From: Candidatus Poribacteria bacterium | GTDB lineage: Bacteria > Poribacteria > WGA-4E > WGA-3G | DNA length: 64,000 bases | Assembly: GCA_965197475.1 (NCBI GenBank) | Contig: CBDANF010000002.1 | Span: 960,001-1,024,000 of the forward strand | Direction of reading: 5' to 3' | Shown: in pieces, positions 1 to 64,000 of the stretch | Numbering within the stretch: position 1 is the stretch's first letter | How the letters are laid out: each line of letters opens with the position of its first letter | Made by a program: the position numbers and the translations under genes | Notes under the pieces: model-generated | Told to the model about the DNA's origin: nothing | Seen by the model: only the letters and a program-made list of their open reading frames with translations | The model's database searches: none

Positions 1-2
1 AA

Positions 3-755
3 GGGGATATCACTGTCTTAAATCAACCGGTCTGGAACAATTATCTCCTAACGCAGCGCGTTGGTTACTGCCCGGATATAGAGTTAGCCTACCAATTTAT
101 GACCGGTTTTGAGTTCATCACTTTTTTCGCAACGTTGAGCAGATGTGAAAAAACGGAAGTGAGATTTCGGAGTCTGGATGTGCTTGAAACGGTGGATATG
201 CTTCCAGCAAAGGACAAACCGATCGGATCCTACAGCAAAGGGATGCGGCAGCGCATAAAACTCGCCCAAGCACTCGTGCATGAACCGGAGGTTCTTTTCC
301 TTGACGAACCGCTGACTGGACTTGACCCAATCGGTAGACGGCATATCATAAATCTGCTCGCAAAACTTGATGAACAGGGGATCAGTGTTGTTGTCTCAAG
401 TCATATCCTATATGAAATAGAAGCGATGACAGAAACGATACTACTTATCCATCAAGGACGAATTCTTGCAGAAGGAACTATCTCTGACATCCGCGAACTG
501 ATTGATGAACACCCGCATAAGGTCTTCCTAAATGCTGACGAACCGCGCCGTTTAGCACAAACCTGTCTTCCGTTCGATGATATTCTCAGCGTTACATTTG
601 GTGATGCGGCAGGGGATGTTATCATTGAAACGGCAAAACCGGACGCTTTTTACGCCCGACTCCCCCAAATTCTCATTGAAAATAAATTGAACATATCCCA
701 ACTCTACTCACCTGACGATAATTTATCTGCTGTCTTTAAGTATTTGGTTGGGTAG
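3..755 (+). CDS. ABC transporter ATP-binding protein (5' truncated by window edge)
   Basis: Signature YSKGMRQR, Walker B LFLDEP and H-loop SSHIL. The frame is open upstream of the ORF-track start back to position 3 (GDITVLNQPVW...). Confidence 0.9.
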   Translation, partial: GDITVLNQPVWNNYLLTQRVGYCPDIELAYQFMTGFEFITFFATLSRCEKTEVRFRSLDVLETVDMLPAKDKPIGSYSKGMRQRIKLAQALVHEPEVLFLDEPLTGLDPIGRRHIINLLAKLDEQGISVVVSSHILYEIEAMTETILLIHQGRILAEGTISDIRELIDEHPHKVFLNADEPRRLAQTCLPFDDILSVTFGDAAGDVIIETAKPDAFYARLPQILIENKLNISQLYSPDDNLSAVFKYLVG

Positions 756-801
756 ATCGCCTTTTCTTGCATAGGTGCCAATTTAAGGACAGAGTTACGC
801 G

Positions 802-993
802 CTAATACCAAATTAACTTGACCCCATTTGGTATTAGTGGTTCTCTCGGCAACAAATTATGATATAAAGTCCAAGAAAAATTCCGAAAAAGCAAGTGGCT
901 GTCTATATAGATAGTAGAACATCAATGTAAATATATAATAAATACCTAGCGAGAAAACCACTTAGCACACCTACTAATACCAAATTAACTTGA
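802..993. repeat. MITE-like remnant: 12-bp inverted repeat plus 20-bp direct repeat
   Basis: CTAATACCAAAT (802-813) and ATTTGGTATTAG (826-837) form an inverted repeat. CTAATACCAAATTAACTTGA occurs at 802-821 and 974-993. Confidence 0.6.
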
Positions 994-1066
994 TTCGACG
1001 TCTTCGGATAAAGTCGGCATTGCAAGGCACGGGGACCTTGCAGGACAAATCACGTTAATTGGGTAT

Positions 1067-1225
1067 AACTATACTCTTACTCACTTTGCAGACCACTGTG
1101 AGAGATTTAGTCATGATCAGATAAACCGCTATCTTGCAGGGGATCGGCTCCCACCGCGTTTTGTCTGGGAAAGTGTCAAACCGCACTTGAAACAAACGCC
1201 AAATGGATATGTCATCTTTATTGAC
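1067..1225 (+). pseudogene. IS701-family transposase N-terminal fragment
   Basis: Manual translation NYTLTHFADHCERFSHDQINRYLAGDRLPPRFVWESVKPHLKQTPNGYVIFID parallels the transposase remnant at 44276-44827 (NFTQTYFADHTDKWNHDQLNRFL...GYLVFDD). Confidence 0.75.
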
Positions 1226-1535
1226 AATTCTTGTCATAAGTGTTATCATTAATTATATGAAATGTGATGCAGAGCGGTTCAGAGGGTATCCGCTAATTCC
1301 CGCATCATTATTTAACCAATATCCTCATTTAACCAATATCCTCAACTTTTTATCCATTTTAGGCAAAGCTTCCTCACTTTATTTCAAAAGGTTGCAATAG
1401 AATATATACGCTTTATGTTATATTGTCAATTAGATATGGTATAATTTGTTAATGGTGATATCCATACAACTTGTGAAAAATCGCTAAAATTCATAGACTT
1501 GTGCTCTAAATGTGCGTAAATTGCGCAAATTTATG

Positions 1536-1629
1536 TTGATTTTTTGTCGGAAAAAAAGTATAATAATCGTTATAAGACATTATTTTATAGTAAGGTTATT
1601 AAAATAATATATGTCTTATAACGATTATT
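1536..1629 (+). promoter_or_regulatory. sigma70-type promoter overlapping a 19-bp perfect inverted repeat
   Basis: TTGATT (1536-41)-N17-TATAAT (1559-64). Arms are AATAATCGTTATAAGACAT (1562-80) and ATGTCTTATAACGATTATT (1611-29). Confidence 0.6.
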
Positions 1630-1684
1630 GTAGGTTAGTTCTTTACAAAAAGTTAACCAGCACAAGTCGTTAATATAATAAGAC

Positions 1685-1805
1685 TAGGATTTACGCAGGT
1701 TGCTCTTTTTACGCGCTATTTGGTTTGTAGTAGCGCAAATCCATTGCACGTTCTTGGTGATTTACGATCAATTTCGCCACGGAATCCAAATTTGCGTAAG
1801 TCCTA
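1685..1805. mobile_element. IS701-end-derived MITE (121 bp)
   Basis: TAGGATTTACGCA (1685-97) ... TGCGTAAGTCCTA (1793-1805). The same end motif CAGGACTTACGCA occurs at the end of the IS701 remnant (43842). Confidence 0.65.
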
Positions 1806-1843
1806 TGGGTATTACTTGTTTCAAGAAAGGAGGACAAGAAACT

Positions 1844-4800
1844 ATGATCAACAAAATGAGAAATTGGACTGCCGTAGCAATGTTGTTCCTGTTCCTGTTG
1901 CCGCTGGCATCAGCCCAACTCACGCCAAACATCTGGAAGAAATTCATCGGCGAACCGGTCCCCGCGGGAACCCCTGATTTAATTGATTATTCTTATGCTG
2001 GCTATAAAAATGGCGTAGAAGGCATCCCCGAAGATTTTGCGTATACAGTGTTTAATGTTACTGATTATGGGGCAAATCCTGATGATGGTATCTCTGATAC
2101 TGCTGGTATTAGAGATGCCCTTGATGCAGCTGCAGTAGGAAACAGTATCGTCTTTTTTCCTCCCGGTCAATATGATGTATTACTTGATGATGATGTAAAA
2201 GATCCATTTATAGTCAGAGGACATCATGTTATTCTTCGTGGAAGTGGTGCTCAAGGTGCTGGCAGAGGTGGAACAACTATAAAGATGCACAATCAGCTTA
2301 CAGATCCTTATCAAAATCAATACCTGTTTATTCCACAAGGAGGTGATGCTGGTTGGGATGGAGCCCCACGCGTTAATGGTTCATTTCCAAGTGGAATAAA
2401 ATACTTTGATGTAAATAAGACAACACCACTTATAGGACGCAAATATATTGCAATAAGGGCATCCAATCTACTTGGAGAGGATTTTGATAAATATTCTTCA
2501 CGACCCTTAAAGAATATTTCTGAATTTTATACAGGAATTCATAAAGGTGTTAGTATTAGAGAATATCATGAGATTGATAGAATCGAAGGTAACCGTGTCT
2601 ATCTAAAAGCCCCACTCGTAACGCATCTAAAACACGGTATGATTGTCGTTTGGACCGATTTATCAGAGGGTATCGGTTTTGAAAATTTGCATATTGATGG
2701 TGGTTATGATGAAATTTATAGGCATTTACACTATTTTGGACGTGGTGGAATTAATTTATCTGGTACTGCACATTCATGGATCCGCCGATGTCGGTTTTCT
2801 AATGTTATTTCGTCATTTAGAGTGACTAACAGTTACGGCACTTCGGCAGTTAGCAATATAGTTGATGGTAGATTTGGACATAATTTAAGTGATTTTGTTG
2901 GTTCAACATATTGCTTGATCGCTTTTTTACATGATTATTCGGATAGAGGTATGTGGCATGGCGCGAATGTCTCGCATTGGTCGGTTGGAAATGTAGTATG
3001 GCATGTTAGGGGTCCATCAGCAAAGGGTCCTGATGTGCACGGTGCGCAGCCGCGCCATACGCTGTTCGATAATTACAGAAGTGTCAATCATCATACCAGC
3101 AGTGGTGGTGGAGGTTCCATGCCTAATCACCTTGATGGATATGTTCGCTGGAATAACACTGCTAATTCGAGTGTGACTCTTGACTTATGGGGACGTAGTG
3201 GAGGACGACGTTTGTTGGTCACGCAAGGTTCCCTGATAGGATACAAGGCGTTGGGTGGTGCCATCCCCCGCGACGCCTACTTTGAGGGATACGGCACGCA
3301 TGTCTCTCCTAATTCACTTTACGAGGCACAACTGGAGCACCGATTAGGGACACTGCCTGCGTGGGTAGATGCTTACAAAAAGATGGACAGAAAATTCTTG
3401 CAAAGCATTGTCATAGATCCAGGACACCCCATCACACCTTCCGATGAAGATGTCAACTTGGATCCATCTCAGGGTGGTCCGAAAATTAGCGGTCCGTGGT
3501 TATGGGTGCTGGTACCAGATGAACATTTTGACGGTACTACAGATCTGCTGGCAAAAGCAAGCGGTGGTAATGTTTCAGAAACGCAAATTGCTACTGACGG
3601 TGTGATAGTCGGAGACAAAGTTGGAGACTATGAATGGACACCTCTCAAAATAGGCAGTGGTGGTAATAACCTCAACGATATGGTGAGTAACCTCGGTTGG
3701 AACGGAAACAATCGTGTCATTTACGGTTTCATCACCTTAAATACACTGAAAGAACAGAACACAAAAATGTTTGTTGGAAGTGATGATTCCGTAAGGGTGT
3801 GGCTCAATGGAGAACTTGTTCACGATAAAATAAAAAGGCGGAGTGCAAGTGATTACAAAGAATCTTTTCCCGTTACCCTGAGGAAAGGAAAGAATTCGTT
3901 ATTAGTAGCTATTGACAATTACACCGGTGGATGGAGCGGTTTTTTTGGCTTTCAAGCAGATGCGGAATATACGGTACAAACTTTTTCTGGCATCGGATAT
4001 GCCATTTTCATTGATGATATCTTTAGCGGTGATACGTTTACTCTTGACATCTACGCAGAAGATGTGCCCGATTTAGTAGAATGGCAGTTTGACATAGCGT
4101 TTGATCCTTTACTGCTTGAAGCAATTGAGGTCCGCAAAGGTTATTTTTTAGAGTCGGAGGGTGGGACAACCTTCTTCCAGAATGGTGCAATTGATAATCA
4201 ATCCGGAAAAATAATAGGTCTTAGTGAAGTGGAACCTAATGGAAACAGTGTCAGTGGTACAGGCTTGCTGCTTACCGTAACCTTTTTAGCCAAAGCGGGT
4301 GGTAAGACACAATTGACACTCAATAACTTTCGATTCGGTGATAGTATTGGGCAATCAATCCCTACCGGACCACATGAAACTACGATTTCGGTGAAAGGAA
4401 AGCTGGCGTGGGATGTCAACGGAGATGGACAAGTAAACATTTTAGATATAGTTCTCGTTGCTCAAGACTTAGGGAAGCCTTCATCCGTTAATTCGCGAAC
4501 GGATGTCAACGGCGACGAGACTGTTAACATCTTAGACCTCGTCCTTGTGGCACAACACATGGGTGAAACAGAAATCGGAGCAGCACCTACTACTATCGCA
4601 ATAGAAGACGTAAAAGGATTAGACCCGGCAACCGTTCAAGCGTGGATAGAGCAGGCACGTGCTGAAGATGATGGATCACTCGCTTTCCAAAAGGGCATTG
4701 CAAATCTTGAAAGGCTTCTGGCATTGTTAATCCCTAAAAAGACAGCGTTGCTGCAGAACTATCCAAATCCGTTTAATCCCGAGACATGGATACCGTATCA

Positions 4801-5029
4801 ACTCTCCGAACCGGCGAAGGTTACCCTGACAATCTACGCTGTGAATGGAACAAAGGTTCGGACGTTAGCATTAGGACTGATGCCTGCAGGTATCTATCAA
4901 AGTCGCAGTCGCGCTGCCTATTGGGATGGAAAAAATGACGTAGGTGAGTCTATTGCGAGCGGTATCTATTTCTACACGCTAACCGTAGGAGGGTTTAAGT
5001 CAACGCGTAAGATGTTGATTCTGAAATAG
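1844..5029 (+). CDS. Secreted multidomain protein: beta-helix polysaccharide lyase-like (DUF4955/pectate-lyase-3-like) domain, beta-sandwich, cohesin, dockerin/EF-hand and FlgD/T9SS-like C-terminal domain
   Basis: RBS AAGGAGG precedes ATG 1844 and a signal peptide follows. Motifs: LIDYSYAGY, FNVTDYGANPDDGISDT, FFPPGQY, two DVNGDxxVNILDxVLVA repeats, and LLQNYPNPFNPETWIPYQL...SGIYFYTL...TRKMLILK. Confidence 0.8.
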   Translation: MINKMRNWTAVAMLFLFLLPLASAQLTPNIWKKFIGEPVPAGTPDLIDYSYAGYKNGVEGIPEDFAYTVFNVTDYGANPDDGISDTAGIRDALDAAAVGNSIVFFPPGQYDVLLDDDVKDPFIVRGHHVILRGSGAQGAGRGGTTIKMHNQLTDPYQNQYLFIPQGGDAGWDGAPRVNGSFPSGIKYFDVNKTTPLIGRKYIAIRASNLLGEDFDKYSSRPLKNISEFYTGIHKGVSIREYHEIDRIEGNRVYLKAPLVTHLKHGMIVVWTDLSEGIGFENLHIDGGYDEIYRHLHYFGRGGINLSGTAHSWIRRCRFSNVISSFRVTNSYGTSAVSNIVDGRFGHNLSDFVGSTYCLIAFLHDYSDRGMWHGANVSHWSVGNVVWHVRGPSAKGPDVHGAQPRHTLFDNYRSVNHHTSSGGGGSMPNHLDGYVRWNNTANSSVTLDLWGRSGGRRLLVTQGSLIGYKALGGAIPRDAYFEGYGTHVSPNSLYEAQLEHRLGTLPAWVDAYKKMDRKFLQSIVIDPGHPITPSDEDVNLDPSQGGPKISGPWLWVLVPDEHFDGTTDLLAKASGGNVSETQIATDGVIVGDKVGDYEWTPLKIGSGGNNLNDMVSNLGWNGNNRVIYGFITLNTLKEQNTKMFVGSDDSVRVWLNGELVHDKIKRRSASDYKESFPVTLRKGKNSLLVAIDNYTGGWSGFFGFQADAEYTVQTFSGIGYAIFIDDIFSGDTFTLDIYAEDVPDLVEWQFDIAFDPLLLEAIEVRKGYFLESEGGTTFFQNGAIDNQSGKIIGLSEVEPNGNSVSGTGLLLTVTFLAKAGGKTQLTLNNFRFGDSIGQSIPTGPHETTISVKGKLAWDVNGDGQVNILDIVLVAQDLGKPSSVNSRTDVNGDETVNILDLVLVAQHMGETEIGAAPTTIAIEDVKGLDPATVQAWIEQARAEDDGSLAFQKGIANLERLLALLIPKKTALLQNYPNPFNPETWIPYQLSEPAKVTLTIYAVNGTKVRTLALGLMPAGIYQSRSRAAYWDGKNDVGESIASGIYFYTLTVGGFKSTRKMLILK

Positions 5030-5039
5030 TATCAAATGA

Positions 5040-5155
5040 CCATAGGATAGCTGGAAGGCTGATGTTTATTGGCTTCCCAGCGATCGTTGATGAGTGGGTT
5101 GCGTTGGGATCGCGAGCATCCTCTTTGAGAAATGATGCGTTTAGCGATAAACGTG
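5040..5155 (-). ncRNA. Candidate structured small RNA in the non-coding end of the DUF1670 element
   Basis: Lies downstream of a consensus promoter. Four consecutive stems are visible: CGTTTA/TAAACG, GCATC/GATGC, CGATC/GATCG with a 22-nt A/C-rich loop, and GCTGG/CCAGC. There is no expression evidence. Confidence 0.45.
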
Positions 5156-5160
5156 TCTAA

Positions 5161-5189
5161 AGTATAGCAAAACCAGTAGCGGTTGTCAA
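5161..5189 (-). promoter_or_regulatory. Consensus sigma70 promoter pointing to the left end of the element
   Basis: Minus strand TTGACA (5189-84)-N17-TATACT (5166-61), with TG just upstream of the -10 (extended -10). Confidence 0.8.
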
Positions 5190-5256
5190 CCATATTTTCA
5201 AGGCACCTGCCCCGGTTTTGCGAAGTAAAGTTCGTCGGGAACATAGGATTAGGGTC

Positions 5257-6141
5257 TCATTGGGCTTCTCCTTGGTGAGTGGCTTCATCGTTTGAGTCTG
5301 AATTGGCAAGGTCTGCATCTATGGCTTGGAGTTGGTGCTGCGGTATGAGGTCGAGATATTGAGAGATCACACGTTTAGAAAGTCGTGTAATCTGTGAGAT
5401 TTTATCAATATCTGCGGTTGCTTTCCGAACGACTTTGACGCTCTCATAATCGCGAATGTATCGGTCAACTGCCTCCTTAGAGTGTTTGGTCTTTGCGGCA
5501 ATCCTGGGGGTGAGATGTCCTTGAAGATAGAGGGTTATGATCTCTTTCTTATGGGTAATAGCCCCCGATAAGTCATGGATATTGCCACGGGTGGGCAAGA
5601 GTTCTCCAGTGGTTTTTTGCCATTCATTAACATAATCACAGACAACGGCATCGCAGACATTGAGCAAAACTGCCAAGTCGAGTTGTGTCAATAATGCCCC
5701 TTGGTCATAAGCTTGATGACACCAGCGGACCAAGCGATTGATCCGCAATTGCCGGGAGGTGAAACCGTTGCGAAAGGATTCAATATCCTCTGCGGCGAGG
5801 TAAGTCAGGATGACGGGTTTCATGCGGGTTTTGACGATGGACTTTCCTCTTTCTGGATGCTCTTCAATAGGGACGGCCATCCAAACGAGTTGTCCATAAC
5901 TCAAGAAACGCTCATCCGGGAGTTGATCGCCGGTGGCGAGTTTCTCCAAAGGAAGGGTAATCACGAAATAGTCTTCAACGGTCTTAAGAATATCATCAAC
6001 AATGGCGGTGGCAGTGACTTCGCCTTTGTCATAACCATAGTCATTGAGAAAGCGGTGAATGAGCAACTGTCGTAGGGACTTATCGTTGATGCGTCTGAAT
6101 TTCTTCTCGTTGATTTGCGTGCGGGTTAGAGGTTTGCTCAT
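5257..6141 (-). CDS. DUF1670-like HTH-containing protein (paralogue B)
   Basis: Motif QAYDQGALLTQLDLAVLL...LPTRGNIHDL...THKKEII.LY..G...HSKEAVDRYIRDY. Its start overlaps the stop of paralogue A (ATGA coupling). Confidence 0.8.
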   Translation of the reverse strand: MSKPLTRTQINEKKFRRINDKSLRQLLIHRFLNDYGYDKGEVTATAIVDDILKTVEDYFVITLPLEKLATGDQLPDERFLSYGQLVWMAVPIEEHPERGKSIVKTRMKPVILTYLAAEDIESFRNGFTSRQLRINRLVRWCHQAYDQGALLTQLDLAVLLNVCDAVVCDYVNEWQKTTGELLPTRGNIHDLSGAITHKKEIITLYLQGHLTPRIAAKTKHSKEAVDRYIRDYESVKVVRKATADIDKISQITRLSKRVISQYLDLIPQHQLQAIDADLANSDSNDEATHQGEAQ

Positions 6142-6938
6142 GAGAGGTCCCCCTTTTTTGTGTCCTCAGGTTCTGGGTGAAGGAGTTGGGTTATGCGATC
6201 TGTGTGTTGGTATTCCTCATAGAGTGAGAGATACTCGCGGATCAACCGGTCAGATAGATGGGTGATCAGGCGTATCTGTGCGTTAGGAAAGCCTTGATGA
6301 TGGAGCGTAGCGACTTGTGTAAAGTCTTTCAAGTAGCGGTAGACAGCTCGTTCGCTGTGGTTCGTCTTTTTCTCGATTTCGGTGAAGGTATAGGCTTTGA
6401 AATATAACTCCAGGACCTGGGTTTTATGAGAAGTGCCGGGGCCCATGTCGTGTTTCGTCCCGCGCGTCATAACGAAATACCCATCCTGCTTCAAGTGTCG
6501 AATGTCGCGTTTGACTGTAGCAGGACTGGTGGTTAATAATACAGCTAAATCCTCGTAGCTCAGTAAGGCATCTTGGTCATAAGCTTCTTGGGTCAATCGG
6601 AGGATCCGATGCCGTCTGAGTCCTGCGAGACCATAATTCGCTAAGACTTCAAGATCGGCGTTTGTGTCATTGAGAGTTAGCCGACAGGAAACTTTTTTCG
6701 CTAAAGCGATATGTTTACCTGCGGGTTCCTCTGCGGCGACTGCCTCGTAGCAGATTTGCCCTGATGTCAGGTGCACATCGGCGTGTTGTTCAAAGTAGGT
6801 GGAAATCTGTTTATAGTAGGCTTCAGCAACGAGAGGCATTAGATTAAAGTCTGCTGAAATCTTCTGAATAATCGCGGCTCTGGCATTCTTGGATTCGAGC
6901 CGAGTGATACCGTAAGCGGTATCCTTCTTGCGGTTCAT
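6138..6938 (-). CDS. DUF1670-like HTH-containing protein (paralogue A)
   Basis: Motif EAYDQDALLSYEDLAVLL.TSPATVKRDI...TRGTKHDMGPGTSHK...HSERAVYRYLKDF. A GGAGG RBS favours a start at 6938 (MNRKK). Confidence 0.8.
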   Translation of the reverse strand: MNRKKDTAYGITRLESKNARAAIIQKISADFNLMPLVAEAYYKQISTYFEQHADVHLTSGQICYEAVAAEEPAGKHIALAKKVSCRLTLNDTNADLEVLANYGLAGLRRHRILRLTQEAYDQDALLSYEDLAVLLTTSPATVKRDIRHLKQDGYFVMTRGTKHDMGPGTSHKTQVLELYFKAYTFTEIEKKTNHSERAVYRYLKDFTQVATLHHQGFPNAQIRLITHLSDRLIREYLSLYEEYQHTDRITQLLHPEPEDTKKGDLS

Positions 6939-7039
6939 ATTGACCTCCATGAATAGATTATCGGGGATCCGAGGACATCTACTCGTTAGTTTAACGAATA
7001 CTAATAGTATAACTCATGGGGTCATTTGATATAAACTAT

Positions 7040-7064
7040 AAATAGCTCGCGGCTATTTCTTTCT
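7040..7064 (+). terminator. Weak intrinsic-terminator-like hairpin, probably the original terminator of gene 1844-5029
   Basis: AAATAGC-tcgcg-GCTATTT followed by CTTTCT. Confidence 0.45.
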
Positions 7065-7068
7065 GTCC

Positions 7069-7116
7069 GAGGGAACTCCGAATCGCGACCAGTCGGGAAT
7101 CGGAGTTCCCTCCTAC
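7069..7116. repeat. REP-like palindrome ending in CTAC
   Basis: GAGGGAACTCCG ... CGGAGTTCCCTC-CTAC. Related to 9946-9972, 13617-13643 and 28610-28652. Confidence 0.7.
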
Positions 7117-7141
7117 AACTTCTAAAAAGGAGAACTAATAC

Positions 7142-8479
7142 ATGAAAACGATACTATTTCTCATACTTTTACTATTAGCTTTTGTAACACTTACGTTTGT
7201 GCCGAATAGTTTTGCACAAGACGCTGCAGATGAAGTTATCTCAATACCGGACCCAACTTTAAAAGCGAGACTCTGTAAAGTATTTAATAAGCCATCTAAT
7301 TGCATAATCACAAAACAGGATATGGAAGGGTTAACGGAACTTGACATCATTGTCCTTAACCCCAGTGATGTCAGAGACAAAAACATTATAGGGCTTGAAT
7401 ACGCAATTAATTTAACAAAGTTTGAAATCCATCGCACGTATGTTAGCGATATAATGCCACTCTCAGGGTTAACAAAATTAACATGGTTACAGATGGCTGC
7501 TAATAAAATCATGGACATCAAACCCTTGGCAGAATTGACAAATCTGGAATTTTTACACTTGTCGACCAATAAAATTAGTGATGTCACACCCCTATCAGGG
7601 CTAACAAAATTAACAGGATTATTGCTTAGCAATAATCAAATCACGGACATCAGTCCGCTTGCCGAGTTGACAAATCTGAAGAATTTATGGCTTGATGGTA
7701 ATCAAATCATAGACATCAGTCCGCTTACTGCTTTGACAAATTTGACGCTTTTAGGTCTTAATGGTAATCAAATCATAGACATCAGTCCGCTTACTGCTTT
7801 GACAAATTTGACGCTTTTAGGTCTTAATGGTAATCAAATCACAGACACGGACCTTAACCTCCTCACTGTGTTTACAAATCTGACAAATTTAAGACTTAAT
7901 GATAATCAAATCACGGACATCAGTCCGCTTGCCGAGTTGACAAATCTGAAGTGGTTAAGTCTTCATGGCAACCAAATTAGCGATGTGAGCCCTCTTACAG
8001 AACTCACAAATCTCAAAACATTAAGAATTTACGACAATCCGATTAAGAACCGAAAACCGCTCCTCGCGCTATTGCAACAGAATCCGGGTATAAAAATTTA
8101 TCTTAAAAACAGTAGGGAAGCACTGCCAGTTACCCTATCCCATTTCAGTGCCGAACACACCGATGCAGGCATTATCCTCAAATGGACAACGGAGTCAGAG
8201 GTAGATAACGCGGGTTTTTATATCTACCGCAGCAAAACAAAGGACGGTGAATTCAAGGTTGTCAACACCGAACTCATTCAAGGTGCTGGCACTACAGGTG
8301 AACGCAATGAATACACGTGGACAGATACCACCGCTAAACCGCATACCTTCTACTATTATCGGATAGAAGATGTGTCGTATGCTGGAGAACAGGAGCAGTT
8401 GGCAACCGTTCGGTTGAGAGGGTTTGTATCCGCAAGCGGTAAACGGACTACAAGTTGGGCAGATTTGAAATCCCAGTAG
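7142..8479 (+). CDS. Secreted internalin-like leucine-rich-repeat protein with C-terminal Ig/FN3-like domain
   Basis: Signal peptide, IPDPTLK cap, about ten 22-aa LxxLxLxxNQIxDISPL repeats, and an LPVTLSHF...WTTESEVDNAGF...TTSWADLK tail. Confidence 0.9.
   Translation: MKTILFLILLLLAFVTLTFVPNSFAQDAADEVISIPDPTLKARLCKVFNKPSNCIITKQDMEGLTELDIIVLNPSDVRDKNIIGLEYAINLTKFEIHRTYVSDIMPLSGLTKLTWLQMAANKIMDIKPLAELTNLEFLHLSTNKISDVTPLSGLTKLTGLLLSNNQITDISPLAELTNLKNLWLDGNQIIDISPLTALTNLTLLGLNGNQIIDISPLTALTNLTLLGLNGNQITDTDLNLLTVFTNLTNLRLNDNQITDISPLAELTNLKWLSLHGNQISDVSPLTELTNLKTLRIYDNPIKNRKPLLALLQQNPGIKIYLKNSREALPVTLSHFSAEHTDAGIILKWTTESEVDNAGFYIYRSKTKDGEFKVVNTELIQGAGTTGERNEYTWTDTTAKPHTFYYYRIEDVSYAGEQEQLATVRLRGFVSASGKRTTSWADLKSQ
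7695..7841 (+). repeat. Exact 66-bp tandem duplication inside the LRR gene
   Basis: Units 7695-7760 and 7761-7826 are identical, with a partial third unit to 7841. Segments 7632-7681 and 7902-7951 are also identical. Confidence 0.85.
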
Positions 8480-8493
8480 TAATTTCTATAGTT

Positions 8494-8544
8494 CGTAGGT
8501 TGGCTAAGCGTAAGCGAAATCCAGTAAACGAAACCTAACCTACG
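8494..8544. repeat. REP-like doublet (CGTAGGTTGG...CTAACCTACG) between convergent genes
   Basis: Inverted arms beginning with GTAG. The family recurs near 30283-30373, 46120-46137 and 57182-57340. Confidence 0.65.
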
Positions 8545-8605
8545 ACTTTTACAAATCCCTTGGACAAGGAAGATTTAGGAGTTTCTTCAAAGGCACAATC
8601 AATGG

Positions 8606-9658
8606 CTATTTGTTCTCTTCGGGAAATGGCGCGCGGATGTCATATCGCCCCTCAACAAATACCGGTAACTTTCCACCTTCAACCAAAAGATCAAGCGGGT
8701 TCGGGCGCGTCGTTAAGGGGAAGGTTACTACGTTCTGAATACGCAACGATTCGTAAAACGCCATTAGGATTTCTATTGTGCAGAGTCCATGTCTGCCTGC
8801 ATTGCGGTGCTCTTCAACATCGCCTTCAATCCATGCCAACATTTCTGAAAACTGATTCGGTTCGCTTTGGCGCGGTTTGATGGTCTGCCATCCTGAGGCT
8901 TTGCTATTCAGGAGTTCAATCGTGCCATCACCACCACGGCGGAGTTGACCATCATTGCCATACACAGCATCGCCACGAAGTCCCGGTCCCGGCAAATCAC
9001 TTTCATAGATGCCACGGATACCGCCTTCAAAGCAGATTTCCGCCATGCATAGGTCTTCGGTTCGGACACGGCGTTCCCAACGATCAGTTTTGCGTGCAAC
9101 CTGACCAATAAGCCATTGTGGTTCAGGATCACCGAGAATAAAACGCATTTCGTCAATCTCGTGTGTGCCGCGATTTAGTAATCCGTGCCCATCGCGACGT
9201 AGCATTGCTTGGGGTTGACCAATCGCCCCCTCTTGGATAAGTCGGCGTGCTTCGCAATTCTGACCGCTGAAGCGTCTCTGATGTCCGACAACCAATTTCG
9301 TGCCGTTCTTTTCGCAGGCATCCATCATGTCTTGTGCATCGCCAACTGAAGCTGCCATAGGTTTTTCAGTGATAACACCCAATGCTCCATTTTCAGCTGC
9401 GGCAATTGTCGGTGCTGCCCGCACACTCTGCCATGTGGTGATACTAACAATATCAAGTTCCTCTTTCTGGCACATTTCTTCAAAATCAGTGTAATGTGTT
9501 GGGAGTGAGAACTCATCAGCAAATTTTGCGGTGGAGTCGGCACTGATATCTGATGCGGTGACAACTTTGGCACGACCTGAACCGTTCCAACTCCGTGCAT
9601 GGGCACGCCCCATGCCACCACAACCGATTATGCCTACACGATATGTTTTTTCTGCCAT
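8606..9658 (-). CDS. Gfo/Idh/MocA family oxidoreductase
   Basis: GIIGCGGMG Rossmann motif, EKPMA, GHQRRF, GTHEID. Confidence 0.9.
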   Translation of the reverse strand: MAEKTYRVGIIGCGGMGRAHARSWNGSGRAKVVTASDISADSTAKFADEFSLPTHYTDFEEMCQKEELDIVSITTWQSVRAAPTIAAAENGALGVITEKPMAASVGDAQDMMDACEKNGTKLVVGHQRRFSGQNCEARRLIQEGAIGQPQAMLRRDGHGLLNRGTHEIDEMRFILGDPEPQWLIGQVARKTDRWERRVRTEDLCMAEICFEGGIRGIYESDLPGPGLRGDAVYGNDGQLRRGGDGTIELLNSKASGWQTIKPRQSEPNQFSEMLAWIEGDVEEHRNAGRHGLCTIEILMAFYESLRIQNVVTFPLTTRPNPLDLLVEGGKLPVFVEGRYDIRAPFPEENK

Positions 9659-9759
9659 CTGTTTACCTCAAATAAGAAATATATGTTAATACTAACGTCA
9701 AGTTTATCAGAAATTGATACGCGATGCAAGTTAATTGTAAGAGGTCCTATGTATGACCC

Positions 9760-9788
9760 TTGACATCAACATAAATCTGTAATATACT
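9760..9788 (+). promoter_or_regulatory. sigma70 promoter upstream of murA
   Basis: TTGACA-N17-TATACT. Confidence 0.7.
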
Positions 9789-10188
9789 TAAAATATGATA
9801 CTTAATTCTTGATACTGGGAGATGTAACACGATGCAGAAAAAATACAGTCTGCGCCGACGATAATCTATCCGGAATTGGATGGGAAGCCTGCGGAAATTG
9901 AAAATCTTCGATCGGAAAGGAGTGATTGAATTCGGGTATACCCTCTGTAGGTGTGACTTCCCGGTCGCGCCCCTCTAAATGCAAAGAAGACTTAGCAATT
10001 GAACTGCTCCGATCAGAAACAATAAAATAACATGTGTCTATTTTACTACAATTTCCACAAGACGTTTTTCAATGTACGCTTATTTTGTAACAAGTACACT
10101 GTTGGCATCGTTTATGCAAGACAATAAATAAGAAAAAGTTAAAAATTCTCGATGTGTATACCGGTTAGGTATTGATGAAGGAGAAAAA

Positions 10189-11460
10189 ATGCAAAAATTA
10201 ATAATCAACGGTGATACAAGACTTGAAGGTAAAGTTCAGATAAGTGGTTCAAAAAATGCTGTCTTACCTATCGCAGTCGCTGCTGCCATCCTTGGCGATA
10301 GTGTCAGTGTGCTTCACAATGTCCCAAACCTTACAGACGTAAAAACGCTTAGTGCAGTCCTTGAAGGTCTTGGTGCTTCAATAACACGAAAAAACAGTTC
10401 CCTCTACATTGAGCCGATAAACCGCATGGAGTACGAAGCACCCTACGATCTGGTGCGAAAGATGCGCGCATCCATATATGTTTTGGGACCGCTTGTTGCC
10501 AAACTCGGGCGCGCAAAGGTTTCTTTCCCTGGTGGGTGTGCTATCGGTCCGCGACCGGTTGATTTACACATCAAAGGTTTAGAGCATTTAGGTGCGCAAG
10601 TTGAGGTTAAAAAGGGTTATATCTACGCCCAGGCGGAGCGATTGGTCGGTGCCGAGATGGATTTAATTGGTCACCACGGTCCGAGCGTTGGGGCAACGGC
10701 AAACGTTATGATGGCGGCAACCTTAGCCGAAGGGACAACCGTTATCCGCGGTGCTGCGCGTGAACCTCACATCACTGATCTTGCCAAATTCCTCAATGCT
10801 ATGGGGGCAGATATAGAAGGTATCGGTACTTCTGTTTTAACAATTCAAGGTGTCAAACAGTTGCGTGGTACCGAACATCAGGTTATCTCAGACGATATTG
10901 AAGCAGGCACTTTTATGGTTGCAAGTGCAATCACTAACGGTGATGTTTTCGTGGAAGGTGTCACCCATCAACAAATCCACACTGTTGCAGAGAAACTAAC
11001 AGAAGCTGGCGTGCAATTAGATTGGGGTGACATAGGTGTACGCGTCACATCGCCTCGCAAACTCAAATCGATAGATGTCACCACCGCTCCATTCCCAGGA
11101 TTTCCCACAGATATGCAGGCACAGATGATGGGGCTGCTCACGCTCGCGTCAGGAACAAGTACTATCACCGAAAATGTTCACACTGATCGTTTCATACATG
11201 CCGCAGAACTCAACCGTATGGGTGCTGATATCAGGCTTGAGGGGCGCAAATCTGTTATTCATGGTGTTCCGTTCCTCAGTGGTGCACCGGTAATGGCTTC
11301 CGATCTGCGTGCTGGTGCTGTGCTTGTCGTTGCTGGAATGGCAGCTGCTGGCGAAACTGTTGTCTCGCGTGTTTACCATATTGACAGAGGTTATGAAGCA
11401 ATCGAGAAAAAACTCAACAATCTCGGTGCGGATATTGTCAGGGTCAATGACAGTGAATGA
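10189..11460 (+). CDS. murA: UDP-N-acetylglucosamine 1-carboxyvinyltransferase
   Basis: SGSKNAVLP, PGGCAIGPRPVDLH with catalytic Cys, PGFPTDMQ, SDLRAGA, HIDRGY. Confidence 0.97.
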   Translation: MQKLIINGDTRLEGKVQISGSKNAVLPIAVAAAILGDSVSVLHNVPNLTDVKTLSAVLEGLGASITRKNSSLYIEPINRMEYEAPYDLVRKMRASIYVLGPLVAKLGRAKVSFPGGCAIGPRPVDLHIKGLEHLGAQVEVKKGYIYAQAERLVGAEMDLIGHHGPSVGATANVMMAATLAEGTTVIRGAAREPHITDLAKFLNAMGADIEGIGTSVLTIQGVKQLRGTEHQVISDDIEAGTFMVASAITNGDVFVEGVTHQQIHTVAEKLTEAGVQLDWGDIGVRVTSPRKLKSIDVTTAPFPGFPTDMQAQMMGLLTLASGTSTITENVHTDRFIHAAELNRMGADIRLEGRKSVIHGVPFLSGAPVMASDLRAGAVLVVAGMAAAGETVVSRVYHIDRGYEAIEKKLNNLGADIVRVNDSE

Positions 11461-11484
11461 GTCGTGTATGTATTGTAGGTTTAT

Positions 11485-11578
11485 ATGTTGCGAATTGTTG
11501 ATACACAAACCTTGTAAGCCCAATTGAAAGAACTAATACAAAACTAATACCATGTTGCGAATTGTTGATACACAAACC
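11485..11578 (+). repeat. 27-bp direct duplication of the hisD start
   Basis: ATGTTGCGAATTGTTGATACACAAACC at 11485-11511 and 11552-11578. Confidence 0.9.
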
Positions 11579-12850
11579 CCCGAAAGTAAAGCCTTTCTTG
11601 CAAAACTAAACGAGCGAGGCAGGTTAACAGATGAAAATATTCTAAGAACTGTTCGCCGTACGCTGAGCGATGTGCAAGCAGAAGGCGATAAAGCTGTGGC
11701 TCGGTATACTCGCAAACTTGATTCCCCGCGACTTTCTACCAAAGGACTAAAGGTTCAACAGAAAGAATTTAAACAAGCATATACTGAAGTCCCTTCAGAT
11801 TTTATTGAGGCAATTGCACACGCTAAGAAGAACATTGAAAGTTTCCATCAAAAGCAGATGCAAACTTCTTGGGTCTCCACAGAGGCAGATGGAGTCTTAT
11901 TAGGACATCTCATCCGTCCCCTAAAGCGTATCGGAGTTTGTGTTCCCTCTGTTAGTCAACTCCTGGTTTCATCGCTGCTCATGAACGTAATACCTGCAAT
12001 TGTTGCTGGCGTTGAGGAAATTGCTGTTTGCATGGGACCCATGCGGAATCGTCAGATCAACCCACACATGTTGGTCGCAGCTGCAGAATGTGGCATGGAT
12101 GAGATTTACAAATGTGGTGGTGCACAAGCGGTCGGAGCGATGGCTTACGGCACGGCAACCATCTCCCCAGTTGATAAGATTGTCGGTCCTGGCAACCTGT
12201 ACGTCCAACTTGCCAAAAAAGAGGTTTACGGACACGTTGATATTGACAAATTAGCCGGACCAAGCGAAATCCTCGTCATTGCCGACAGCACTGCAGACCC
12301 CGATTATGTTGCCGCTGATCTTATTTCACAAGCCGAACACGGACCGGAGTGTTCAGCAATTCTTGTAACCCCTTCACGTGGATTTGCTGAACAGGTTAAA
12401 GCGGCAATTGAACTCCAGGCGCAAACTCTCCCTCGACAATATGAACTTGTAAAGGCTTTTGAAAATTACGGTGCCGCGTTTGTTGTCGAAGATTTAGCGG
12501 AAGCGGTTTCCTTTGCTAACCAAATTGCACCTGAGCACGTTGAATTACACGTTGAAAATCCATTAAACTGGATCGGTGAAATTCGAAATGCAGGTGCTAT
12601 CCTTGTGGGTCCTTATTCTCCTGAAGCTGTAGGGGATTACATTGCAGGACCAAATCACATCCTCCCTACAGGCACAGCAGCGCGCTACGCCTCTCCATTA
12701 AGCGTTCACGATTTTCTTAAAAAGACAAGCCTCATTTCTTACACCAAAACCGCTTTAGAGAAGGTTACACCAGATGTTGTGAAACTTGCAGAAGTAGAGG
12801 GTTTAGAGGGTCATGCCGCAGCCATGAAAATCCGATTTGAAGACGATTAG
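11552..12850 (+). CDS. hisD: Histidinol dehydrogenase
   Basis: GGAQAVGAMAYGT, DKIVGPGN, AGPSE, DLISQAEH, APEH, GDYIAGPNHILPT. Confidence 0.97.
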   Translation: MLRIVDTQTPESKAFLAKLNERGRLTDENILRTVRRTLSDVQAEGDKAVARYTRKLDSPRLSTKGLKVQQKEFKQAYTEVPSDFIEAIAHAKKNIESFHQKQMQTSWVSTEADGVLLGHLIRPLKRIGVCVPSVSQLLVSSLLMNVIPAIVAGVEEIAVCMGPMRNRQINPHMLVAAAECGMDEIYKCGGAQAVGAMAYGTATISPVDKIVGPGNLYVQLAKKEVYGHVDIDKLAGPSEILVIADSTADPDYVAADLISQAEHGPECSAILVTPSRGFAEQVKAAIELQAQTLPRQYELVKAFENYGAAFVVEDLAEAVSFANQIAPEHVELHVENPLNWIGEIRNAGAILVGPYSPEAVGDYIAGPNHILPTGTAARYASPLSVHDFLKKTSLISYTKTALEKVTPDVVKLAEVEGLEGHAAAMKIRFEDD

Positions 12851-12896
12851 TCCGAACACGCCGCATTGTAGGAGGGCTTGTCAGCCCGATTTATTT

Positions 12897-13565
12897 ATGA
12901 AAACCAATATGCTTTCGAAACAGATCTCTCCAGTCGCCACATTCTCAATCGTTGGATATGATCTAAACAATGGTGATTTGGGAATTGCCGTGCAATCAAA
13001 GTTTTTTGCTGTCGGTGCAGTAGTGCCGTGGGCAGAAACTGGCGTTGGTGCTATTGCAACACAATCCTGGGCAAATACGACTTTTGGACCCAGAGGATTG
13101 GAATTGCTTAAGATTGGACTTTCAGCACAACAGACCTTAGACCATCTCATCAAGGACGATTCTGGACGGAAAACACGGCAGGTTGGTATCGTTGATGCAA
13201 ATGGTAACGTTGCAAACTATACAGGTGAAGAATGCCACGGTTGGGCAGGTGCTGTTTCGGGCAAAAATTACACTGCACAAGGTAATATCCTTGCTGGACA
13301 GGATGTTGTCAAAGCGATGGGAACAGCGTTTGAAAAAATGGAAGGCGAATTGGCGGATAAATTGATGGCTGCACTCTTTGCTGGACAGGAAAACGGCGGT
13401 GACAAACGGGGACAGCAGTCCGCTGCGCTGCTCGTTGTTAGAAAAAAGGGGGGTTATGGCGGTTTCAATGACCGTTACATTGACCTACGTGTTGACGATG
13501 CTGAAAAACCGATCCAGGAACTTCAGCGGCTCTTAGAAATCCATAAAAAATTCTTTCCACGATAA
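12897..13565 (+). CDS. DUF1028 family protein (Ntn-hydrolase-like)
   Basis: TFSIVG, GIAVQSKFFAVGAVVPW, GAIATQS, GGDKRGQQSAAL, DLRVDD. The start is uncertain because the longer ORF start runs through a REP. Confidence 0.85.
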   Translation: MKTNMLSKQISPVATFSIVGYDLNNGDLGIAVQSKFFAVGAVVPWAETGVGAIATQSWANTTFGPRGLELLKIGLSAQQTLDHLIKDDSGRKTRQVGIVDANGNVANYTGEECHGWAGAVSGKNYTAQGNILAGQDVVKAMGTAFEKMEGELADKLMAALFAGQENGGDKRGQQSAALLVVRKKGGYGGFNDRYIDLRVDDAEKPIQELQRLLEIHKKFFPR

Positions 13566-13698
13566 TCGCACCTCTACCCTATGAATCAACGCTGAATACG
13601 CATAAGGCATTTTGCGGGGCGCGACCGAGAGGTCACTCCTACAAAATCTGAGCAAATCCAAGATTCATACAAATTGACAATATTGACACCCTTCATAA

Positions 13699-14210
13699 GG
13701 GTATGTAAAGTTTTTGGCAATTTCTGAATCGCGGATTATGCGGATTGCACCAAATCAACGGTATGAATGCCTTTTGGCATTCCCCGGATTGCGCGGATTT
13801 TGGGAACTTGATGTCAAATCAATTGCAAATGCGCGCTTGATATTGGAAATCGGGGTTGAAAACCCATAACTTTCAATTTAGCGTGTGCTATAGTCAAAAC
13901 GATATTGATTTCCAAAGGCAGCAGCACCAACGGTGCGGAAGGTGTATAGAAAACGGTGTCAAACCTTCTTTAGCCCCAGCGGGGCGAAAGTTGTCCGATT
14001 TCGGTATATTACTTGGGTTCTACACCTTTCGCCCCGCTGGGGCTTATTGGATCATTCCTATGCAGGTTTTATACACCTTTCGCCCCGCTGGGGCTAAAAC
14101 ACATGTAAAATATAGGTTAAAATCCTTAAGTTGACAGTTATGGAAATCGGGGTTGAAAACCCCTCCTACAAGAGAAAGGGAATGGTTAATGCCAAAAACT
14201 TTACACACCC
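13699..14210. mobile_element. 512-bp MITE with 21-bp TIRs and 8-bp target duplication (IS256-like ends)
   Basis: GGGTATGTAAAGTTTTTGGCA ... TGCCAAAAACTTTACACACCC, with CTTCATAA at 13691-98 and 14211-18. No transposase inside. Confidence 0.9.
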
Positions 14211-14226
14211 CTTCATAATCGGTATT

Positions 14227-14255
14227 TTGACTTTTCTCTCAAAATGTGGTATCAT
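14227..14255 (+). promoter_or_regulatory. sigma70 promoter with extended -10
   Basis: TTGACT-N17-TATCAT, with TG upstream of the -10. Confidence 0.55.
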
Positions 14256-14352
14256 TTTATCCATTAACTGCGGTGGAGAAAAGAGTCTTCACCCACTATC
14301 CCATCATTATTTCTACAAATATATCATCTTTAGAAAAATCTGTTGAGGTACA

Positions 14353-14550
14353 ATGATGCAAAAACAGAAGCGGATCATAGCTATAGTGTTAGCCTGCTGC
14401 TTGTTACTTTGTGCAGTTCTTGTTTCAAATTATGCTTTCGGTCTGACAGGCGCGTTGGCTAACCTCTTTCCGATAAGCATACCGTTAGCGAGTTTCGAAC
14501 AGTTTCACGTCATCGCCCACGATAACTACTCCTATCATTTACCACCATGA
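14353..14550 (+). CDS. Small putative exported/membrane peptide (possibly truncated gene)
   Basis: GAGG RBS, upstream promoter and a signal-peptide-like N terminus. Overlaps the convergent gene by 16 bp. Confidence 0.4.
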   Translation: MMQKQKRIIAIVLACCLLLCAVLVSNYAFGLTGALANLFPISIPLASFEQFHVIAHDNYSYHLPP

Positions 14551-15029
14551 TGTGTGTCTAATTCCTCTTTTTGCTCTAAAACAAGCGGGGGACGATTGAA
14601 ACGCTCACGAATCTTGTTCGCAGCTAAGAAAATGGCACGCATACGAATGATACGACGTGCCAACCGCTTTTTCCCCGGAAAATCGCTGATAATCAACCCC
14701 GATAAAATTGTTAATAAACCCTGTCCTGGGACTCCGGGTACCGCCAAAAGTGCTCCTACAACAATCAGCATACCCCCCACCAGATTTTTCAACAAAGAGA
14801 CAAAGAAACGTAAAACCGGATTTTTAATGGGGCGAACCCGCTTTGTTTCGTCGAAATAGTCCGGCGGCAGGAACGTTATCAACGCAGCACACCCGACAAT
14901 GCTCAACACTAAACTTGTTCCTGAGAAAATCCCCACAAATAGCCAGTGGTTTGCTATTAACTGCAAAAAAAGTAAAAACCACCCACTGATTACTTGCCAA
15001 CAAATTTTTAACGCATCAATCAACCACAA
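14535..15029 (-). CDS. PGPGW-family membrane protein
   Basis: Hydrophobic helices and the motif KNLVG...VPGVPGQGLLTIL.GL...DFPGK. Confidence 0.75.
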   Translation of the reverse strand: MWLIDALKICWQVISGWFLLFLQLIANHWLFVGIFSGTSLVLSIVGCAALITFLPPDYFDETKRVRPIKNPVLRFFVSLLKNLVGGMLIVVGALLAVPGVPGQGLLTILSGLIISDFPGKKRLARRIIRMRAIFLAANKIRERFNRPPLVLEQKEELDTHHGGK

Positions 15030-15049
15030 GGGGTTTTTCTCCTAACACA

Positions 15050-15820
15050 CTATCGGCGCGAGATAGCACCGCCATCAACTGTCAAAATATCTCCGCTAAT
15101 ATAGCCAGCTTCATCCGAAGCGAGGAACAACACTGCTCCGATATAATCCCATACCGTAGCACGTCGCTCAAGTGGCGCATCCGGTGAAGCAGGTAGCAAT
15201 TCTGGAAGACTATTATCTTTAGGTAAATCTTGGGGAGCGTTCATTCCTGTCGGTGCACCACCGCCGGGTGCAACAGCATTCACAGTAATACCGTGCGGAC
15301 GAAGTTCTAACGCCAAGCTACGTGTCAATCTATTTACTGCTGCTTTGCTCACGCAATAACTTAAGACCCCGACATGTGATTCCTCAGCAAAGATAGACGA
15401 ATTATTTATGATCCGTCCCCGTATCTCCTGTGTTATCATTACCTTAGCAACTGCCTGTGCACACAGCAGACACCCCTTTACATTAACCGCCATCACGTTG
15501 TCAAAACCTTCTGCTGTCAACTCAAAAAGTGTTTGGCGATTAATAATTCCGGCGTTGTTGAAGAGAATATCAATTCGTTTGAATGTGTCCAATGTCGTCC
15601 CAACGGCAGCCTGAACCTGTGCAGGAACTGTGACATCTAATGGTACTGCAATCGCCTGTTCACCTTCAGCGCGAATTTCTGCGGCAACAGCATCGGCATT
15701 TCTGCCACCTGCGACTACTACTGACGCACCTTCACGCGCAAATGCTAAACAAGCAGCTCTCCCAATACCTAAAGGTCCGCCACCGCCTGTTACAAATGCT
15801 ACCCGATTTTCAAAACGCAT
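15050..15820 (-). CDS. SDR family oxidoreductase
   Basis: TGGGGPLGIG, NNAG, YCVSK. Confidence 0.92.
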   Translation of the reverse strand: MRFENRVAFVTGGGGPLGIGRAACLAFAREGASVVVAGGRNADAVAAEIRAEGEQAIAVPLDVTVPAQVQAAVGTTLDTFKRIDILFNNAGIINRQTLFELTAEGFDNVMAVNVKGCLLCAQAVAKVMITQEIRGRIINNSSIFAEESHVGVLSYCVSKAAVNRLTRSLALELRPHGITVNAVAPGGGAPTGMNAPQDLPKDNSLPELLPASPDAPLERRATVWDYIGAVLFLASDEAGYISGDILTVDGGAISRR

Positions 15821-15852
15821 CCGTTCCTTCTCCTAAAGTTGTCAACTTCTTT

Positions 15853-16185
15853 TCAGGCAAGTTTGCGGCGATGCTCCGCTAAATCTTCTCGCACTATCTT
15901 AGCGATTTCAGGTCCAATTTCCTCAAGTATTTCTTCTAACCCTTCCTTTTGGATAGAAACTGTGGGAATGAATGCACCCTTATCTAAGTCAATGGGGAAA
16001 CCTTCCTTTTGTTCAACACCGTTGCGGGCGAACCTAACTCGCGCCAAGAATAGCGGTCCGTAACCGTCTTCATACTGGAGTTCCACACGAAGGAATTCAA
16101 TAGCATCAGTACCTAGTACACGCCCGGATAGGTCAAGTGTCTTAATAGTGAGGTTGAACGAGGACTTAACTTTGTATCTGTTCAT
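15853..16185 (-). CDS. Hypothetical protein, candidate partner of the upstream ART-like protein
   Basis: Begins 36 bp downstream of the ART-like gene on the same strand, with AGGGG RBS before MNRYKVK. No recognisable motif. Confidence 0.6.
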   Translation of the reverse strand: MNRYKVKSSFNLTIKTLDLSGRVLGTDAIEFLRVELQYEDGYGPLFLARVRFARNGVEQKEGFPIDLDKGAFIPTVSIQKEGLEEILEEIGPEIAKIVREDLAEHRRKLA

Positions 16186-16220
16186 GAGTGTACCCCTATT
16201 GGTTATCAAGGGTTGTGAAT

Positions 16221-16802
16221 CTAATAGTAAACCTCAAAACGATTCTTTACGGAAGTTGCGGGAATGTTGCCGTGGGCAAGAATCTCGGCATCCCGTAATG
16301 CTCTCACAAGTGTTTCTAATTCAATTGTTAAGTTCGGTGGACGCGGGGTGCCTTCACTTGAAGGCGGCTGCACCGAGTGCTGTTCCAGAAAATGTCCCAT
16401 ATTTCTCGGATCAACGATGCCTATCAAGAAATCAGGCAATCCATCGTGTTGGTAGGAAGGTCCCGGGCTGGTCGGGGACGGTAACGTCTGTGCAACTTCT
16501 TTGACTGGATCTAGGAGTTTTAAATCGGGCGGCAGCTGTTCCTGAATTTCAATTTCATGCACGTATGCAGGCTCGCTTGCGGTAGGAACCCTCGTGCTAC
16601 TTGACATAGCGTAACGCCAAGCGACTGCGTATGAATGGGTGATAGAAATGAAAGGACTGTTAACAGTGCTTCGCGCAATATGAAGCATCAATCGAGTTAT
16701 CGTGGATGTCATTTCGGGTGCTCTGGCAGTAAAACCGCGTTCTGTTGGGTCGTTGAGGTGCCAATAGGTACCAATGCCTGATCCGCGATAGAATATCGCC
16801 AT
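16221..16802 (-). CDS. Putative R-S-E class ADP-ribosyltransferase domain protein
   Basis: FYRG (catalytic R), GF, H...SPFISIT (S motif), VAWRYA, YVHEI and DAEILAHGNIP (catalytic E) appear in the order seen in enterotoxin/pierisin-type ARTs. Confidence 0.6.
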   Translation of the reverse strand: MAIFYRGSGIGTYWHLNDPTERGFTARAPEMTSTITRLMLHIARSTVNSPFISITHSYAVAWRYAMSSSTRVPTASEPAYVHEIEIQEQLPPDLKLLDPVKEVAQTLPSPTSPGPSYQHDGLPDFLIGIVDPRNMGHFLEQHSVQPPSSEGTPRPPNLTIELETLVRALRDAEILAHGNIPATSVKNRFEVYY

Positions 16803-17011
16803 AAAATCTGTTGCTCCGTTCCCATTTTCCAACATGAATATATAAGTTTAACATTAATTTTAGTTCTGTGTCAAGTGGATTCTGCAGGTTCCAGGGCGAT
16901 TTAGTTTTCAGTTTTCTTTATATTTTTTCACAGATATAAACATTTTGCAGCTAGGAAAGAAGTAAGAACCGAGTTTTAAGAAAAACTCGGTTTCTAAGGT
17001 AACGGGCTAAC

Positions 17012-17434
17012 TTATTCTTGCGCGTGTTCGGCAAAGATATCCCAGGTGATTCCAAATTTGTCGGTACATTTACCGTAGTAGGAACCCCAGAACACGCAGC
17101 CCATCGGCATTACGATTTTGCCACCATCTGATAGTTTGTCGAAGACCTCGTCTGCGTGCAGTTTGCTGTCCGCCCCGAAGCAGAGCGAGAAGTTGTTGCC
17201 AGCGACACGCGGTGGACCGAACGATGAACAGGTATCGCTGCCCATCAGAACACTGGATCCGATCGGAAGGGAGACGTGCATGATACGATCAAGATCTTCC
17301 TCCGCAATGCCCATTTCTTTTGGACCCTCACGGAATGTTGAAATGTTCATGAACTCACCACCAAAAATGGAACGGTAGAATTCAAACGCTTCGCGGCAAT
17401 TATCGTTGAAAGTTAAGTACGGATTAAGTGCCAT
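17012..17434 (-). CDS. VOC/PhnB family protein
   Basis: LNPYLTF...REAFEFY..IFGG, IMHVSL, LMGSD, FWGSYYGKCTDKFGITW. Confidence 0.9.
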   Translation of the reverse strand: MALNPYLTFNDNCREAFEFYRSIFGGEFMNISTFREGPKEMGIAEEDLDRIMHVSLPIGSSVLMGSDTCSSFGPPRVAGNNFSLCFGADSKLHADEVFDKLSDGGKIVMPMGCVFWGSYYGKCTDKFGITWDIFAEHAQE

Positions 17435-17757
17435 AAATTCCTCCTAAAAATGTGAATGTAATAATTATTCCAGGTAGTTAAACCTATTCATGCATAACAC
17501 GTTTAGGAGGTTATTTTGGTTTCAATTTGAATCGGATGTAAACTTTTGTATGAAGATTAAAAAATAATTCGGTAATTTTCTATCAATGCTCGGTGCGGTT
17601 AGGAAACCGCACCTACCGGGTTGGGGACCCTAAATTGACACCTATGGGTAGAGCTTGCGAAACCCAACATTGTCTGAACCATTTTCCCCTTGCAATCACA
17701 CACCGAATCACATATAATTGCCATTGTATCAAACATCAGCAAGCACAAAAGGACACC

Positions 17758-20700
17758 ATGCCATCTCTCAACATCAAACCTACGCACAAACCGATCAAAA
17801 CATACTACGCGGAACTGGAAAAATATGCGCAACTCGGTGCAGAAAACGAGGGCAGTGTCCGAGCCGCATTCCAAAACCTACTACAGCACTATTGCGGACA
17901 ATCCAACCTCACGCTCCTCTGCGAAAAGACGATCCACACCACAGACAATAGACGCATAACTCCCGATGGCGAAATCGTGGACGTTTACGGTTTACCACAC
18001 GGCTATTGGGAAGCAAAAGATACACAGGACGACCTACATAGCGAGGCGGACAAGAAGTTTGCGGCAGGCTACCCCTCCAAAAACATCGTGTTTCAATCGC
18101 CGACACACGCGCTCCTCTATCAAAACGGGCAGATGAGTCTTGACTTAGACATCACCGATGCAAAAAACCTTGTCCAAGTGCTACAAACCTTCTTTGCGTA
18201 CCAGGAGGAGAACATCTCGGCATGGCATGAGGCTGTTGCGGAATTCAGAGAGATTGTCCCCGAACTCGGTGAAAAATTGGCAGCGTTAATTGAAACTGAA
18301 CGTCAGAACAATCCACATTTTCATGAGGCGTTCTCCAAGTTTCATCAGCAGTGCCAAACCTCAATCAACCCGAACCTTTCCATCGCAGCAGTTGAGGAGA
18401 TGCTTATTCAGCATCTGTTAACCGAACGGATTTTCGCTACCATTTTTGATAATCGTGACTTCACCCGTAGAAATATCATTGCACGCGAGATTGAAACCGT
18501 CATTGATGTGCTGACCGAACGGACGTTGAACCGCTCCGAATTTCTCCGTCCTTTGAACCCGTTCTATGTGGCAATAGAGAAAACTGCCCGCACGATTACT
18601 GACTTTTCACAGAAACAGGGATTTTTGAATGCCGTTTATGAGCAGTTTTTTCAAGGCTTTTCCATCAAGGTAGCAGATACGCACGGCATCGTCTATACAC
18701 CGCAACCGATAGTAGATTTTATGGTGAAAAGCGTTGAACATATCTTGCAGACAACGTTTGGTCGTTCCTTGTCCGATAGTGGTGTGCATATCATTGACCC
18801 GTTTGTCGGCACAGGCAACTTCATTGTCCGTATTATGCAGGAACTTGACCCGATCGCTTTAGAACGAAAATACACAGCTGACCCACCAGAACTGCAATGC
18901 AATGAGGTGATGCTCCTACCATACTATATTGCCAGTCTGAACATAGAACATCAGTTTTTCACGACAACGAACCGATATGCCGCTTTTGAAGGTATCTGCC
19001 TCGTGGATACGTTTGAGATAGCAGAGGAACGGCAGATGTCGTTATTTGTGCCTGCCAATGCAGAACGCGTTGAAAAGCAGAAGCAGACACCGATGTTCGT
19101 AGTTATCGGCAATCCGCCCTACAATATGGGACAGGTGAATGAGAACGACAACAACAAAAATCGCAAATACGAGACCATGGATAAGAAGATTAAGGACACG
19201 TATGCGAAAGACTCTAAAGCAACGAACGTAAATAAACTCTACGATCCTTACGTCAAAGCGATTCGGTGGAGTTTGGAGAGAATTGGTGAGGAGGGAATTG
19301 TCGCTTTTATTACGAACAACAGTTTTCTTGATAGCATTGCGTTTGATGGTATGCGGAAACACCTTGCAGCAGATTGCGATGCAATTTACGTTCTGGATTT
19401 AGGTGGTAATGCACGGCGGGGATTGAAGGTCTCCGATGCCAATGTGTTCGGGATTCGTGTCGGGGTGAGCATCAATCTATTTGTAAAGAAAAAGGGAGAT
19501 TCATCAGAAAGACCGCAACTCTTTTACTATCGCACTGATGACCTGTGGAACAGAAAACGGAAGTTTGACTTTCTGAATGAAAGTCAACATGCAGGTGGTA
19601 TTGAATGGCAACCGATTCAACCGGATGCGCGGCGGACATGGCTCACCGAAGGACTCCACACTGAATTTGATACTTTTATGCCAATGGGGACCAAAGAAGC
19701 AAAGGCAGCAAAAAGTGATGTGGTGAACGTAATTTTCAAAACCTATGGTATTGGTGTTAACACGAACCGTGATGCATGGGTTTATAACTTCAACCGAGAT
19801 GTTCTTGCCCAGAAAATGATCCTTACGATTGAAACCTATAACTCGGAAATTAATCGATGGGAACGACGCACTGAACGGAATGCAAACATTGACGATTTTG
19901 TGTTGTCTGACGAGAAAAAAATAAAATGGAGTCGTAACTTAAAACAGGAATTGAAACGAAACAAAATCGCTGAATACGCTGAACAAAAACTGAGAAATTC
20001 ACTCTACCGTCCTTTCACAAAATCCTACCTATTTTTTGATTCCATTATGAATAATGAAGTTTCGCACATTTCTACTACTTTTCCCACACCTGAAACTGAT
20101 AAAGAGAATCGCGTGATTTGTGTCAACGGTATAGGAAATACCAAGCCTTTTCATACTTTGATGGTTGATGTGATACCTGATCTCCATCTTACAGGCGATT
20201 CTCAGTGCTTCCCCTTCTACACCTACGACGAAGATGGCGCAAATCGCCGCGAAAACATCACCGATTGGGCATTGGCACAGTTCCGCACACACTACAAAGA
20301 CGACTCCATCACCAAGTGGGACATCTTCCACTATAACTATGGCATCCTGCATTATCCTGCGTATCGTGAAAAGTATCAGGCGAACCTCAAACGCGATCTG
20401 CCGCATATCCCAACCCCCCTCGCCCCCCTTGACAGAGGGGTTGCTGCAGATTTTTGGGGATTTGCCAACGCAGGTGCGCGGTTGGCAGAAATCCATGTCA
20501 ACTACGAATCGCAACCCGAATACGATAAACTGAAGTTAGTGCAGAACCCAAACGTCCCGCTCAATTGGCGCGTTGAAAAGATGAAACTCGCCAAAGACAA
20601 AACCTCGCTTGTCTACAACGATTTCCTAACGCTTGACAGCATCCCTGCAAAAGCGTTTGATTATCGGCTCGGTACCCGTTCCGCGTTGGAATGGTTAATC

Positions 20701-20856
20701 AATCAGTATTGTGTCAAAACGGACAAGCGGAGTGGCATCGTCAACGACCCGAATCGTGTGGATGATCCGCAGTATATTGTGCGGTTGATTGGGCAGGTGA
20801 TTTCGGTTAGCTTGGCTACGGTGGATATTGTTGAGAATTTACCTGCGTTACGGTAG
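17758..20856 (+). CDS. Single-polypeptide restriction-modification enzyme (type IIG / ISP-like without helicase): nuclease, N6-adenine MTase and LlaBIII-like specificity domain
   Basis: PDG...WEAKD nuclease motif, GIVYTPQPIVDF, DPFVGTGNF, GNPPY, YRPFTK and SGIVNDPN. The real start is probably MPSLNIK at 17758. Confidence 0.88.
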   Translation: MPSLNIKPTHKPIKTYYAELEKYAQLGAENEGSVRAAFQNLLQHYCGQSNLTLLCEKTIHTTDNRRITPDGEIVDVYGLPHGYWEAKDTQDDLHSEADKKFAAGYPSKNIVFQSPTHALLYQNGQMSLDLDITDAKNLVQVLQTFFAYQEENISAWHEAVAEFREIVPELGEKLAALIETERQNNPHFHEAFSKFHQQCQTSINPNLSIAAVEEMLIQHLLTERIFATIFDNRDFTRRNIIAREIETVIDVLTERTLNRSEFLRPLNPFYVAIEKTARTITDFSQKQGFLNAVYEQFFQGFSIKVADTHGIVYTPQPIVDFMVKSVEHILQTTFGRSLSDSGVHIIDPFVGTGNFIVRIMQELDPIALERKYTADPPELQCNEVMLLPYYIASLNIEHQFFTTTNRYAAFEGICLVDTFEIAEERQMSLFVPANAERVEKQKQTPMFVVIGNPPYNMGQVNENDNNKNRKYETMDKKIKDTYAKDSKATNVNKLYDPYVKAIRWSLERIGEEGIVAFITNNSFLDSIAFDGMRKHLAADCDAIYVLDLGGNARRGLKVSDANVFGIRVGVSINLFVKKKGDSSERPQLFYYRTDDLWNRKRKFDFLNESQHAGGIEWQPIQPDARRTWLTEGLHTEFDTFMPMGTKEAKAAKSDVVNVIFKTYGIGVNTNRDAWVYNFNRDVLAQKMILTIETYNSEINRWERRTERNANIDDFVLSDEKKIKWSRNLKQELKRNKIAEYAEQKLRNSLYRPFTKSYLFFDSIMNNEVSHISTTFPTPETDKENRVICVNGIGNTKPFHTLMVDVIPDLHLTGDSQCFPFYTYDEDGANRRENITDWALAQFRTHYKDDSITKWDIFHYNYGILHYPAYREKYQANLKRDLPHIPTPLAPLDRGVAADFWGFANAGARLAEIHVNYESQPEYDKLKLVQNPNVPLNWRVEKMKLAKDKTSLVYNDFLTLDSIPAKAFDYRLGTRSALEWLINQYCVKTDKRSGIVNDPNRVDDPQYIVRLIGQVISVSLATVDIVENLPALR

Positions 20857-21019
20857 TAGGCACACTCCGTGTGCCGTAAACAAAAAAACACGTCCTTTGT
20901 AGGGCGTTTTGTAAGCATACTCTTCGCGGCTTTTGACATATTAATTTACTCACGATTAGCGATTGTGTTGAGGTGAAATATTTATAATCCTAAATGCTAC
21001 AGAATAACTTGATTTCACC

Positions 21020-21048
21020 TTGACTTTTATTGCTATATATGCTATAAT
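21020..21048 (+). promoter_or_regulatory. sigma70 promoter for the SMEK-NTPase gene
   Basis: TTGACT-N17-TATAAT with extended -10 TG. Confidence 0.7.
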
Positions 21049-21156
21049 CTAATTAACGGTTTAATGTGGTGTTAAGATAGAATTCAATACAGAAATTCTT
21101 GTTTTGTCTTAATCCGACAAAACTTTTGAATTTGTTAAACATGAGGTGTTAATCCA

Positions 21157-24100
21157 ATGAATATGCAGAAGTCTCAAGAAAAAATTGAAGAATTGATGGC
21201 GTTGTTTCTATTTCGGGTTAAAAGTGCAAATGCAATGGGTAAGACAGACATCAATCGGATAGCTGAAACTGTGTTAATTCCACTGTTTTCAGAGATCTAT
21301 GGACATGAAGATTTGAGAAATTTAAATACATCTGAGAACCCTAATTTTCCTGCGATTGACTTGGGAGACAAAAAAACAAGAACTGCCTATCAAATCACAT
21401 CAGATCCTAGTTCCCAAAAAATTAAAGAAACTTTAACTAAATTCGTTGAACATGGACTGCACAATGAATATAATCATCTCATCGTCTATATTTTAACAGA
21501 AAAACAACAATCATATCGTGCAAAATTTGACGACATAATAAAAGGTAAATTTAGTTTTAACGCGAAAAATGACATAAGAGATTTTAAAGACTTGCTCAAA
21601 GAAATCTCAAGCTTTTCTATAGAGAAGTTGCAAAAGATAGAAGAGTTACTTGAGCAACAATTTGGTGAAGAAAAAGATGATCCTCAAGATATAGTGGATT
21701 GGATAGAATCTGTCAACAACTATTGGAGAGGTGAAGAAAGTTCAAGCAAGATTAAAATTGATCGTGAGATAGTACGTAATGACTTGTATGACTTTGCATC
21801 GCAAGACAACGGAATAGTTATCGGAAGTCCGGGGGTTGGAAAAACTTATTTACTCAAAGAACTTCTTCGTCATCTCAAATCAGAAGATATACCTCATTTA
21901 TTACTACCCATTGACCTGCTCGGTGACAGCAATCCCAAAGAGTGGCCGGATGGTTTTTCTTTTCAAGGTAATTTAATAGATGCTCTCAAGTCCGTCCCTA
22001 TTTCCGAGAAGAAAGGTATTATAGTTTTTGATGGATTTGATGCCGCAAGAGACGACAAAAAACGCAAAAACTTTTTGATTCTCATTCAACAGGCAATTCA
22101 GGAACTCGACAATTGGAATGTAATAGTAACGGTTCGGACTTATGACGCAAAAAAATCGAAGGAACTTTTAGCCTTGTTTAAAGGTCCTAATGAATCTGAT
22201 CAAACAAAATACCAGATTGAAAAGATTTTGTGTCGACATTTTAGTATTGCACCTTTCAGTCAGGACGAGATTTTGCATGCCTTAAATCAGATTGGATACC
22301 CCGAAACGATCTACTTAGAGGGTTCTGATGAATTTAAGTCTATCTTATCAAATCCTTTCAATATCTGGGTATTGGAGAACATCCTTAAGTTCTCATCACA
22401 TGAAGATATTAGAACTCTTAGCAAAATTCGTTCAGAAGTACAGCTGCTTGATCGGTTTTGGGAACAACGAATTGAGAATGAAAACAGTGAACGTGTTTTA
22501 CGACGTATCTCAAGTAAAATGGTAGAGAATCGTTCATTGATTGTGAAAATAGATGACATTTATGACAATGTGGACCTTGACAATCCAGAGAGGAGAATCG
22601 CTTGGGATAAGCTTCAGAGTGATGAAATCTTATCAAAGACATCTTCTACTAGACAACAACTTGCTTTTTCTCACAACATCCTTTTTGACTACGCCATTAG
22701 TGTCCTGCATATTGAAGACGATCCCAAAGAACTTGAAGCATTTTTGGAAATAGATCAGGCACGCGCTCTTTTTCTTCGTCCAAGTCTTACTTATTTTTTC
22801 ACTCGTCTCTGGTACTATAAACCAGATAGTTTCTGGCAAGCTTTCTGGCATATTTTACCAAAGGATCAATCCGTGCATTTACGTCTTGTCGCACGCTTAA
22901 TTCCACCAAGTGTTATCGCAAATGAAGCCCGTAAGGTTAAAGAACTGAAACCGCTTTTTGAGAAACTATCCAATCCTGATGATCTCATAAACAACGCAAT
23001 AATGTGGCTTCTACAATCCTTACGAACGCTTCAATCTGAGCATGACTCGCTCTGGATTGATTTTTTTGATCGGGTTTCGGAGCATTTGAATGTTAACTTT
23101 GCTATGGATTTAGCAACTCTTACTTCGGGAATACTTGACCGTGCTATTGAGACCGATAAGTCAGATATAATAAATACTTGTGGACGCATAGGGCGTCGAC
23201 TCCTTGAATGGGTTTGGCAAGAAAAAGAAACGAAGGCCGACGACTGGTATAACCGCCTCGGTGGTTATTGGGCAGTACCACTTGTTTCCAAAACATTTCA
23301 CACCAATGTTGAAGAATCTCGCGTACTTCTTGAAAAAGTTCTTAAACTTATGAATGAGGACAATTTTCCGATAGGCTTTTTGTCGCGGTTGTCTGAACAT
23401 ATAGACAAAATTTGGGATCATGATCCAGAATTTGCAATCTTAATATATCGTACTGTTTTTTCACACCAATTTACCAGTGAAGGAGAGACACAACGCGGTA
23501 CCCCTATTTTATCTATAACTACCTATCGGAGCCAAGATTTCAGTATGTGTCAATATCGTTTGGTAAAGCATTTCCACCAATTTCTGCAAGAAAATCCCAA
23601 ACCTGCAACACAAGCAGCAATCCAAAGTTTAAACTGCTTTATTGCTAAAGAACATGTTTTCCAGTTTTCCAGAAAAGATATGACAATTGAAGAATTAAAT
23701 GAACCGTTCGATATTCATGGAAAAACTGCAAATTTTGTACAAGACCATAGTTATATTTGGGACGCCCGAAGTTCTTCCGATGAACCAATTGAAATGGTGG
23801 ATTCTCTGTTTGAATACATTGCAGAATTGGCAGAGGATAAAGAAAAACATCCACTGCTCGATTCACTACTTGATGTATTTATTGATCATGTGGTGTTCGC
23901 TTTCTTCTGGAAAAGATTATTGAAAACTGCATCAAAGTTTCCTAAGGTTTTTGCACCACGTCTGTTTGAATTATGTATAGCGAAACCGATACTACTATAT
24001 CTTGAAGTTTCTTATGAACTTGGTCTGTTCTTAGAAAATGCTGCGTCTGAATTTTTATCTGACAACAAACTTCGCCAAATAGAAGAAAGTATCTTAGCAC

Positions 24101-25821
24101 TCCCTACTGAAGTTAAGGACCAGGAAAATGACGACTATCTTATAATGCATAGAAATAGTCTTCTTGCACGTATACCTAAGGAATTACTATCTACAGAAAA
24201 AGCGAAGTTAATTAGAGAAGAAATGGAGCATGAAAATAATGTTCCAGAGAATCGTCCACCAGTATCCTTTAACATATGGTCAGAATCTTACACAGAGGAA
24301 AAGTGGCTTAGAGATAAAGGTGTTGATACGACTACTCCTGAAAATGAGAAATTACAAGAATTTTCTCAAATTCTTGAACAATTCTGCAAGGATTGGAAAA
24401 AGGATGGTCCTACTTCGGAAGCCGCTAAATTGGTTTTGCCTCAATTGCAAATGGTTTACACTACTGTAACGAAAAACACAGCAGCAGATAATGAGATTGT
24501 CAATATACTCTGGCGTAAGCTAGTTGAGTGTGCAGCAATTCTCGCTGGAATTTCTGACAGTCTTGACAGTGATTCTTTTACATTTTGTCGTCAAGTAATC
24601 TTAGAAGGTGCAAAACATGAACTTCCCTTGCCTGACCCTCAATATGACGCTCAATATGATTCTACAGGATATTCACCATTTCCAAGACATGAAGCTGCGA
24701 AAGGGTTATCATTGCTTGCATATCACAAACCTGATACTGAAATATTAGATGCAATTGAAAAACTTGCTGACGATCCTGTTCCATCTGTCCGTATGTTAAC
24801 AGCAATGCAATTGACAAATGTGTATGCTAAAAATCCTGATAGATACTGGAAAATTATATATAAACGGTCAGAATTTGAGAGAAATCTTGTTGTTCAAGAA
24901 TGTCTCTATAGGACATTGAAACGTCTCGTAGCACATAATAAAGAGAATGAAAACAAGACAACGACCGTTATGGCTAAGTTACTTAACCATACGCCCTGTC
25001 CTGAATTAAAAATAGGAACATCAGACCCATTTATTAATTTGTTGATGTGGTTAGTGATAGAACGTGAAAATTCATGGGCAATAGACTTTATCAAAGATAC
25101 ATACTCCGATGATCCTATCCAACATTCAAGTTTGTTAACACGGATTGTTAGGCGGACAATGGAAAATTATGTGATTTCAGAGCAACTTGAATCTGATGGC
25201 GATCGTGAAATAGTTAAACGTGCAATTAATTGTGTTAGTGAAGTAATCACTGTTAGTTCAAAAAAGATTAAAGAACTATGTCTCAGCATAAATGAAAATA
25301 CAACTGAGGAAAAGCAGCAAAAATTACAGAATACTTACAGAGTGATTGATCAAGTGATATCAAGTCTTTACTATTCATTTGCACATGAGAAAGGGAAATC
25401 TGAAAATCAGACAGAGATAATCTCCAAGGAGATACGATGTCATTTTTATGAAGAAGTTAAACCTCTGATGCAACAAGTAATTGATTTCGCAGATGACTCT
25501 GAAACAGGTATCATGTTTGCTTCAACTGCACATGATTTCATTCAAGTTCTAACAAGTTTTCTTATCTGTAATCCAAAAGAAGTAATTCATTTTGTTGAAC
25601 TAGTTGCAAAGTCAAGCGAACGTTTCGGTTATAATCTTGATTCCATAGCGGTTAAAGATATCGTTGATTTCGTCGAAATTGTTCTTGCTGACTATAGGCA
25701 TGAAGTGCGAGATGACGAGGAAAGTTTGGAACATCTACTGAACTTATTAGATCTGTTCGCTAAAACAGGTTGGTCGGATGCACTTAACCTCGTTTGGCGA
25801 CTTGATGAGGTATTTCGGTAG
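21157..25821 (+). CDS. SMEK-domain STAND NTPase, Avs/AVAST-like antiphage protein
   Basis: N-terminal DINRIAE...LRNLN...NFPAIDLGD...YQITS (SMEK-like), Walker A GSPGVGKT, Walker B IIVFDGFD, FSHNILFDY, and a long helical C-terminal region ending LDLFAKTGW..AL.LVWRLDEVFR. Confidence 0.75.
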   Translation: MNMQKSQEKIEELMALFLFRVKSANAMGKTDINRIAETVLIPLFSEIYGHEDLRNLNTSENPNFPAIDLGDKKTRTAYQITSDPSSQKIKETLTKFVEHGLHNEYNHLIVYILTEKQQSYRAKFDDIIKGKFSFNAKNDIRDFKDLLKEISSFSIEKLQKIEELLEQQFGEEKDDPQDIVDWIESVNNYWRGEESSSKIKIDREIVRNDLYDFASQDNGIVIGSPGVGKTYLLKELLRHLKSEDIPHLLLPIDLLGDSNPKEWPDGFSFQGNLIDALKSVPISEKKGIIVFDGFDAARDDKKRKNFLILIQQAIQELDNWNVIVTVRTYDAKKSKELLALFKGPNESDQTKYQIEKILCRHFSIAPFSQDEILHALNQIGYPETIYLEGSDEFKSILSNPFNIWVLENILKFSSHEDIRTLSKIRSEVQLLDRFWEQRIENENSERVLRRISSKMVENRSLIVKIDDIYDNVDLDNPERRIAWDKLQSDEILSKTSSTRQQLAFSHNILFDYAISVLHIEDDPKELEAFLEIDQARALFLRPSLTYFFTRLWYYKPDSFWQAFWHILPKDQSVHLRLVARLIPPSVIANEARKVKELKPLFEKLSNPDDLINNAIMWLLQSLRTLQSEHDSLWIDFFDRVSEHLNVNFAMDLATLTSGILDRAIETDKSDIINTCGRIGRRLLEWVWQEKETKADDWYNRLGGYWAVPLVSKTFHTNVEESRVLLEKVLKLMNEDNFPIGFLSRLSEHIDKIWDHDPEFAILIYRTVFSHQFTSEGETQRGTPILSITTYRSQDFSMCQYRLVKHFHQFLQENPKPATQAAIQSLNCFIAKEHVFQFSRKDMTIEELNEPFDIHGKTANFVQDHSYIWDARSSSDEPIEMVDSLFEYIAELAEDKEKHPLLDSLLDVFIDHVVFAFFWKRLLKTASKFPKVFAPRLFELCIAKPILLYLEVSYELGLFLENAASEFLSDNKLRQIEESILALPTEVKDQENDDYLIMHRNSLLARIPKELLSTEKAKLIREEMEHENNVPENRPPVSFNIWSESYTEEKWLRDKGVDTTTPENEKLQEFSQILEQFCKDWKKDGPTSEAAKLVLPQLQMVYTTVTKNTAADNEIVNILWRKLVECAAILAGISDSLDSDSFTFCRQVILEGAKHELPLPDPQYDAQYDSTGYSPFPRHEAAKGLSLLAYHKPDTEILDAIEKLADDPVPSVRMLTAMQLTNVYAKNPDRYWKIIYKRSEFERNLVVQECLYRTLKRLVAHNKENENKTTTVMAKLLNHTPCPELKIGTSDPFINLLMWLVIERENSWAIDFIKDTYSDDPIQHSSLLTRIVRRTMENYVISEQLESDGDREIVKRAINCVSEVITVSSKKIKELCLSINENTTEEKQQKLQNTYRVIDQVISSLYYSFAHEKGKSENQTEIISKEIRCHFYEEVKPLMQQVIDFADDSETGIMFASTAHDFIQVLTSFLICNPKEVIHFVELVAKSSERFGYNLDSIAVKDIVDFVEIVLADYRHEVRDDEESLEHLLNLLDLFAKTGWSDALNLVWRLDEVFR

Positions 25822-25858
25822 ATTTCTCATAAATATCTGCATTCTGAGGAACAATCAA

Positions 25859-25993
25859 ATGACTGCAGCAGTTATCATCACAGGTTCAATTCTTGGTGTA
25901 ATAGGTATCGGTTTTTCTATTTGGTCCATCATAAACACCAGAAAACGGTATTATGAAGAACATCAGAAACGAAAACACAGTGCAGAAGATTAA
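25859..25993 (+). CDS. 44-aa single-pass membrane microprotein
   Basis: GAGG RBS. MTAAVIITGSILGVIGIGFSIWSII is followed by a basic tail. Confidence 0.5.
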   Translation: MTAAVIITGSILGVIGIGFSIWSIINTRKRYYEEHQKRKHSAED

Positions 25994-26094
25994 GAGTCCT
26001 ATCTTTCTGGCAATCCTGTAAATCAATACCGAATGTAGTATGCGCATTCGGCATTGATTTAGTGTTTTATAGGCTTTACGATAAGGATAAATTT

Positions 26095-26835
26095 ATGGGA
26101 ATTATAGAATGGCTAAATACAAATAATGGCGTGGTTATAGGCATTGCGACTGTTGTGCTTGTGGGCATCACAGGTTATTACGCCTATCTAACGTGGCGGA
26201 TGCTAAAAGCGAATAACACACCTGAAATTGCAGTTTCCCTCCGTCCTCACGAAGCGCACGTTAACCTCGTGATGCTTTGCATAGAGAATATAGGAACGGG
26301 AGCAGCCCATAATCTACAGTTCACAATTAATCCTCCTTCTATACCTAATCTTGACATACCATTTGAGAAAATCGGTTTTCTTCAAAATGGAATTGCCTAT
26401 TTTGAACCTGGTCGGAAGATTGAACAGTTTATCGTGAGTGCAACAAACAAGTTAGATGAACTAAAACAGACACCTTTTGAGGTTACTATTACGTATAGAG
26501 ATTCAGTGAACCATAAACATGAGCTCGCCTTTCATCTTGATTTTGGTGTTAATGAAGGCATGACACAGATTGACAGACCGCCACTTTTCGAGATAGCCAA
26601 GGCTACGAAAGACATGCAAAGGGATATACGCAATATTGCAACAGGTATTTATAAACCCACAATTCTTACGGAGACAGCGTCTGAACATCAACTGAAGCAG
26701 CGTGCCAATGCTCTGGAGACTCGGATAGCGCAACTCCCGAACGAGGTTCAGGAGGAAATATTACAAGAATTAGCTGCTGTTGTCACGAAGCGAGAGCAGG
26801 AAGTACGGGAAAAGAGCAAGATGAGGAAACATTAA
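26095..26835 (+). CDS. Hypothetical protein with N-terminal membrane anchor
   Basis: IATVVLVGITGYYAYLTW helix, ENIGTGAAHNL beta-domain motif and a coiled C terminus. Confidence 0.75.
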   Translation: MGIIEWLNTNNGVVIGIATVVLVGITGYYAYLTWRMLKANNTPEIAVSLRPHEAHVNLVMLCIENIGTGAAHNLQFTINPPSIPNLDIPFEKIGFLQNGIAYFEPGRKIEQFIVSATNKLDELKQTPFEVTITYRDSVNHKHELAFHLDFGVNEGMTQIDRPPLFEIAKATKDMQRDIRNIATGIYKPTILTETASEHQLKQRANALETRIAQLPNEVQEEILQELAAVVTKREQEVREKSKMRKH

Positions 26836-26870
26836 AGGTTGAAGATTTATCATAAAGAGGAGGTGAGAAA

Positions 26871-27095
26871 GTGAAAATTCCAATTCATGTCCACTCTAAT
26901 AATGGTTGGGTAGTAGAAATTCCTGATGGCACGGAGGAACCGTTAACGGGGAACAATCAACAGTTATCTCTTGAGGAATTTGATAAAATAGCAGATCGGT
27001 TAGCAGAACTCTCTATGAAAATTCACGGTCCTGATGCCAAGCCGTTGTCCGATTACGCGATGAGCCGCGAAAGCATATACGAAGATCACCCATAG
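26871..27095 (+). CDS. Putative antitoxin of VapBC-type pair
   Basis: GGAGG RBS, acidic 74 aa ending LSDYAMSRESIYEDHP, 2 bp upstream of the PIN gene. Confidence 0.7.
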   Translation: MKIPIHVHSNNGWVVEIPDGTEEPLTGNNQQLSLEEFDKIADRLAELSMKIHGPDAKPLSDYAMSRESIYEDHP

Positions 27096-27097
27096 TT

Positions 27098-27541
27098 ATG
27101 ATTTATCTGATTGACACCAATGTTTTGTTGGGATTTTCATATCCAGCTGATCAGAATTATCAAACCGTTCGATCTGCTGTTCATGAATTGTTGGCAAATG
27201 GTCATCAATTAAAGGCGACCCTCCAAAATTTCGCTGAATTTTGGAGGGCATCAACCCGACCCGCTGACGACAAGGGAAGCTTTGGGCTTACACCGTCTGA
27301 AACAGAACAGTTTTTGCAAAAATTGGAATTACTTTTCCCATTGCTGCCAGATTCACCTGATGTATATACCGAATGGAGACGACTCGCCGTGAAATATAGT
27401 GTATCAGGTAAAAAAGTTCACGATGCACGGTTAGTTGCAGCAATGATTTCTCATGGTATAACACATATCCTAACCTCTGATAAAAACTTTACCCGTTATG
27501 CTCCAGAAGGAATTGTCCGCGTTGATCCTGCGGCAGCTTAG
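27098..27541 (+). CDS. vapC: PIN-domain toxin (VapC family)
   Basis: YLIDTNVL, QNFAEFW, GKKVHDARLVAAM, ILTSDKNF. Confidence 0.9.
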   Translation: MIYLIDTNVLLGFSYPADQNYQTVRSAVHELLANGHQLKATLQNFAEFWRASTRPADDKGSFGLTPSETEQFLQKLELLFPLLPDSPDVYTEWRRLAVKYSVSGKKVHDARLVAAMISHGITHILTSDKNFTRYAPEGIVRVDPAAA

Positions 27542-27565
27542 CAAAAATTCCCTACCCACAAAACA

Positions 27566-28423
27566 TCAATCAGATTCCGGAACAGGCAACACCTCACGTT
27601 CAACCTCATGCACTTTGTCAGGAAAAGTCTCACCGCGAATCCACATCACAGGTTGCCCCTTATACGTTCCGTTCCCTTTTGCCCATTCTGCCTGTGCACT
27701 CAAGTAATGAGAGACATAACTACGCCGAAACCGCAGACTATGATTATCCGTGCTCTTATGTAAGAGATGACTGTGAAACCAGACGACGGCACCCGGTGGC
27801 ACTTCTACCGCAACACCGTCTTCATCGCGCGCACAGCGTGCCAGTTTGAATTCCCGCTGTTGTGAACCTTCAAGGTCATCATGCTCAAAAATATCGCCTT
27901 TGTGGCTACCAGGGATAACATAAAGACAACCGTTGTCCCGATCTGCTGGGTCAATAGCCGTCCACGTCCCGATGGTCGTTTCAGTATTAAACCTATTCCG
28001 AAAATAGAACTTGTCTTGATGCCAAGGGAAACCAATACCGATCTTAGGAGCCTTCCATATAAAAAGATTGTTGATACCGAGGATATCTGGACCCATCAGG
28101 TCAACAATTGGGTCAGTGAGGCGCGAATCACGTACACGGGTAAGGAATTCTGGGCAGAAACAACTTGGATGATGAATCTTATGCATCGCATAAATGCCTT
28201 GTTGCTCAATTTTTCCGTCTCTGACAAGTGCGTTCTGATCAATATGTGCAGACGGAAACGGACGTTTTCCGTCAACAATATCTTCAGCAACTTGACGGAG
28301 TGCATCGTTTTCCTCAGCGGTAAATACATCTAAGCGTATCAGATAGCCATTTTCGTTCCAAAAAGAAAGTTCTTCTGTGCTCAAATCAAAACGCCGTTCC
28401 TGCGGTGTGGATTTTGTGTTCAT
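27566..28423 (-). CDS. Phytanoyl-CoA dioxygenase (PhyH) family protein
   Basis: WHQD, WTAID...NGCLYVIPGSH, FHSHLLHKS..N.S...RR. Start at MNTKS after GGAG. Confidence 0.92.
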   Translation of the reverse strand: MNTKSTPQERRFDLSTEELSFWNENGYLIRLDVFTAEENDALRQVAEDIVDGKRPFPSAHIDQNALVRDGKIEQQGIYAMHKIHHPSCFCPEFLTRVRDSRLTDPIVDLMGPDILGINNLFIWKAPKIGIGFPWHQDKFYFRNRFNTETTIGTWTAIDPADRDNGCLYVIPGSHKGDIFEHDDLEGSQQREFKLARCARDEDGVAVEVPPGAVVWFHSHLLHKSTDNHSLRFRRSYVSHYLSAQAEWAKGNGTYKGQPVMWIRGETFPDKVHEVEREVLPVPESD

Positions 28424-28539
28424 CACATCTCCTATTTCTATGTTTTGGTTTGGGGAAATCCTAAGCATGCTGTATCATTATCAACTGCAAAGATAGTATC
28501 ATTTTTGACGAAAAAAGTCAAACACTACGAAGTCCCTTG

Positions 28540-28692
28540 CTGTGCAAAGTTCTTGACATTAACCACGTCCTCTTTCTTGTAGGAGGGGTTTGTAACCCCG
28601 ATTTCTTCCGTAGGAGCGACCTCCCGGTCGTGACCAGGAGGTCGCTCCTACAAAATCCGAGAACCACCCAATTGACAAAACTTTACATACCC
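28540..28692. repeat. REP cluster ending in a copy of the IS256-like MITE end
   Basis: TGTAGGAGGGGTTTGTAACCCCGAT, GTAGGAGCGACCTCC...GGAGGTCGCTCCTAC, and AAAACTTTACATACCC ending near 28692. Confidence 0.65.
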
Positions 28693-28765
28693 TTACGAAC
28701 AGATTCCTTGCATTAAAAAGGAATTTGTATTATGCTATCCACATCCCGTATTAAGGAGAAAAAGA

Positions 28766-30271
28766 ATGAGTCTATTGGGTATAGATGTTGGTACAACAGG
28801 ATGTAAAGTCATTGCATTTCGCGAGGATGGCGAGATTCTTGCACAAGCTTATGGTGAATATCCGTTAATACACCCGCAACCCGGTTGGTCAGAATTGGAT
28901 TCAAACGTTGTCTGGGAAAATGTTTCCAACGGAATTCGCGAGGTTGGCACACAAACAAAAACAGATCCGATTGAAGCAATTAGCGTGGCATCACAAGGTG
29001 AAGCAGTGACACCCGTATCGGGAAACTGCGATGTTCTCGCAAACGCTATTACCACGTTTGATTCCCGTACCACAGGAATCTGCGAAGAAATACTACAAGA
29101 AATTACACCTTTAGAAGTGATGCAAATCACTGGCATGCCGCCGAGTAATATACACACACTTGCGAAATTGGTATGGATACAACGGAATCAACCAGAAATT
29201 TATAAAGAGGTGTGGAAATTTTTTGGCTTTGAAGACTTCGTTAACTTCAGGCTGGGTGTGCAACCTGTGGTGGATTACTCTCTCGCAGCCCGGACTATGT
29301 GCTTTGATATTATCAACAAGTGCTGGTCGGAAAAGATGCTCGGTTTGGCAAATGTGGACGTATCAATCTTACCAGACACAGTGCCTTCAGGCACTATCAT
29401 CGGTGAAATAGGCACTAAAGTTGCGGGAGAACTTGGCCTTCCCAATGGAGTCGTTGTTGTTGCGGGCGGACACGATCAACCGTGTGGTGCGTTGGGCGCA
29501 GGTATCATTTGCGGTGGAGAAGTAATGGACGCAACAGGCACAGTCGAGTGTATTGCCCCTGCATTTCCCGAACCGGTAGTCAACCCGCAGATGATAGACG
29601 GTAACTTTTCTTGCTATCCTCATGTCGTTGAAGGACTCTATGTTACGTTAGGATTTGTGTCAAGCGGTGGTGTTGTGCTGCGATGGTTTCGGGATACCTT
29701 AGCACAAGCAGAAGTGGCGCAAGCTGCGGCAGAGGGAAAAGATGTCTATGACATTCTGCTTGAAGATATTCCAGATGTGCCCGGTACTGCGATGCTGCTG
29801 CCTCACTTCACCGGTTCTGGAACACCACATCTTGATTTGGAATCGAAGGGCGCAATTGTCGGATTGTCACTTTCAACTTCCAAAAGTGAACTTGTCAAAG
29901 CGATACTTGAAGGCATTAGTTATGAAATAAAACAGAATCTCGCGATGTTGCAGGACGCAGGCGTTGTGATAAATGAGGTTCGCGCTATCGGTGGCGGTGC
30001 GAAATCGGAAAAATGGTTGCAACTCAAGGCTGATATGTTTGGTAAAAAGGTCATCGCGCTTGACATTTCGGAAGGTGTCTGTCTTGGAACTGCTATCTTG
30101 TCAGGAACGGCAATAGGTAAGTATAGTGGAATTGAAGAGGCGGTTGACCTATTAGTGAAACCGCGTGAGGTCTACTATCCGCGTGAGGAAATTGCGCAAC
30201 AGTACGATGAGAAGTTGAAAGTTTATGAGCAGATCTATCCCGCGATCCGTAATCTGAATGACCAATTGTAA
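28766..30271 (+). CDS. FGGY-family carbohydrate kinase (xylulokinase-like)
   Basis: GIDVGTTGCK, GGHDQPCGALGAG, LPHFTGSGTP, GGGAKS. Confidence 0.92.
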   Translation: MSLLGIDVGTTGCKVIAFREDGEILAQAYGEYPLIHPQPGWSELDSNVVWENVSNGIREVGTQTKTDPIEAISVASQGEAVTPVSGNCDVLANAITTFDSRTTGICEEILQEITPLEVMQITGMPPSNIHTLAKLVWIQRNQPEIYKEVWKFFGFEDFVNFRLGVQPVVDYSLAARTMCFDIINKCWSEKMLGLANVDVSILPDTVPSGTIIGEIGTKVAGELGLPNGVVVVAGGHDQPCGALGAGIICGGEVMDATGTVECIAPAFPEPVVNPQMIDGNFSCYPHVVEGLYVTLGFVSSGGVVLRWFRDTLAQAEVAQAAAEGKDVYDILLEDIPDVPGTAMLLPHFTGSGTPHLDLESKGAIVGLSLSTSKSELVKAILEGISYEIKQNLAMLQDAGVVINEVRAIGGGAKSEKWLQLKADMFGKKVIALDISEGVCLGTAILSGTAIGKYSGIEEAVDLLVKPREVYYPREEIAQQYDEKLKVYEQIYPAIRNLNDQL

Positions 30272-30420
30272 TCGGTATTAGCGCGTAGGTTGGGTAAAGT
30301 TTACGAAACCCAACATGTTATTCCCATTATAACGGTTGCGGCGTTGGGTTTCGCTTGCGCTCTACTCAACCTATGAACTGTCTCATTCTTGTGGGAGGGC
30401 TTTCCAAGCCCGATATACCT

Positions 30421-31374
30421 ATGAAAAAACACGTCGTTGGAATAGACATCGGCGGCACGAAACTCGCGACCGTTGTTGCGGATGACACAGGAAAAATCCT
30501 GAGCAAAGTCCGCAGACCGACACGCGCAGAAAAAGGACCAGAGTATGCTATCCAGTTACTTTTTGAGATGGTTTATGAAGGTATTTCGCAAACAGGTTTG
30601 GAACAGAAAGCAATTTCAGCAATTGGTGTCAGTTGTGGCGGTCCATTAGACACAGAAACCGGAGTTGTTTATTCCCCACCGAATCTGCCCGGTTGGGATA
30701 CGTTTCCGCTGAAAACGCGACTTGAATCCGAGTTTAAGATACCAGCCACAATTGAAAACGATGCAAATGCATCCGCGCTTGCAGAATATCGGTTCGGAGG
30801 CGGCAGCGGTTACAATGCTGTGCTCTATATGACGATGAGTACAGGTATCGGTGGTGGGATTGTAATCAATGGGCAGATATATCACGGTGCCAACGATAGT
30901 GCTGGAGAGGTCGGTCACCAGATTCTATTGCCTGATGGTCCGCTATGCGGGTGTGGCAAACGCGGATGCCTTGAGGCACTCTGCTCAGGACCGGCTATTG
31001 CACGCCGCGCCAAAGAAGCGATTCAGAAGGAATCAAACTCTGCGATCCTTACGCTTACAGATGGAAATATTGATGCTATAAAATCGGAGCATGTGCTTGA
31101 GGCGGCAAGGCAAGGGGACGCATTGGCACTAAAGTTAGTTGACGAAACGGCATATTACATGGGTTGGGGTATCGCAAATCTTGTCAACATCATGAACCCT
31201 GACATTGTTCTGTTGGGAACGATCGCTATCGCCGCAGGAGACCTTCTACTTGATCCGATTCGACAGACAGTTTCTGCGTTTGCAATGGCGCGTCCAGCGG
31301 AAGCAGTTAAGATAATGCCGGCAGAGTTGGGTGAATCGTTGGGTGACCTTGCTGCTATCGCACTAGTAGTTTAA
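30421..31374 (+). CDS. ROK family sugar kinase
   Basis: GIDIGGTK, ENDANA, STGIGGG, GEVGH, CGCGKRGCLE. The longer ORF start lies in REP sequence. Confidence 0.92.
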   Translation: MKKHVVGIDIGGTKLATVVADDTGKILSKVRRPTRAEKGPEYAIQLLFEMVYEGISQTGLEQKAISAIGVSCGGPLDTETGVVYSPPNLPGWDTFPLKTRLESEFKIPATIENDANASALAEYRFGGGSGYNAVLYMTMSTGIGGGIVINGQIYHGANDSAGEVGHQILLPDGPLCGCGKRGCLEALCSGPAIARRAKEAIQKESNSAILTLTDGNIDAIKSEHVLEAARQGDALALKLVDETAYYMGWGIANLVNIMNPDIVLLGTIAIAAGDLLLDPIRQTVSAFAMARPAEAVKIMPAELGESLGDLAAIALVV

Positions 31375-31402
31375 TTCCTACTCAAAGTTGGAGAGAAACT
31401 TG

Positions 31403-31966
31403 ATGGAGAGAATCCAAAAATATATTTCGCACCTACAAGAAGTTTTAGCACGGTTAAAGTTGGAAGATGTGCGCCGATCCATACACGTAATAATGGATGC
31501 CTATAATGCGGATAAACAAATCTTTGTTATTGGCAACGGCGGCAGTGCATCTACTGCATCTCACTTCGCTTGTGATTTGGGCAAAGGCACAAGTGTTGCA
31601 GGTAAACCTCGTTTTCGTGTGATCAGTTTAACAGATAACATAGCAACAATGACAGCGTGGTCTAATGATGTCGCTTACGAAGATGTTTTCGTTGAACAAC
31701 TCAAAAATCTTGTGAACGCGGGTGACGTTGTAATAGGCATCAGTGCAAGTGGCAATTCTGAGAACGTTATTCGCGCGATGCAGCATGCCTCAGACATTGG
31801 CTGCAAAACCATCGGATGGAGCGGGTTTGGCGGTGGAAGATTGGCAACAATTTGTGATGTGAACGTTGTTGTTGATAGCAACCAATATGGCCCCGTCGAA
31901 GATGTACACTTGATTCTAAATCATGTGTTACATGCATGGATTCAAGAAGAATTTGCGTCATCATAA
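31403..31966 (+). CDS. SIS-domain phosphoheptose isomerase-like protein (GmhA family)
   Basis: GNGGSASTASHFACD, WSND, ISASGNSENV, EDVH. Confidence 0.88.
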   Translation: MERIQKYISHLQEVLARLKLEDVRRSIHVIMDAYNADKQIFVIGNGGSASTASHFACDLGKGTSVAGKPRFRVISLTDNIATMTAWSNDVAYEDVFVEQLKNLVNAGDVVIGISASGNSENVIRAMQHASDIGCKTIGWSGFGGGRLATICDVNVVVDSNQYGPVEDVHLILNHVLHAWIQEEFASS

Positions 31967-32019
31967 AAAACATTTTGAATCGCCTGACCAACCTTGGATA
32001 ATTTATTGTAAGGAAGTTC

Positions 32020-32049
32020 TTGACATATCAACTGCCCTTAAGGTATACT
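32020..32049 (+). promoter_or_regulatory. sigma70 promoter of the nfeD-floA operon
   Basis: TTGACA-N18-TATACT. Confidence 0.7.
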
Positions 32050-32115
32050 TATAGCAAAAGTTTCCTATCCACTAATCAGAAAAAACTTTTGAGGGGCATT
32101 TCATATTAATCAGGA

Positions 32116-33666
32116 GTGAGAGAGATGAGAGTCCAAAAAAATCTGCTATATTGCGTGCTCTTCTTAATCGGGTGTCTCTTCATGAAAGATGGACTATCCG
32201 CTGAGGACAGCGCATTAGTTTATGTGATTGACATCCGCACAGAAATCGGCGGCGGGGTAAGCACTTACATTAAAAAAGGCATTCAAAAGGCAGAGCAAGC
32301 GAATGCAGATGCTATTATTTTTGATGTGGATACCCCAGGTGGAAAGGTTGATGCTGCAGTAAAAATTATCAGATCGATCCAAGCCACTCAAATTCCGACT
32401 ATCGCTTTCGTCAATCGACAAGCTATCTCCGCAGGTGCCATGATTTCTGCTGCATGCGATCAGATTGTTATGACATCAGGGGCAACCATTGGCGATTCAG
32501 CACCGGTAGACGTGCAAGGAAATGAGGCAGGTGAGAAAATCGTCTCCTATATCCGAGGGATTATTCGTTCAACAGCAGAGCGACAAGATAGAAATCCGGA
32601 CATCGCCGAGGCTATGGTGGACAAAAGACTCATACTTGTACGTTTGCAAAATGGCGATATAATTAAATTGCGGCCTGAAGAGTATATTAATGAGCAAGAT
32701 GCTGGTACACAGATGGAAATTCTCTGCGGAGAAGGGGAACTGCTAAACTTAACCACTCGCCAAGCTCTTGACTACGGTTTCGCAGATGCACAGGCAGAAA
32801 ACTTAACGGCATTGCTCGCGCAATACCGAATCGTTGAAATTGACCAAGATTATAGAAGCGATCAAAATGATGCTGTTATAGCGGCACTGACTCAAAAAAA
32901 TGTCTTAGGAAAACAGGAAAAACTCGGTGATCACCGAGTCAATATAATAAAATCTTTGGAAAACGCGCAAATTACCAAATTTATAGTGACGCTTGCAGAT
33001 CGCACAGTCTTTTTTGTTACAAGTCCCTATATCAGTGCGCTTTTGCTTTCTTTAGGTGGACTCGGTTTAATCGTTGAGATTCGTACCCCAGGTTTTGGTA
33101 TTCCTGGATTTCTTGGTTTGCTGTTTATCGGACTTTTTTTCGGTGGACACATGCTGAACCAAGTTCCAAATGCCTATGTTGTTGCATTAATCTTTGTAGT
33201 CGGGTTGGCACTAATTGTATTAGAGGTATTTGTTATACCCGGTTTTGGCATTGCTGGCATTCTTGGAATATTATGTATGTTCGGAAGTGTCTTTTACACT
33301 TTTTTTCAAAGTACGGATGATATCAATACTGCCCTACTATGGTTGTCTGTTTCAGTTATTCTTACCTCTGTGTTGGCAATTCTTGCCACAGCATTTCTAC
33401 CTAAATCGGCTCCATTTCAGCGATTCGCGCTCTCCACAGTGATGAGTACTGACCAAGGTTACCACTCTGCTGGCACCCAAGATTTTGAGAATTTTCTCGG
33501 TAAAACCGGGGTGGCGTTAACACCGTTAAGGCCTGCAGGGACAGCCAGAATCGATAATAAACGACTTGATGTTGTCACAGTTGGTGACTTCATCGCACAA
33601 AATACACTTGTTAAGGTTTTAGAAGTCGAAGGTTCAAAAATTTCGGTTGAATCTCTTGAGAAGTGA
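32116..33666 (+). CDS. nfeD: NfeD-like membrane-bound serine protease (long form)
   Basis: DTPGG, AISAGA, EIRTPGFG, TM bundle and C-terminal TPLRPAG OB fold. Confidence 0.9.
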   Translation: MREMRVQKNLLYCVLFLIGCLFMKDGLSAEDSALVYVIDIRTEIGGGVSTYIKKGIQKAEQANADAIIFDVDTPGGKVDAAVKIIRSIQATQIPTIAFVNRQAISAGAMISAACDQIVMTSGATIGDSAPVDVQGNEAGEKIVSYIRGIIRSTAERQDRNPDIAEAMVDKRLILVRLQNGDIIKLRPEEYINEQDAGTQMEILCGEGELLNLTTRQALDYGFADAQAENLTALLAQYRIVEIDQDYRSDQNDAVIAALTQKNVLGKQEKLGDHRVNIIKSLENAQITKFIVTLADRTVFFVTSPYISALLLSLGGLGLIVEIRTPGFGIPGFLGLLFIGLFFGGHMLNQVPNAYVVALIFVVGLALIVLEVFVIPGFGIAGILGILCMFGSVFYTFFQSTDDINTALLWLSVSVILTSVLAILATAFLPKSAPFQRFALSTVMSTDQGYHSAGTQDFENFLGKTGVALTPLRPAGTARIDNKRLDVVTVGDFIAQNTLVKVLEVEGSKISVESLEK

Positions 33667-33705
33667 CATTATATTAAATACCTAAAATGTTTGGAGGAAA
33701 AATCC

Positions 33706-34188
33706 ATGTTATGGGTTCCAACAATTCTCATCGCGCTCGGAATACTATTAGTGTTTATTGAGATTTTGATTCTTCCGGGGTTTGGTGCAGCGGGTGTGCC
33801 AGGAATCATACTACTCATCGTCGGAATCGGGATGATTTGGGCAGAATCAGGGGTTAAGACAGCCCTTATCTATGCAAGTATAGCTCTAATTTTCGTGATA
33901 CCAATAGCCGTTATCGGTCTGTCACTCATTCGTGAAACACCTCTCGGCAAAACCTTTATCCTGAGTGCTGCAGAAAGAAGTGACGAAGGTTTTCAGGCAG
34001 CACCTCAAGGGTTAACAGCACTTGTAGGAAAATCAGGTAAAACGGTAACCCCGCTTCGCCCGGCAGGAGTTGCACTTATCAATGGCCAACGTGTTGATAT
34101 CGTTACGCAGGGAGAGTTTGTAGCACCGGAAACAGAGATTGAAGTTATTCAAGTTGAAGGAAGTCGTGTTGTCGTCCGTAGTTTGTAA
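33706..34188 (+). CDS. nfeD: NfeD-like protein (short form)
   Basis: EILILPGFG and TPLRPAG...VEGSRVVV. GGAGG RBS before MLWVPT. Confidence 0.88.
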   Translation: MLWVPTILIALGILLVFIEILILPGFGAAGVPGIILLIVGIGMIWAESGVKTALIYASIALIFVIPIAVIGLSLIRETPLGKTFILSAAERSDEGFQAAPQGLTALVGKSGKTVTPLRPAGVALINGQRVDIVTQGEFVAPETEIEVIQVEGSRVVVRSL

Positions 34189-34257
34189 AATCGTCAAATT
34201 GAGAGTGTTTGTTCTATCAAATTAACGAAACCGTAATCCTAAGAAAGGAGATATGAT

Positions 34258-35175
34258 ATGCTAGAATTTTTACCCGTTGTGCCGATAGTTGCTGTCGTAG
34301 CCCTAATTGTTATCTTTATGTTCTTTTGGTTCGTCCCAGTTGGGCTCTGGATTGCCGCTGTTGCAGCTGGTGCTCCACTGCGCATTTCTGAACTTATCGG
34401 AATGCGTTTGAGACGAGTCAACCCCAATGTAATTGTCAAAGCGTTAATTAGTGGTCACAAAGCTGGGTTAACAGTTGCAACAACCGAATTAGAGGCACAC
34501 TACCTTGCAGGTGGTAACATCCTGAACGTTGTCAGTGCGCTCATTGCCGCGGATAAAGCAAAAATTGAGCTTTCATTTCAACAATCATCCGCTATTGATC
34601 TGGCGGGTAGAGATGTGTTTGAAGCTGTCCAGGTGAGTGTGAATCCGCGTGTCATTACCACGCCAAAAATCAGTGCACTCGCTTTAGATGGTGTTGAACT
34701 CATTGCTACTGTCAGAATCACCGTCCGAACCAATATTAACCGTCTCGTCGGTGGTGCTGGTGAAGAGACTATCGTCGCACGGGTTGGTGAGGGCATCATC
34801 AGTGCGATCGGTGCCTCTGAAACATACGAGGATGTGCTTGAAAATCCGGACATTATTTCCAAAACGGTACTTGATCGTGGTCTTGATGCAGGTACCGCTT
34901 TTGAAATCTTATCTATTGATATTGCAGATGTAAACGTAGGGAAAAATATAGGTGCGGAACTTCAGGCAGAACAAGCAGAAGCTGATCTTGTTGTTGCGCA
35001 GGCCAAAGCGGAAGAACGTCGTGCACTTGCGGTTGCTCGGAAACAGCAGATGACAGCAAACGTACAGGAGATGCGCGCCAAAGTTGTTGAAGCCGAAGCG
35101 ACTGTTCCTCGTGCACTCGCGACCGCCTTTCGTGAAGGAAATTTTAATATCTCAACTCCGACAGAAGGAGAATAA
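34258..35175 (+). CDS. floA: Flotillin-like protein FloA (YqfA family), copy 1
   Basis: [49 protein letters not shown]. Confidence 0.93.
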
Positions 35176-35177
35176 AG

Positions 35178-36209
35178 ATGGAACCAGTTATACTTGCGAT
35201 TATTGCTGTCTGTATCTTGTTATTTTTAATTGTTATTGCTTGGTTAGTTCCACTCGGTTTGTGGATTACCGCGATTGCAGCGGGTGTTAGAGTTGGTATT
35301 TTTGATCTCGTTGCGATGCGGTTGCGACGCGTTCCACCATCCGGAATTGTTGAACCCCAAATCAACGCCACAAAGGCAGGGTTAAGCCTATCACTTGACG
35401 ATCTTGAGGCGCATTTCCTTGCTGGTGGACGGGTAGGAAGCGTTGTTGCGGCACTCATCGCCGCCGATAAAGCTAACATTCAACTTGGTTTTGCGCAAGC
35501 CGCCGCTATTGATTTGGCGGGTAGAGATGTCTTGCAAGCTGTTCAAGTCAGCGTCACACCCGAGATTATTGATATTCCAAGCAGAGATGAACCCGCTAAC
35601 GGTATCACTGCAGTTGCCCGCGATGGAATCCAACTCATTGTTAAAGCACGCGTCACTGTGAGAGCAAACATTGATCGGCTTGTCGGTGGTGCAACTGAAG
35701 AAACGATACGGGCAAGAGTTGGGGAAGGGATTATCACAACGATTGGTTCTTCAGCAAACCATAAACAGGTTTTGGAAAACCCTGTGCGTATCTCTGAAAC
35801 AGTTCTTGAAAAGGGGCTTGAGGCAGGCACTGCTTTTGAAATTTTGTCTATTGATATCGCTGATATTAACGTTGGCGAGAACGTTGGCGCAAAATTACAG
35901 ACCGATCAGGCACAAGCTGAACTCAAGATAGCACGTGCAAAAGCGGAAGAGCAACGAGCACGCGCGGAAGCGGAAGAGGAAGAAAACAAGGCACTTGTAG
36001 AAGAAATGACCATCAAACTGATTGAGGCGGAAGCGGAAATTCCACTTTCCATTTCAGACTCGTTTAATTCCGAAAGGATGAGTGTTATGGATTACTACAC
36101 GCTCCGCAATATCCTTGCAGATACGGAGATGCGTCAATCTATCGCCTCTCCAGGGGGTACTCAAGACGTAGACACAACCCGATCTTCACATTCCTTGGGA
36201 CTCTCATAA
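35178..36209 (+). CDS. floA: Flotillin-like protein FloA (YqfA family), copy 2
   Basis: Same motifs as copy 1 plus the C-terminal [14 protein letters not shown]. Confidence 0.93.
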
Positions 36210-36231
36210 ATAACTTCTAAAGGAGAAATCG

Positions 36232-36702
36232 ATGGACTTTGATCTACGGACGTTAATTCCTTTTGTTATCGCGATTCTATTTTTGATATTTGGGGGGGCA
36301 CGCCGCCGGAAACCTGCTCAGCGTTCCGCTGAAAACAGCCAACGTCCCACTGAAAACAGGACCGAGGTAGATGCACCACCCGATCGCGAAGTTGTATTCC
36401 CTCCTTTCATGGAGAATTTTGAGGAGTTTCCATCTGAGACAGAATTGGCGCAGGAAACAGTGGTAAGCACCGAAGCCAATATACCAATGGTAACGGAGCA
36501 ATCTGTACCGGTTCAGGAGCCTACACCTGAGAGAAAGCGTATAGAACTGCCACCGGTTCCTGTGGATTCTCCGACACCGCTGCCAACGAAGTCGGTGCCC
36601 GCAACCTCTCTGATTGGTCTGTCTCCTGATACGTTTCGTCAAGGTATCATTCTTGCTGAAATTCTCGGCAGACCTAAAGGACTGCAAAGTAGGAGGCGGT
36701 AA
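36232..36702 (+). CDS. Membrane-anchored Pro/Glu-rich protein (YqfB-like), copy 1
   Basis: N-terminal TM helix and C-terminal FRQGIILAEILGRPKG. Follows floA. Confidence 0.75.
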   Translation: MDFDLRTLIPFVIAILFLIFGGARRRKPAQRSAENSQRPTENRTEVDAPPDREVVFPPFMENFEEFPSETELAQETVVSTEANIPMVTEQSVPVQEPTPERKRIELPPVPVDSPTPLPTKSVPATSLIGLSPDTFRQGIILAEILGRPKGLQSRRR

Positions 36703-36799
36703 CATACTACTACTTTAACGTAGACGTGTTCAGCAGTGTAATGGGTAGGGAAGTTTTCAGAGGAATTCTAATGTCCTGTGAAAAATGGGGGACTGCTTC

Positions 36800-37258
36800 A
36801 TGGATTATATTCTCTGGTCAAGGATTATTGTCCCTTTGACAATTGCGATTTTCGTAATTTACGTTGTTATCTCAAGCAATAGTGCGTATAAGAAGATAGA
36901 ACAGAAGAAATTAGAAGCAAATAATGAGGTTGATACGTCTGTCAATAGTGAAGTTGTGCCCTCTCCTTTCATGGAGAATTTTGGGGAGTTTCCTTCTGCA
37001 GCAGAACTGGTGCAGGAAACAGTAGAGAGCACCGATGCCAATATGCTTATGGAAGGGGAACAATCTGATGTGGTTCAAGAGACAACCCCTGAGAGAAAGC
37101 GTATAGAATCGCCACCGATTCCAGTGGATTCTCCGATGCGGCTGCCAACGAAACCGATGCCTTCAACCTCTCTGCTCGATCTGACTCCAAAAACGTTTCG
37201 TCAGGGTATAGTTCTTTCTGAAATTCTCGGCAAACCTAAAGGATTGCGCCATAAGTAA
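36800..37258 (+). CDS. Membrane-anchored Pro/Glu-rich protein (YqfB-like), copy 2
   Basis: Close paralogue of 36232-36702 (PFMENF.EFPS..EL.QETV, TPERKRIE, FRQGIVLSEILGKPKG) with a different N terminus. Confidence 0.75.
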   Translation: MDYILWSRIIVPLTIAIFVIYVVISSNSAYKKIEQKKLEANNEVDTSVNSEVVPSPFMENFGEFPSAAELVQETVESTDANMLMEGEQSDVVQETTPERKRIESPPIPVDSPMRLPTKPMPSTSLLDLTPKTFRQGIVLSEILGKPKGLRHK

Positions 37259-37278
37259 TAGTAACCTCTGACTCGTTT

Positions 37279-37322
37279 ATGTCCGTAGTCTTGAAATTAG
37301 TTTGAGACTACGGACATTTTTT
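37279..37322 (+). terminator. Intrinsic terminator
   Basis: ATGTCCGTAGTCT...AGACTACGGACAT followed by a T tract. Confidence 0.85.
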
Positions 37323-37364
37323 AGCACCCCGTAAACTGTTTCTCACAGAACATAGGTTTAGAAA

Positions 37365-39512
37365 ATGTCCCGTCTAATTTATCAGTTTGCCATTATTCCC
37401 CTATTCCTTTTACTTTTTTCCAACTGTGCACAACCACATCCAGAGGATCTAAAACAGACAGATGCTGTTGAGATGGAGATGCCGCCTTATGCGCGCCACC
37501 TCAAAGGCTTTAAGATATGTCTTGATCCGGGGCACGGTGGACAAGGACACATTCCAGATTACAAAAGCGGTCCAACGGGTCTTCGCGAAGCGGAAATCAA
37601 TCTAAAGGTCGCATTCTTTCTTCGAGAGTTGCTGGAGCAAGCTGAAGTCACTGTATTCATGACACGCGTTGACGATTCCTACGTAAGTCTCCCAGAACGC
37701 AGTCAAATTGCCAACGAAAATAACGCAGATTTCTTCATTTCACTGCACCATAACGGAATTGATAATAATCCAGACATAAACTATACCTCTACGTGGTATC
37801 ACGGTGATGCTGACGATTCTCGTCCAAGCCTTGACCTTGCACGGTACATTCAGCAGGAGGTTTCTGATGCGCTCCAGTTGCCAAAATCTGCATCAACAGG
37901 GCTTTATTCTGACAAGTTGGTCGTTGCCTCAGGTTTCGGTGTCTTGCGATTGACGAAATGCTCGGCAGTTGTGTGTGAAGCATCTTTCTACACCAATCCT
38001 GAAGAAGAGGCAAGACTGAAAAATGATGATTACCTTAAAAGAGAGGCTTACGGATATTTTCTCGGCATTGCCCGTTATGTTGAAGCCGGGTTTCCGAAAG
38101 GTGTTCTGATAACACCTAAACATGAATCTGTTATTCAAACCAAAACACCCTCACTTAAGATTCAGGTAAAGGATGGACTACACGAACGTGGTGCGTGGAT
38201 GCTCAAACGGCAACAGATTTTTTCCAACGCTATCCAAGTCAAAATTGATAACGTGGAAGTGCCGTTTAAATACGACCGCGATACGGATATAATTACTGTA
38301 AACATCAAAGAACCGTTGTCAAACGGTATGCATTTTGTCCAAACAGAGTTGGTAAATTATTACGGGAATCATAGTCTACCGAAGCCACAGCAGTTTAAGG
38401 TGGCACCGCCTGCAGATGCACTGCAGTTGAGCGCGTGGACAGATATCCTACCCTATGACGCTAAAAGTTACGTAGGCATCACTGTAACCGTTCTCGACGC
38501 TAACGGAATGCCAATTGCAGATGACGAACTGATCAAAGCAAAAACTACCAGCGGAACCCTCACAGACACCGAGGATTTTTCAAAAGATGGGATTTCTCAC
38601 TTTTATCTTTACGCGCCTGATAAACCCGGGACTGCGACAGTGGAAGCAGCCTACGGTCAAACCCGCCAATCTCTAAAAATTCGTTTCGCAGACATTGCAG
38701 ATGGAATTTTACAAGGGCAGGTTTCCGATGCGAATTCAGGTGTACCTATTCCTGATGTCCAATTGCATGCTGATCCTGAGTTAACTGCTATTACAGATGT
38801 TGAAGGACACTACTTCATCAAAACTGACCCTTCATTGAAAAATCCGCTTGAAACGACACTCCACCTTTCAAAACCGGGGTTTTATCCTGATAAACATCAA
38901 ATTCTCATAGAACCGAATAAGGCAACAGTAGTCAATGCGAAACTTCACGCTATTGCAGATGGTGCGTTCGCTAAAACCGTTCTTGTCCTTGACACACAAA
39001 CGGATACCGCTAAAACACACCAACTCATCACAAAGTTGAAAGAGATATTAGAACTTGCAGGTGCAAAGGTGTACGATGTTCACACTCCTGGTCAAAAAGT
39101 TTCTTCGGAAAAACGGATTGAAAGGGTTAACAATATCAAAGATGAAGGATACTACTTACAAATTAATCACACCTCTTGGCGTAGAGGTGAATCACCAGTT
39201 ATTGCTGCACACAACCGTGGCAACCAAGGCACAGAGACTTTTCAAAAACGGATACTTGAACAATTCAACCAAAATCTGTTTGAGACACCGATTGTCACTG
39301 TTCAGGATAGAGAAACACCTATAATCCAGCAGACAAACAAAATGGCGATGACGCTTGAAATTCGATCATTAGATTATCCTGATGCAACCGCAATGCAAGA
39401 AGCATCCGCGATTTTCATCGGGTCGTGGCTTTTCCTAAAAGAGGAGACGGAGATTGATGCGGAAAAATTAGAACGTTTCATGATATACTTAAACAAGGCG
39501 CGAGGTGAATGA
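37365..39512 (+). CDS. N-acetylmuramoyl-L-alanine amidase (Amidase_3) lipoprotein with Ig-like domains
   Basis: Lipobox-like FSNC, ICLDPGHGG, E.EINL, FISLHHN, VCEASF. Confidence 0.88.
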   Translation: MSRLIYQFAIIPLFLLLFSNCAQPHPEDLKQTDAVEMEMPPYARHLKGFKICLDPGHGGQGHIPDYKSGPTGLREAEINLKVAFFLRELLEQAEVTVFMTRVDDSYVSLPERSQIANENNADFFISLHHNGIDNNPDINYTSTWYHGDADDSRPSLDLARYIQQEVSDALQLPKSASTGLYSDKLVVASGFGVLRLTKCSAVVCEASFYTNPEEEARLKNDDYLKREAYGYFLGIARYVEAGFPKGVLITPKHESVIQTKTPSLKIQVKDGLHERGAWMLKRQQIFSNAIQVKIDNVEVPFKYDRDTDIITVNIKEPLSNGMHFVQTELVNYYGNHSLPKPQQFKVAPPADALQLSAWTDILPYDAKSYVGITVTVLDANGMPIADDELIKAKTTSGTLTDTEDFSKDGISHFYLYAPDKPGTATVEAAYGQTRQSLKIRFADIADGILQGQVSDANSGVPIPDVQLHADPELTAITDVEGHYFIKTDPSLKNPLETTLHLSKPGFYPDKHQILIEPNKATVVNAKLHAIADGAFAKTVLVLDTQTDTAKTHQLITKLKEILELAGAKVYDVHTPGQKVSSEKRIERVNNIKDEGYYLQINHTSWRRGESPVIAAHNRGNQGTETFQKRILEQFNQNLFETPIVTVQDRETPIIQQTNKMAMTLEIRSLDYPDATAMQEASAIFIGSWLFLKEETEIDAEKLERFMIYLNKARGE

Positions 39513-40522
39513 GGGTGCACATCGCTTCGAAAATCACTAAATTGCAGCTCAATCATCCGTTCAAGATTTCGCGCCGGGAAACTGATGCATATCGAGAGAT
39601 CATCTCTGTAGAAATTGATGGAGGGATAGGTGAAGCAGCCCCCGCAAAATTCTACGGTGAAAGTGTTCAGACAGTAGAAACAGCATTAGAGACTCTTTTC
39701 TCATCACATGATGGCAACCTTGATGAAATACAGGATGTGATGGCGAGGATTGAATCAACGCTTGATGGTAATTACGCTGCAAAATCTGCCATTGATATGG
39801 CACTGCACGACAGGTTGGGTAAAAAACTCGGTGTGCCGCTTTACAAACTCTGGGGTCTCAACCCACAAAAAACACCATGCACCTCTTTTACCATCGGTCT
39901 TGACGAGCCTGCAGTGATGGCGGAAAAAGCACTACAGGCAGAAGCGTATCCGATTCTCAAAGTTAAACTTGGAACATCTCGCGATATTGAGATACTTCAG
40001 ACACTTCGCAGCGTTACGGATAAACCGATCTATGTTGATGCAAACACAGCATGGACACCAAAAGAGGCGGTTCAAAAAATCCATCAGCTTATAGGGTATG
40101 GCGTTGAGTTAATTGAACAACCTACAAAACCTGACGATATAGCAGGACTTAAGTACGTTCGCGAGCATTCAGAATTGCCGATTATCGCAGACGAAAGTGT
40201 CAAGCGTGCAAGTGATATCCCCGCGCTTGCCGAATCCGTTGATGGAATCAACATTAAACTGGTCAAATGCGGAGGTATATTAGAAGCATTACGGATGATA
40301 CATGTGGCACGCGCACATGGATTGCTTGTAATGATCGGTTGTATGATTGAGAGTTCGCTCGGAATCACTGCCGCTGCTCACTTAACACCGCTCGTAGACT
40401 ATGCAGATTTAGACGGAAATCTGTTAATTTCAAATGACCCCTATACTGGTGTAAAGATTGATAATGGCAAGTTAATTTTGTCAGATCGTCCTGGTATTGG
40501 TGTTACAGCAACTAACAATTAA
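39509..40522 (+). CDS. L-Ala-D/L-Glu dipeptide epimerase (enolase superfamily)
   Basis: LKVKLG, VDAN, IEQP, ADES, INIKLVKCGG, GCMIES, DLDG. Confidence 0.9.
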   Translation: MRVHIASKITKLQLNHPFKISRRETDAYREIISVEIDGGIGEAAPAKFYGESVQTVETALETLFSSHDGNLDEIQDVMARIESTLDGNYAAKSAIDMALHDRLGKKLGVPLYKLWGLNPQKTPCTSFTIGLDEPAVMAEKALQAEAYPILKVKLGTSRDIEILQTLRSVTDKPIYVDANTAWTPKEAVQKIHQLIGYGVELIEQPTKPDDIAGLKYVREHSELPIIADESVKRASDIPALAESVDGINIKLVKCGGILEALRMIHVARAHGLLVMIGCMIESSLGITAAAHLTPLVDYADLDGNLLISNDPYTGVKIDNGKLILSDRPGIGVTATNN

Positions 40523-40577
40523 TCTACTATAACCTATTTCCTCCGTATGAAGCACTTAAGAGATTGGAGAAATAAAA

Positions 40578-41291
40578 ATGACAAAACAAAATCGAAATGT
40601 CCTTATCACGGGTGGCACCGGTATATTAGGCAGTGCCGTAACCAAAACCTATCTTGCGCAAGGTGACACCGTTGCTGTCACGTATCTTTTTGACAATGAA
40701 GTTGAACGTTTCAAGCAGTACAACCCTGAACTCAGCGAAGATGTTACCTTCCTGTTTGCAAACGTTACTGAGGAGGGCGAGGTCCAGAAAACTATACAGT
40801 CTTTTTTAACACAATTCGGTCATCTGGATATATTGGTGAATATCGTTGGGGGATTTGTCGGTGGAATTCCAACCGCAGAACTTGAAGAGGACCGATGGGA
40901 TTTCATGATGAACCTCAACCTCAAATCCGTTTTCCTCTGTTGTAAAACGGTGATACCACACATGACGGAACGGGGTTATGGCAAGATTGTTAACGTCTCC
41001 GCACGTGCAGGCTTAAAAGGTGAGGCAGGATTGAGTGCTTACTGCGTCTCTAAAGGGGGTGTACGCACCTTAACAGAAGCATTAGCTGCAGAAGTGATGG
41101 ATTCTGGTATCAACGTCAATGCCATCATGCCGAGCATTATGGACACCCCCGCTAATCGAGAGGGTATGCCGGACGAAGACCATAGTCGTTGGGTAGCTCC
41201 TACCGATGTGGCAAAAGTTATCTGTTTCCTTACTTCTGACGATTCAGCAATAATCAACGGTGCAGCCATACCTGTTTACGGTAGGGCGTAG
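40578..41291 (+). CDS. SDR family oxidoreductase
   Basis: TGGTGILG, YCVSK, PSIMDTPANR. Confidence 0.92.
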   Translation: MTKQNRNVLITGGTGILGSAVTKTYLAQGDTVAVTYLFDNEVERFKQYNPELSEDVTFLFANVTEEGEVQKTIQSFLTQFGHLDILVNIVGGFVGGIPTAELEEDRWDFMMNLNLKSVFLCCKTVIPHMTERGYGKIVNVSARAGLKGEAGLSAYCVSKGGVRTLTEALAAEVMDSGINVNAIMPSIMDTPANREGMPDEDHSRWVAPTDVAKVICFLTSDDSAIINGAAIPVYGRA

Positions 41292-41599
41292 AAGATAATG
41301 CGAATTATGTAACAAATTCAGCGTTTGACCCGGTGTCTAAACAACCTGAGTTGAAATTCTGTGCTGTCCGGATTGAGGTTCATGATGTGACATAGAATAA
41401 CGAGTTATCGTAAGTCAAATGTATCAGCAATGTAGTGACAAGTTACTGTACCAATATGCTCGGGTATATGAAAAATCCAAATTCTGGATGTATCAAGACA
41501 CACTGATTTTTGTCATATTGGGGAGAGTTAGACCACAGGGGCTGTTACTGGAAAAGACTTATAGGTGATTCTTGAAAGGAAATTGTGATGCCCGATTCC

Positions 41600-42313
41600 T
41601 TAGGATGGACGTTGATAGTTTTCGGCCTTTACGATACTGGACTCAGTCTTATCCGGTGCCCCAACCAAAGAAATTTGGTTATTTTCATCAAGAAGAAAAA
41701 AGTAAGTTTGTAGAACTAAAGCACCAAAAGTGTTTGTGCCCCTGCAAGTCATTGTGATCTTGTGGTAGTACTTTCCATCTTTTTCTGTCTCCTCATACTC
41801 ACTTGACACGTGTTGAAAACTATCAGGATTATGCATGTGTTGTTTGAACGTGGAAATGACACGAGGGTGCGATCCATCCTCAGATATTTTGGATTTGAAA
41901 GTTGCCTGAACGCCTAACTGTTTCTGGATCCTTAGTGCTTTCGTCTTGGCTTGCTTTGACAACTGTTGAATATCAGTACCTTTGCGATTTTTCAAATACT
42001 CGTCACATTTTTCAGAGATTTCTGAAAGCACTTTAGGATCTTCAGATGACAGTTGAGCACGATACTCTTTGAGAAAAGCGCGCTTCTCACCTATCAGTCT
42101 CCTGTAAAACCATCTAACGGAAAAGTACAGAATACAGAATACTATGTAAACTGAAACAAAAAATGGTATAATAACAATCCAAGAAGCTATAATTACTCTC
42201 TCTGTAATCGCGACAATCGCCAGCATCATGACTGTAATCACCGCTGAAATTATTCCCAAGCGTTCAATAGCGATATCATTGGGACCTTTTTTGGTTTCTT
42301 TTTTCATCTGCAT
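41600..42313 (-). CDS. Hypothetical membrane protein
   Basis: Two N-terminal TM helices and a C-terminal NPDSFQHV...RGTNTFGALV motif. Confidence 0.7.
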   Translation of the reverse strand: MQMKKETKKGPNDIAIERLGIISAVITVMMLAIVAITERVIIASWIVIIPFFVSVYIVFCILYFSVRWFYRRLIGEKRAFLKEYRAQLSSEDPKVLSEISEKCDEYLKNRKGTDIQQLSKQAKTKALRIQKQLGVQATFKSKISEDGSHPRVISTFKQHMHNPDSFQHVSSEYEETEKDGKYYHKITMTCRGTNTFGALVLQTYFFLLDENNQISLVGAPDKTESSIVKAENYQRPS

Positions 42314-42361
42314 TATCCAATCTTGACGATTTCGGCGGTTGTTTCATCATCTAAAGTCTGG

Positions 42362-43346
42362 GGCTCATGTAAAAAGTAAGTGCTTTTTTCTTTCTTTCTG
42401 CTATAGTATAACATATGGATTTTCCAATACTTTCTTTAATTGATGACGAACGCGCGGCGGAATGGTTGCTAAACCATTTCCATCCCCAGGGTTTACACTG
42501 TCCACATTGCGATGCGAGCGTGGCGGAGGCACGCTATTTTAGAACAACAAAAACAAGTCGCATAAAGGTTTACCGCTGTAAAGTATGTAAGGGTGTATAT
42601 AACCTCTATAGTGGGACAGTGTTTGCTCAAAAACAGTATCGTCCTTCACAGGTAGTTCTGCTTTTGCAAGGTGTTTGCAAAGGTTTTTCTTCCGCTCAAT
42701 TGGCACGCGAACTCAATATCAGTCGTCAAGCGGTGCTTTCCATACGGCGTGTGCTTCAGGCATCTGCCGAGATGATGCAACCTGAGGTAGCTTTGCCGGA
42801 CACTGCAACAGAAACAGATGAGATGTTTCAAAACGCAGGTGAAAAAGGAGAACCGCATAAAGACCTGAAGGATCCACCGCGTCGGCGTGGTAATAAACGC
42901 AGAGGTCATGGCACTTATGCGAATGATCGTCCACCTATAGTCGGCACGATCGGGCGCAAAAGTAAGCGTGTCCGATTGCGTGTGGCACATCATACCGATA
43001 GTGCTACACTCTCATCACACGTGCATCAGTTCACGCTCCCCACTGCTACTGTATATACAGATGGATGGCGAGGCTATAATCGTATTGATCGTTCTCATGC
43101 GAGCGTGTGTCATGGTGATGGCGAATGGGCGAGGGATGACGATGCGGATGGTATTTTTGAAATCCACATCAACACGATTGAAGGTGTGTGGACAACGGTT
43201 CGTAACTTTCTCCGCCCATTTCGCGGTGTTCATAAAAAGTTCCTTTCGGGATATATCGCTATCTGTGAATTTGTTATTAATCTCAAATCTATTACTACTG
43301 AGTTTATATCACGACTCGTCCAACGCACTCACTCATAACATGAGCC
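42362..43346 (+). mobile_element. IS1595-family insertion sequence, apparently intact
   Basis: Imperfect 22-bp TIRs GGCTCATGT.../...ACATGAGCC and an 8-bp TSD AAGTCTGG at 42354-61 and 43347-54. Confidence 0.93.
42415..43338 (+). CDS. IS1595-family DDE transposase
   Basis: Zn ribbon CPHC...CKVC, HTH, ETDE, YTDGWRGY, HINTIEGVW. Confidence 0.93.
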   Translation: MDFPILSLIDDERAAEWLLNHFHPQGLHCPHCDASVAEARYFRTTKTSRIKVYRCKVCKGVYNLYSGTVFAQKQYRPSQVVLLLQGVCKGFSSAQLARELNISRQAVLSIRRVLQASAEMMQPEVALPDTATETDEMFQNAGEKGEPHKDLKDPPRRRGNKRRGHGTYANDRPPIVGTIGRKSKRVRLRVAHHTDSATLSSHVHQFTLPTATVYTDGWRGYNRIDRSHASVCHGDGEWARDDDADGIFEIHINTIEGVWTTVRNFLRPFRGVHKKFLSGYIAICEFVINLKSITTEFISRLVQRTHS

Positions 43347-43495
43347 AAGTCTGGTTATGTGTCCCCGAAATTGCTCTTTGCGAAAAAATAAACTAATGTT
43401 TGATCTTGATCTGGCATGATTTCTCCTATTATGACTAAAACCCAAGTTGCTTATCAACAACATTCTTCAATTCTTCAGCCTTCAGATACCGCATT

Positions 43496-43681
43496 TCACT
43501 GACATTTAGGTTCATCAAGTATATCCAAAACCTCCTGTTCAACGGCACGCGATCGCATTATATCTAACATGTCCACGTCTGCAAGGTCAATGATTTCCGA
43601 AACGCGTTTCCTAACTTCCGCTGCGGTCCTTGGTTCTCATTCGTGCAATTTCGCGTCTAATTTTTCAGCCAATGCATCCAT
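43496..43681 (-). pseudogene. Small antitoxin-like gene with in-frame stop
   Basis: GGAGG RBS. Translation MDALAEKLDAKLHE*EPRTAAEVRKRVSEIIDLAD...RSRAVEQEVLDILDEPKCQ; the TGA is probably a former TGG. The function is a recollection, not verified. Confidence 0.5.
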
Positions 43682-43841
43682 TGATTTTCCTCCACTAATT
43701 TTTGAACTTATAGCGAGTAAAAGCTAAGAACTCAAAGCAAATAGGTATCTGAAGTGGAAAGAATGGGGCATAAAGTATACCCTTTTCTTTCCCTATTTTA
43801 CCGCATCCTTATGTTTTACTCAATATGACTTCTTTTATTGG

Positions 43842-44839
43842 CAGGACTTACGCAGTCTTGAAGATTATTGAAGGATTAGAGAGTTGATGTCGTAAGTAGT
43901 CATCCAATAAACTTTGTTTAAGATCATAAATCGTTTTGCCAAGTGCGCGGGCAGCGCGCTTCATAAAGATCTATACTTGAAAACAACACGCAATATGATT
44001 TCTTTGGGCACGCAGTTTTCGACATTGACATTTGCCAATACCAGTTGTCTGTTTGATCTCACGATGAAGTTGCTCAATCTTCCAACGCACGCGACACTCT
44101 TGATCCGTCGCATCCGCATCCGATTGAGATAAATCGTTCGTCGCAATATATTCCGTGCGTCCGGTAGAGGACTCTATCCGGAACAACTTCACTTGATGAT
44201 CTTTCGGAAACTTTTTGATGTGCACGCGTTTCCCCTGTAGAGTTTCTGTCTGTGTCCAAGATAAATCTTTTACTGCTAGTGCGGTTCGACGCCGTCCGTA
44301 TCATTCACAAGACGATTTCGTTTCAGTGGCGCATAGTCCAACTTGGAGAGTTTTTCAATCGCTTTCATGACTTTCATGCAAACATACCAAGAATCTATCA
44401 GCACAGTCCGAAACGGGATCTGTTTTTTGAAGTCCGCATTGTGCAACATTTCCAGTAAATGGTCTATTTTAGTTTTACCATCATGAGCTTTATCAAAAAT
44501 ACGGTAATCAATGACCCAATACTCGTGTGTCTTTGGATTGACATAAAGACACGTGACAATACCAATACCTTTAACCACTTTTTTGTCGCTACCACTCCAC
44601 TGAGAACGGAGGGCTTCAATCGTTTTGGCGTATGTTTTAAACAGCACAACATCGTCAAAAACCAAGTAGCCTTCTTCATCAAACTCAATGTCGTCTTTGA
44701 CGGATGCCCAGAGTTCACTTGAAGGAATGCTTTCGTTGCTCAGAAAACGATTAAGTTGATCGTGGTTCCATTTGTCTGTATGATCTGCAAAATAGGTTTG
44801 TGTAAAGTTAGTGAAACTTGCTACCAAAAATTGACAATA
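43842..44839 (-). pseudogene. IS701-family transposase pseudogene with one intact end
   Basis: Fragments in several frames (YLVFDD, KGIGIVTC, LIDSWY, RWKIEQLHREIKQTTG.. CQCR..RAQRNHI). End motif CAGGACTTACGCAGT at 43842-56. The 5' end is cut by IS3. Confidence 0.88.
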
Positions 44840-44878
44840 TGAAGTGCTACCGTTTATTCAGACCAAAATTTAGCAAAG

Positions 44879-45709
44879 TTAAGACAAGTTTTTTTGCTCA
44901 AATTCCACAGGTGTCAAATACCCTAACGCAGAGTGAGGGCGTTTGTGATTATACACTTGTGTAATAAAATGCCCAATGCGGGTTCTTGCTTCGTGGATGT
45001 CCTCATAGTCATTGAGATGAACTTCTTCTTCCTTGAGCGTGCGGATAAGTCTTTCAGCATATCCGTTCTCCCAAGGACACCCTCTCCGGGCGACTGAAAT
45101 CTCAATCCCATGATGCCTAAGCAGTGAGATGGACGCATTTGAAAGATATTGAACGCCTTGATCAGAATGATGGATCTCTGGGACACTTTGACATAATGCT
45201 GTCTCCAAGGGTTTCAACGTCAGAGATTGCGTCAAGTGTTGACTGATATGCCACCCTCTGATCATGCGAGTGAAGACATCCATGAGCAGACAAACATAGA
45301 TAAAGTGTCCTTTGAGGCGGACGTAGGTAATATCGCCCACCCAGACCTGATTACATCGGGAGACATCAAGGTTTTCAAGGCGATTGCTCCAGGGACGCAC
45401 ACCCGCAACGGATGTCGTGGTTTGACAGACACGCTTGACAGAAACCGAGAGGTTGGCGGACTTCATCAATCGGGCAACACGTTTATACCCGATGGTGTAT
45501 CCGTTACGCACCAACAACTGTGTGGGACGCCTATATCCGTATGTTGGATATAGCAAAGATAACGTCTCTATTTCATCCTGGAGGCCCGCTTCACACGGGG
45601 CCTGCTTGGAGTGATAATAGAGGTTGCTTCGGTTGAAACCGAGTGTCTCACATATCTGCCGAACCGAAAAGTCTGTCCGTAATGCCGTAACCATTTCTCG
45701 CTGCTCCAT
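44879..45709 (-). CDS. IS3 OrfB DDE transposase
   Basis: YGYRR, WVGDITY, HHSDQGVQY, ENGYAERLIRTLKEE, YNHKRPHSALGY. Confidence 0.93.
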   Translation of the reverse strand: MEQREMVTALRTDFSVRQICETLGFNRSNLYYHSKQAPCEAGLQDEIETLSLLYPTYGYRRPTQLLVRNGYTIGYKRVARLMKSANLSVSVKRVCQTTTSVAGVRPWSNRLENLDVSRCNQVWVGDITYVRLKGHFIYVCLLMDVFTRMIRGWHISQHLTQSLTLKPLETALCQSVPEIHHSDQGVQYLSNASISLLRHHGIEISVARRGCPWENGYAERLIRTLKEEEVHLNDYEDIHEARTRIGHFITQVYNHKRPHSALGYLTPVEFEQKNLS

Positions 45710-45714
45710 CGAGG

Positions 45715-46005
45715 CTAACTCAAGTAAGTTGAGGCTTTTTTTTGGATGTCAAGTGCCAAGGTCAACCGCCCAACGAGTTGCTCAAGTTGGGCGATCCGCT
45801 CCGCAGAGGCATCAGACTGTTTATCAGCGGGTTCAAAGAGGGTCGCCGCTTTTTCAAGAAGCTGTCGCTTCCACTTTGAAAGTTGTTCATCGATGAGGTT
45901 ATGTCGCCGACACACTTCTGCTTGGGAACTTTCACCGCTGAGAGCCTCAAGAACAACTTCGGCTTTAAACTCGGAGGTGAAGTTTCTTCGTTTTCGTTTC
46001 GCCAT
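45715..46005 (-). CDS. IS3 OrfA (HTH), with -1 frameshift site
   Basis: RRNFTSEFKAEVV. The A8G run (T tract 45736-43) leads into an open -1 frame (KSLNLLELASME) continuous with orfB. Confidence 0.92.
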   Translation of the reverse strand: MAKRKRRNFTSEFKAEVVLEALSGESSQAEVCRRHNLIDEQLSKWKRQLLEKAATLFEPADKQSDASAERIAQLEQLVGRLTLALDIQKKASTYLS

Positions 46006-46152
46006 CGGATACTCCTTTCAAGGAGATGGATATTATACCATAATCTTGTCTTAGAGAGCGGCCCGAATTTCCGGTGGCAGTACATTATTTAGTTTTCGGT
46101 TTTTCTGCTATATTTTCACATTTCTATCCAACCTACGATTCCGTTTTATCAA

Positions 46153-46923
46153 TTATGTGTCCAGAGGCACTACATCAGCATATACATAAGTCGGTGAAAT
46201 GTTACTGCTTGCATGAATTTTGTCATTTTCGTCTTTGGATGCAGAAACAATATCTCTCTGCACTATTCTGCCCGGTTTCGCAGCAACAAGCGAACTAAAC
46301 ATCGGTCCATCAACAACGCATGTATGGAACTCACCGTTTTCGCCGAGTGGGTCCACGCCATCGGGCAAATCTGCAAGGAGTTCTGCATCAAACCATCGTC
46401 CAGCAAAGTCTGCTGGAACTTTAGTAGGATTGAGAGCAGTGATAATCGCGCGCAAACCGGACGCAACCATCTTTTGCGCGAGCAGTGTAGTATCCTCTCC
46501 CCATACCGGAAAAATCGGTGTGAAACCGGTACCGCTAAGTTTCTCTTCTCGGTACGCGCGGATGTCTTCAAGAAATAGATCCTCGAATGCTAAATGTGAA
46601 GCGTTCAGATGTTCAGATAGCACTTCCACCTCAGAGAGAAACTTTCGCATCGCTGCTTCATATATTTCGTTAGAACATGGGTACGGAATCGGTATCTCAT
46701 ACAACGGCACACCGAGCCTCTCAGCTTGCTGTTCCAAAACCCATGCAGGAGTGGAATGGATAGAGACACGGTTAAACGTCTTGGTGACGGTGGTAAAGAT
46801 TCCGCGCACATCGTATTTTTCTGGTTGTTGACGTAAAGTGTGAAGGGCCCACGCAGAATCTTTTCCTGAAGACCAGGAGACAAGAACTGGCGTGGACGAT
46901 TTGTTTTTCGTTTCATTTGTCAT
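46153..46923 (-). CDS. Adenine-nucleotide alpha hydrolase (diphthamide-synthase/MJ0570-related ATP-binding protein)
   Basis: SWSSGKDS PP-loop, DLFLEDIRAYRE, DPLGENGEFHT. Confidence 0.88.
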   Translation of the reverse strand: MTNETKNKSSTPVLVSWSSGKDSAWALHTLRQQPEKYDVRGIFTTVTKTFNRVSIHSTPAWVLEQQAERLGVPLYEIPIPYPCSNEIYEAAMRKFLSEVEVLSEHLNASHLAFEDLFLEDIRAYREEKLSGTGFTPIFPVWGEDTTLLAQKMVASGLRAIITALNPTKVPADFAGRWFDAELLADLPDGVDPLGENGEFHTCVVDGPMFSSLVAAKPGRIVQRDIVSASKDENDKIHASSNISPTYVYADVVPLDT

Positions 46924-47019
46924 AATTGAGATTTTATCTTCTGTGGTAGATTTTATAATTAACGATACATTCTCAATCGGCGCGCTTACAAAGCGCGCCT
47001 ACCAGCAGGGACAGGTGTT

Positions 47020-47583
47020 TTATAGTGCCAAAAAGTTCCCTAATAGACTCTTTCCAGCAGCTGTCAAAATTGACTCCGGATGAAACTGAACACCCCAGAT
47101 AGGCAAGGTTTTGTGTCGTAGTCCCATGATTTCGTCCTGATCCGTCCATGCCGTGATTTCAAAGCAATCTGGCAGTGTTTCTTTTTTTACGATGAGTGAA
47201 TGATAGCGTGTCGCTTCAAAAGGATTATCCAAACCCTCGAAAAGTTCAGTGCCATTGTGCAGTATCATTGAGGTTTTGCCGTGCATCAACCGCTCCGCGC
47301 GAACAACCTCACCACCGAATGCATCACCGATGCACTGATGTCCAAGACAGACCCCTAAAATCGGCACTTTTCCGGCAAAGTGTTTTATCACATCATTGGA
47401 AATCCCCGCCTCTCGTGGCGTGCAGGGACCGGGTGAAATGACGACTCGTTCCGGTGCCAGCGTGTCTAATTCTTCTATACCTATCTTTCGACTCCGATGA
47501 ACCTCCAATTCCGCACCGAGTTCACCAAAATACTGCACGAGATTGTAAGTAAATGAGTCGTAGTTGTCAATCATCAAAACCAT
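47020..47583 (-). CDS. trpG: Anthranilate synthase component II (glutamine amidotransferase)
   Basis: [35 protein letters not shown]. Directly follows trpE. Confidence 0.93.
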
Positions 47584-47594
47584 CTTTTTGCCTC

Positions 47595-49097
47595 CTATAA
47601 TAGTAGACCTTGTTCCGCCATTTCAATAGCACTGAGTAGTGCCCGTGCCTTATTCATGGTTTCATAATACTCATTTTCTGGCACAGAATCTGCCACAACA
47701 CCGCCACCCGCCTGTACATAGGCAACACCATCTTTGATCACCGCAGTTCGTATCGTAATTGCTGTGTCCGCGCTACCGGAAAAACTGAAATAACCGACTG
47801 TACCACCATAAGTGCCTCGACGTGTCGGTTCCAGTTCGTCAATGATCTCCATTGCACGAATTTTAGGTGCTCCAGAGAGTGTACCTGCGGGAAGGCACGC
47901 ACGGATGACATCAAATGCACTAAGATTGTCACGCAGCCTCCCAATAACATGTGAGACAATGTGCATCACATGCGAAAACCGTTCCACTATCATCAGATCG
48001 GTTACCTCAACGGTATGATATTCACACACACGCCCCAGGTCATTTCGTCCTAAATCAACAAGCATGACGTGTTCTGCGCGTTCCTTCGGATCAGCGAGAA
48101 GTTTCTGTTCCAGTTCGCGATCCTCCGCATCGGTTTTGCCACGTGGGAGCGTTCCAGCAATAGGGCGCGTCTGAACAAGTCCATCTTCCACACGCACCAT
48201 CATTTCTGGCGATGCACCGACAATGTCAAAACCACCACACTTTAAGTAATACATATAAGGCGATGGATTCACCACCCGTAATGCCCGATAAACATCAAAC
48301 GAGTCAACGGATACCGGACGACTGAACCGCTGCGAAGGCACAACCTGTATAATGTCGCCCGCTGCAATGTATTCTTTGGCGCGCCGCACCGCGTCTTTGT
48401 AAGCTGGTTTCGTGAAATTCGATTGTGGGTCGGGTAGGGATTTTTGGTGGTTTTTTGTAGAATTTTCCCTATGCTTGAATGAGGTATTTTCAGAAGCGGC
48501 CGTTAATTTTGCAACTAACGTATCAATTTTCCCAACAGCATAAGCATAAGCTGCATCCACATCTCCATCAATATGTGCATTTGCCACAACCTTAATCTGA
48601 TGATTTACATGATCGAATATCAGTATTGTTTCGGCAATCATAAAAAAGCAATCGGGCAGCTGCAGTTCGTCTTCGGTATCATCAGGTAATTCTTCCACAA
48701 AACGCACCATATCGTAGCTCATATAGCCGACTGCACCACCGTGGAACTGTGGTAATCCTTCAATGTTGACAGGTTGGTAATTCTGCATTAATTCTTCCAG
48801 AGCTTTGAACGGATCTTCGTATTCCTTAGATACCTTTTCACCCTTTGCCAAATACTCAATGGTAACCTGGTGCCCTTTACTCTGAAAAAGCACGGATGGC
48901 TGACTTCCCAAAAATGAGTAGCGTGCAACTTTTTCACCGCCTTCAACGCTCTCCAGTAAGAAAGCAAAATTATCAGGCATCAATTTGTAAAAGGCGGACA
49001 CCGGTGTCTCCATATCTGCCAAAATCGGTCGATAGACCGGTATCGTGTTACCTGTTTTCGCTTTTTCCTTAAATTCTTCCAACGTCGGATAATACAT
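47595..49097 (-). CDS. trpE: Anthranilate synthase component I
   Basis: [45 protein letters not shown]. Confidence 0.96.
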
Positions 49098-49320
49098 TAC
49101 ATGACTCCCTTTCGTATACTTAACGTCAAAATCTATTCTTTAAAATACCTCTATGAATTATGGTGAACTATACAATTAACGATATCCCTTCTATAGGCGC
49201 GCTTACAAAGCGCGCCTACCAGAGGAGTCTACATATTTTTGTTTCACCATAAATAGCAGGTAAGGCAATTAGCCAATTTTCGATCTGATGCTAAGACACG
49301 AAAACTGGAAATATCAAAAC

Positions 49321-49701
49321 CTAATAAACAGCATCTGCATCGAAAATCTTTTCACCTACCACACGTGTTGAATCGCCGTCGGGGGAGACTTCTTGAAAAA
49401 AGCAGGAGCGATAGCCAGTATGACACGCTGCCACATTCTGCTCAACTTTAATGAGCAAGGCATCACCGTCACAATCAACAGCAACAGACTCAACAGTCTG
49501 TGTGTGCCCTGAAGTCTCCCCCTTTATCCACAACTTTTGACGGGAACGACTCCAGAAGCAGACACGACCGGTTGACAAGGTTTGTTTGATTGCTTCCGTG
49601 TTCATATAGCCTACCATCAGCACTTCATTATTTGCCTGATCCTGAATTACAGCGGCGACTAAACCATCCCGGTCATATTTTAGTTCCGATAATATTTTCA
49701 T
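49321..49701 (-). CDS. hisI: Phosphoribosyl-AMP cyclohydrolase
   Basis: WSRSRQKLWIKGETSG, DCDGD, ACHTGYRSCF. Confidence 0.96.
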   Translation of the reverse strand: MKILSELKYDRDGLVAAVIQDQANNEVLMVGYMNTEAIKQTLSTGRVCFWSRSRQKLWIKGETSGHTQTVESVAVDCDGDALLIKVEQNVAACHTGYRSCFFQEVSPDGDSTRVVGEKIFDADAVY

Positions 49702-49723
49702 GGGTTCTCCTTAATCCTATTAT

Positions 49724-49767
49724 AAAAACAAAAAACCTTATGCCACGGGGTTTGTGTGTGCATAAGG
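49724..49767 (-). terminator. Attenuator terminator upstream of hisI-trpE-trpG
   Basis: Minus strand CCTTATGC...GCATAAGG followed by TTTTTGTTTTT. Confidence 0.85.
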
Positions 49768-49806
49768 CGGACAAGTAACATCAAAATACAATAGGCTCAA
49801 ATTTGC

Positions 49807-49902
49807 TTAGCGCGCACACTCCTCTTCTCTGGAATTGGAACGCCACCAATGCCAATAGTTAGATGTTCTATGCAAGTTGGAGTGTGAATCGGTAAATTTC
49901 AT
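49807..49902 (-). CDS. trpL: Attenuator leader peptide (31 aa) with W-H-W-W control codons
   Basis: Manual translation MKFTDSHSNLHRTSNYWHWWRSNSREEECAR*, upstream of the terminator hairpin and hisI-trpE-trpG. Confidence 0.85.
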   Translation of the reverse strand: MKFTDSHSNLHRTSNYWHWWRSNSREEECAR

Positions 49903-50173
49903 TTTCTCAATTTTCGCAGGTTATTTATGTTTAATTTGTATCAACGGACGAGTGTAAAAGTTCAATCAACCGTCCTTCTCCACCACTATTGTTAAAATGA
50001 TACCATATTTAAGTTCCGAAATGCAAATAAATTTGTTTTGCTTCAGAACCATTCAATTTTCTCAAGACACTCTTGTGGGAGGGAACCTTGTAACCCAATT
50101 TATATGGATAATAATGTTCCCTCGTTACTCAACCTATGTTCAAAACCGACACCGAAATGCCTCTGACCCTCAT

Positions 50174-50815
50174 TTAAATTTCCCCGTTCCATTCCAATGG
50201 ACGATTCTCCAAATAAGGACGCAGCAGTTCTTGAAGATGCCGATGCGCATGATGCAAGTGTGTTTTGACGGTACTTTCTGATCGATCTATGAGGACCCCA
50301 ATCTCTTTAATCTGGAGTTTCTGATCATAGCGCAATTTGAAAACGCGTCGCTGTTTCGGGGGGAGTTGATTTACTGCCTCGCTAATAATATGCCCGAGTT
50401 CCTCCATCTCAATCAGGTGAGATGGAGACGGATGCTTGCTTATTAACAGTAACTCCTCCGAATTTGCGATTAATTCGTCCAACGCAACAGTTTTCCTCCT
50501 GCTCTGTTGACGCAAAAAATCAATACAGCAATTCATAGCGATGCGGTAAAGCCAACTATAAAATGCTGATTCACGTTTAAATTTCGGTAACGCTTTATAA
50601 GCTTTCAGGAACACTTCTTGGCAGAGGTCTTTTGTAGTTTCAGCATCATGAATGTGTCTGTAAATAAGTTTAGCGATGCGGTGTTGATATTTTAGTACGA
50701 GGGTGTTAAACGCGTCTGTATCGCCATTTTGGAATCGAGTTACTAATTCATGTTCATCAATTAATTCTAATTCATCGGCAGACAACAAACCTAAGCTCCC
50801 CTTTGTATCTGACAT
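50174..50815 (-). CDS. ECF (RpoE-like) sigma factor
   Basis: DLCQEVFLKAYKAL, FYSWLYRIAMNCCID, and region 4 HTH with SESTVKTHLHHA. Confidence 0.92.
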   Translation of the reverse strand: MSDTKGSLGLLSADELELIDEHELVTRFQNGDTDAFNTLVLKYQHRIAKLIYRHIHDAETTKDLCQEVFLKAYKALPKFKRESAFYSWLYRIAMNCCIDFLRQQSRRKTVALDELIANSEELLLISKHPSPSHLIEMEELGHIISEAVNQLPPKQRRVFKLRYDQKLQIKEIGVLIDRSESTVKTHLHHAHRHLQELLRPYLENRPLEWNGEI

Positions 50816-51006
50816 TCTAATTCTCCATTAATACAACGCTAACATTATTTTGGACTAATGCTAACGTTATTTTGAACTAATTGAGTAAATGTACAAATGT
50901 GAACAACTAATTTATACACCTTAAGTATTTAAATGTTCCCACATTCTATACAATTAGACATTTTTATCAGTTTTTGTTCAGTATTAAAGACCAAATCATT
51001 CTATTA

Positions 51007-51113
51007 TAACCCAAGTTGCCACCTATCTATAGACATAGCACCACTATAGGGTGGAGAAGAATCTGAAAAACCCTCTTGAAACGTCGAAAACTTGTTAGTA
51101 GCAACTTGGGTTA
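51007..51113. mobile_element. MITE with TAACCCAAGTTGC ends, copy 1
   Basis: TAACCCAAGTTGCCAC ... GTAGCAACTTGGGTTA, the same ends as 62925-63081. Confidence 0.75.
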
Positions 51114-51629
51114 TTATAATAAAGCTCATAATTACTGATACATTCTAAGTAAAAAAACAAAATCTAAAAACCATATTAAGTCAATATTAATTTATAATAA
51201 GGAAAAATCACTAATATGTCTCAACACAGTTAATTATACTCAACTTAACCTCATAAGTCAAATTAAATCTGTAAAAAATGTTAAATTGGCTTGAAAAAAC
51301 ACACAATTCCATGGATTTTAGTAAATTATTCGAATTTTAGGAGTCGGTCAGTTTCGCCATATTATAGTAAAGACCTCAATTACTGATATATTTTGTCCCT
51401 GTAGCGATTTCAAACACACATTGCGAATGTAAGAAAGAGGCGCAATGAATTGCGCGACTACAAACGCGTCTTTACTTAAGAAAACAATTCCATCAAAATC
51501 GGGTTTACAAAGTCCTCCCACAAGAGTGTTTCTCTACAGTTGAGTAGCTATCTACACATCCACTTCCACTTGACAAGAACTATAACATCGGGTAAAGTGT
51601 TGACATCGCTTTAGATATAAGGAGCACCC

Positions 51630-53021
51630 ATGCGCCGCTACAGCATTCAAACTAAAATCGTTCTCCCATTTTTGCTTCTCTTTGCACTTGTTTCTGTCCT
51701 GGTGCCATTAATAACGGTTGAGCTTTTCGCCTGGAAATACAGTGAACAGTTTACGCGCGAAACACAAGGATGGTTTAATGTCATTGTAGAAACAGGGTTT
51801 ATTGAGGAAGATATTGAAAAGGTCAAGCAAGCATACAGCGTAGAAGTTATGATTTTTGGTTCAGATTACACGCTTAACGCAGGTACGCTGACGGATCTCT
51901 CTGATACTGAGCAAAAATGGGAAAACCTTGCAAAGAATATGCATCTTGAGCAAGTTAAACAAACCTTCCAAGAAGGAGGAAACACACCTGTTACACACGA
52001 TGTTACACTTGGTGGTAAGCACTACAAAGTCTTCTACCACTTACTTCCTTTTAGAAGGTTTTACTGCTTGTTGCGTCCTATGGATGAGATCGCAGAGGCA
52101 AAGCGTACGTTAACCCTATATATGTTAGGCATTGCTATCCTTGTGACGACACTTGTTGCTTTTATCAGTCACCGTATTGGGAAAAATTTAACAGAGCCAA
52201 TAAAGGATTTGGTCGGCTTTACGGCAAAGGTAGCAGAAGGAAACCTTGATGAGCAGTGTGAGATTAAGACACATGATGAAATCGGTGATTTAGCTTTGGC
52301 GTTTAATCAGATGACGCGGAACCTCCAGCGGTCAAGGGATAAACTGATTCAAGCTGAACGCTTAGCAACAGCAGGAAAAATGTCTGCCTCTTTTGCACAT
52401 GAAATCCGGAATCCGTTATCATCTATGCGGATGTTATCGCAGTTGCTAATGCAAAAACAGGAGATGGCTGCTGAGCATCGACAATCACTGCAATATATCC
52501 TTGAGGAAATCGAACGGATTGACACTATCGTCAAAGGCTTGATGGATTTCGCGCGTCCCTCAACGCTTAACTTGGCGCAACAGCCACTTGAACCTACGTT
52601 ACAAGCCGTTTTAAGCTTGATGGAAGCGAACTTAACACACCATCAGATTCAACTTGTATTAGAATCTGCACCCGACCTCCCCGATTTTCAGTTTGATTCC
52701 GATAAAATTAAACAGGCATTTATGAATGTTCTTTTGAATGCGATGGAGGCGATGCCGCAAGGTGGTACATTAACTGTGGCTACTCTTAAATTAGAAGATG
52801 GCGTATCGATTAAAGTCGCAGATATGGGAGTCGGTATACCTGAAACAGATATTGAACATCTATTTGAACCGTTTTTTAGCCGAAAAGATAAAGGGACTGG
52901 ACTTGGATTAGCAAATGTCAAGCGTATCCTTGAAGAGCATGGGGGAACGGTTGAGATTGAAAGCACCCTCGGTAAAGGCACTACGGTTTCAATGTGGTTA
53001 CCGCTGAGATTTCAGGATTGA
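51630..53021 (+). CDS. HAMP-domain sensor histidine kinase
   Basis: Two TM helices, DEIGDL HAMP, AHEIRNPL H-box, NAMEAM N-box, GTGLGL. TTGACA-N17-TAAAGT upstream at 51570. Confidence 0.93.
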   Translation: MRRYSIQTKIVLPFLLLFALVSVLVPLITVELFAWKYSEQFTRETQGWFNVIVETGFIEEDIEKVKQAYSVEVMIFGSDYTLNAGTLTDLSDTEQKWENLAKNMHLEQVKQTFQEGGNTPVTHDVTLGGKHYKVFYHLLPFRRFYCLLRPMDEIAEAKRTLTLYMLGIAILVTTLVAFISHRIGKNLTEPIKDLVGFTAKVAEGNLDEQCEIKTHDEIGDLALAFNQMTRNLQRSRDKLIQAERLATAGKMSASFAHEIRNPLSSMRMLSQLLMQKQEMAAEHRQSLQYILEEIERIDTIVKGLMDFARPSTLNLAQQPLEPTLQAVLSLMEANLTHHQIQLVLESAPDLPDFQFDSDKIKQAFMNVLLNAMEAMPQGGTLTVATLKLEDGVSIKVADMGVGIPETDIEHLFEPFFSRKDKGTGLGLANVKRILEEHGGTVEIESTLGKGTTVSMWLPLRFQD

Positions 53022-53182
53022 TTAATACAAAATATTAATTGAATAAAAACAACTTATTTCATATAATACAAGGCAAATGCCATCTACACATTCGCAATTA
53101 TTTGCATAGATAGATAATATAAAACTCAGCAGCGATATACTCAATATGTAGTTAGGTTATATGCTGCGATAACAAGGACGGA

Positions 53183-55864
53183 TTGATAGTGATAAAAACA
53201 GAAACACCACGCCCAGAATATCCGAGACCCGATTTTCAACGCGGCACCTCTGAAGGAATTGACTGGATTAACCTCAACGGCGCATGGGAATTTGCTTTTG
53301 ACCCAGACGATGTCGGTAAAAAAGAGGAATGGTTTTCACCGAATGCCCCCGACTTCCCTTTGCAAATACAGGTGCCATACCCTTGGGAAAGTCTTGCTGC
53401 TTGGGGAGAAGAAGATCGTGCTGATAGCGCAACCTACCTGAGCACAAATGCTTACCTCACACCAGAAGATGTTACGTGTGACGGTCTAAGCCGAGATGGA
53501 AATTACCGTGGCGAACCACGACACACAATCGGTTGGTACCGCAGAACTCTCTCTATCCCTGAAAATTGGGGTGACAAACGTGTTATTTTGAAATTCGGTG
53601 CTGTTGATTGGGAAACAACACTCTGGGTGAACGGCAAAGTAATCGGTGGACATGAAAACGGGTATCTACCATTTGAATTTGACATCACAGATGCGCTTAC
53701 ACCCGGAGAACCTGCTACCATCGTTGTTCGCGCGTATGATGCACAGGACCACGGTGAACAACTTGCAGGAAAACAGATAGGGTGGTATACTCGTACCAGC
53801 GGCATCTGGCAGCCTGTATACCTTGAACCCAGAAACGCAACCTATATCAAGCAATGCCATATCACTCCGGATATTGACAATAGCACCGCCACTTTCGACG
53901 TAACGATTGATGGCGAAATCGCGTCAGGCACCGAAATTCACTGGGAATGTGATGATATGAGTGGTAGTACTGCTGCAGCTGATAAGACACAATTCACCGT
54001 CAATATCCCACCAGAAAAGCTGCGACTATGGGATGTTGATACACCTAATCTCTACAATGTCATACTCAAATTGGTATCTGAGGAATCTGTTATTGACAGG
54101 ATTTACACCTATTTCGGTATGCGAAAGATCTCAATTGAGAAAGCACCAGGAGGCGACTACAACTACATTTACCTCAACAACCGTCCTATATATTTGCTGG
54201 GCGCGCTAAATCAATCATTTAACCCAGAAGGTGTGTATACCTTCCTCACCGATGAGGCAATCCGAACCGATGTTGAACGCGCCAAAGAATTTGGATTCAA
54301 CTTCCTTCGCCTTCATATAAAAGTTGATGAACCGCGTCTCTACTATTGGGCAGACAAATTAGGACTGCTCTTTATGTGTGATATTCCCAACTTCGGACAT
54401 TACACGGAAAAAGCAAAAGGTAGATTTAAAGCGACACTTCGCGGAAACATAGACCGCGACTACAACCATCCATCCATCATCTCATGGTGCAACTTCAACG
54501 AAACGTGGGGACTCGGCGGTGGAGACTACAAACAGCAAACAGACCGCCAAGAATGGGTGCGAGAGATGTATCACTACGCTAAATCGGTTGATCCCACTCG
54601 GCTTATTGAGGACAACTCGCCCTGTTTATATGACCACGTTGAAACCGACATCAACTCTTGGCATTTCTATATCAACGATTACAAACACGCTAAGGATCAT
54701 ATCGCTAACGTTGTCCAACAGACGTACCCAGGCTCAAAGTTTAATTACGCTGGTGATAACGAACAAACGGATGTACCTTTAATTAACAGCGAATACGGCG
54801 GCATCGGTGCAGGAGCAGGCGACAAAGATATCGCTTGGTGTTTTAAATATCTGACAAACGAGTTGCGTATCCATCCCAAAATCTGTGGATATGTCTACAC
54901 CGAACTGCAGGACATTGAGTGGGAACACAACGGCTTCATGAACTATGATCGGTCGGTAAAGGAATTCGGATACGATTACAATGACATCAACACTCTTGAT
55001 TTTATTGCGATTGATTATCCGCCCGGCACCACGGTCGCTCCTGGTGATAGCGTAAAGGCAGACATATACGCCAGTCACTTCTCACACAAAACGATTGAAG
55101 GCACAACGTTACACTGGCAACTGGATACGGTTGATAAAAACGGTGAACTGACCTATGGGCGTGTAAGCAAAAGTGTCGGCATCCCTTTTCCACAATATCA
55201 GGTAGAACAAGTACATCAACTGGAACTCACCATCCCAGATATTAACGCCGCAGTTGGCACGTTACACGTATGGGTATCCGATGAGACAGGCGCGGTAGTC
55301 GCACGGAATTACATCAATTTCGAGATATTCTTGGAAGACACCTCGGGCCTCACTTCACTTGGTCATCTTCCAGGAGATATTGCCGCCAGTAAATGGGATT
55401 CAGCATCTGAGGTAACAGAACAACTCCTCACCGCGCAAGGTACTGGATGCGTTGAATATCAGATGTCCTTGCCGAATGATCTTAATCCTGACGATATTTC
55501 AAAGATGGAACTCGTTTTTGAGGCTTCTTCATCAAATGGCGGTTCACGGCAAACGGAGCCAGAAAAATATCCATCGGATGTCACAATCTCGGTAAACGGT
55601 GTTGAGGTTGAGACATTGACACTCCCCGATTGCCCCGCGGATGCACGCGGTGTGCTCACCTATATCCACGAAAACCTTGGAAACTACGGCTACCTGTATC
55701 ATATCCAATTAGATAAGGAAATGTGTTTGAACGGTGGTTCTGCAGATGCACTCACCGTGCGTTATGAAGTGAAAGGCAATGCTGAAAACAAAGGCGGACT
55801 TACGCTCTACGGTAACCGTCGCGGCAGGTATCCCACAGCACCTCATATTCGCATTACATCATAG
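53183..55864 (+). CDS. Glycoside hydrolase family 2
   Basis: PRPEYPRPDF, WINLNGAW, FGAVDW, SGIWQPVYL, RLHIKV, NHPSIISW..FNETWG, SEYGG. Confidence 0.92.
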   Translation: MIVIKTETPRPEYPRPDFQRGTSEGIDWINLNGAWEFAFDPDDVGKKEEWFSPNAPDFPLQIQVPYPWESLAAWGEEDRADSATYLSTNAYLTPEDVTCDGLSRDGNYRGEPRHTIGWYRRTLSIPENWGDKRVILKFGAVDWETTLWVNGKVIGGHENGYLPFEFDITDALTPGEPATIVVRAYDAQDHGEQLAGKQIGWYTRTSGIWQPVYLEPRNATYIKQCHITPDIDNSTATFDVTIDGEIASGTEIHWECDDMSGSTAAADKTQFTVNIPPEKLRLWDVDTPNLYNVILKLVSEESVIDRIYTYFGMRKISIEKAPGGDYNYIYLNNRPIYLLGALNQSFNPEGVYTFLTDEAIRTDVERAKEFGFNFLRLHIKVDEPRLYYWADKLGLLFMCDIPNFGHYTEKAKGRFKATLRGNIDRDYNHPSIISWCNFNETWGLGGGDYKQQTDRQEWVREMYHYAKSVDPTRLIEDNSPCLYDHVETDINSWHFYINDYKHAKDHIANVVQQTYPGSKFNYAGDNEQTDVPLINSEYGGIGAGAGDKDIAWCFKYLTNELRIHPKICGYVYTELQDIEWEHNGFMNYDRSVKEFGYDYNDINTLDFIAIDYPPGTTVAPGDSVKADIYASHFSHKTIEGTTLHWQLDTVDKNGELTYGRVSKSVGIPFPQYQVEQVHQLELTIPDINAAVGTLHVWVSDETGAVVARNYINFEIFLEDTSGLTSLGHLPGDIAASKWDSASEVTEQLLTAQGTGCVEYQMSLPNDLNPDDISKMELVFEASSSNGGSRQTEPEKYPSDVTISVNGVEVETLTLPDCPADARGVLTYIHENLGNYGYLYHIQLDKEMCLNGGSADALTVRYEVKGNAENKGGLTLYGNRRGRYPTAPHIRITS

Positions 55865-55877
55865 GAGGAAACGTTGA

Positions 55878-56957
55878 ATGTCAACACACCAATTTCTATT
55901 TACTCGCAACCCCGGTTTAGAGGGTTCATGGCCCTTCGTTCACGAGCAAATGGTGACACGTCTTGAAGAGTTAGGTGTAACACTCGTTCTTAACACTACC
56001 AGCAAAAACCCCATCCATGAACAGGTGGATCTGAGCGAAGTTATTGGAATCTCACATTGGGGAGGTAGTCTTACCGAGGCTTGTATAGACAATGCACCGA
56101 AACTCAAAGTGCTCGGCACAATGACAGATAACACGGGACACGGCATTCCATACACAAAACTTCAAGATCGCGGTATTCCCGTCATTGAATCCACACGCGC
56201 ATGGGCACAATCTGTGGCAGAGTGTGCTTTTGGACTTGCTTTGTCTTCGCTGCGGCGCACTGCACAGTGGCACATGAAGATGTCAAACGGTGAAAAACTG
56301 TGGGATTACAACAATCCAATATGGGGACCGAACAAACTCCCTGTCGCGCATCAATTCTGTGATGATCCAGACTTTGTAAACGGCGATCTCGGCACGAAGC
56401 AGATAGGTGTCATCGGTCTTGGGCAGATTGGACGGAAAATAGCGCAGTGGTGCAGGGTCTTCGGAGCAACCGTTATGGCATTTGATCCGTTCGTTCCCGA
56501 TGAACTACTTCAAGAATGGGACGTGGAACGCGCTGATATGGACACACTCGTTGATAGGGCAGATATTGTCTTCGTTGCTGTTCCACCGACACCTTCCGCT
56601 CGTCACCTGCTCAATCGTGAACGTATCTATCATCTGCACAAAGGCGCATTGGTTGTCATCATCACCCGTGCGCACGCCGTTGATATGGCAGCACTGCGCG
56701 AACGAATTGTTAAAGATGAACTCGCAGGCGCGTTTGATGTTTATGACAGAGAACCGGTGCCTATTGATGATGAATTGCGGAATAGGGATAACGTTGTGCA
56801 TACACCACACATCGCGGGTAGGACAAAAGATGCTAACCTGCGCGTTGCGGATATGATTGTTGACGATATGGTGCGTGTGCTAAAAGGCGAAGAACCGCTT
56901 GGCGCATTGACACCAGCGGCGATTAAGGTGAGAACGTCTGAAAACCCATACGAGTGA
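55878..56957 (+). CDS. D-isomer-specific 2-hydroxyacid dehydrogenase family protein
   Basis: SVAE, GVIGLGQIG, DVYDREP, HTPHIAG. Confidence 0.9.
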   Translation: MSTHQFLFTRNPGLEGSWPFVHEQMVTRLEELGVTLVLNTTSKNPIHEQVDLSEVIGISHWGGSLTEACIDNAPKLKVLGTMTDNTGHGIPYTKLQDRGIPVIESTRAWAQSVAECAFGLALSSLRRTAQWHMKMSNGEKLWDYNNPIWGPNKLPVAHQFCDDPDFVNGDLGTKQIGVIGLGQIGRKIAQWCRVFGATVMAFDPFVPDELLQEWDVERADMDTLVDRADIVFVAVPPTPSARHLLNRERIYHLHKGALVVIITRAHAVDMAALRERIVKDELAGAFDVYDREPVPIDDELRNRDNVVHTPHIAGRTKDANLRVADMIVDDMVRVLKGEEPLGALTPAAIKVRTSENPYE

Positions 56958-57346
56958 GGCAATCTATTCGCCGCGTAGTGCACACTTATTGAAAGTCACG
57001 TCTATCTGTTTATCGTTAATTTTACTGTTATGATTTGGAAATGCCCCAGATCGTGCAGTTTCAAACAGAAATTGCACGTTTTTGTGCGAGTTATCGGTTG
57101 ATACTGGAAAATCGGAATATTAAAGGGTTTGAATGTTGGCATACAATTTGCTTACTCTATAACGTGAGTTTGACTAAACCTCGTATGTTGGGTTGAGTGC
57201 CGTGAAAACCAATACGCTTCATGTCCACGCAGGTAATTGTTGGGTTTCGCTATACCTATCTATACAAATGGGATGCTGAACGCATAACTCCTGCGAAAAC
57301 TTGGTAGCAGATAGTTTTCTACCGCTCTACCCAACCTACGGACACA

Positions 57347-57463
57347 CTGCGGGTCGCTGATATGATTGTTGACGATATGGTGCGTGTGCTTAAAGGCGAA
57401 GAATCGCTTGGCGCATTGATGTCACGGCGATTAAGGTGTGAACGTCTGAAAACCCATACGAGT
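57347..57463 (+). repeat. Diverged duplicate of the last ~117 bp of the dehydrogenase gene
   Basis: Matches 56838-56955 (GATATGATTGTTGACGATATGGTGCGTGTGCT...GAACGTCTGAAAACCCATACGAGT) with substitutions and a small deletion. Confidence 0.9.
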
Positions 57464-57539
57464 AGGTTGAGTGGATCCCCAACCCATAGGTGTCAATTTA
57501 ACGTGTATCATATCCGCCCTTATTTTACTTCGCATTAAC

Positions 57540-58259
57540 ATGCACATAGAACATCTCAATTACCCTTTAACCCAAATTCCTGCCGGTCCATTTACGATGG
57601 GAACTTACCCTACCGGATTGCGGAAGACCGATCCGGAGGAACCACAACGTAGCGTTACATTGGATGCTTATGCCTTTGGCATCTATCACGTCACAAATGC
57701 ACAGTACGCACTATTTGTTGAGAACACAAATTATCGAACCCCTTTATACTGGGGTGACGAACGCTTCAATAGCGAAGATTATCCTGTTGTCGGTGTAAGT
57801 TGGCACGATGCGACCAATTTTTTAGAGTGGCTTAGCAATCTAACAGGTGAGACATATCGCTTACCAACAGAAGCTGAATGGGAAAAAGCTGCTCGAGGCA
57901 CTGATGGCAGAGAGTATCCCTGGGGAAATGTGTGGGACGCAAGTAAGACAAACACATCAGAATCTCAAATAAAACGGTTGACACCGGTTGGCAGTTATTC
58001 TGAAGGTATCAGTCCTTTCGGATGCTACGATATGGCAGGAAATGCTTACGATTGGTGCAGCGATTGGTTTCACATTGACACATATAAATATTCCCCTGCG
58101 GATAACCCGATGGGAGCGGTTGAGGGGAGACGCAAGGTGATTCGGGGCGGTTCGTGGCAGCCTCGCGGCGAGTATGCTGCGCGTTGTGCGAATCGTGCTG
58201 CGTCTGAACCGACCCGTGCTAATCATAACGTTGGGTTTCGCATTGCGATAGACCTATAA
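57540..58259 (+). CDS. Formylglycine-generating enzyme (FGE-sulfatase/SUMF1) domain protein
   Basis: PAGPFTMG, YRLPTEAEWEKAARG, YDMAGN, RGGSW, VGFR. Confidence 0.92.
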   Translation: MHIEHLNYPLTQIPAGPFTMGTYPTGLRKTDPEEPQRSVTLDAYAFGIYHVTNAQYALFVENTNYRTPLYWGDERFNSEDYPVVGVSWHDATNFLEWLSNLTGETYRLPTEAEWEKAARGTDGREYPWGNVWDASKTNTSESQIKRLTPVGSYSEGISPFGCYDMAGNAYDWCSDWFHIDTYKYSPADNPMGAVEGRRKVIRGGSWQPRGEYAARCANRAASEPTRANHNVGFRIAIDL

Positions 58260-58299
58260 TTAAAATGTCCGTTGTTAGGCAGGGTAAAAAATCGTAAAA

Positions 58300-59382
58300 A
58301 TGCAGAAAAAACATATTACTGAATCCCAACAAGAATTCCGTGATGCATTGTTGACTTGGTTCAAAAAGTTTCAACGAAAAATGCCGTGGCGGGGGATTGG
58401 CGATCCATACCGTATTTGGGTTTCTGAGGTGATGCTACAACAGACACAGGTCAAAAAGGTTGTTGAGTATTATGAAAAATTTATAGTACGGTTTCCAGAT
58501 GTCCAGCATCTTGCAGCTGCACCGCTACAAGATGTGCTGAAGGTGTGGGAAGGATTGGGATATTACGCGAGGGCGCGAAATCTACATAAAGCCGCAAAGA
58601 TCGTTGTGGAAGAGTTTGATGGAAAAATACCAAGAGACTATGCAACCTTTCGGAAATTGCCAGGTGTGGGGGATTACAGTGCCGCGGCAGTGCAAAGCAT
58701 CGCCTTTAATGCAGCACACGCTGCGGTTGACGGTAACATCAAACGTGCGTTGGCGCGACTTTTCTTGATGGATGCACCTATCAACGATGCCTCGTCAGCG
58801 AAACACTTTCAGCAAAAAGCGGATGACCTTTTGGATCAGGAAAAGCCAGGACTTTACAATCAAGCGATGATGGAATTGGGGGCAACTGTCTGTCGTCCCC
58901 AATCCCCTACCTGTCTTGTTTGTCCTGTAAATATGTTTTGCGAAGCATTCCACGCAGCCTGTCAAGATGAATTTCCGTATCGACGTAAAACGAAACCGGT
59001 TCCTGAACACTACATTGCCGCGGGTGTGATCCACAAAGCCTCCGAGCTCTTAATCATCCAACGACCACTTGACGGTTTGCTTGGTGGACTCTGGGAATTT
59101 CCCAACGGACAGATCACCGAAGACGAAACTCCCGAACAAGCGTGCATTCGCCACATCGCCGATGTTGTCAATCTTTCTGTCACCAATCTGAAATATCTCA
59201 CCAGTGTCAAGCACGCATTCACCCATTTCAAAATAGTTGTGGATGTATTTCAATGCGATTATGAATCGGGTGTGGTAGTTCTAAACGGACCAACAGACGC
59301 GAAGTGGGTAAAACTTGATGCACTGCGGGATTATCCGCTTCCGCGTGCGACTCACAAATTTCTGGATAAATTAATTCTTTGA
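58300..59382 (+). CDS. mutY: A/G-specific adenine glycosylase
   Basis: WVSEVMLQQT, WEGLGYY, LPGVG, VDGN, CxxxxxxCxxCPxxxxC Fe-S motif, GLWEFP. Confidence 0.96.
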   Translation: MQKKHITESQQEFRDALLTWFKKFQRKMPWRGIGDPYRIWVSEVMLQQTQVKKVVEYYEKFIVRFPDVQHLAAAPLQDVLKVWEGLGYYARARNLHKAAKIVVEEFDGKIPRDYATFRKLPGVGDYSAAAVQSIAFNAAHAAVDGNIKRALARLFLMDAPINDASSAKHFQQKADDLLDQEKPGLYNQAMMELGATVCRPQSPTCLVCPVNMFCEAFHAACQDEFPYRRKTKPVPEHYIAAGVIHKASELLIIQRPLDGLLGGLWEFPNGQITEDETPEQACIRHIADVVNLSVTNLKYLTSVKHAFTHFKIVVDVFQCDYESGVVVLNGPTDAKWVKLDALRDYPLPRATHKFLDKLIL

Positions 59383-60321
59383 ACCGAACTTTGCTTCGTA
59401 TTTTTCCCACACTTCATCCGGTAACGGTGTGCTGGCGGCACGAACATTTGCCTCTAATTGTTCAACATTGAGGCTGCCGATGTTATTGCCTTGAATCCGC
59501 TCTTCGCGCAGACAGAACTGAATGGCAAGTTGTAGAATGCTGATATCCTCTTCAAGACACCATTTCCAGATAGGATACGCTGCCGCGACATCACCTTCCT
59601 TTTTCCAACGTCCCCGCTCAATTTCTGCATCAATATCAACATCAGTGAGGATACCGCGCAGGATAGACCATCCGTTCATCACACCGATATCTGCTTCAGC
59701 AGCAGCAGGAAGGATAGTGTCCTTAACAGATTGCCGGACGAGGTTGTAATCGTTGAAGCACAACAGAAGGTCAACATCACCTGTCGCAATCGCTTTGAGA
59801 TGGAAATCGTGGGGATTCATCCCATAACCGACGTGCCGGACAAGACCGCGTGATTTGCATTTGAGTAAACCTTCAAGTGTTCCACCTTTTTCAAGTGTTG
59901 GGTCAATTTCACCGGGATCGTGGATCAGCATTCCGTCCAGATAATCAACATTGAGCAGCTCAAGTTGATCTTCCAGATCGGCGATTGCACGTTCTCCGGA
60001 ATAGTTGGGTCTTCCCTGTCCATATCCGCCCCAATCCGCTCCAGAATGACAGCAAAGTCTGGCAGTAATAATAACATCCTCGCGCGGAATTTCCTTCATA
60101 GCCAACCCAAGTTTCCGCATGGAATCGCCATAACAACGTGCGCAATCAAAATGATTCACACCGATAGAAATCGAGTGTTTAATCAATGCCACTGCATCCT
60201 CATCTGATACAAAGCCAAAATTATTGCCGAAGCCTTGTGTCCCGTACGGAATGACTGGGATACTTAATTCTGTTCTGCCCAACCGCCGCCGAGGCACTGT
60301 TGGTAAAGGTTGATTTGCCAT
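59371..60321 (-). CDS. Aldo/keto reductase
   Basis: RRLGRTEL, FDCARCYG, LIHDP, QLAIQF. Start at MANQ after AGGAG. Confidence 0.88.
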   Translation of the reverse strand: MANQPLPTVPRRRLGRTELSIPVIPYGTQGFGNNFGFVSDEDAVALIKHSISIGVNHFDCARCYGDSMRKLGLAMKEIPREDVIITARLCCHSGADWGGYGQGRPNYSGERAIADLEDQLELLNVDYLDGMLIHDPGEIDPTLEKGGTLEGLLKCKSRGLVRHVGYGMNPHDFHLKAIATGDVDLLLCFNDYNLVRQSVKDTILPAAAEADIGVMNGWSILRGILTDVDIDAEIERGRWKKEGDVAAAYPIWKWCLEEDISILQLAIQFCLREERIQGNNIGSLNVEQLEANVRAASTPLPDEVWEKYEAKFGSKN

Positions 60322-60440
60322 AAGATCTCTCCTGATTGATATCGTGGATAGGTTCAAGAAGTGAAGAAATATAGTAAGGACGCAATGAATTGCGTCCTTA
60401 CGAATCGCAACACATTGCGCAACGGTGTGCCTAAAAAGTT

Positions 60441-61067
60441 TTAGTATTGATCCGAGCCTTCAAGAGGCAGCGGAACCGCCCAGATGTTGCGGAACTTAAG
60501 ATGGTTGCCGTGGTCTTGGAGAAGTAGCGGACCGGGTTCTCCAACGGATGAATCGATATTTGCTCCCGTTGTTCCGGGGAGTATCACGTTGTTAAGGATG
60601 ACAAGTCCGTTTTGAATCACGGTTACCCTGACGTTTTCTTCTAACTCGCTTGCATCGTTGAGACGCGGTGCGCGGAAGATAACATCATACGTTTGCCATT
60701 CAAGTGCAGGTTTACAAGCGTTAACAAGCGGTGCAAATTGGTTGTAGATTGCGCCACAGTCACCTTTACCGGGGACTTCAATCCCGTAGGAATCCAGCAC
60801 CTGGACTTCATACCGTCCCTGAAGGAACACGCCGCTGTTTCCTTTTCCTTGTCCTGTTGCTTCGGGCATATCAGGACACATGAATTCAACGTGTAGGAAA
60901 TGGTCGGTAAACCGTTCTTTCGTCATAATGTCACCTGTACGAGGGACAACGGTCATAACGCCATCTTCAACATCCCAACCGGCTTCGTCTCCGTTTCGGG
61001 TGGTCCAGTTGTTCAGGTCTTTTCCATTAAAGAGAATCACAGCGGATTCTGGAGGTGTTTGTAACAT
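60441..61067 (-). CDS. DUF1080 (3-keto-disaccharide hydrolase-like) protein
   Basis: LFNGKDL, GNSGVF, YEVQVLD, GAIY, WQTYDV, LQDHG...FRNIW. Confidence 0.92.
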   Translation of the reverse strand: MLQTPPESAVILFNGKDLNNWTTRNGDEAGWDVEDGVMTVVPRTGDIMTKERFTDHFLHVEFMCPDMPEATGQGKGNSGVFLQGRYEVQVLDSYGIEVPGKGDCGAIYNQFAPLVNACKPALEWQTYDVIFRAPRLNDASELEENVRVTVIQNGLVILNNVILPGTTGANIDSSVGEPGPLLLQDHGNHLKFRNIWAVPLPLEGSDQY

Positions 61068-61181
61068 AAGTTTTCCTTTCTAATGCTATACATTTATAAA
61101 TTGCCCCTCTGTATTAGGGCTTGAGGATTTCCCGCAATTTTAACGGGGTTCGTCTTTTTTGTCAAGGGACAAGAAGGTGAA

Positions 61182-61413
61182 GGGTATGTAAAGTTTTTTG
61201 CATGAGGAGCATAAATGGGACTTAACGTAGCGATCCTCAATCCCTCACTTATGAAAATAAATGAAAATTAATAAGTGGAAAAAAGGTAATGCGCCTTGTC
61301 GGGACAAGGTTTTCTGGATTTTTCTAAACTGATGCGCTGTGAATTTCAAAAAGTGTATAAATGTGCTGACAATTCACTTCAAATCATACTTTCGCGAAAA
61401 ACTTTACACACCC
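61182..61413. mobile_element. 232-bp MITE with the same IS256-like ends as 13699-14210
   Basis: GGGTATGTAAAGTTTTT ... AAAAACTTTACACACCC. The flanks do not match, so there is no TSD. Confidence 0.85.
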
Positions 61414-61838
61414 TCACGTAAGCCTGCGATCATGTCTTCAGATTCAGCAAACGCACAGACTCTCTCCGTTTGTTGCCAATCAAGTCCAGTGACTTGTCCC
61501 CTTCCCCGATCTCTGCCATCGCGGCGAATTCCTGCTAATGTACGAGTGGTGATCGGTAAATCAGAATCCTTGTTTTCATTGCGAAGTTGCCACCGCGCCG
61601 CAGCCACTACAATCGATATTGACGAAGGAGCTCGTCCTTGTCCGTGTAAATATGTGATATAAGCAGCTAAAGCATTATCCGAAAACTCTATGCTATGATC
61701 TGAAAGGTATGACTGAATTCCAGTCAACGCATGCCGATACGCTTTCATTGTGTTCGGCGCGATACTTGCACGTATCAGATTCTCCGTATCTTCTCTTGTT
61801 GCAAGCGTGTTGTCTCGCTTTTGTGTCAACTCGTTCAT
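61414..61838 (-). pseudogene. Cre-like tyrosine recombinase, N-terminal fragment truncated by the MITE
   Basis: APNTMKAY, LAAYITYL...APSSI, TLAGIRR...RGQV. Ends at AGLR, exactly at the MITE end and before the catalytic domain. Confidence 0.75.
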
Positions 61839-61864
61839 GTCTCACCTCTGTGTTAGTGGGTTCT

Positions 61865-62760
61865 CTATCTATCAAAAGTTTTTATTATACCCTTGCCCTC
61901 CTTCGTTGTTTCAATGGTAACAACGGTTTTCTCATCTCTGTTATAGATATTAAGTTGACCGCCTTTTTCATTTGTCTGTATGAAAGCAACATTTTTACCT
62001 TTGTCACTACGGATGCTCAGTGCGCCACCCTGGAAGAATGCGCTCATGTGGGCAATGCGTTTTCCTTCGTTGTTTCGGATTCCCAGATAGCCTCCATAAA
62101 CACGCGTCCCTTCCATGTCAACAACGGGTTTTCCTGTCCAGTTTCTTATACTCAGTGCCCCACAGCCATTTTGAGCTGCATTTATGGAAGTTACACTGTT
62201 TTCTGCGTTGTTAAAGATGTTCAGCATGCCACCGTGAATGGATGCGCTCATATAAGCAATACGAGTCCCCGCGTTGTTGTAGAGGTCCAAAATACCACCA
62301 TTGTCCTCTGCCCCTATGCCAGCAACAGCTTGTCCTGTGTCGTTAAAGATGCCCAATACACCCCCATTTTCACTTGCCACTATACCAACAGCGGGGGACA
62401 TCTTGTTGTTGTAGATTTTCAGTTCACCTCCGTCTTCATTTCCCCATAAAGTAGCGATTGGGAATCCTTCTTTGTTTTGGATACCCAGAGAACCGCCATC
62501 TTCACCTGCTGCTATACCAACAGCTACTTTTCCCGCTTTGTTGTAGAGTCTCAGTCTGCCGTTCTCTTCCTCTGCCCCAATAATAGCAATGGTTTACCTG
62601 TGTTATTGACGATTTTTATTTCTCTACATACGATTTTATCAATCACTTGTTCATTTTGTTGCGCGTGTGTAGTATCCCCACCAAGCGATGCGATGATGTA
62701 TCCTGCAATTGTAAATAGACACCCGATAAGCATATATCCTAACTTTTGTTTGAAATTCAT
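61865..62760 (-). pseudogene. Frameshifted membrane-anchored ~22-aa repeat protein
   Basis: MNFKQKLGYM...VNNTGK joins, across a 1-bp deletion near 62591, to IAIIGAEEENGRLRLYNKAGK... which is in frame with ORF 61865-62401 (GGxLxIxNxxG repeats). Confidence 0.75.
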
Positions 62761-62924
62761 TATTGATCCTCCGATCTGTTTATCTTTTGCTTTTCCTTTC
62801 AACTATACCAAATAATATCATATAATGGTATTTGAGCGAGATGTGAGAAACTTTTGGCGTAAAAACAAAGCAGGAGTGGCTCTATTTCTACTTACGGTTG
62901 TAGTTGGATTTTACACATATATTA

Positions 62925-63081
62925 TAACCTAAGTTGCTACCTATAAGATTTTAGACAAGCAGACACCATGTTTAACCGAGAACAGTCCATTATTCGTGGA
63001 ATATCGTAGCGCAAACTGATAGTTTGCGTATTCATAGGCACAATCTAACAGATTGTGCTACATAGGTAGCAACTTGGGTTA
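62925..63081. mobile_element. MITE with TAACCCAAGTTGC ends, copy 2
   Basis: TAACCTAAGTTGCTACCTA ... TAGGTAGCAACTTGGGTTA with TA on both flanks. Contains a GTAG...CTAC REP doublet. Confidence 0.8.
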
Positions 63082-63126
63082 TAAATAGCCCTGTGTACTA
63101 TAGAAACGGATACTCTGCCTCCAAAC

Positions 63127-63999
63127 TCAAACTTTCTCAGACACCTTCTCAGCCAACCTCATAAGTGCAGGGGACATGTCAGATTTTTCAAGTTCTGCTT
63201 CAATCAGGACAAAATGTTGCGTCTCTGCAAGTGCAGCTTTCATAGCACTGTCAAATTCACCTTCGGTACGGACAGCAAACGCGCGTCCTGCTCCTAACAT
63301 TTCCGGTAGATGAGTATAACGCCAATTTACTATATCATTAAAAGGCCCTTCAACGAGAGGACGCATGGTCCCGTAACCGTGGTTGTTGAGAACAAGAATA
63401 ATCGGGTTAAGTCCATAACGGATAGTTGTTGAGAGTTCGGTTCCTGTCATTTGAAAAGCACCATCGCCGACAATAACAAGTGGTCTTGAACCGGGTTTAG
63501 CAAGTTGCGCGCCAACTGCAGCGGGAATTGCAAACCCCATTGAGGTATAGTATGCCTGAGAAATAAATTCCGTGTGTTCCGGTAGACGTAAATCCGCAGC
63601 ACCCCAAAGGCAGTCACCCACATCGGGAATAACCGTCAGCTCATCACGCAGAAATTGATTGAGATGTTGAAATAGGCGTTTCACTGTTATAGTTTGGTCG
63701 GGGGCCATAACAAAAGACTCTGCCACTTCCAGTACCCATTCCAAATTCACTTCAGGACGTTTGTGGAGTTGCGGAGAACACAAACCCTCCATAAAATCCT
63801 CAAACGTAACATCTTCATACGTGGAGTAACAGACGGTGATTTTATCTGAGGTGGCATAGACACAACGACTTCGCGCAAGGTTTGCCGTGTAAATCCCAAG
63901 GTTAACATCGGTCATGAAAGCACCAAGAATAATAAGACAATCAGAGGTTTCAACAAGTGTTGTGATTTCTGTTCTACCCATCGCACCACCATAAATACC
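63127..63999 (-). CDS. Thiamine-diphosphate-dependent 2-keto-acid (indolepyruvate/phenylpyruvate-like) decarboxylase, 5' truncated by window
   Basis: DVGD, YYTSMGFAIP, GDGAFQMTG...NN ThDP motif. Confidence 0.9.
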   Translation of the reverse strand, partial: GIYGGAMGRTEITTLVETSDCLIILGAFMTDVNLGIYTANLARSRCVYATSDKITVCYSTYEDVTFEDFMEGLCSPQLHKRPEVNLEWVLEVAESFVMAPDQTITVKRLFQHLNQFLRDELTVIPDVGDCLWGAADLRLPEHTEFISQAYYTSMGFAIPAAVGAQLAKPGSRPLVIVGDGAFQMTGTELSTTIRYGLNPIILVLNNHGYGTMRPLVEGPFNDIVNWRYTHLPEMLGAGRAFAVRTEGEFDSAMKAALAETQHFVLIEAELEKSDMSPALMRLAEKVSEKV

Positions 64000-64000
64000 T

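What the first reader, a model, noticed from the sequence alone, without database searches (positions are those of the whole stretch)
5040..5256. Own promoter and structured small RNA in the non-coding end of the DUF1670 element
Seen: downstream of the two ORFs lies a near-perfect promoter, TTGACA-N17-TATACT (minus strand, 5189-5161), with no credible ORF after it. The ~115 nt that follow fold into four consecutive stems, two with large A/C-rich loops (CCAACGCAACCCACTCATCAAC and CAATAAACATCA). The region is bracketed by a CATAGGAT direct repeat (5041, 5242), and a further GCAAAACC/GGTTTTGC stem (5167-74/5214-21) overlaps the promoter. Known: IS110/IS1111 and IS200/605 elements encode guide RNAs in non-coding ends. 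Inference: the element may express an RNA cofactor. One loop is complementary at 9/10 positions to the flank 10-20 bp from the insertion point (5061-70 GATGTTTATT vs 5011-20 GATGTTGATT), but a match this short could be chance.
Basis: partly seen in the sequence, partly recalled or inferred. Interest (0 to 1): 0.8.

Follow-up and report, generated by a model that had tools for sequence, protein, structure and literature searches.

The report
Outward promoter in jumping-gene end

Summary
The promoter is real. TTGACA-N17-TATACT (5189-5161, minus strand) has the form of this genome's own tRNA promoters. It is kept in 19 of 20 copies here and in 49 of 50 distinct Poribacteria right ends, while its spacer varies. 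It lies in the 231-nt non-coding right end of a 2,014-bp element (5026-7039) with two DUF1670 genes. This element inserts, in one orientation, inside the last Lys codon of type IX secretion (T9SS) cargo genes.

The "structured RNA" is only partly borne out. The ~130-nt leader folds slightly better than shuffles, and one hairpin next to the terminal repeat recurs. Compensatory changes are at shuffle level, G-U shows no excess over A-C, and Rfam has no match. The loop/target likeness is not significant.

Relatives in other phyla hit the same target with unrelated or far shorter right ends, so this module is not a required guide RNA. A second lineage has its own outward promoter 40-60 nt from the tip. 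The shared trait is therefore outward transcription across the right end. Its role is inferred, not shown.

The scan has noted this element family before on other DNA. The right-end promoter is new to it.

The parts
5026..7039 (-). The whole mobile element, 2,014 bp. Termini are ATAG...CTAT. It is flanked by AA/AA (5024-5025 and 7040-7041), which is either a 2-bp target duplication or a 2-nt ambiguity of the junction.
   Evidence: 19 near-full copies plus 1 internally deleted copy in the own genome share exactly these limits. The left-end flank always reads AA-R-T-RR, the host gene's original last codon and stop.
5184..5189 (-). -35 box TTGACA of the outward right-end promoter (P_RE).
   Evidence: In 41 distinct Poribacteria right ends, 5 of its 6 positions are at least 90% conserved.
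5161..5169 (-). Extended -10: TG (5169-5168), then c, then TATACT (5166-5161).
   Evidence: All 6 positions of the -10 are at least 90% conserved. The same hexamers stand upstream of tRNA-Leu, tRNA-Gln and tRNA-Val in this genome.
5153..5156 (-). Predicted transcription start, 5-8 nt after the -10. Inferred, not measured.
   Evidence: Spacing rule for sigma-70 promoters (established knowledge). RNA-library contigs cannot show a start.
5102..5153 (-). Nested hairpin module: CGUU/AACG, AUCGC/GCGAU, GCAUC..UUCU/AGAG..GAUGC. It is dispensable, because five multi-copy Poribacteria variants lack it.
   Evidence: It is deleted in L044-L048. Per-helix pairing is 67-95% with few double changes.
5086..5101 (-).
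   Evidence: Unpaired in the minimum-free-energy fold. Variable among relatives.
5046..5085 (-). Hairpin H3: GAU-GCUGGGA-GC, a 12-nt loop CAAUAAACAUCA (5071-5060), then GC-UUCCAGC-AUC. It is present in all Poribacteria groups.
   Evidence: z -1.5 to -3.2 in four variants. L038 gains a TTT insertion that makes a perfect GGAAACC/GGUUUCC stem. In L143 the 3' arm is changed to fit the GUUGCG 5' arm. The loop and 3' arm are conserved as sequence while the 5' arm is not.
5026..5041 (.). Right terminal inverted repeat ATAGTATCAAATGACC (plus-strand reading). Together with 5024-5025 it rebuilds AAA TAG of the host gene.
   Evidence: 12-nt perfect inverted repeat with 7020-7031. Invariant in all right ends, including those from other phyla.
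5257..6141 (-). orfB, 294 aa, DUF1670.
   Evidence: PF07900, E 1.2e-61. The AlphaFold2 model (pLDDT 86.9) has only winged-helix and sigma-region-4-like helix-turn-helix modules recognised.
6138..6950 (-). orfA, 270 aa as listed, DUF1670 paralogue. The start is probably the second ATG at 6938, behind GGAGG.
   Evidence: PF07900, E 4e-62. Sequence.
7020..7039 (.). Left terminal inverted repeat. It has 4 extra bases relative to the right one and overlaps the -35 of the weaker orfA promoter (TTGTAT-N17-TATACT in consensus copies).
1700..5029 (+). Host target gene: a secreted protein with a T9SS C-terminal sorting domain. Its last codon holds the insertion, and P_RE points into it antisense.
   Evidence: Pfam hits Por_Secre_tail, CHU_C, FlgD_ig, dockerin and cohesin. 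18 of 50 such gene ends in this genome are occupied, all in the same orientation.

Best explanation
The region is the right end of an undescribed two-gene (DUF1670) insertion sequence. It contains a genuine housekeeping-type promoter, P_RE, that points out of the element.

Transcription should start at about 5156-5153 and run about 130 nt through the right end. That path crosses a dispensable hairpin module, a C/A-rich linker, hairpin H3 and the terminal inverted repeat. It then crosses the element tip into the antisense strand of the T9SS cargo gene whose last codon the element occupies.

The last ~50 nt (tip to H3 loop) are conserved as sequence. They are most simply the end that the element's DNA-binding proteins recognise. 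The 5' arm of H3 is free to vary.

The transcript is not a programmable guide of the IS110/IS1111 kind, and this module is not needed for choosing the target.

What selection keeps is outward transcription across the right tip. My preferred role (inferred, about 30% on its own) is that P_RE reads into the left end and drives orfA-orfB whenever the right end is joined to a left end, as in a circle or tandem intermediate. This would bypass the weak orfA promoter, whose -35 overlaps the left terminal repeat. The other candidate roles are a protein-bound or regulatory leader RNA, and a shield against the host gene's convergent transcription.
For: SHOWN
- The promoter scores 11 of 12 with TG.
- 17 of 20 right ends in the genome have exactly TTGACA-N17-TATACT and 2 have N18. 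Only the internally deleted copy lacks the -35.
- 49 of the 71 distinct right ends held match the promoter pattern. The 22 that do not are 21 from other phyla plus that deleted copy.
- In 41 distinct Poribacteria right ends, 11 of 12 hexamer positions are at least 90% conserved, against 3 of 13 spacer positions.
- 16 of 48 tRNA genes have a site of at least 10 of 12 in the 120 nt upstream, against 3 of 48 on the opposite strand. Several are exactly TTGACA-17-TATACT.
- A second lineage (L162, L194, L222, L224, L145, L152, L215) has its own outward TTGACA-17/18-TAATAT or TATCAT only about 40-60 nt from the tip, with otherwise unrelated sequence. Four of the 7 (L162, L222, L224, L215) have an upstream ORF 62-78% identical to held DUF1670 fragments; L194, L152 and L145 gave no blastx hit.
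- In 77 metagenomic right ends, promoter-like sites face outward in 14 and inward in 4. Shuffles give 5.5 +/- 2.6, maximum 13.
- Same target with unrelated or short right ends in other phyla.
- Terminal block: 42 of the last 52 columns are at least 90% conserved, against 2 of the 17 columns of the H3 5' arm region.
- Contigs of RNA libraries from 4 studies cover the right end. This shows presence only.

INFERRED: the start site, the read-out into the flank, and every proposed role.
Against: - No transcript start, end or strand could be seen, because only contigs were available.
- No right-end-to-left-end junction was found in 176 Poribacteria genomes or in the metagenome collection. The circle or tandem role therefore has no direct support. 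Assemblies rarely keep such forms, so this is weak evidence either way.
- The circle idea does not explain why about 130 nt of leader, above all the H3 loop, are so well conserved in Poribacteria.
- H3 is maintained through an insertion (L038) and an arm change (L143), which hints at selection on pairing.
- Within H3 and the inner part of H2, G-U cells outnumber A-C cells 59 to 25 (my sum), although over all helices the count is 67 to 51.
- The 14-versus-4 outward excess counts related sequences, and two of the 14 sit inside terminator-like hairpins.
- Ignavibacteria-type right ends show no clear promoter of a type I can score.
Confidence: 0.6

Rival explanations
1. Guide or cofactor RNA. The right-end RNA binds the DUF1670 proteins, and its loops pair with the target, the conserved end of T9SS cargo genes, to direct insertion as in IS110/IS1111 bridge or seek RNAs.
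For: - There is a conserved promoter with no ORF behind it.
- The non-coding region lies downstream of the genes, as in IS1111 (abstract).
- The H3 loop is at least 90% conserved at 11 of 12 positions. Its complement GATGTTTATT fits the conserved target positions R-A-T-G-n-T-n-A-T-h.
- No catalytic or RNA-free explanation of targeting exists: OrfB shows only DNA-binding folds.
Against: - The same target is used by relatives whose right ends are unrelated or only 63-80 nt long.
- One loop sequence serves targets that differ at many positions within one genome.
- 202 of 500 shuffles match the target matrix as well.
- Covariation is at shuffle level: 5 pairs with double changes against 4.8. RNAalifold finds no common structure over 29 sequences.
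- No DEDD or RuvC domain is present.
Confidence: 0.1
2. Regulatory or protein-titrating small RNA. The ~130-nt leader is a stable RNA that binds OrfA/OrfB or a host factor, or pairs with the orfAB mRNA, and so tunes transposition. This would be a functional analogue of IS10 RNA-OUT rather than a guide.
For: - The leader sequence is conserved beyond the promoter.
- The fold is better than shuffles (z -2.35), and H3 recurs in all Poribacteria groups.
- There is an 18-nt stretch, 15 of 18 complementary, between the RNA's 5' end (5157-5140) and orfA codons (6705-6688). My estimate is about 0.08 expected by chance.
Against: - No terminator follows H3, so a discrete small RNA is not evident.
- The hairpin module is deleted in active-looking multi-copy variants (L044-L048).
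- The second lineage leaves only about 40 nt of element RNA.
- The duplex energy with the orfA leader is not unusual (20 of 300 shuffles as good), and it is driven by the terminal repeats.
Confidence: 0.15
3. Insulator against the host gene. Because the element always sits right after a secreted-protein gene and faces it, host transcription would run antisense through orfB-orfA. An outward promoter and hairpins at the right end would block or collide with it.
For: - Orientation is fixed: 18 of 18 occupied T9SS gene ends have the right end next to the gene.
- The insertion lies upstream of the host gene's own terminator.
- Outward promoters occur in two lineages.
Against: - No terminator-like site for the incoming (plus) strand lies in 5026-5260.
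- Lineages from other phyla sit in the same position without a recognisable promoter.
- It would also lower expression of the host gene, which fits badly with an insertion that otherwise preserves the protein exactly.
Confidence: 0.1
4. No RNA-level function. The conserved blocks are DNA sites (protein-binding sub-terminal repeats such as the recurring CATC/GATG words), and the promoter-like hexamers are a by-product or a neutral passenger.
For: - Conservation of H3 is asymmetric: the loop and 3' arm are kept but the 5' arm is not.
- There is no G-U over A-C excess overall.
- CATC/GATG occurs 5 times in the 135-nt leader and also in the target (AAGATG) and in left-end palindromes. This count is post hoc.
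Against: - Both hexamers, the TG and the 17-nt spacing are kept while the spacer sequence changes.
- They are identical in form to the tRNA promoters of the same genome.
- An independent outward promoter exists in a second lineage.
- A strong promoter is unlikely to persist in about 50 diverged copies without selection.
Confidence: 0.05

Closest known systems
Outward-facing promoters in insertion-sequence ends (for example ISAba1, ISEcp1, IS1999; recalled, not read here)
   Same: A complete -35/-10 pair sits inside an element end and points out of the element.
   Different: Those promoters switch on a neighbouring gene in the same orientation and are usually seen as a side effect. Here the orientation to the neighbour is fixed and antisense. 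The promoter lies 130 nt from the tip behind a conserved leader, and it is conserved across about 50 diverged copies.
IS1111/IS110 seek or bridge RNA (Siddiquee et al. preprint 10.1101/2024.04.26.591405, abstract read; Durrant et al. 2024, recalled)
   Same: A site-specific insertion sequence with a sizeable non-coding region downstream of its genes (as in IS1111) that carries its own promoter.
   Different: There is no DEDD transposase. No significant target or donor match exists in the RNA. Unrelated non-coding regions go with the same target, instead of different regions with different targets. The terminal inverted repeats are of a different kind.
IS200/IS605 right-end RNA (omega RNA or reRNA of TnpB/IscB; recalled, not read here)
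   Same: A transcript that starts inside the right end and runs across the tip, so that its 3' part is copied from the flank.
   Different: There is no TnpB or IscB gene. The element has terminal inverted repeats and a fixed AA at both junctions, whereas IS200/IS605 is known (recalled) for sub-terminal hairpins without inverted repeats. No RNA has been shown.
IS10 pOUT / RNA-OUT antisense control (recalled; PMC5006887 seen only in the listing)
   Same: An element-borne promoter that makes a small folded non-coding RNA rather than a protein.
   Different: RNA-OUT overlaps and opposes the transposase mRNA start. P_RE is at the far end, runs in the same direction as orfA-orfB, and has no significant complementarity to their leader.
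Junction promoters of circle-forming insertion sequences (IS911, IS30, IS21; recalled)
   Same: The proposed logic is the same: transcription from one end drives the element's genes once the two ends are joined.
   Different: In those elements the promoter is assembled from a -35 in one end and a -10 in the other. Here both boxes are in the right end, and no joined form was found.

Membership tests
Pfam DUF1670 (PF07900) two-gene insertion element | Two tandem DUF1670 genes between terminal inverted repeats, in many copies | tested here: met
   E values 1.2e-61 and 4e-62. 20 copies in the genome. Inverted repeat found.
Pfam DUF1670 (PF07900) two-gene insertion element | Insertion in one orientation at the last codon of T9SS C-terminal-domain genes | tested here: met
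   18 of 50 such gene ends are filled, all with the right end next to the gene. 2 of 19 copies lie at other AARTA sites.
IS110/IS1111 with bridge or seek RNA | DEDD (RuvC-like) transposase | tested here: not met
   The Pfam scan of both proteins at E up to 0.01 lists only DUF1670 and helix-turn-helix families.
IS110/IS1111 with bridge or seek RNA | The non-coding-region RNA carries short stretches matching the target | tested here: not met
   The best target-matrix hit in the right end is the H3 loop, but 202 of 500 shuffles score as well.
IS110/IS1111 with bridge or seek RNA | Different non-coding regions go with different targets (programmability) | tested here: not met
   Unrelated and short right ends all abut the same T9SS gene end.
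IS200/IS605 omega RNA / reRNA | A TnpB or IscB RuvC nuclease gene next to the RNA | tested here: not met
   No such Pfam hit.
IS200/IS605 omega RNA / reRNA | A right-end transcript that extends into the flank | not testable with these tools
   The promoter direction fits, but only contigs of RNA libraries were available.
IS10-type antisense RNA | The RNA is complementary to the 5' end of the transposase mRNA | tested here: not met
   P_RE is at the opposite end and runs in the same direction. The duplex energy is matched by 20 of 300 shuffles.
Outward promoter of an insertion-sequence end | A complete sigma-70-type -35/-10 near an end, directed outward | tested here: met
   The same form stands at the genome's tRNA genes.
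Junction promoter (IS911, IS30, IS21) | -35 in one end and -10 in the other, assembled when the ends abut | tested here: not met
   Both boxes lie in the right end, 135-165 nt from the tip.
Any Rfam family | A covariance-model match | tested here: not met
   Only two chance-level rows (E 6.5 and 7.1), both outside the region.

The most novel reading that the evidence does not exclude
The outward transcript is a flank-templated guide. Its 5' part (H3 plus the terminal repeat) would be a handle held by the DUF1670 proteins. Its 3' part is copied from the adjacent T9SS gene end. Because that coding sequence is similar in all paralogues, the RNA would steer new copies to the last codon of other T9SS cargo genes.

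This would be an omega-RNA-like logic in an element with no known nuclease or recombinase. It would explain why two lineages keep an outward promoter at different distances from the tip, and why targeting tolerates wobble differences.
Probability: 0.07. Interest if true: 0.9.

Novelty: new variant of a known kind. Interest (0 to 1): 0.5.

Why it matters
The element family has no paper that I could find. There are 0 papers with 'DUF1670' or 'PF07900', and nothing relevant under T9SS plus insertion sequence or under Poribacteria plus insertion sequence.

The family shows no recognisable DNA-cutting enzyme, yet it inserts to the base inside the last codon of one class of genes across many phyla. 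Anything conserved in its ends is therefore a lead to an unknown transposition mechanism.

This work removes one attractive explanation, an IS110-style guide RNA in the right end. It replaces it with a sharper fact: a housekeeping-strength promoter aimed across the right tip, found independently in two lineages. That is directly testable with a reporter and a transposition assay.

It also matters for the host. In this genome 18 of 50 T9SS cargo genes would receive antisense transcription at their 3' ends.

Tried and rejected
- Rfam scan of 4900-7200 at E up to 10: nothing relevant.
- RNAalifold on 29 right ends: no common structure, 3 pairs, -0.14 kcal/mol. Subgroups gave -8.0 (19 sequences), -22.4 (5) and -11.5 (5) kcal/mol.
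- Sponge metatranscriptome runs X1, X5, X6 and X7 laid on 4800-7250. Contigs cover the element, but their breaks at 5154-5189 overlap by about 30 nt at a variant site and say nothing about a start. Depth cannot be ranked. No 'goes back' joint was listed.
- Left end against right end local alignment, to test for a duplicated leader: 36 of 500 shuffles score as well.
- RNA duplex with the orfA leader and with the target sense strand: not unusual, 20 of 300 and 259 of 300 shuffles as good.
- Right-end-tip plus left-end-tip pattern with a 0-12 nt gap: 0 of 176 Poribacteria genomes and 0 in metagenome contigs.
- Census of the terminal repeat in the own genome: 42 hits, of which 39 lie in the 20 copies and 3 are unrelated. 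There is no swarm of miniature derivatives and no right-end module away from the element.
- The search for related loci with 30- and 9-sequence alignments failed for lack of a conserved stretch. A 4-sequence alignment worked.
- Small peptide behind AGAGG-ATG: rejected because its length varies between 10 and 17 codons and it is absent in the deletion variants.
- Fold searches of OrfB found no catalytic fold. Foldseek had no hit at E up to 0.001, and VIA-align's best Z was 6.4 on helix-turn-helix domains. The N-terminal 125 residues were barely tested.
- A possible TTGTTC-N18-TATAAC outward promoter in Ignavibacteria-type right ends could not be judged in such AT-rich sequence.
Full report
WHAT IS THERE

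The finding lies in the last 231 non-coding bases of a mobile element that runs on the minus strand from 7039 to 5026 (2,014 bp). The element carries two overlapping genes, orfA (6950-6138) and orfB (6141-5257). Both match Pfam DUF1670, with E values of 4e-62 and 1.2e-61, plus helix-turn-helix families and nothing else.

The own genome holds 19 near-full copies at 91-100% identity and one internally deleted copy. Names attached to near-identical proteins and contigs say Candidatus Poribacteria, a sponge symbiont phylum. Of 176 genomes of the phylum, 46 have an OrfB match at E up to 1e-10, and many have several copies.

LIMITS OF THE ELEMENT AND ITS TARGET

- All copies end in ...GGTCATTTGATACTATTT on the gene-sense strand of the element and begin with TAYTTATAGTTTGTATCAAATGACC.
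- In 50 gene ends that encode a T9SS C-terminal sorting domain, 18 are occupied. All 18 read AAA TAG TA|TCAAATGACC.
- The 32 empty ones end in AAG TAA (11), AAG TAG (7), AAA TAA (6), AAA TAG (5), AAA TGA (2) or CGT TAA (1).
- At the other end of each copy the flank reads CTAT|AA-R-T-RR. This is the gene's original last codon and stop, in the same variety.

So the element proper is ATAG...CTAT (5026-7039), flanked by AA on both sides. It sits inside the last Lys codon and supplies A+TAG itself, so the host protein is unchanged.

Orientation is fixed, with the right end next to the gene in 18 of 18 cases. Two of the 19 full copies lie at other sites that also contain AARTA.

This agrees with earlier notes of this scan on other genomes, which I re-derived here from this genome.

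THE PROMOTER

TTGACA (5189-5184), a 17-nt spacer and TATACT (5166-5161), with TG at 5169-5168, score 11 of 12. This is the best such site between 4900 and 7200. Three lines make it a working promoter rather than a chance match.

1. It is kept. 17 of 20 right ends in this genome have exactly this form, 2 have an 18-nt spacer, and only the internally deleted copy has lost the -35. Among the 71 distinct right ends held at that point, 49 match the promoter pattern. The 22 that do not are 21 from other phyla and that one deleted copy.

2. Selection is on the boxes, not on the region. In 41 distinct Poribacteria right ends, 11 of the 12 hexamer positions and the TG are at least 90% conserved, against 3 of 13 spacer positions. 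The boxes persist in variants where the orfB stop codon abuts the -35.

3. It is the organism's own housekeeping form. 16 of 48 tRNA genes have a site of at least 10 of 12 within 120 nt upstream, against 3 of 48 on the opposite strand. Those of tRNA-Leu, tRNA-Gln and tRNA-Val are exactly TTGACA-17-TATACT.

No conserved ORF follows the promoter:
- The 70-codon ORF across the region starts upstream of the promoter and is broken by 1-nt indels in relatives.
- A 17-codon ORF behind AGAGG-ATG shrinks to 10 codons or is deleted in relatives.

THE RNA STRUCTURE

The 134 nt from 5156 to 5023 fold at -27.8 kcal/mol against -20.4 +/- 3.2 for shuffles (z -2.35). The fold is a nested irregular hairpin (5153-5102), a C/A-rich linker, and a hairpin H3 (5085-5046) whose 12-nt loop is CAAUAAACAUCA.

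Evidence that H3 is maintained:
- Single-sequence folds of 29 distinct right ends nearly all contain H3.
- Four variants fold with z between -1.5 and -3.2.
- One variant has a TTT insertion that creates a perfect GGAAACC/GGUUUCC stem (L038).
- One metagenomic variant (L143) has a changed 3' arm that fits its GUUGCG 5' arm.

Evidence against a conserved RNA structure:
- RNAalifold finds no common structure over the 29 sequences.
- On my four-helix structure, 81% of cells pair, against 32-48% when the partners are slid. That advantage is expected, because the structure was derived from these sequences.
- Pairs with changes on both sides number 5 of 35, against 4.8 in shuffles.
- G-U cells (67) do not clearly outnumber A-C cells (51), so nothing marks the minus strand as the folded one.
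- Conservation is lopsided. 42 of the last 52 columns (tip to H3 loop) are at least 90% conserved, but only 2 of the 17 columns of the H3 5' arm region. That is what a ~50-nt protein-recognised transposon end looks like.
- The first hairpin module is missing altogether from five distinct variants whose genomes hold many copies (L044-L048).
- Rfam has no match.

THE LOOP/TARGET LIKENESS

The loop's complement, GATGTTTATT, fits the conserved positions of the target (codons Lys-Met-x-Ile: R-A-T-G-n-T-n-A-T-h). A matrix built from 71 distinct insertion flanks does pick the loop as its best hit in the right end. However, 202 of 500 shuffles of the right end score as well. The one loop also serves targets that differ at many positions within this genome.

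THE WIDER FAMILY

Relatives with OrfB 51-65% identical occur in contigs labelled Ignavibacteria, Melioribacteraceae, Calditrichota, Saprospiraceae, Verrucomicrobia, Zixibacteria and Neomarinimicrobiota.
- Apart from the Poribacteria outlier L101, L103 (no recognisable tip) and L133, these end in TGGTCAT(T/A)TGA(T/C)ACTATTT, with single-base variants in L102, L116 and L119. That tip is followed, except in L133, by the antisense of a T9SS gene end.
- Their non-coding right ends are unrelated to the Poribacteria module. They are 63-80 nt in L129, L117 and L105, and 38 nt in L133, whose flank is not a T9SS gene end. The 54-nt right end of L128 reflects an internal deletion and was set aside. They are about 130 nt, with a terminator-like hairpin just after the stop, in Ignavibacteria.
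These comprise 100 distinct right ends, of which 4 are Poribacteria-like.

Same target with different or nearly absent non-coding right ends is the opposite of what the IS1111/IS110 seek-RNA system shows. There, each non-coding region goes with its own target (abstract). The Poribacteria module is therefore not a required guide.

A SECOND OUTWARD PROMOTER

One metagenomic lineage (L162, L194, L222, L224, L145, and L152/L215) has its own outward TTGACA-17/18-TAATAT or TATCAT. In four of them (L162, L222, L224, L215) the upstream ORF is 62-78% identical to held DUF1670 fragments; L194, L152 and L145 gave no blastx hit.
- The promoter lies only about 40-60 nt from the tip.
- Its -10 sits inside a palindrome, GATGTCTG...CAGACATC.
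- Too little element RNA is left to fold.

Over 77 metagenomic right ends, promoter-like sites of at least 10 of 12 face outward in 14 and inward in 4. Shuffles give 5.5 +/- 2.6, with a maximum of 13. These sequences are related, and two of the 14 lie in terminator hairpins, so the excess is suggestive only.

What the two lineages share is not a structure but transcription across the right tip.

THE PROTEINS

An AlphaFold2 model of OrfB (pLDDT 86.9) has no Foldseek match at E up to 0.001. VIA-align's best scores (Z up to 6.4) are winged-helix (residues 128-192) and sigma-region-4/LuxR/resolvase-type helix-turn-helix (193-245) domains. The first 125 residues were barely tested. No nuclease, recombinase or known RNA-guided fold is recognised, so the catalytic mechanism stays open.

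EXPRESSION DATA

Contigs of RNA libraries from four sponge studies cover both genes and the right end. Contigs show neither strand, start nor level, and DNA carry-over cannot be excluded. No joined right-end/left-end form appeared there, in 176 Poribacteria genomes, or in the metagenome collection.

HOW IT MOST LIKELY WORKS

Shown:
- a conserved, housekeeping-type promoter pointing out of the right end;
- a conserved ~50-nt terminal block;
- a recurring but weakly supported hairpin;
- fixed antisense orientation to the host gene.

Inferred:
- An RNA starts near 5153-5156 and runs across the tip into the antisense of the T9SS gene.
- My preferred role (about 30%) is that it drives orfA-orfB when a right end is joined to a left end. 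This would bypass the weak orfA promoter, whose -35 (TTGTAT) lies in the left terminal repeat.
- A bolder variant, a flank-templated guide like the omega RNA of IS605 elements, is not excluded (about 7%).

NOVELTY

Outward promoters in insertion-sequence ends are known. This one is a new variant by its setting:
- the family is undescribed (0 papers for DUF1670 or PF07900; nothing relevant);
- it has exact site- and orientation-specific insertion;
- it always faces antisense to the neighbouring gene;
- it recurs independently in a second lineage.

The scan had already noted the element family on other DNA. The right-end promoter had not been noted.

Noticed in passing
window 7064-7117: A 26+26-nt palindromic, REP-like unit just left of the element. 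About 18 related copies (75-100% identical; the best is a 29-nt perfect match) are spread over the genome's two large contigs.
   Followed up: partly
window 7150-7160 and 5023-5033: GATACTATTTC, the element's right tip plus one flank base, recurs as a perfect inverted 11-mer inside the signal-peptide codons of the leucine-rich-repeat gene (7142-8479), about 110 nt beyond the left end. It may be chance or a scar. No further right-end likeness lies around it.
   Followed up: partly
own genome C3:94034-94561 (L020/L021): An internally deleted copy, left 296 nt joined to the right ~180 nt. It is still inserted at a T9SS gene end. It has lost the -35 but keeps the -10 of the right-end promoter.
   Followed up: partly
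window 5055 joined to 7005 (run X7): One RNA-library contig joins about 30 nt of the right end to about 35 nt of the left end. This would be a ~65-bp miniature derivative in another sponge sample.
   Followed up: no
L152, L178, L184, L202, L215 (metagenome contigs): Short units of about 80-130 bp with a left-repeat-like word and the right tip, sitting at T9SS gene ends or the like. They are probably non-autonomous miniature derivatives of the family.
   Followed up: no
proteins P0133, P0135, P0141, P0143: Proteins of 930-952 residues in which the DUF1670 query matches three separate stretches. These are fused triple forms of the family.
   Followed up: no
own genome, 50 T9SS C-terminal-domain gene ends: More than a third (18 of 50) of the detected T9SS cargo genes carry this element in their last codon. 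Each would receive antisense transcription from the right-end promoter.
   Followed up: partly
window 5214-5223 and 5165-5174 equivalents in other copies: In most copies the arms flanking the -35 form a perfect 10-bp inverted repeat, GCAAAACCGG / CCGGTTTTGC. The window copy has 8 bp. It could be an operator, but it is absent where the orfB stop abuts the -35.
   Followed up: partly
L104-L130 (Ignavibacteria-type right ends): A conserved AT-rich block, TTGTTC-N18-TATAAC-TACTTAG, lies about 30 nt before the terminal repeat and resembles the TATACT-TTAG of the Poribacteria promoter. Whether it is a promoter could not be judged.
   Followed up: no
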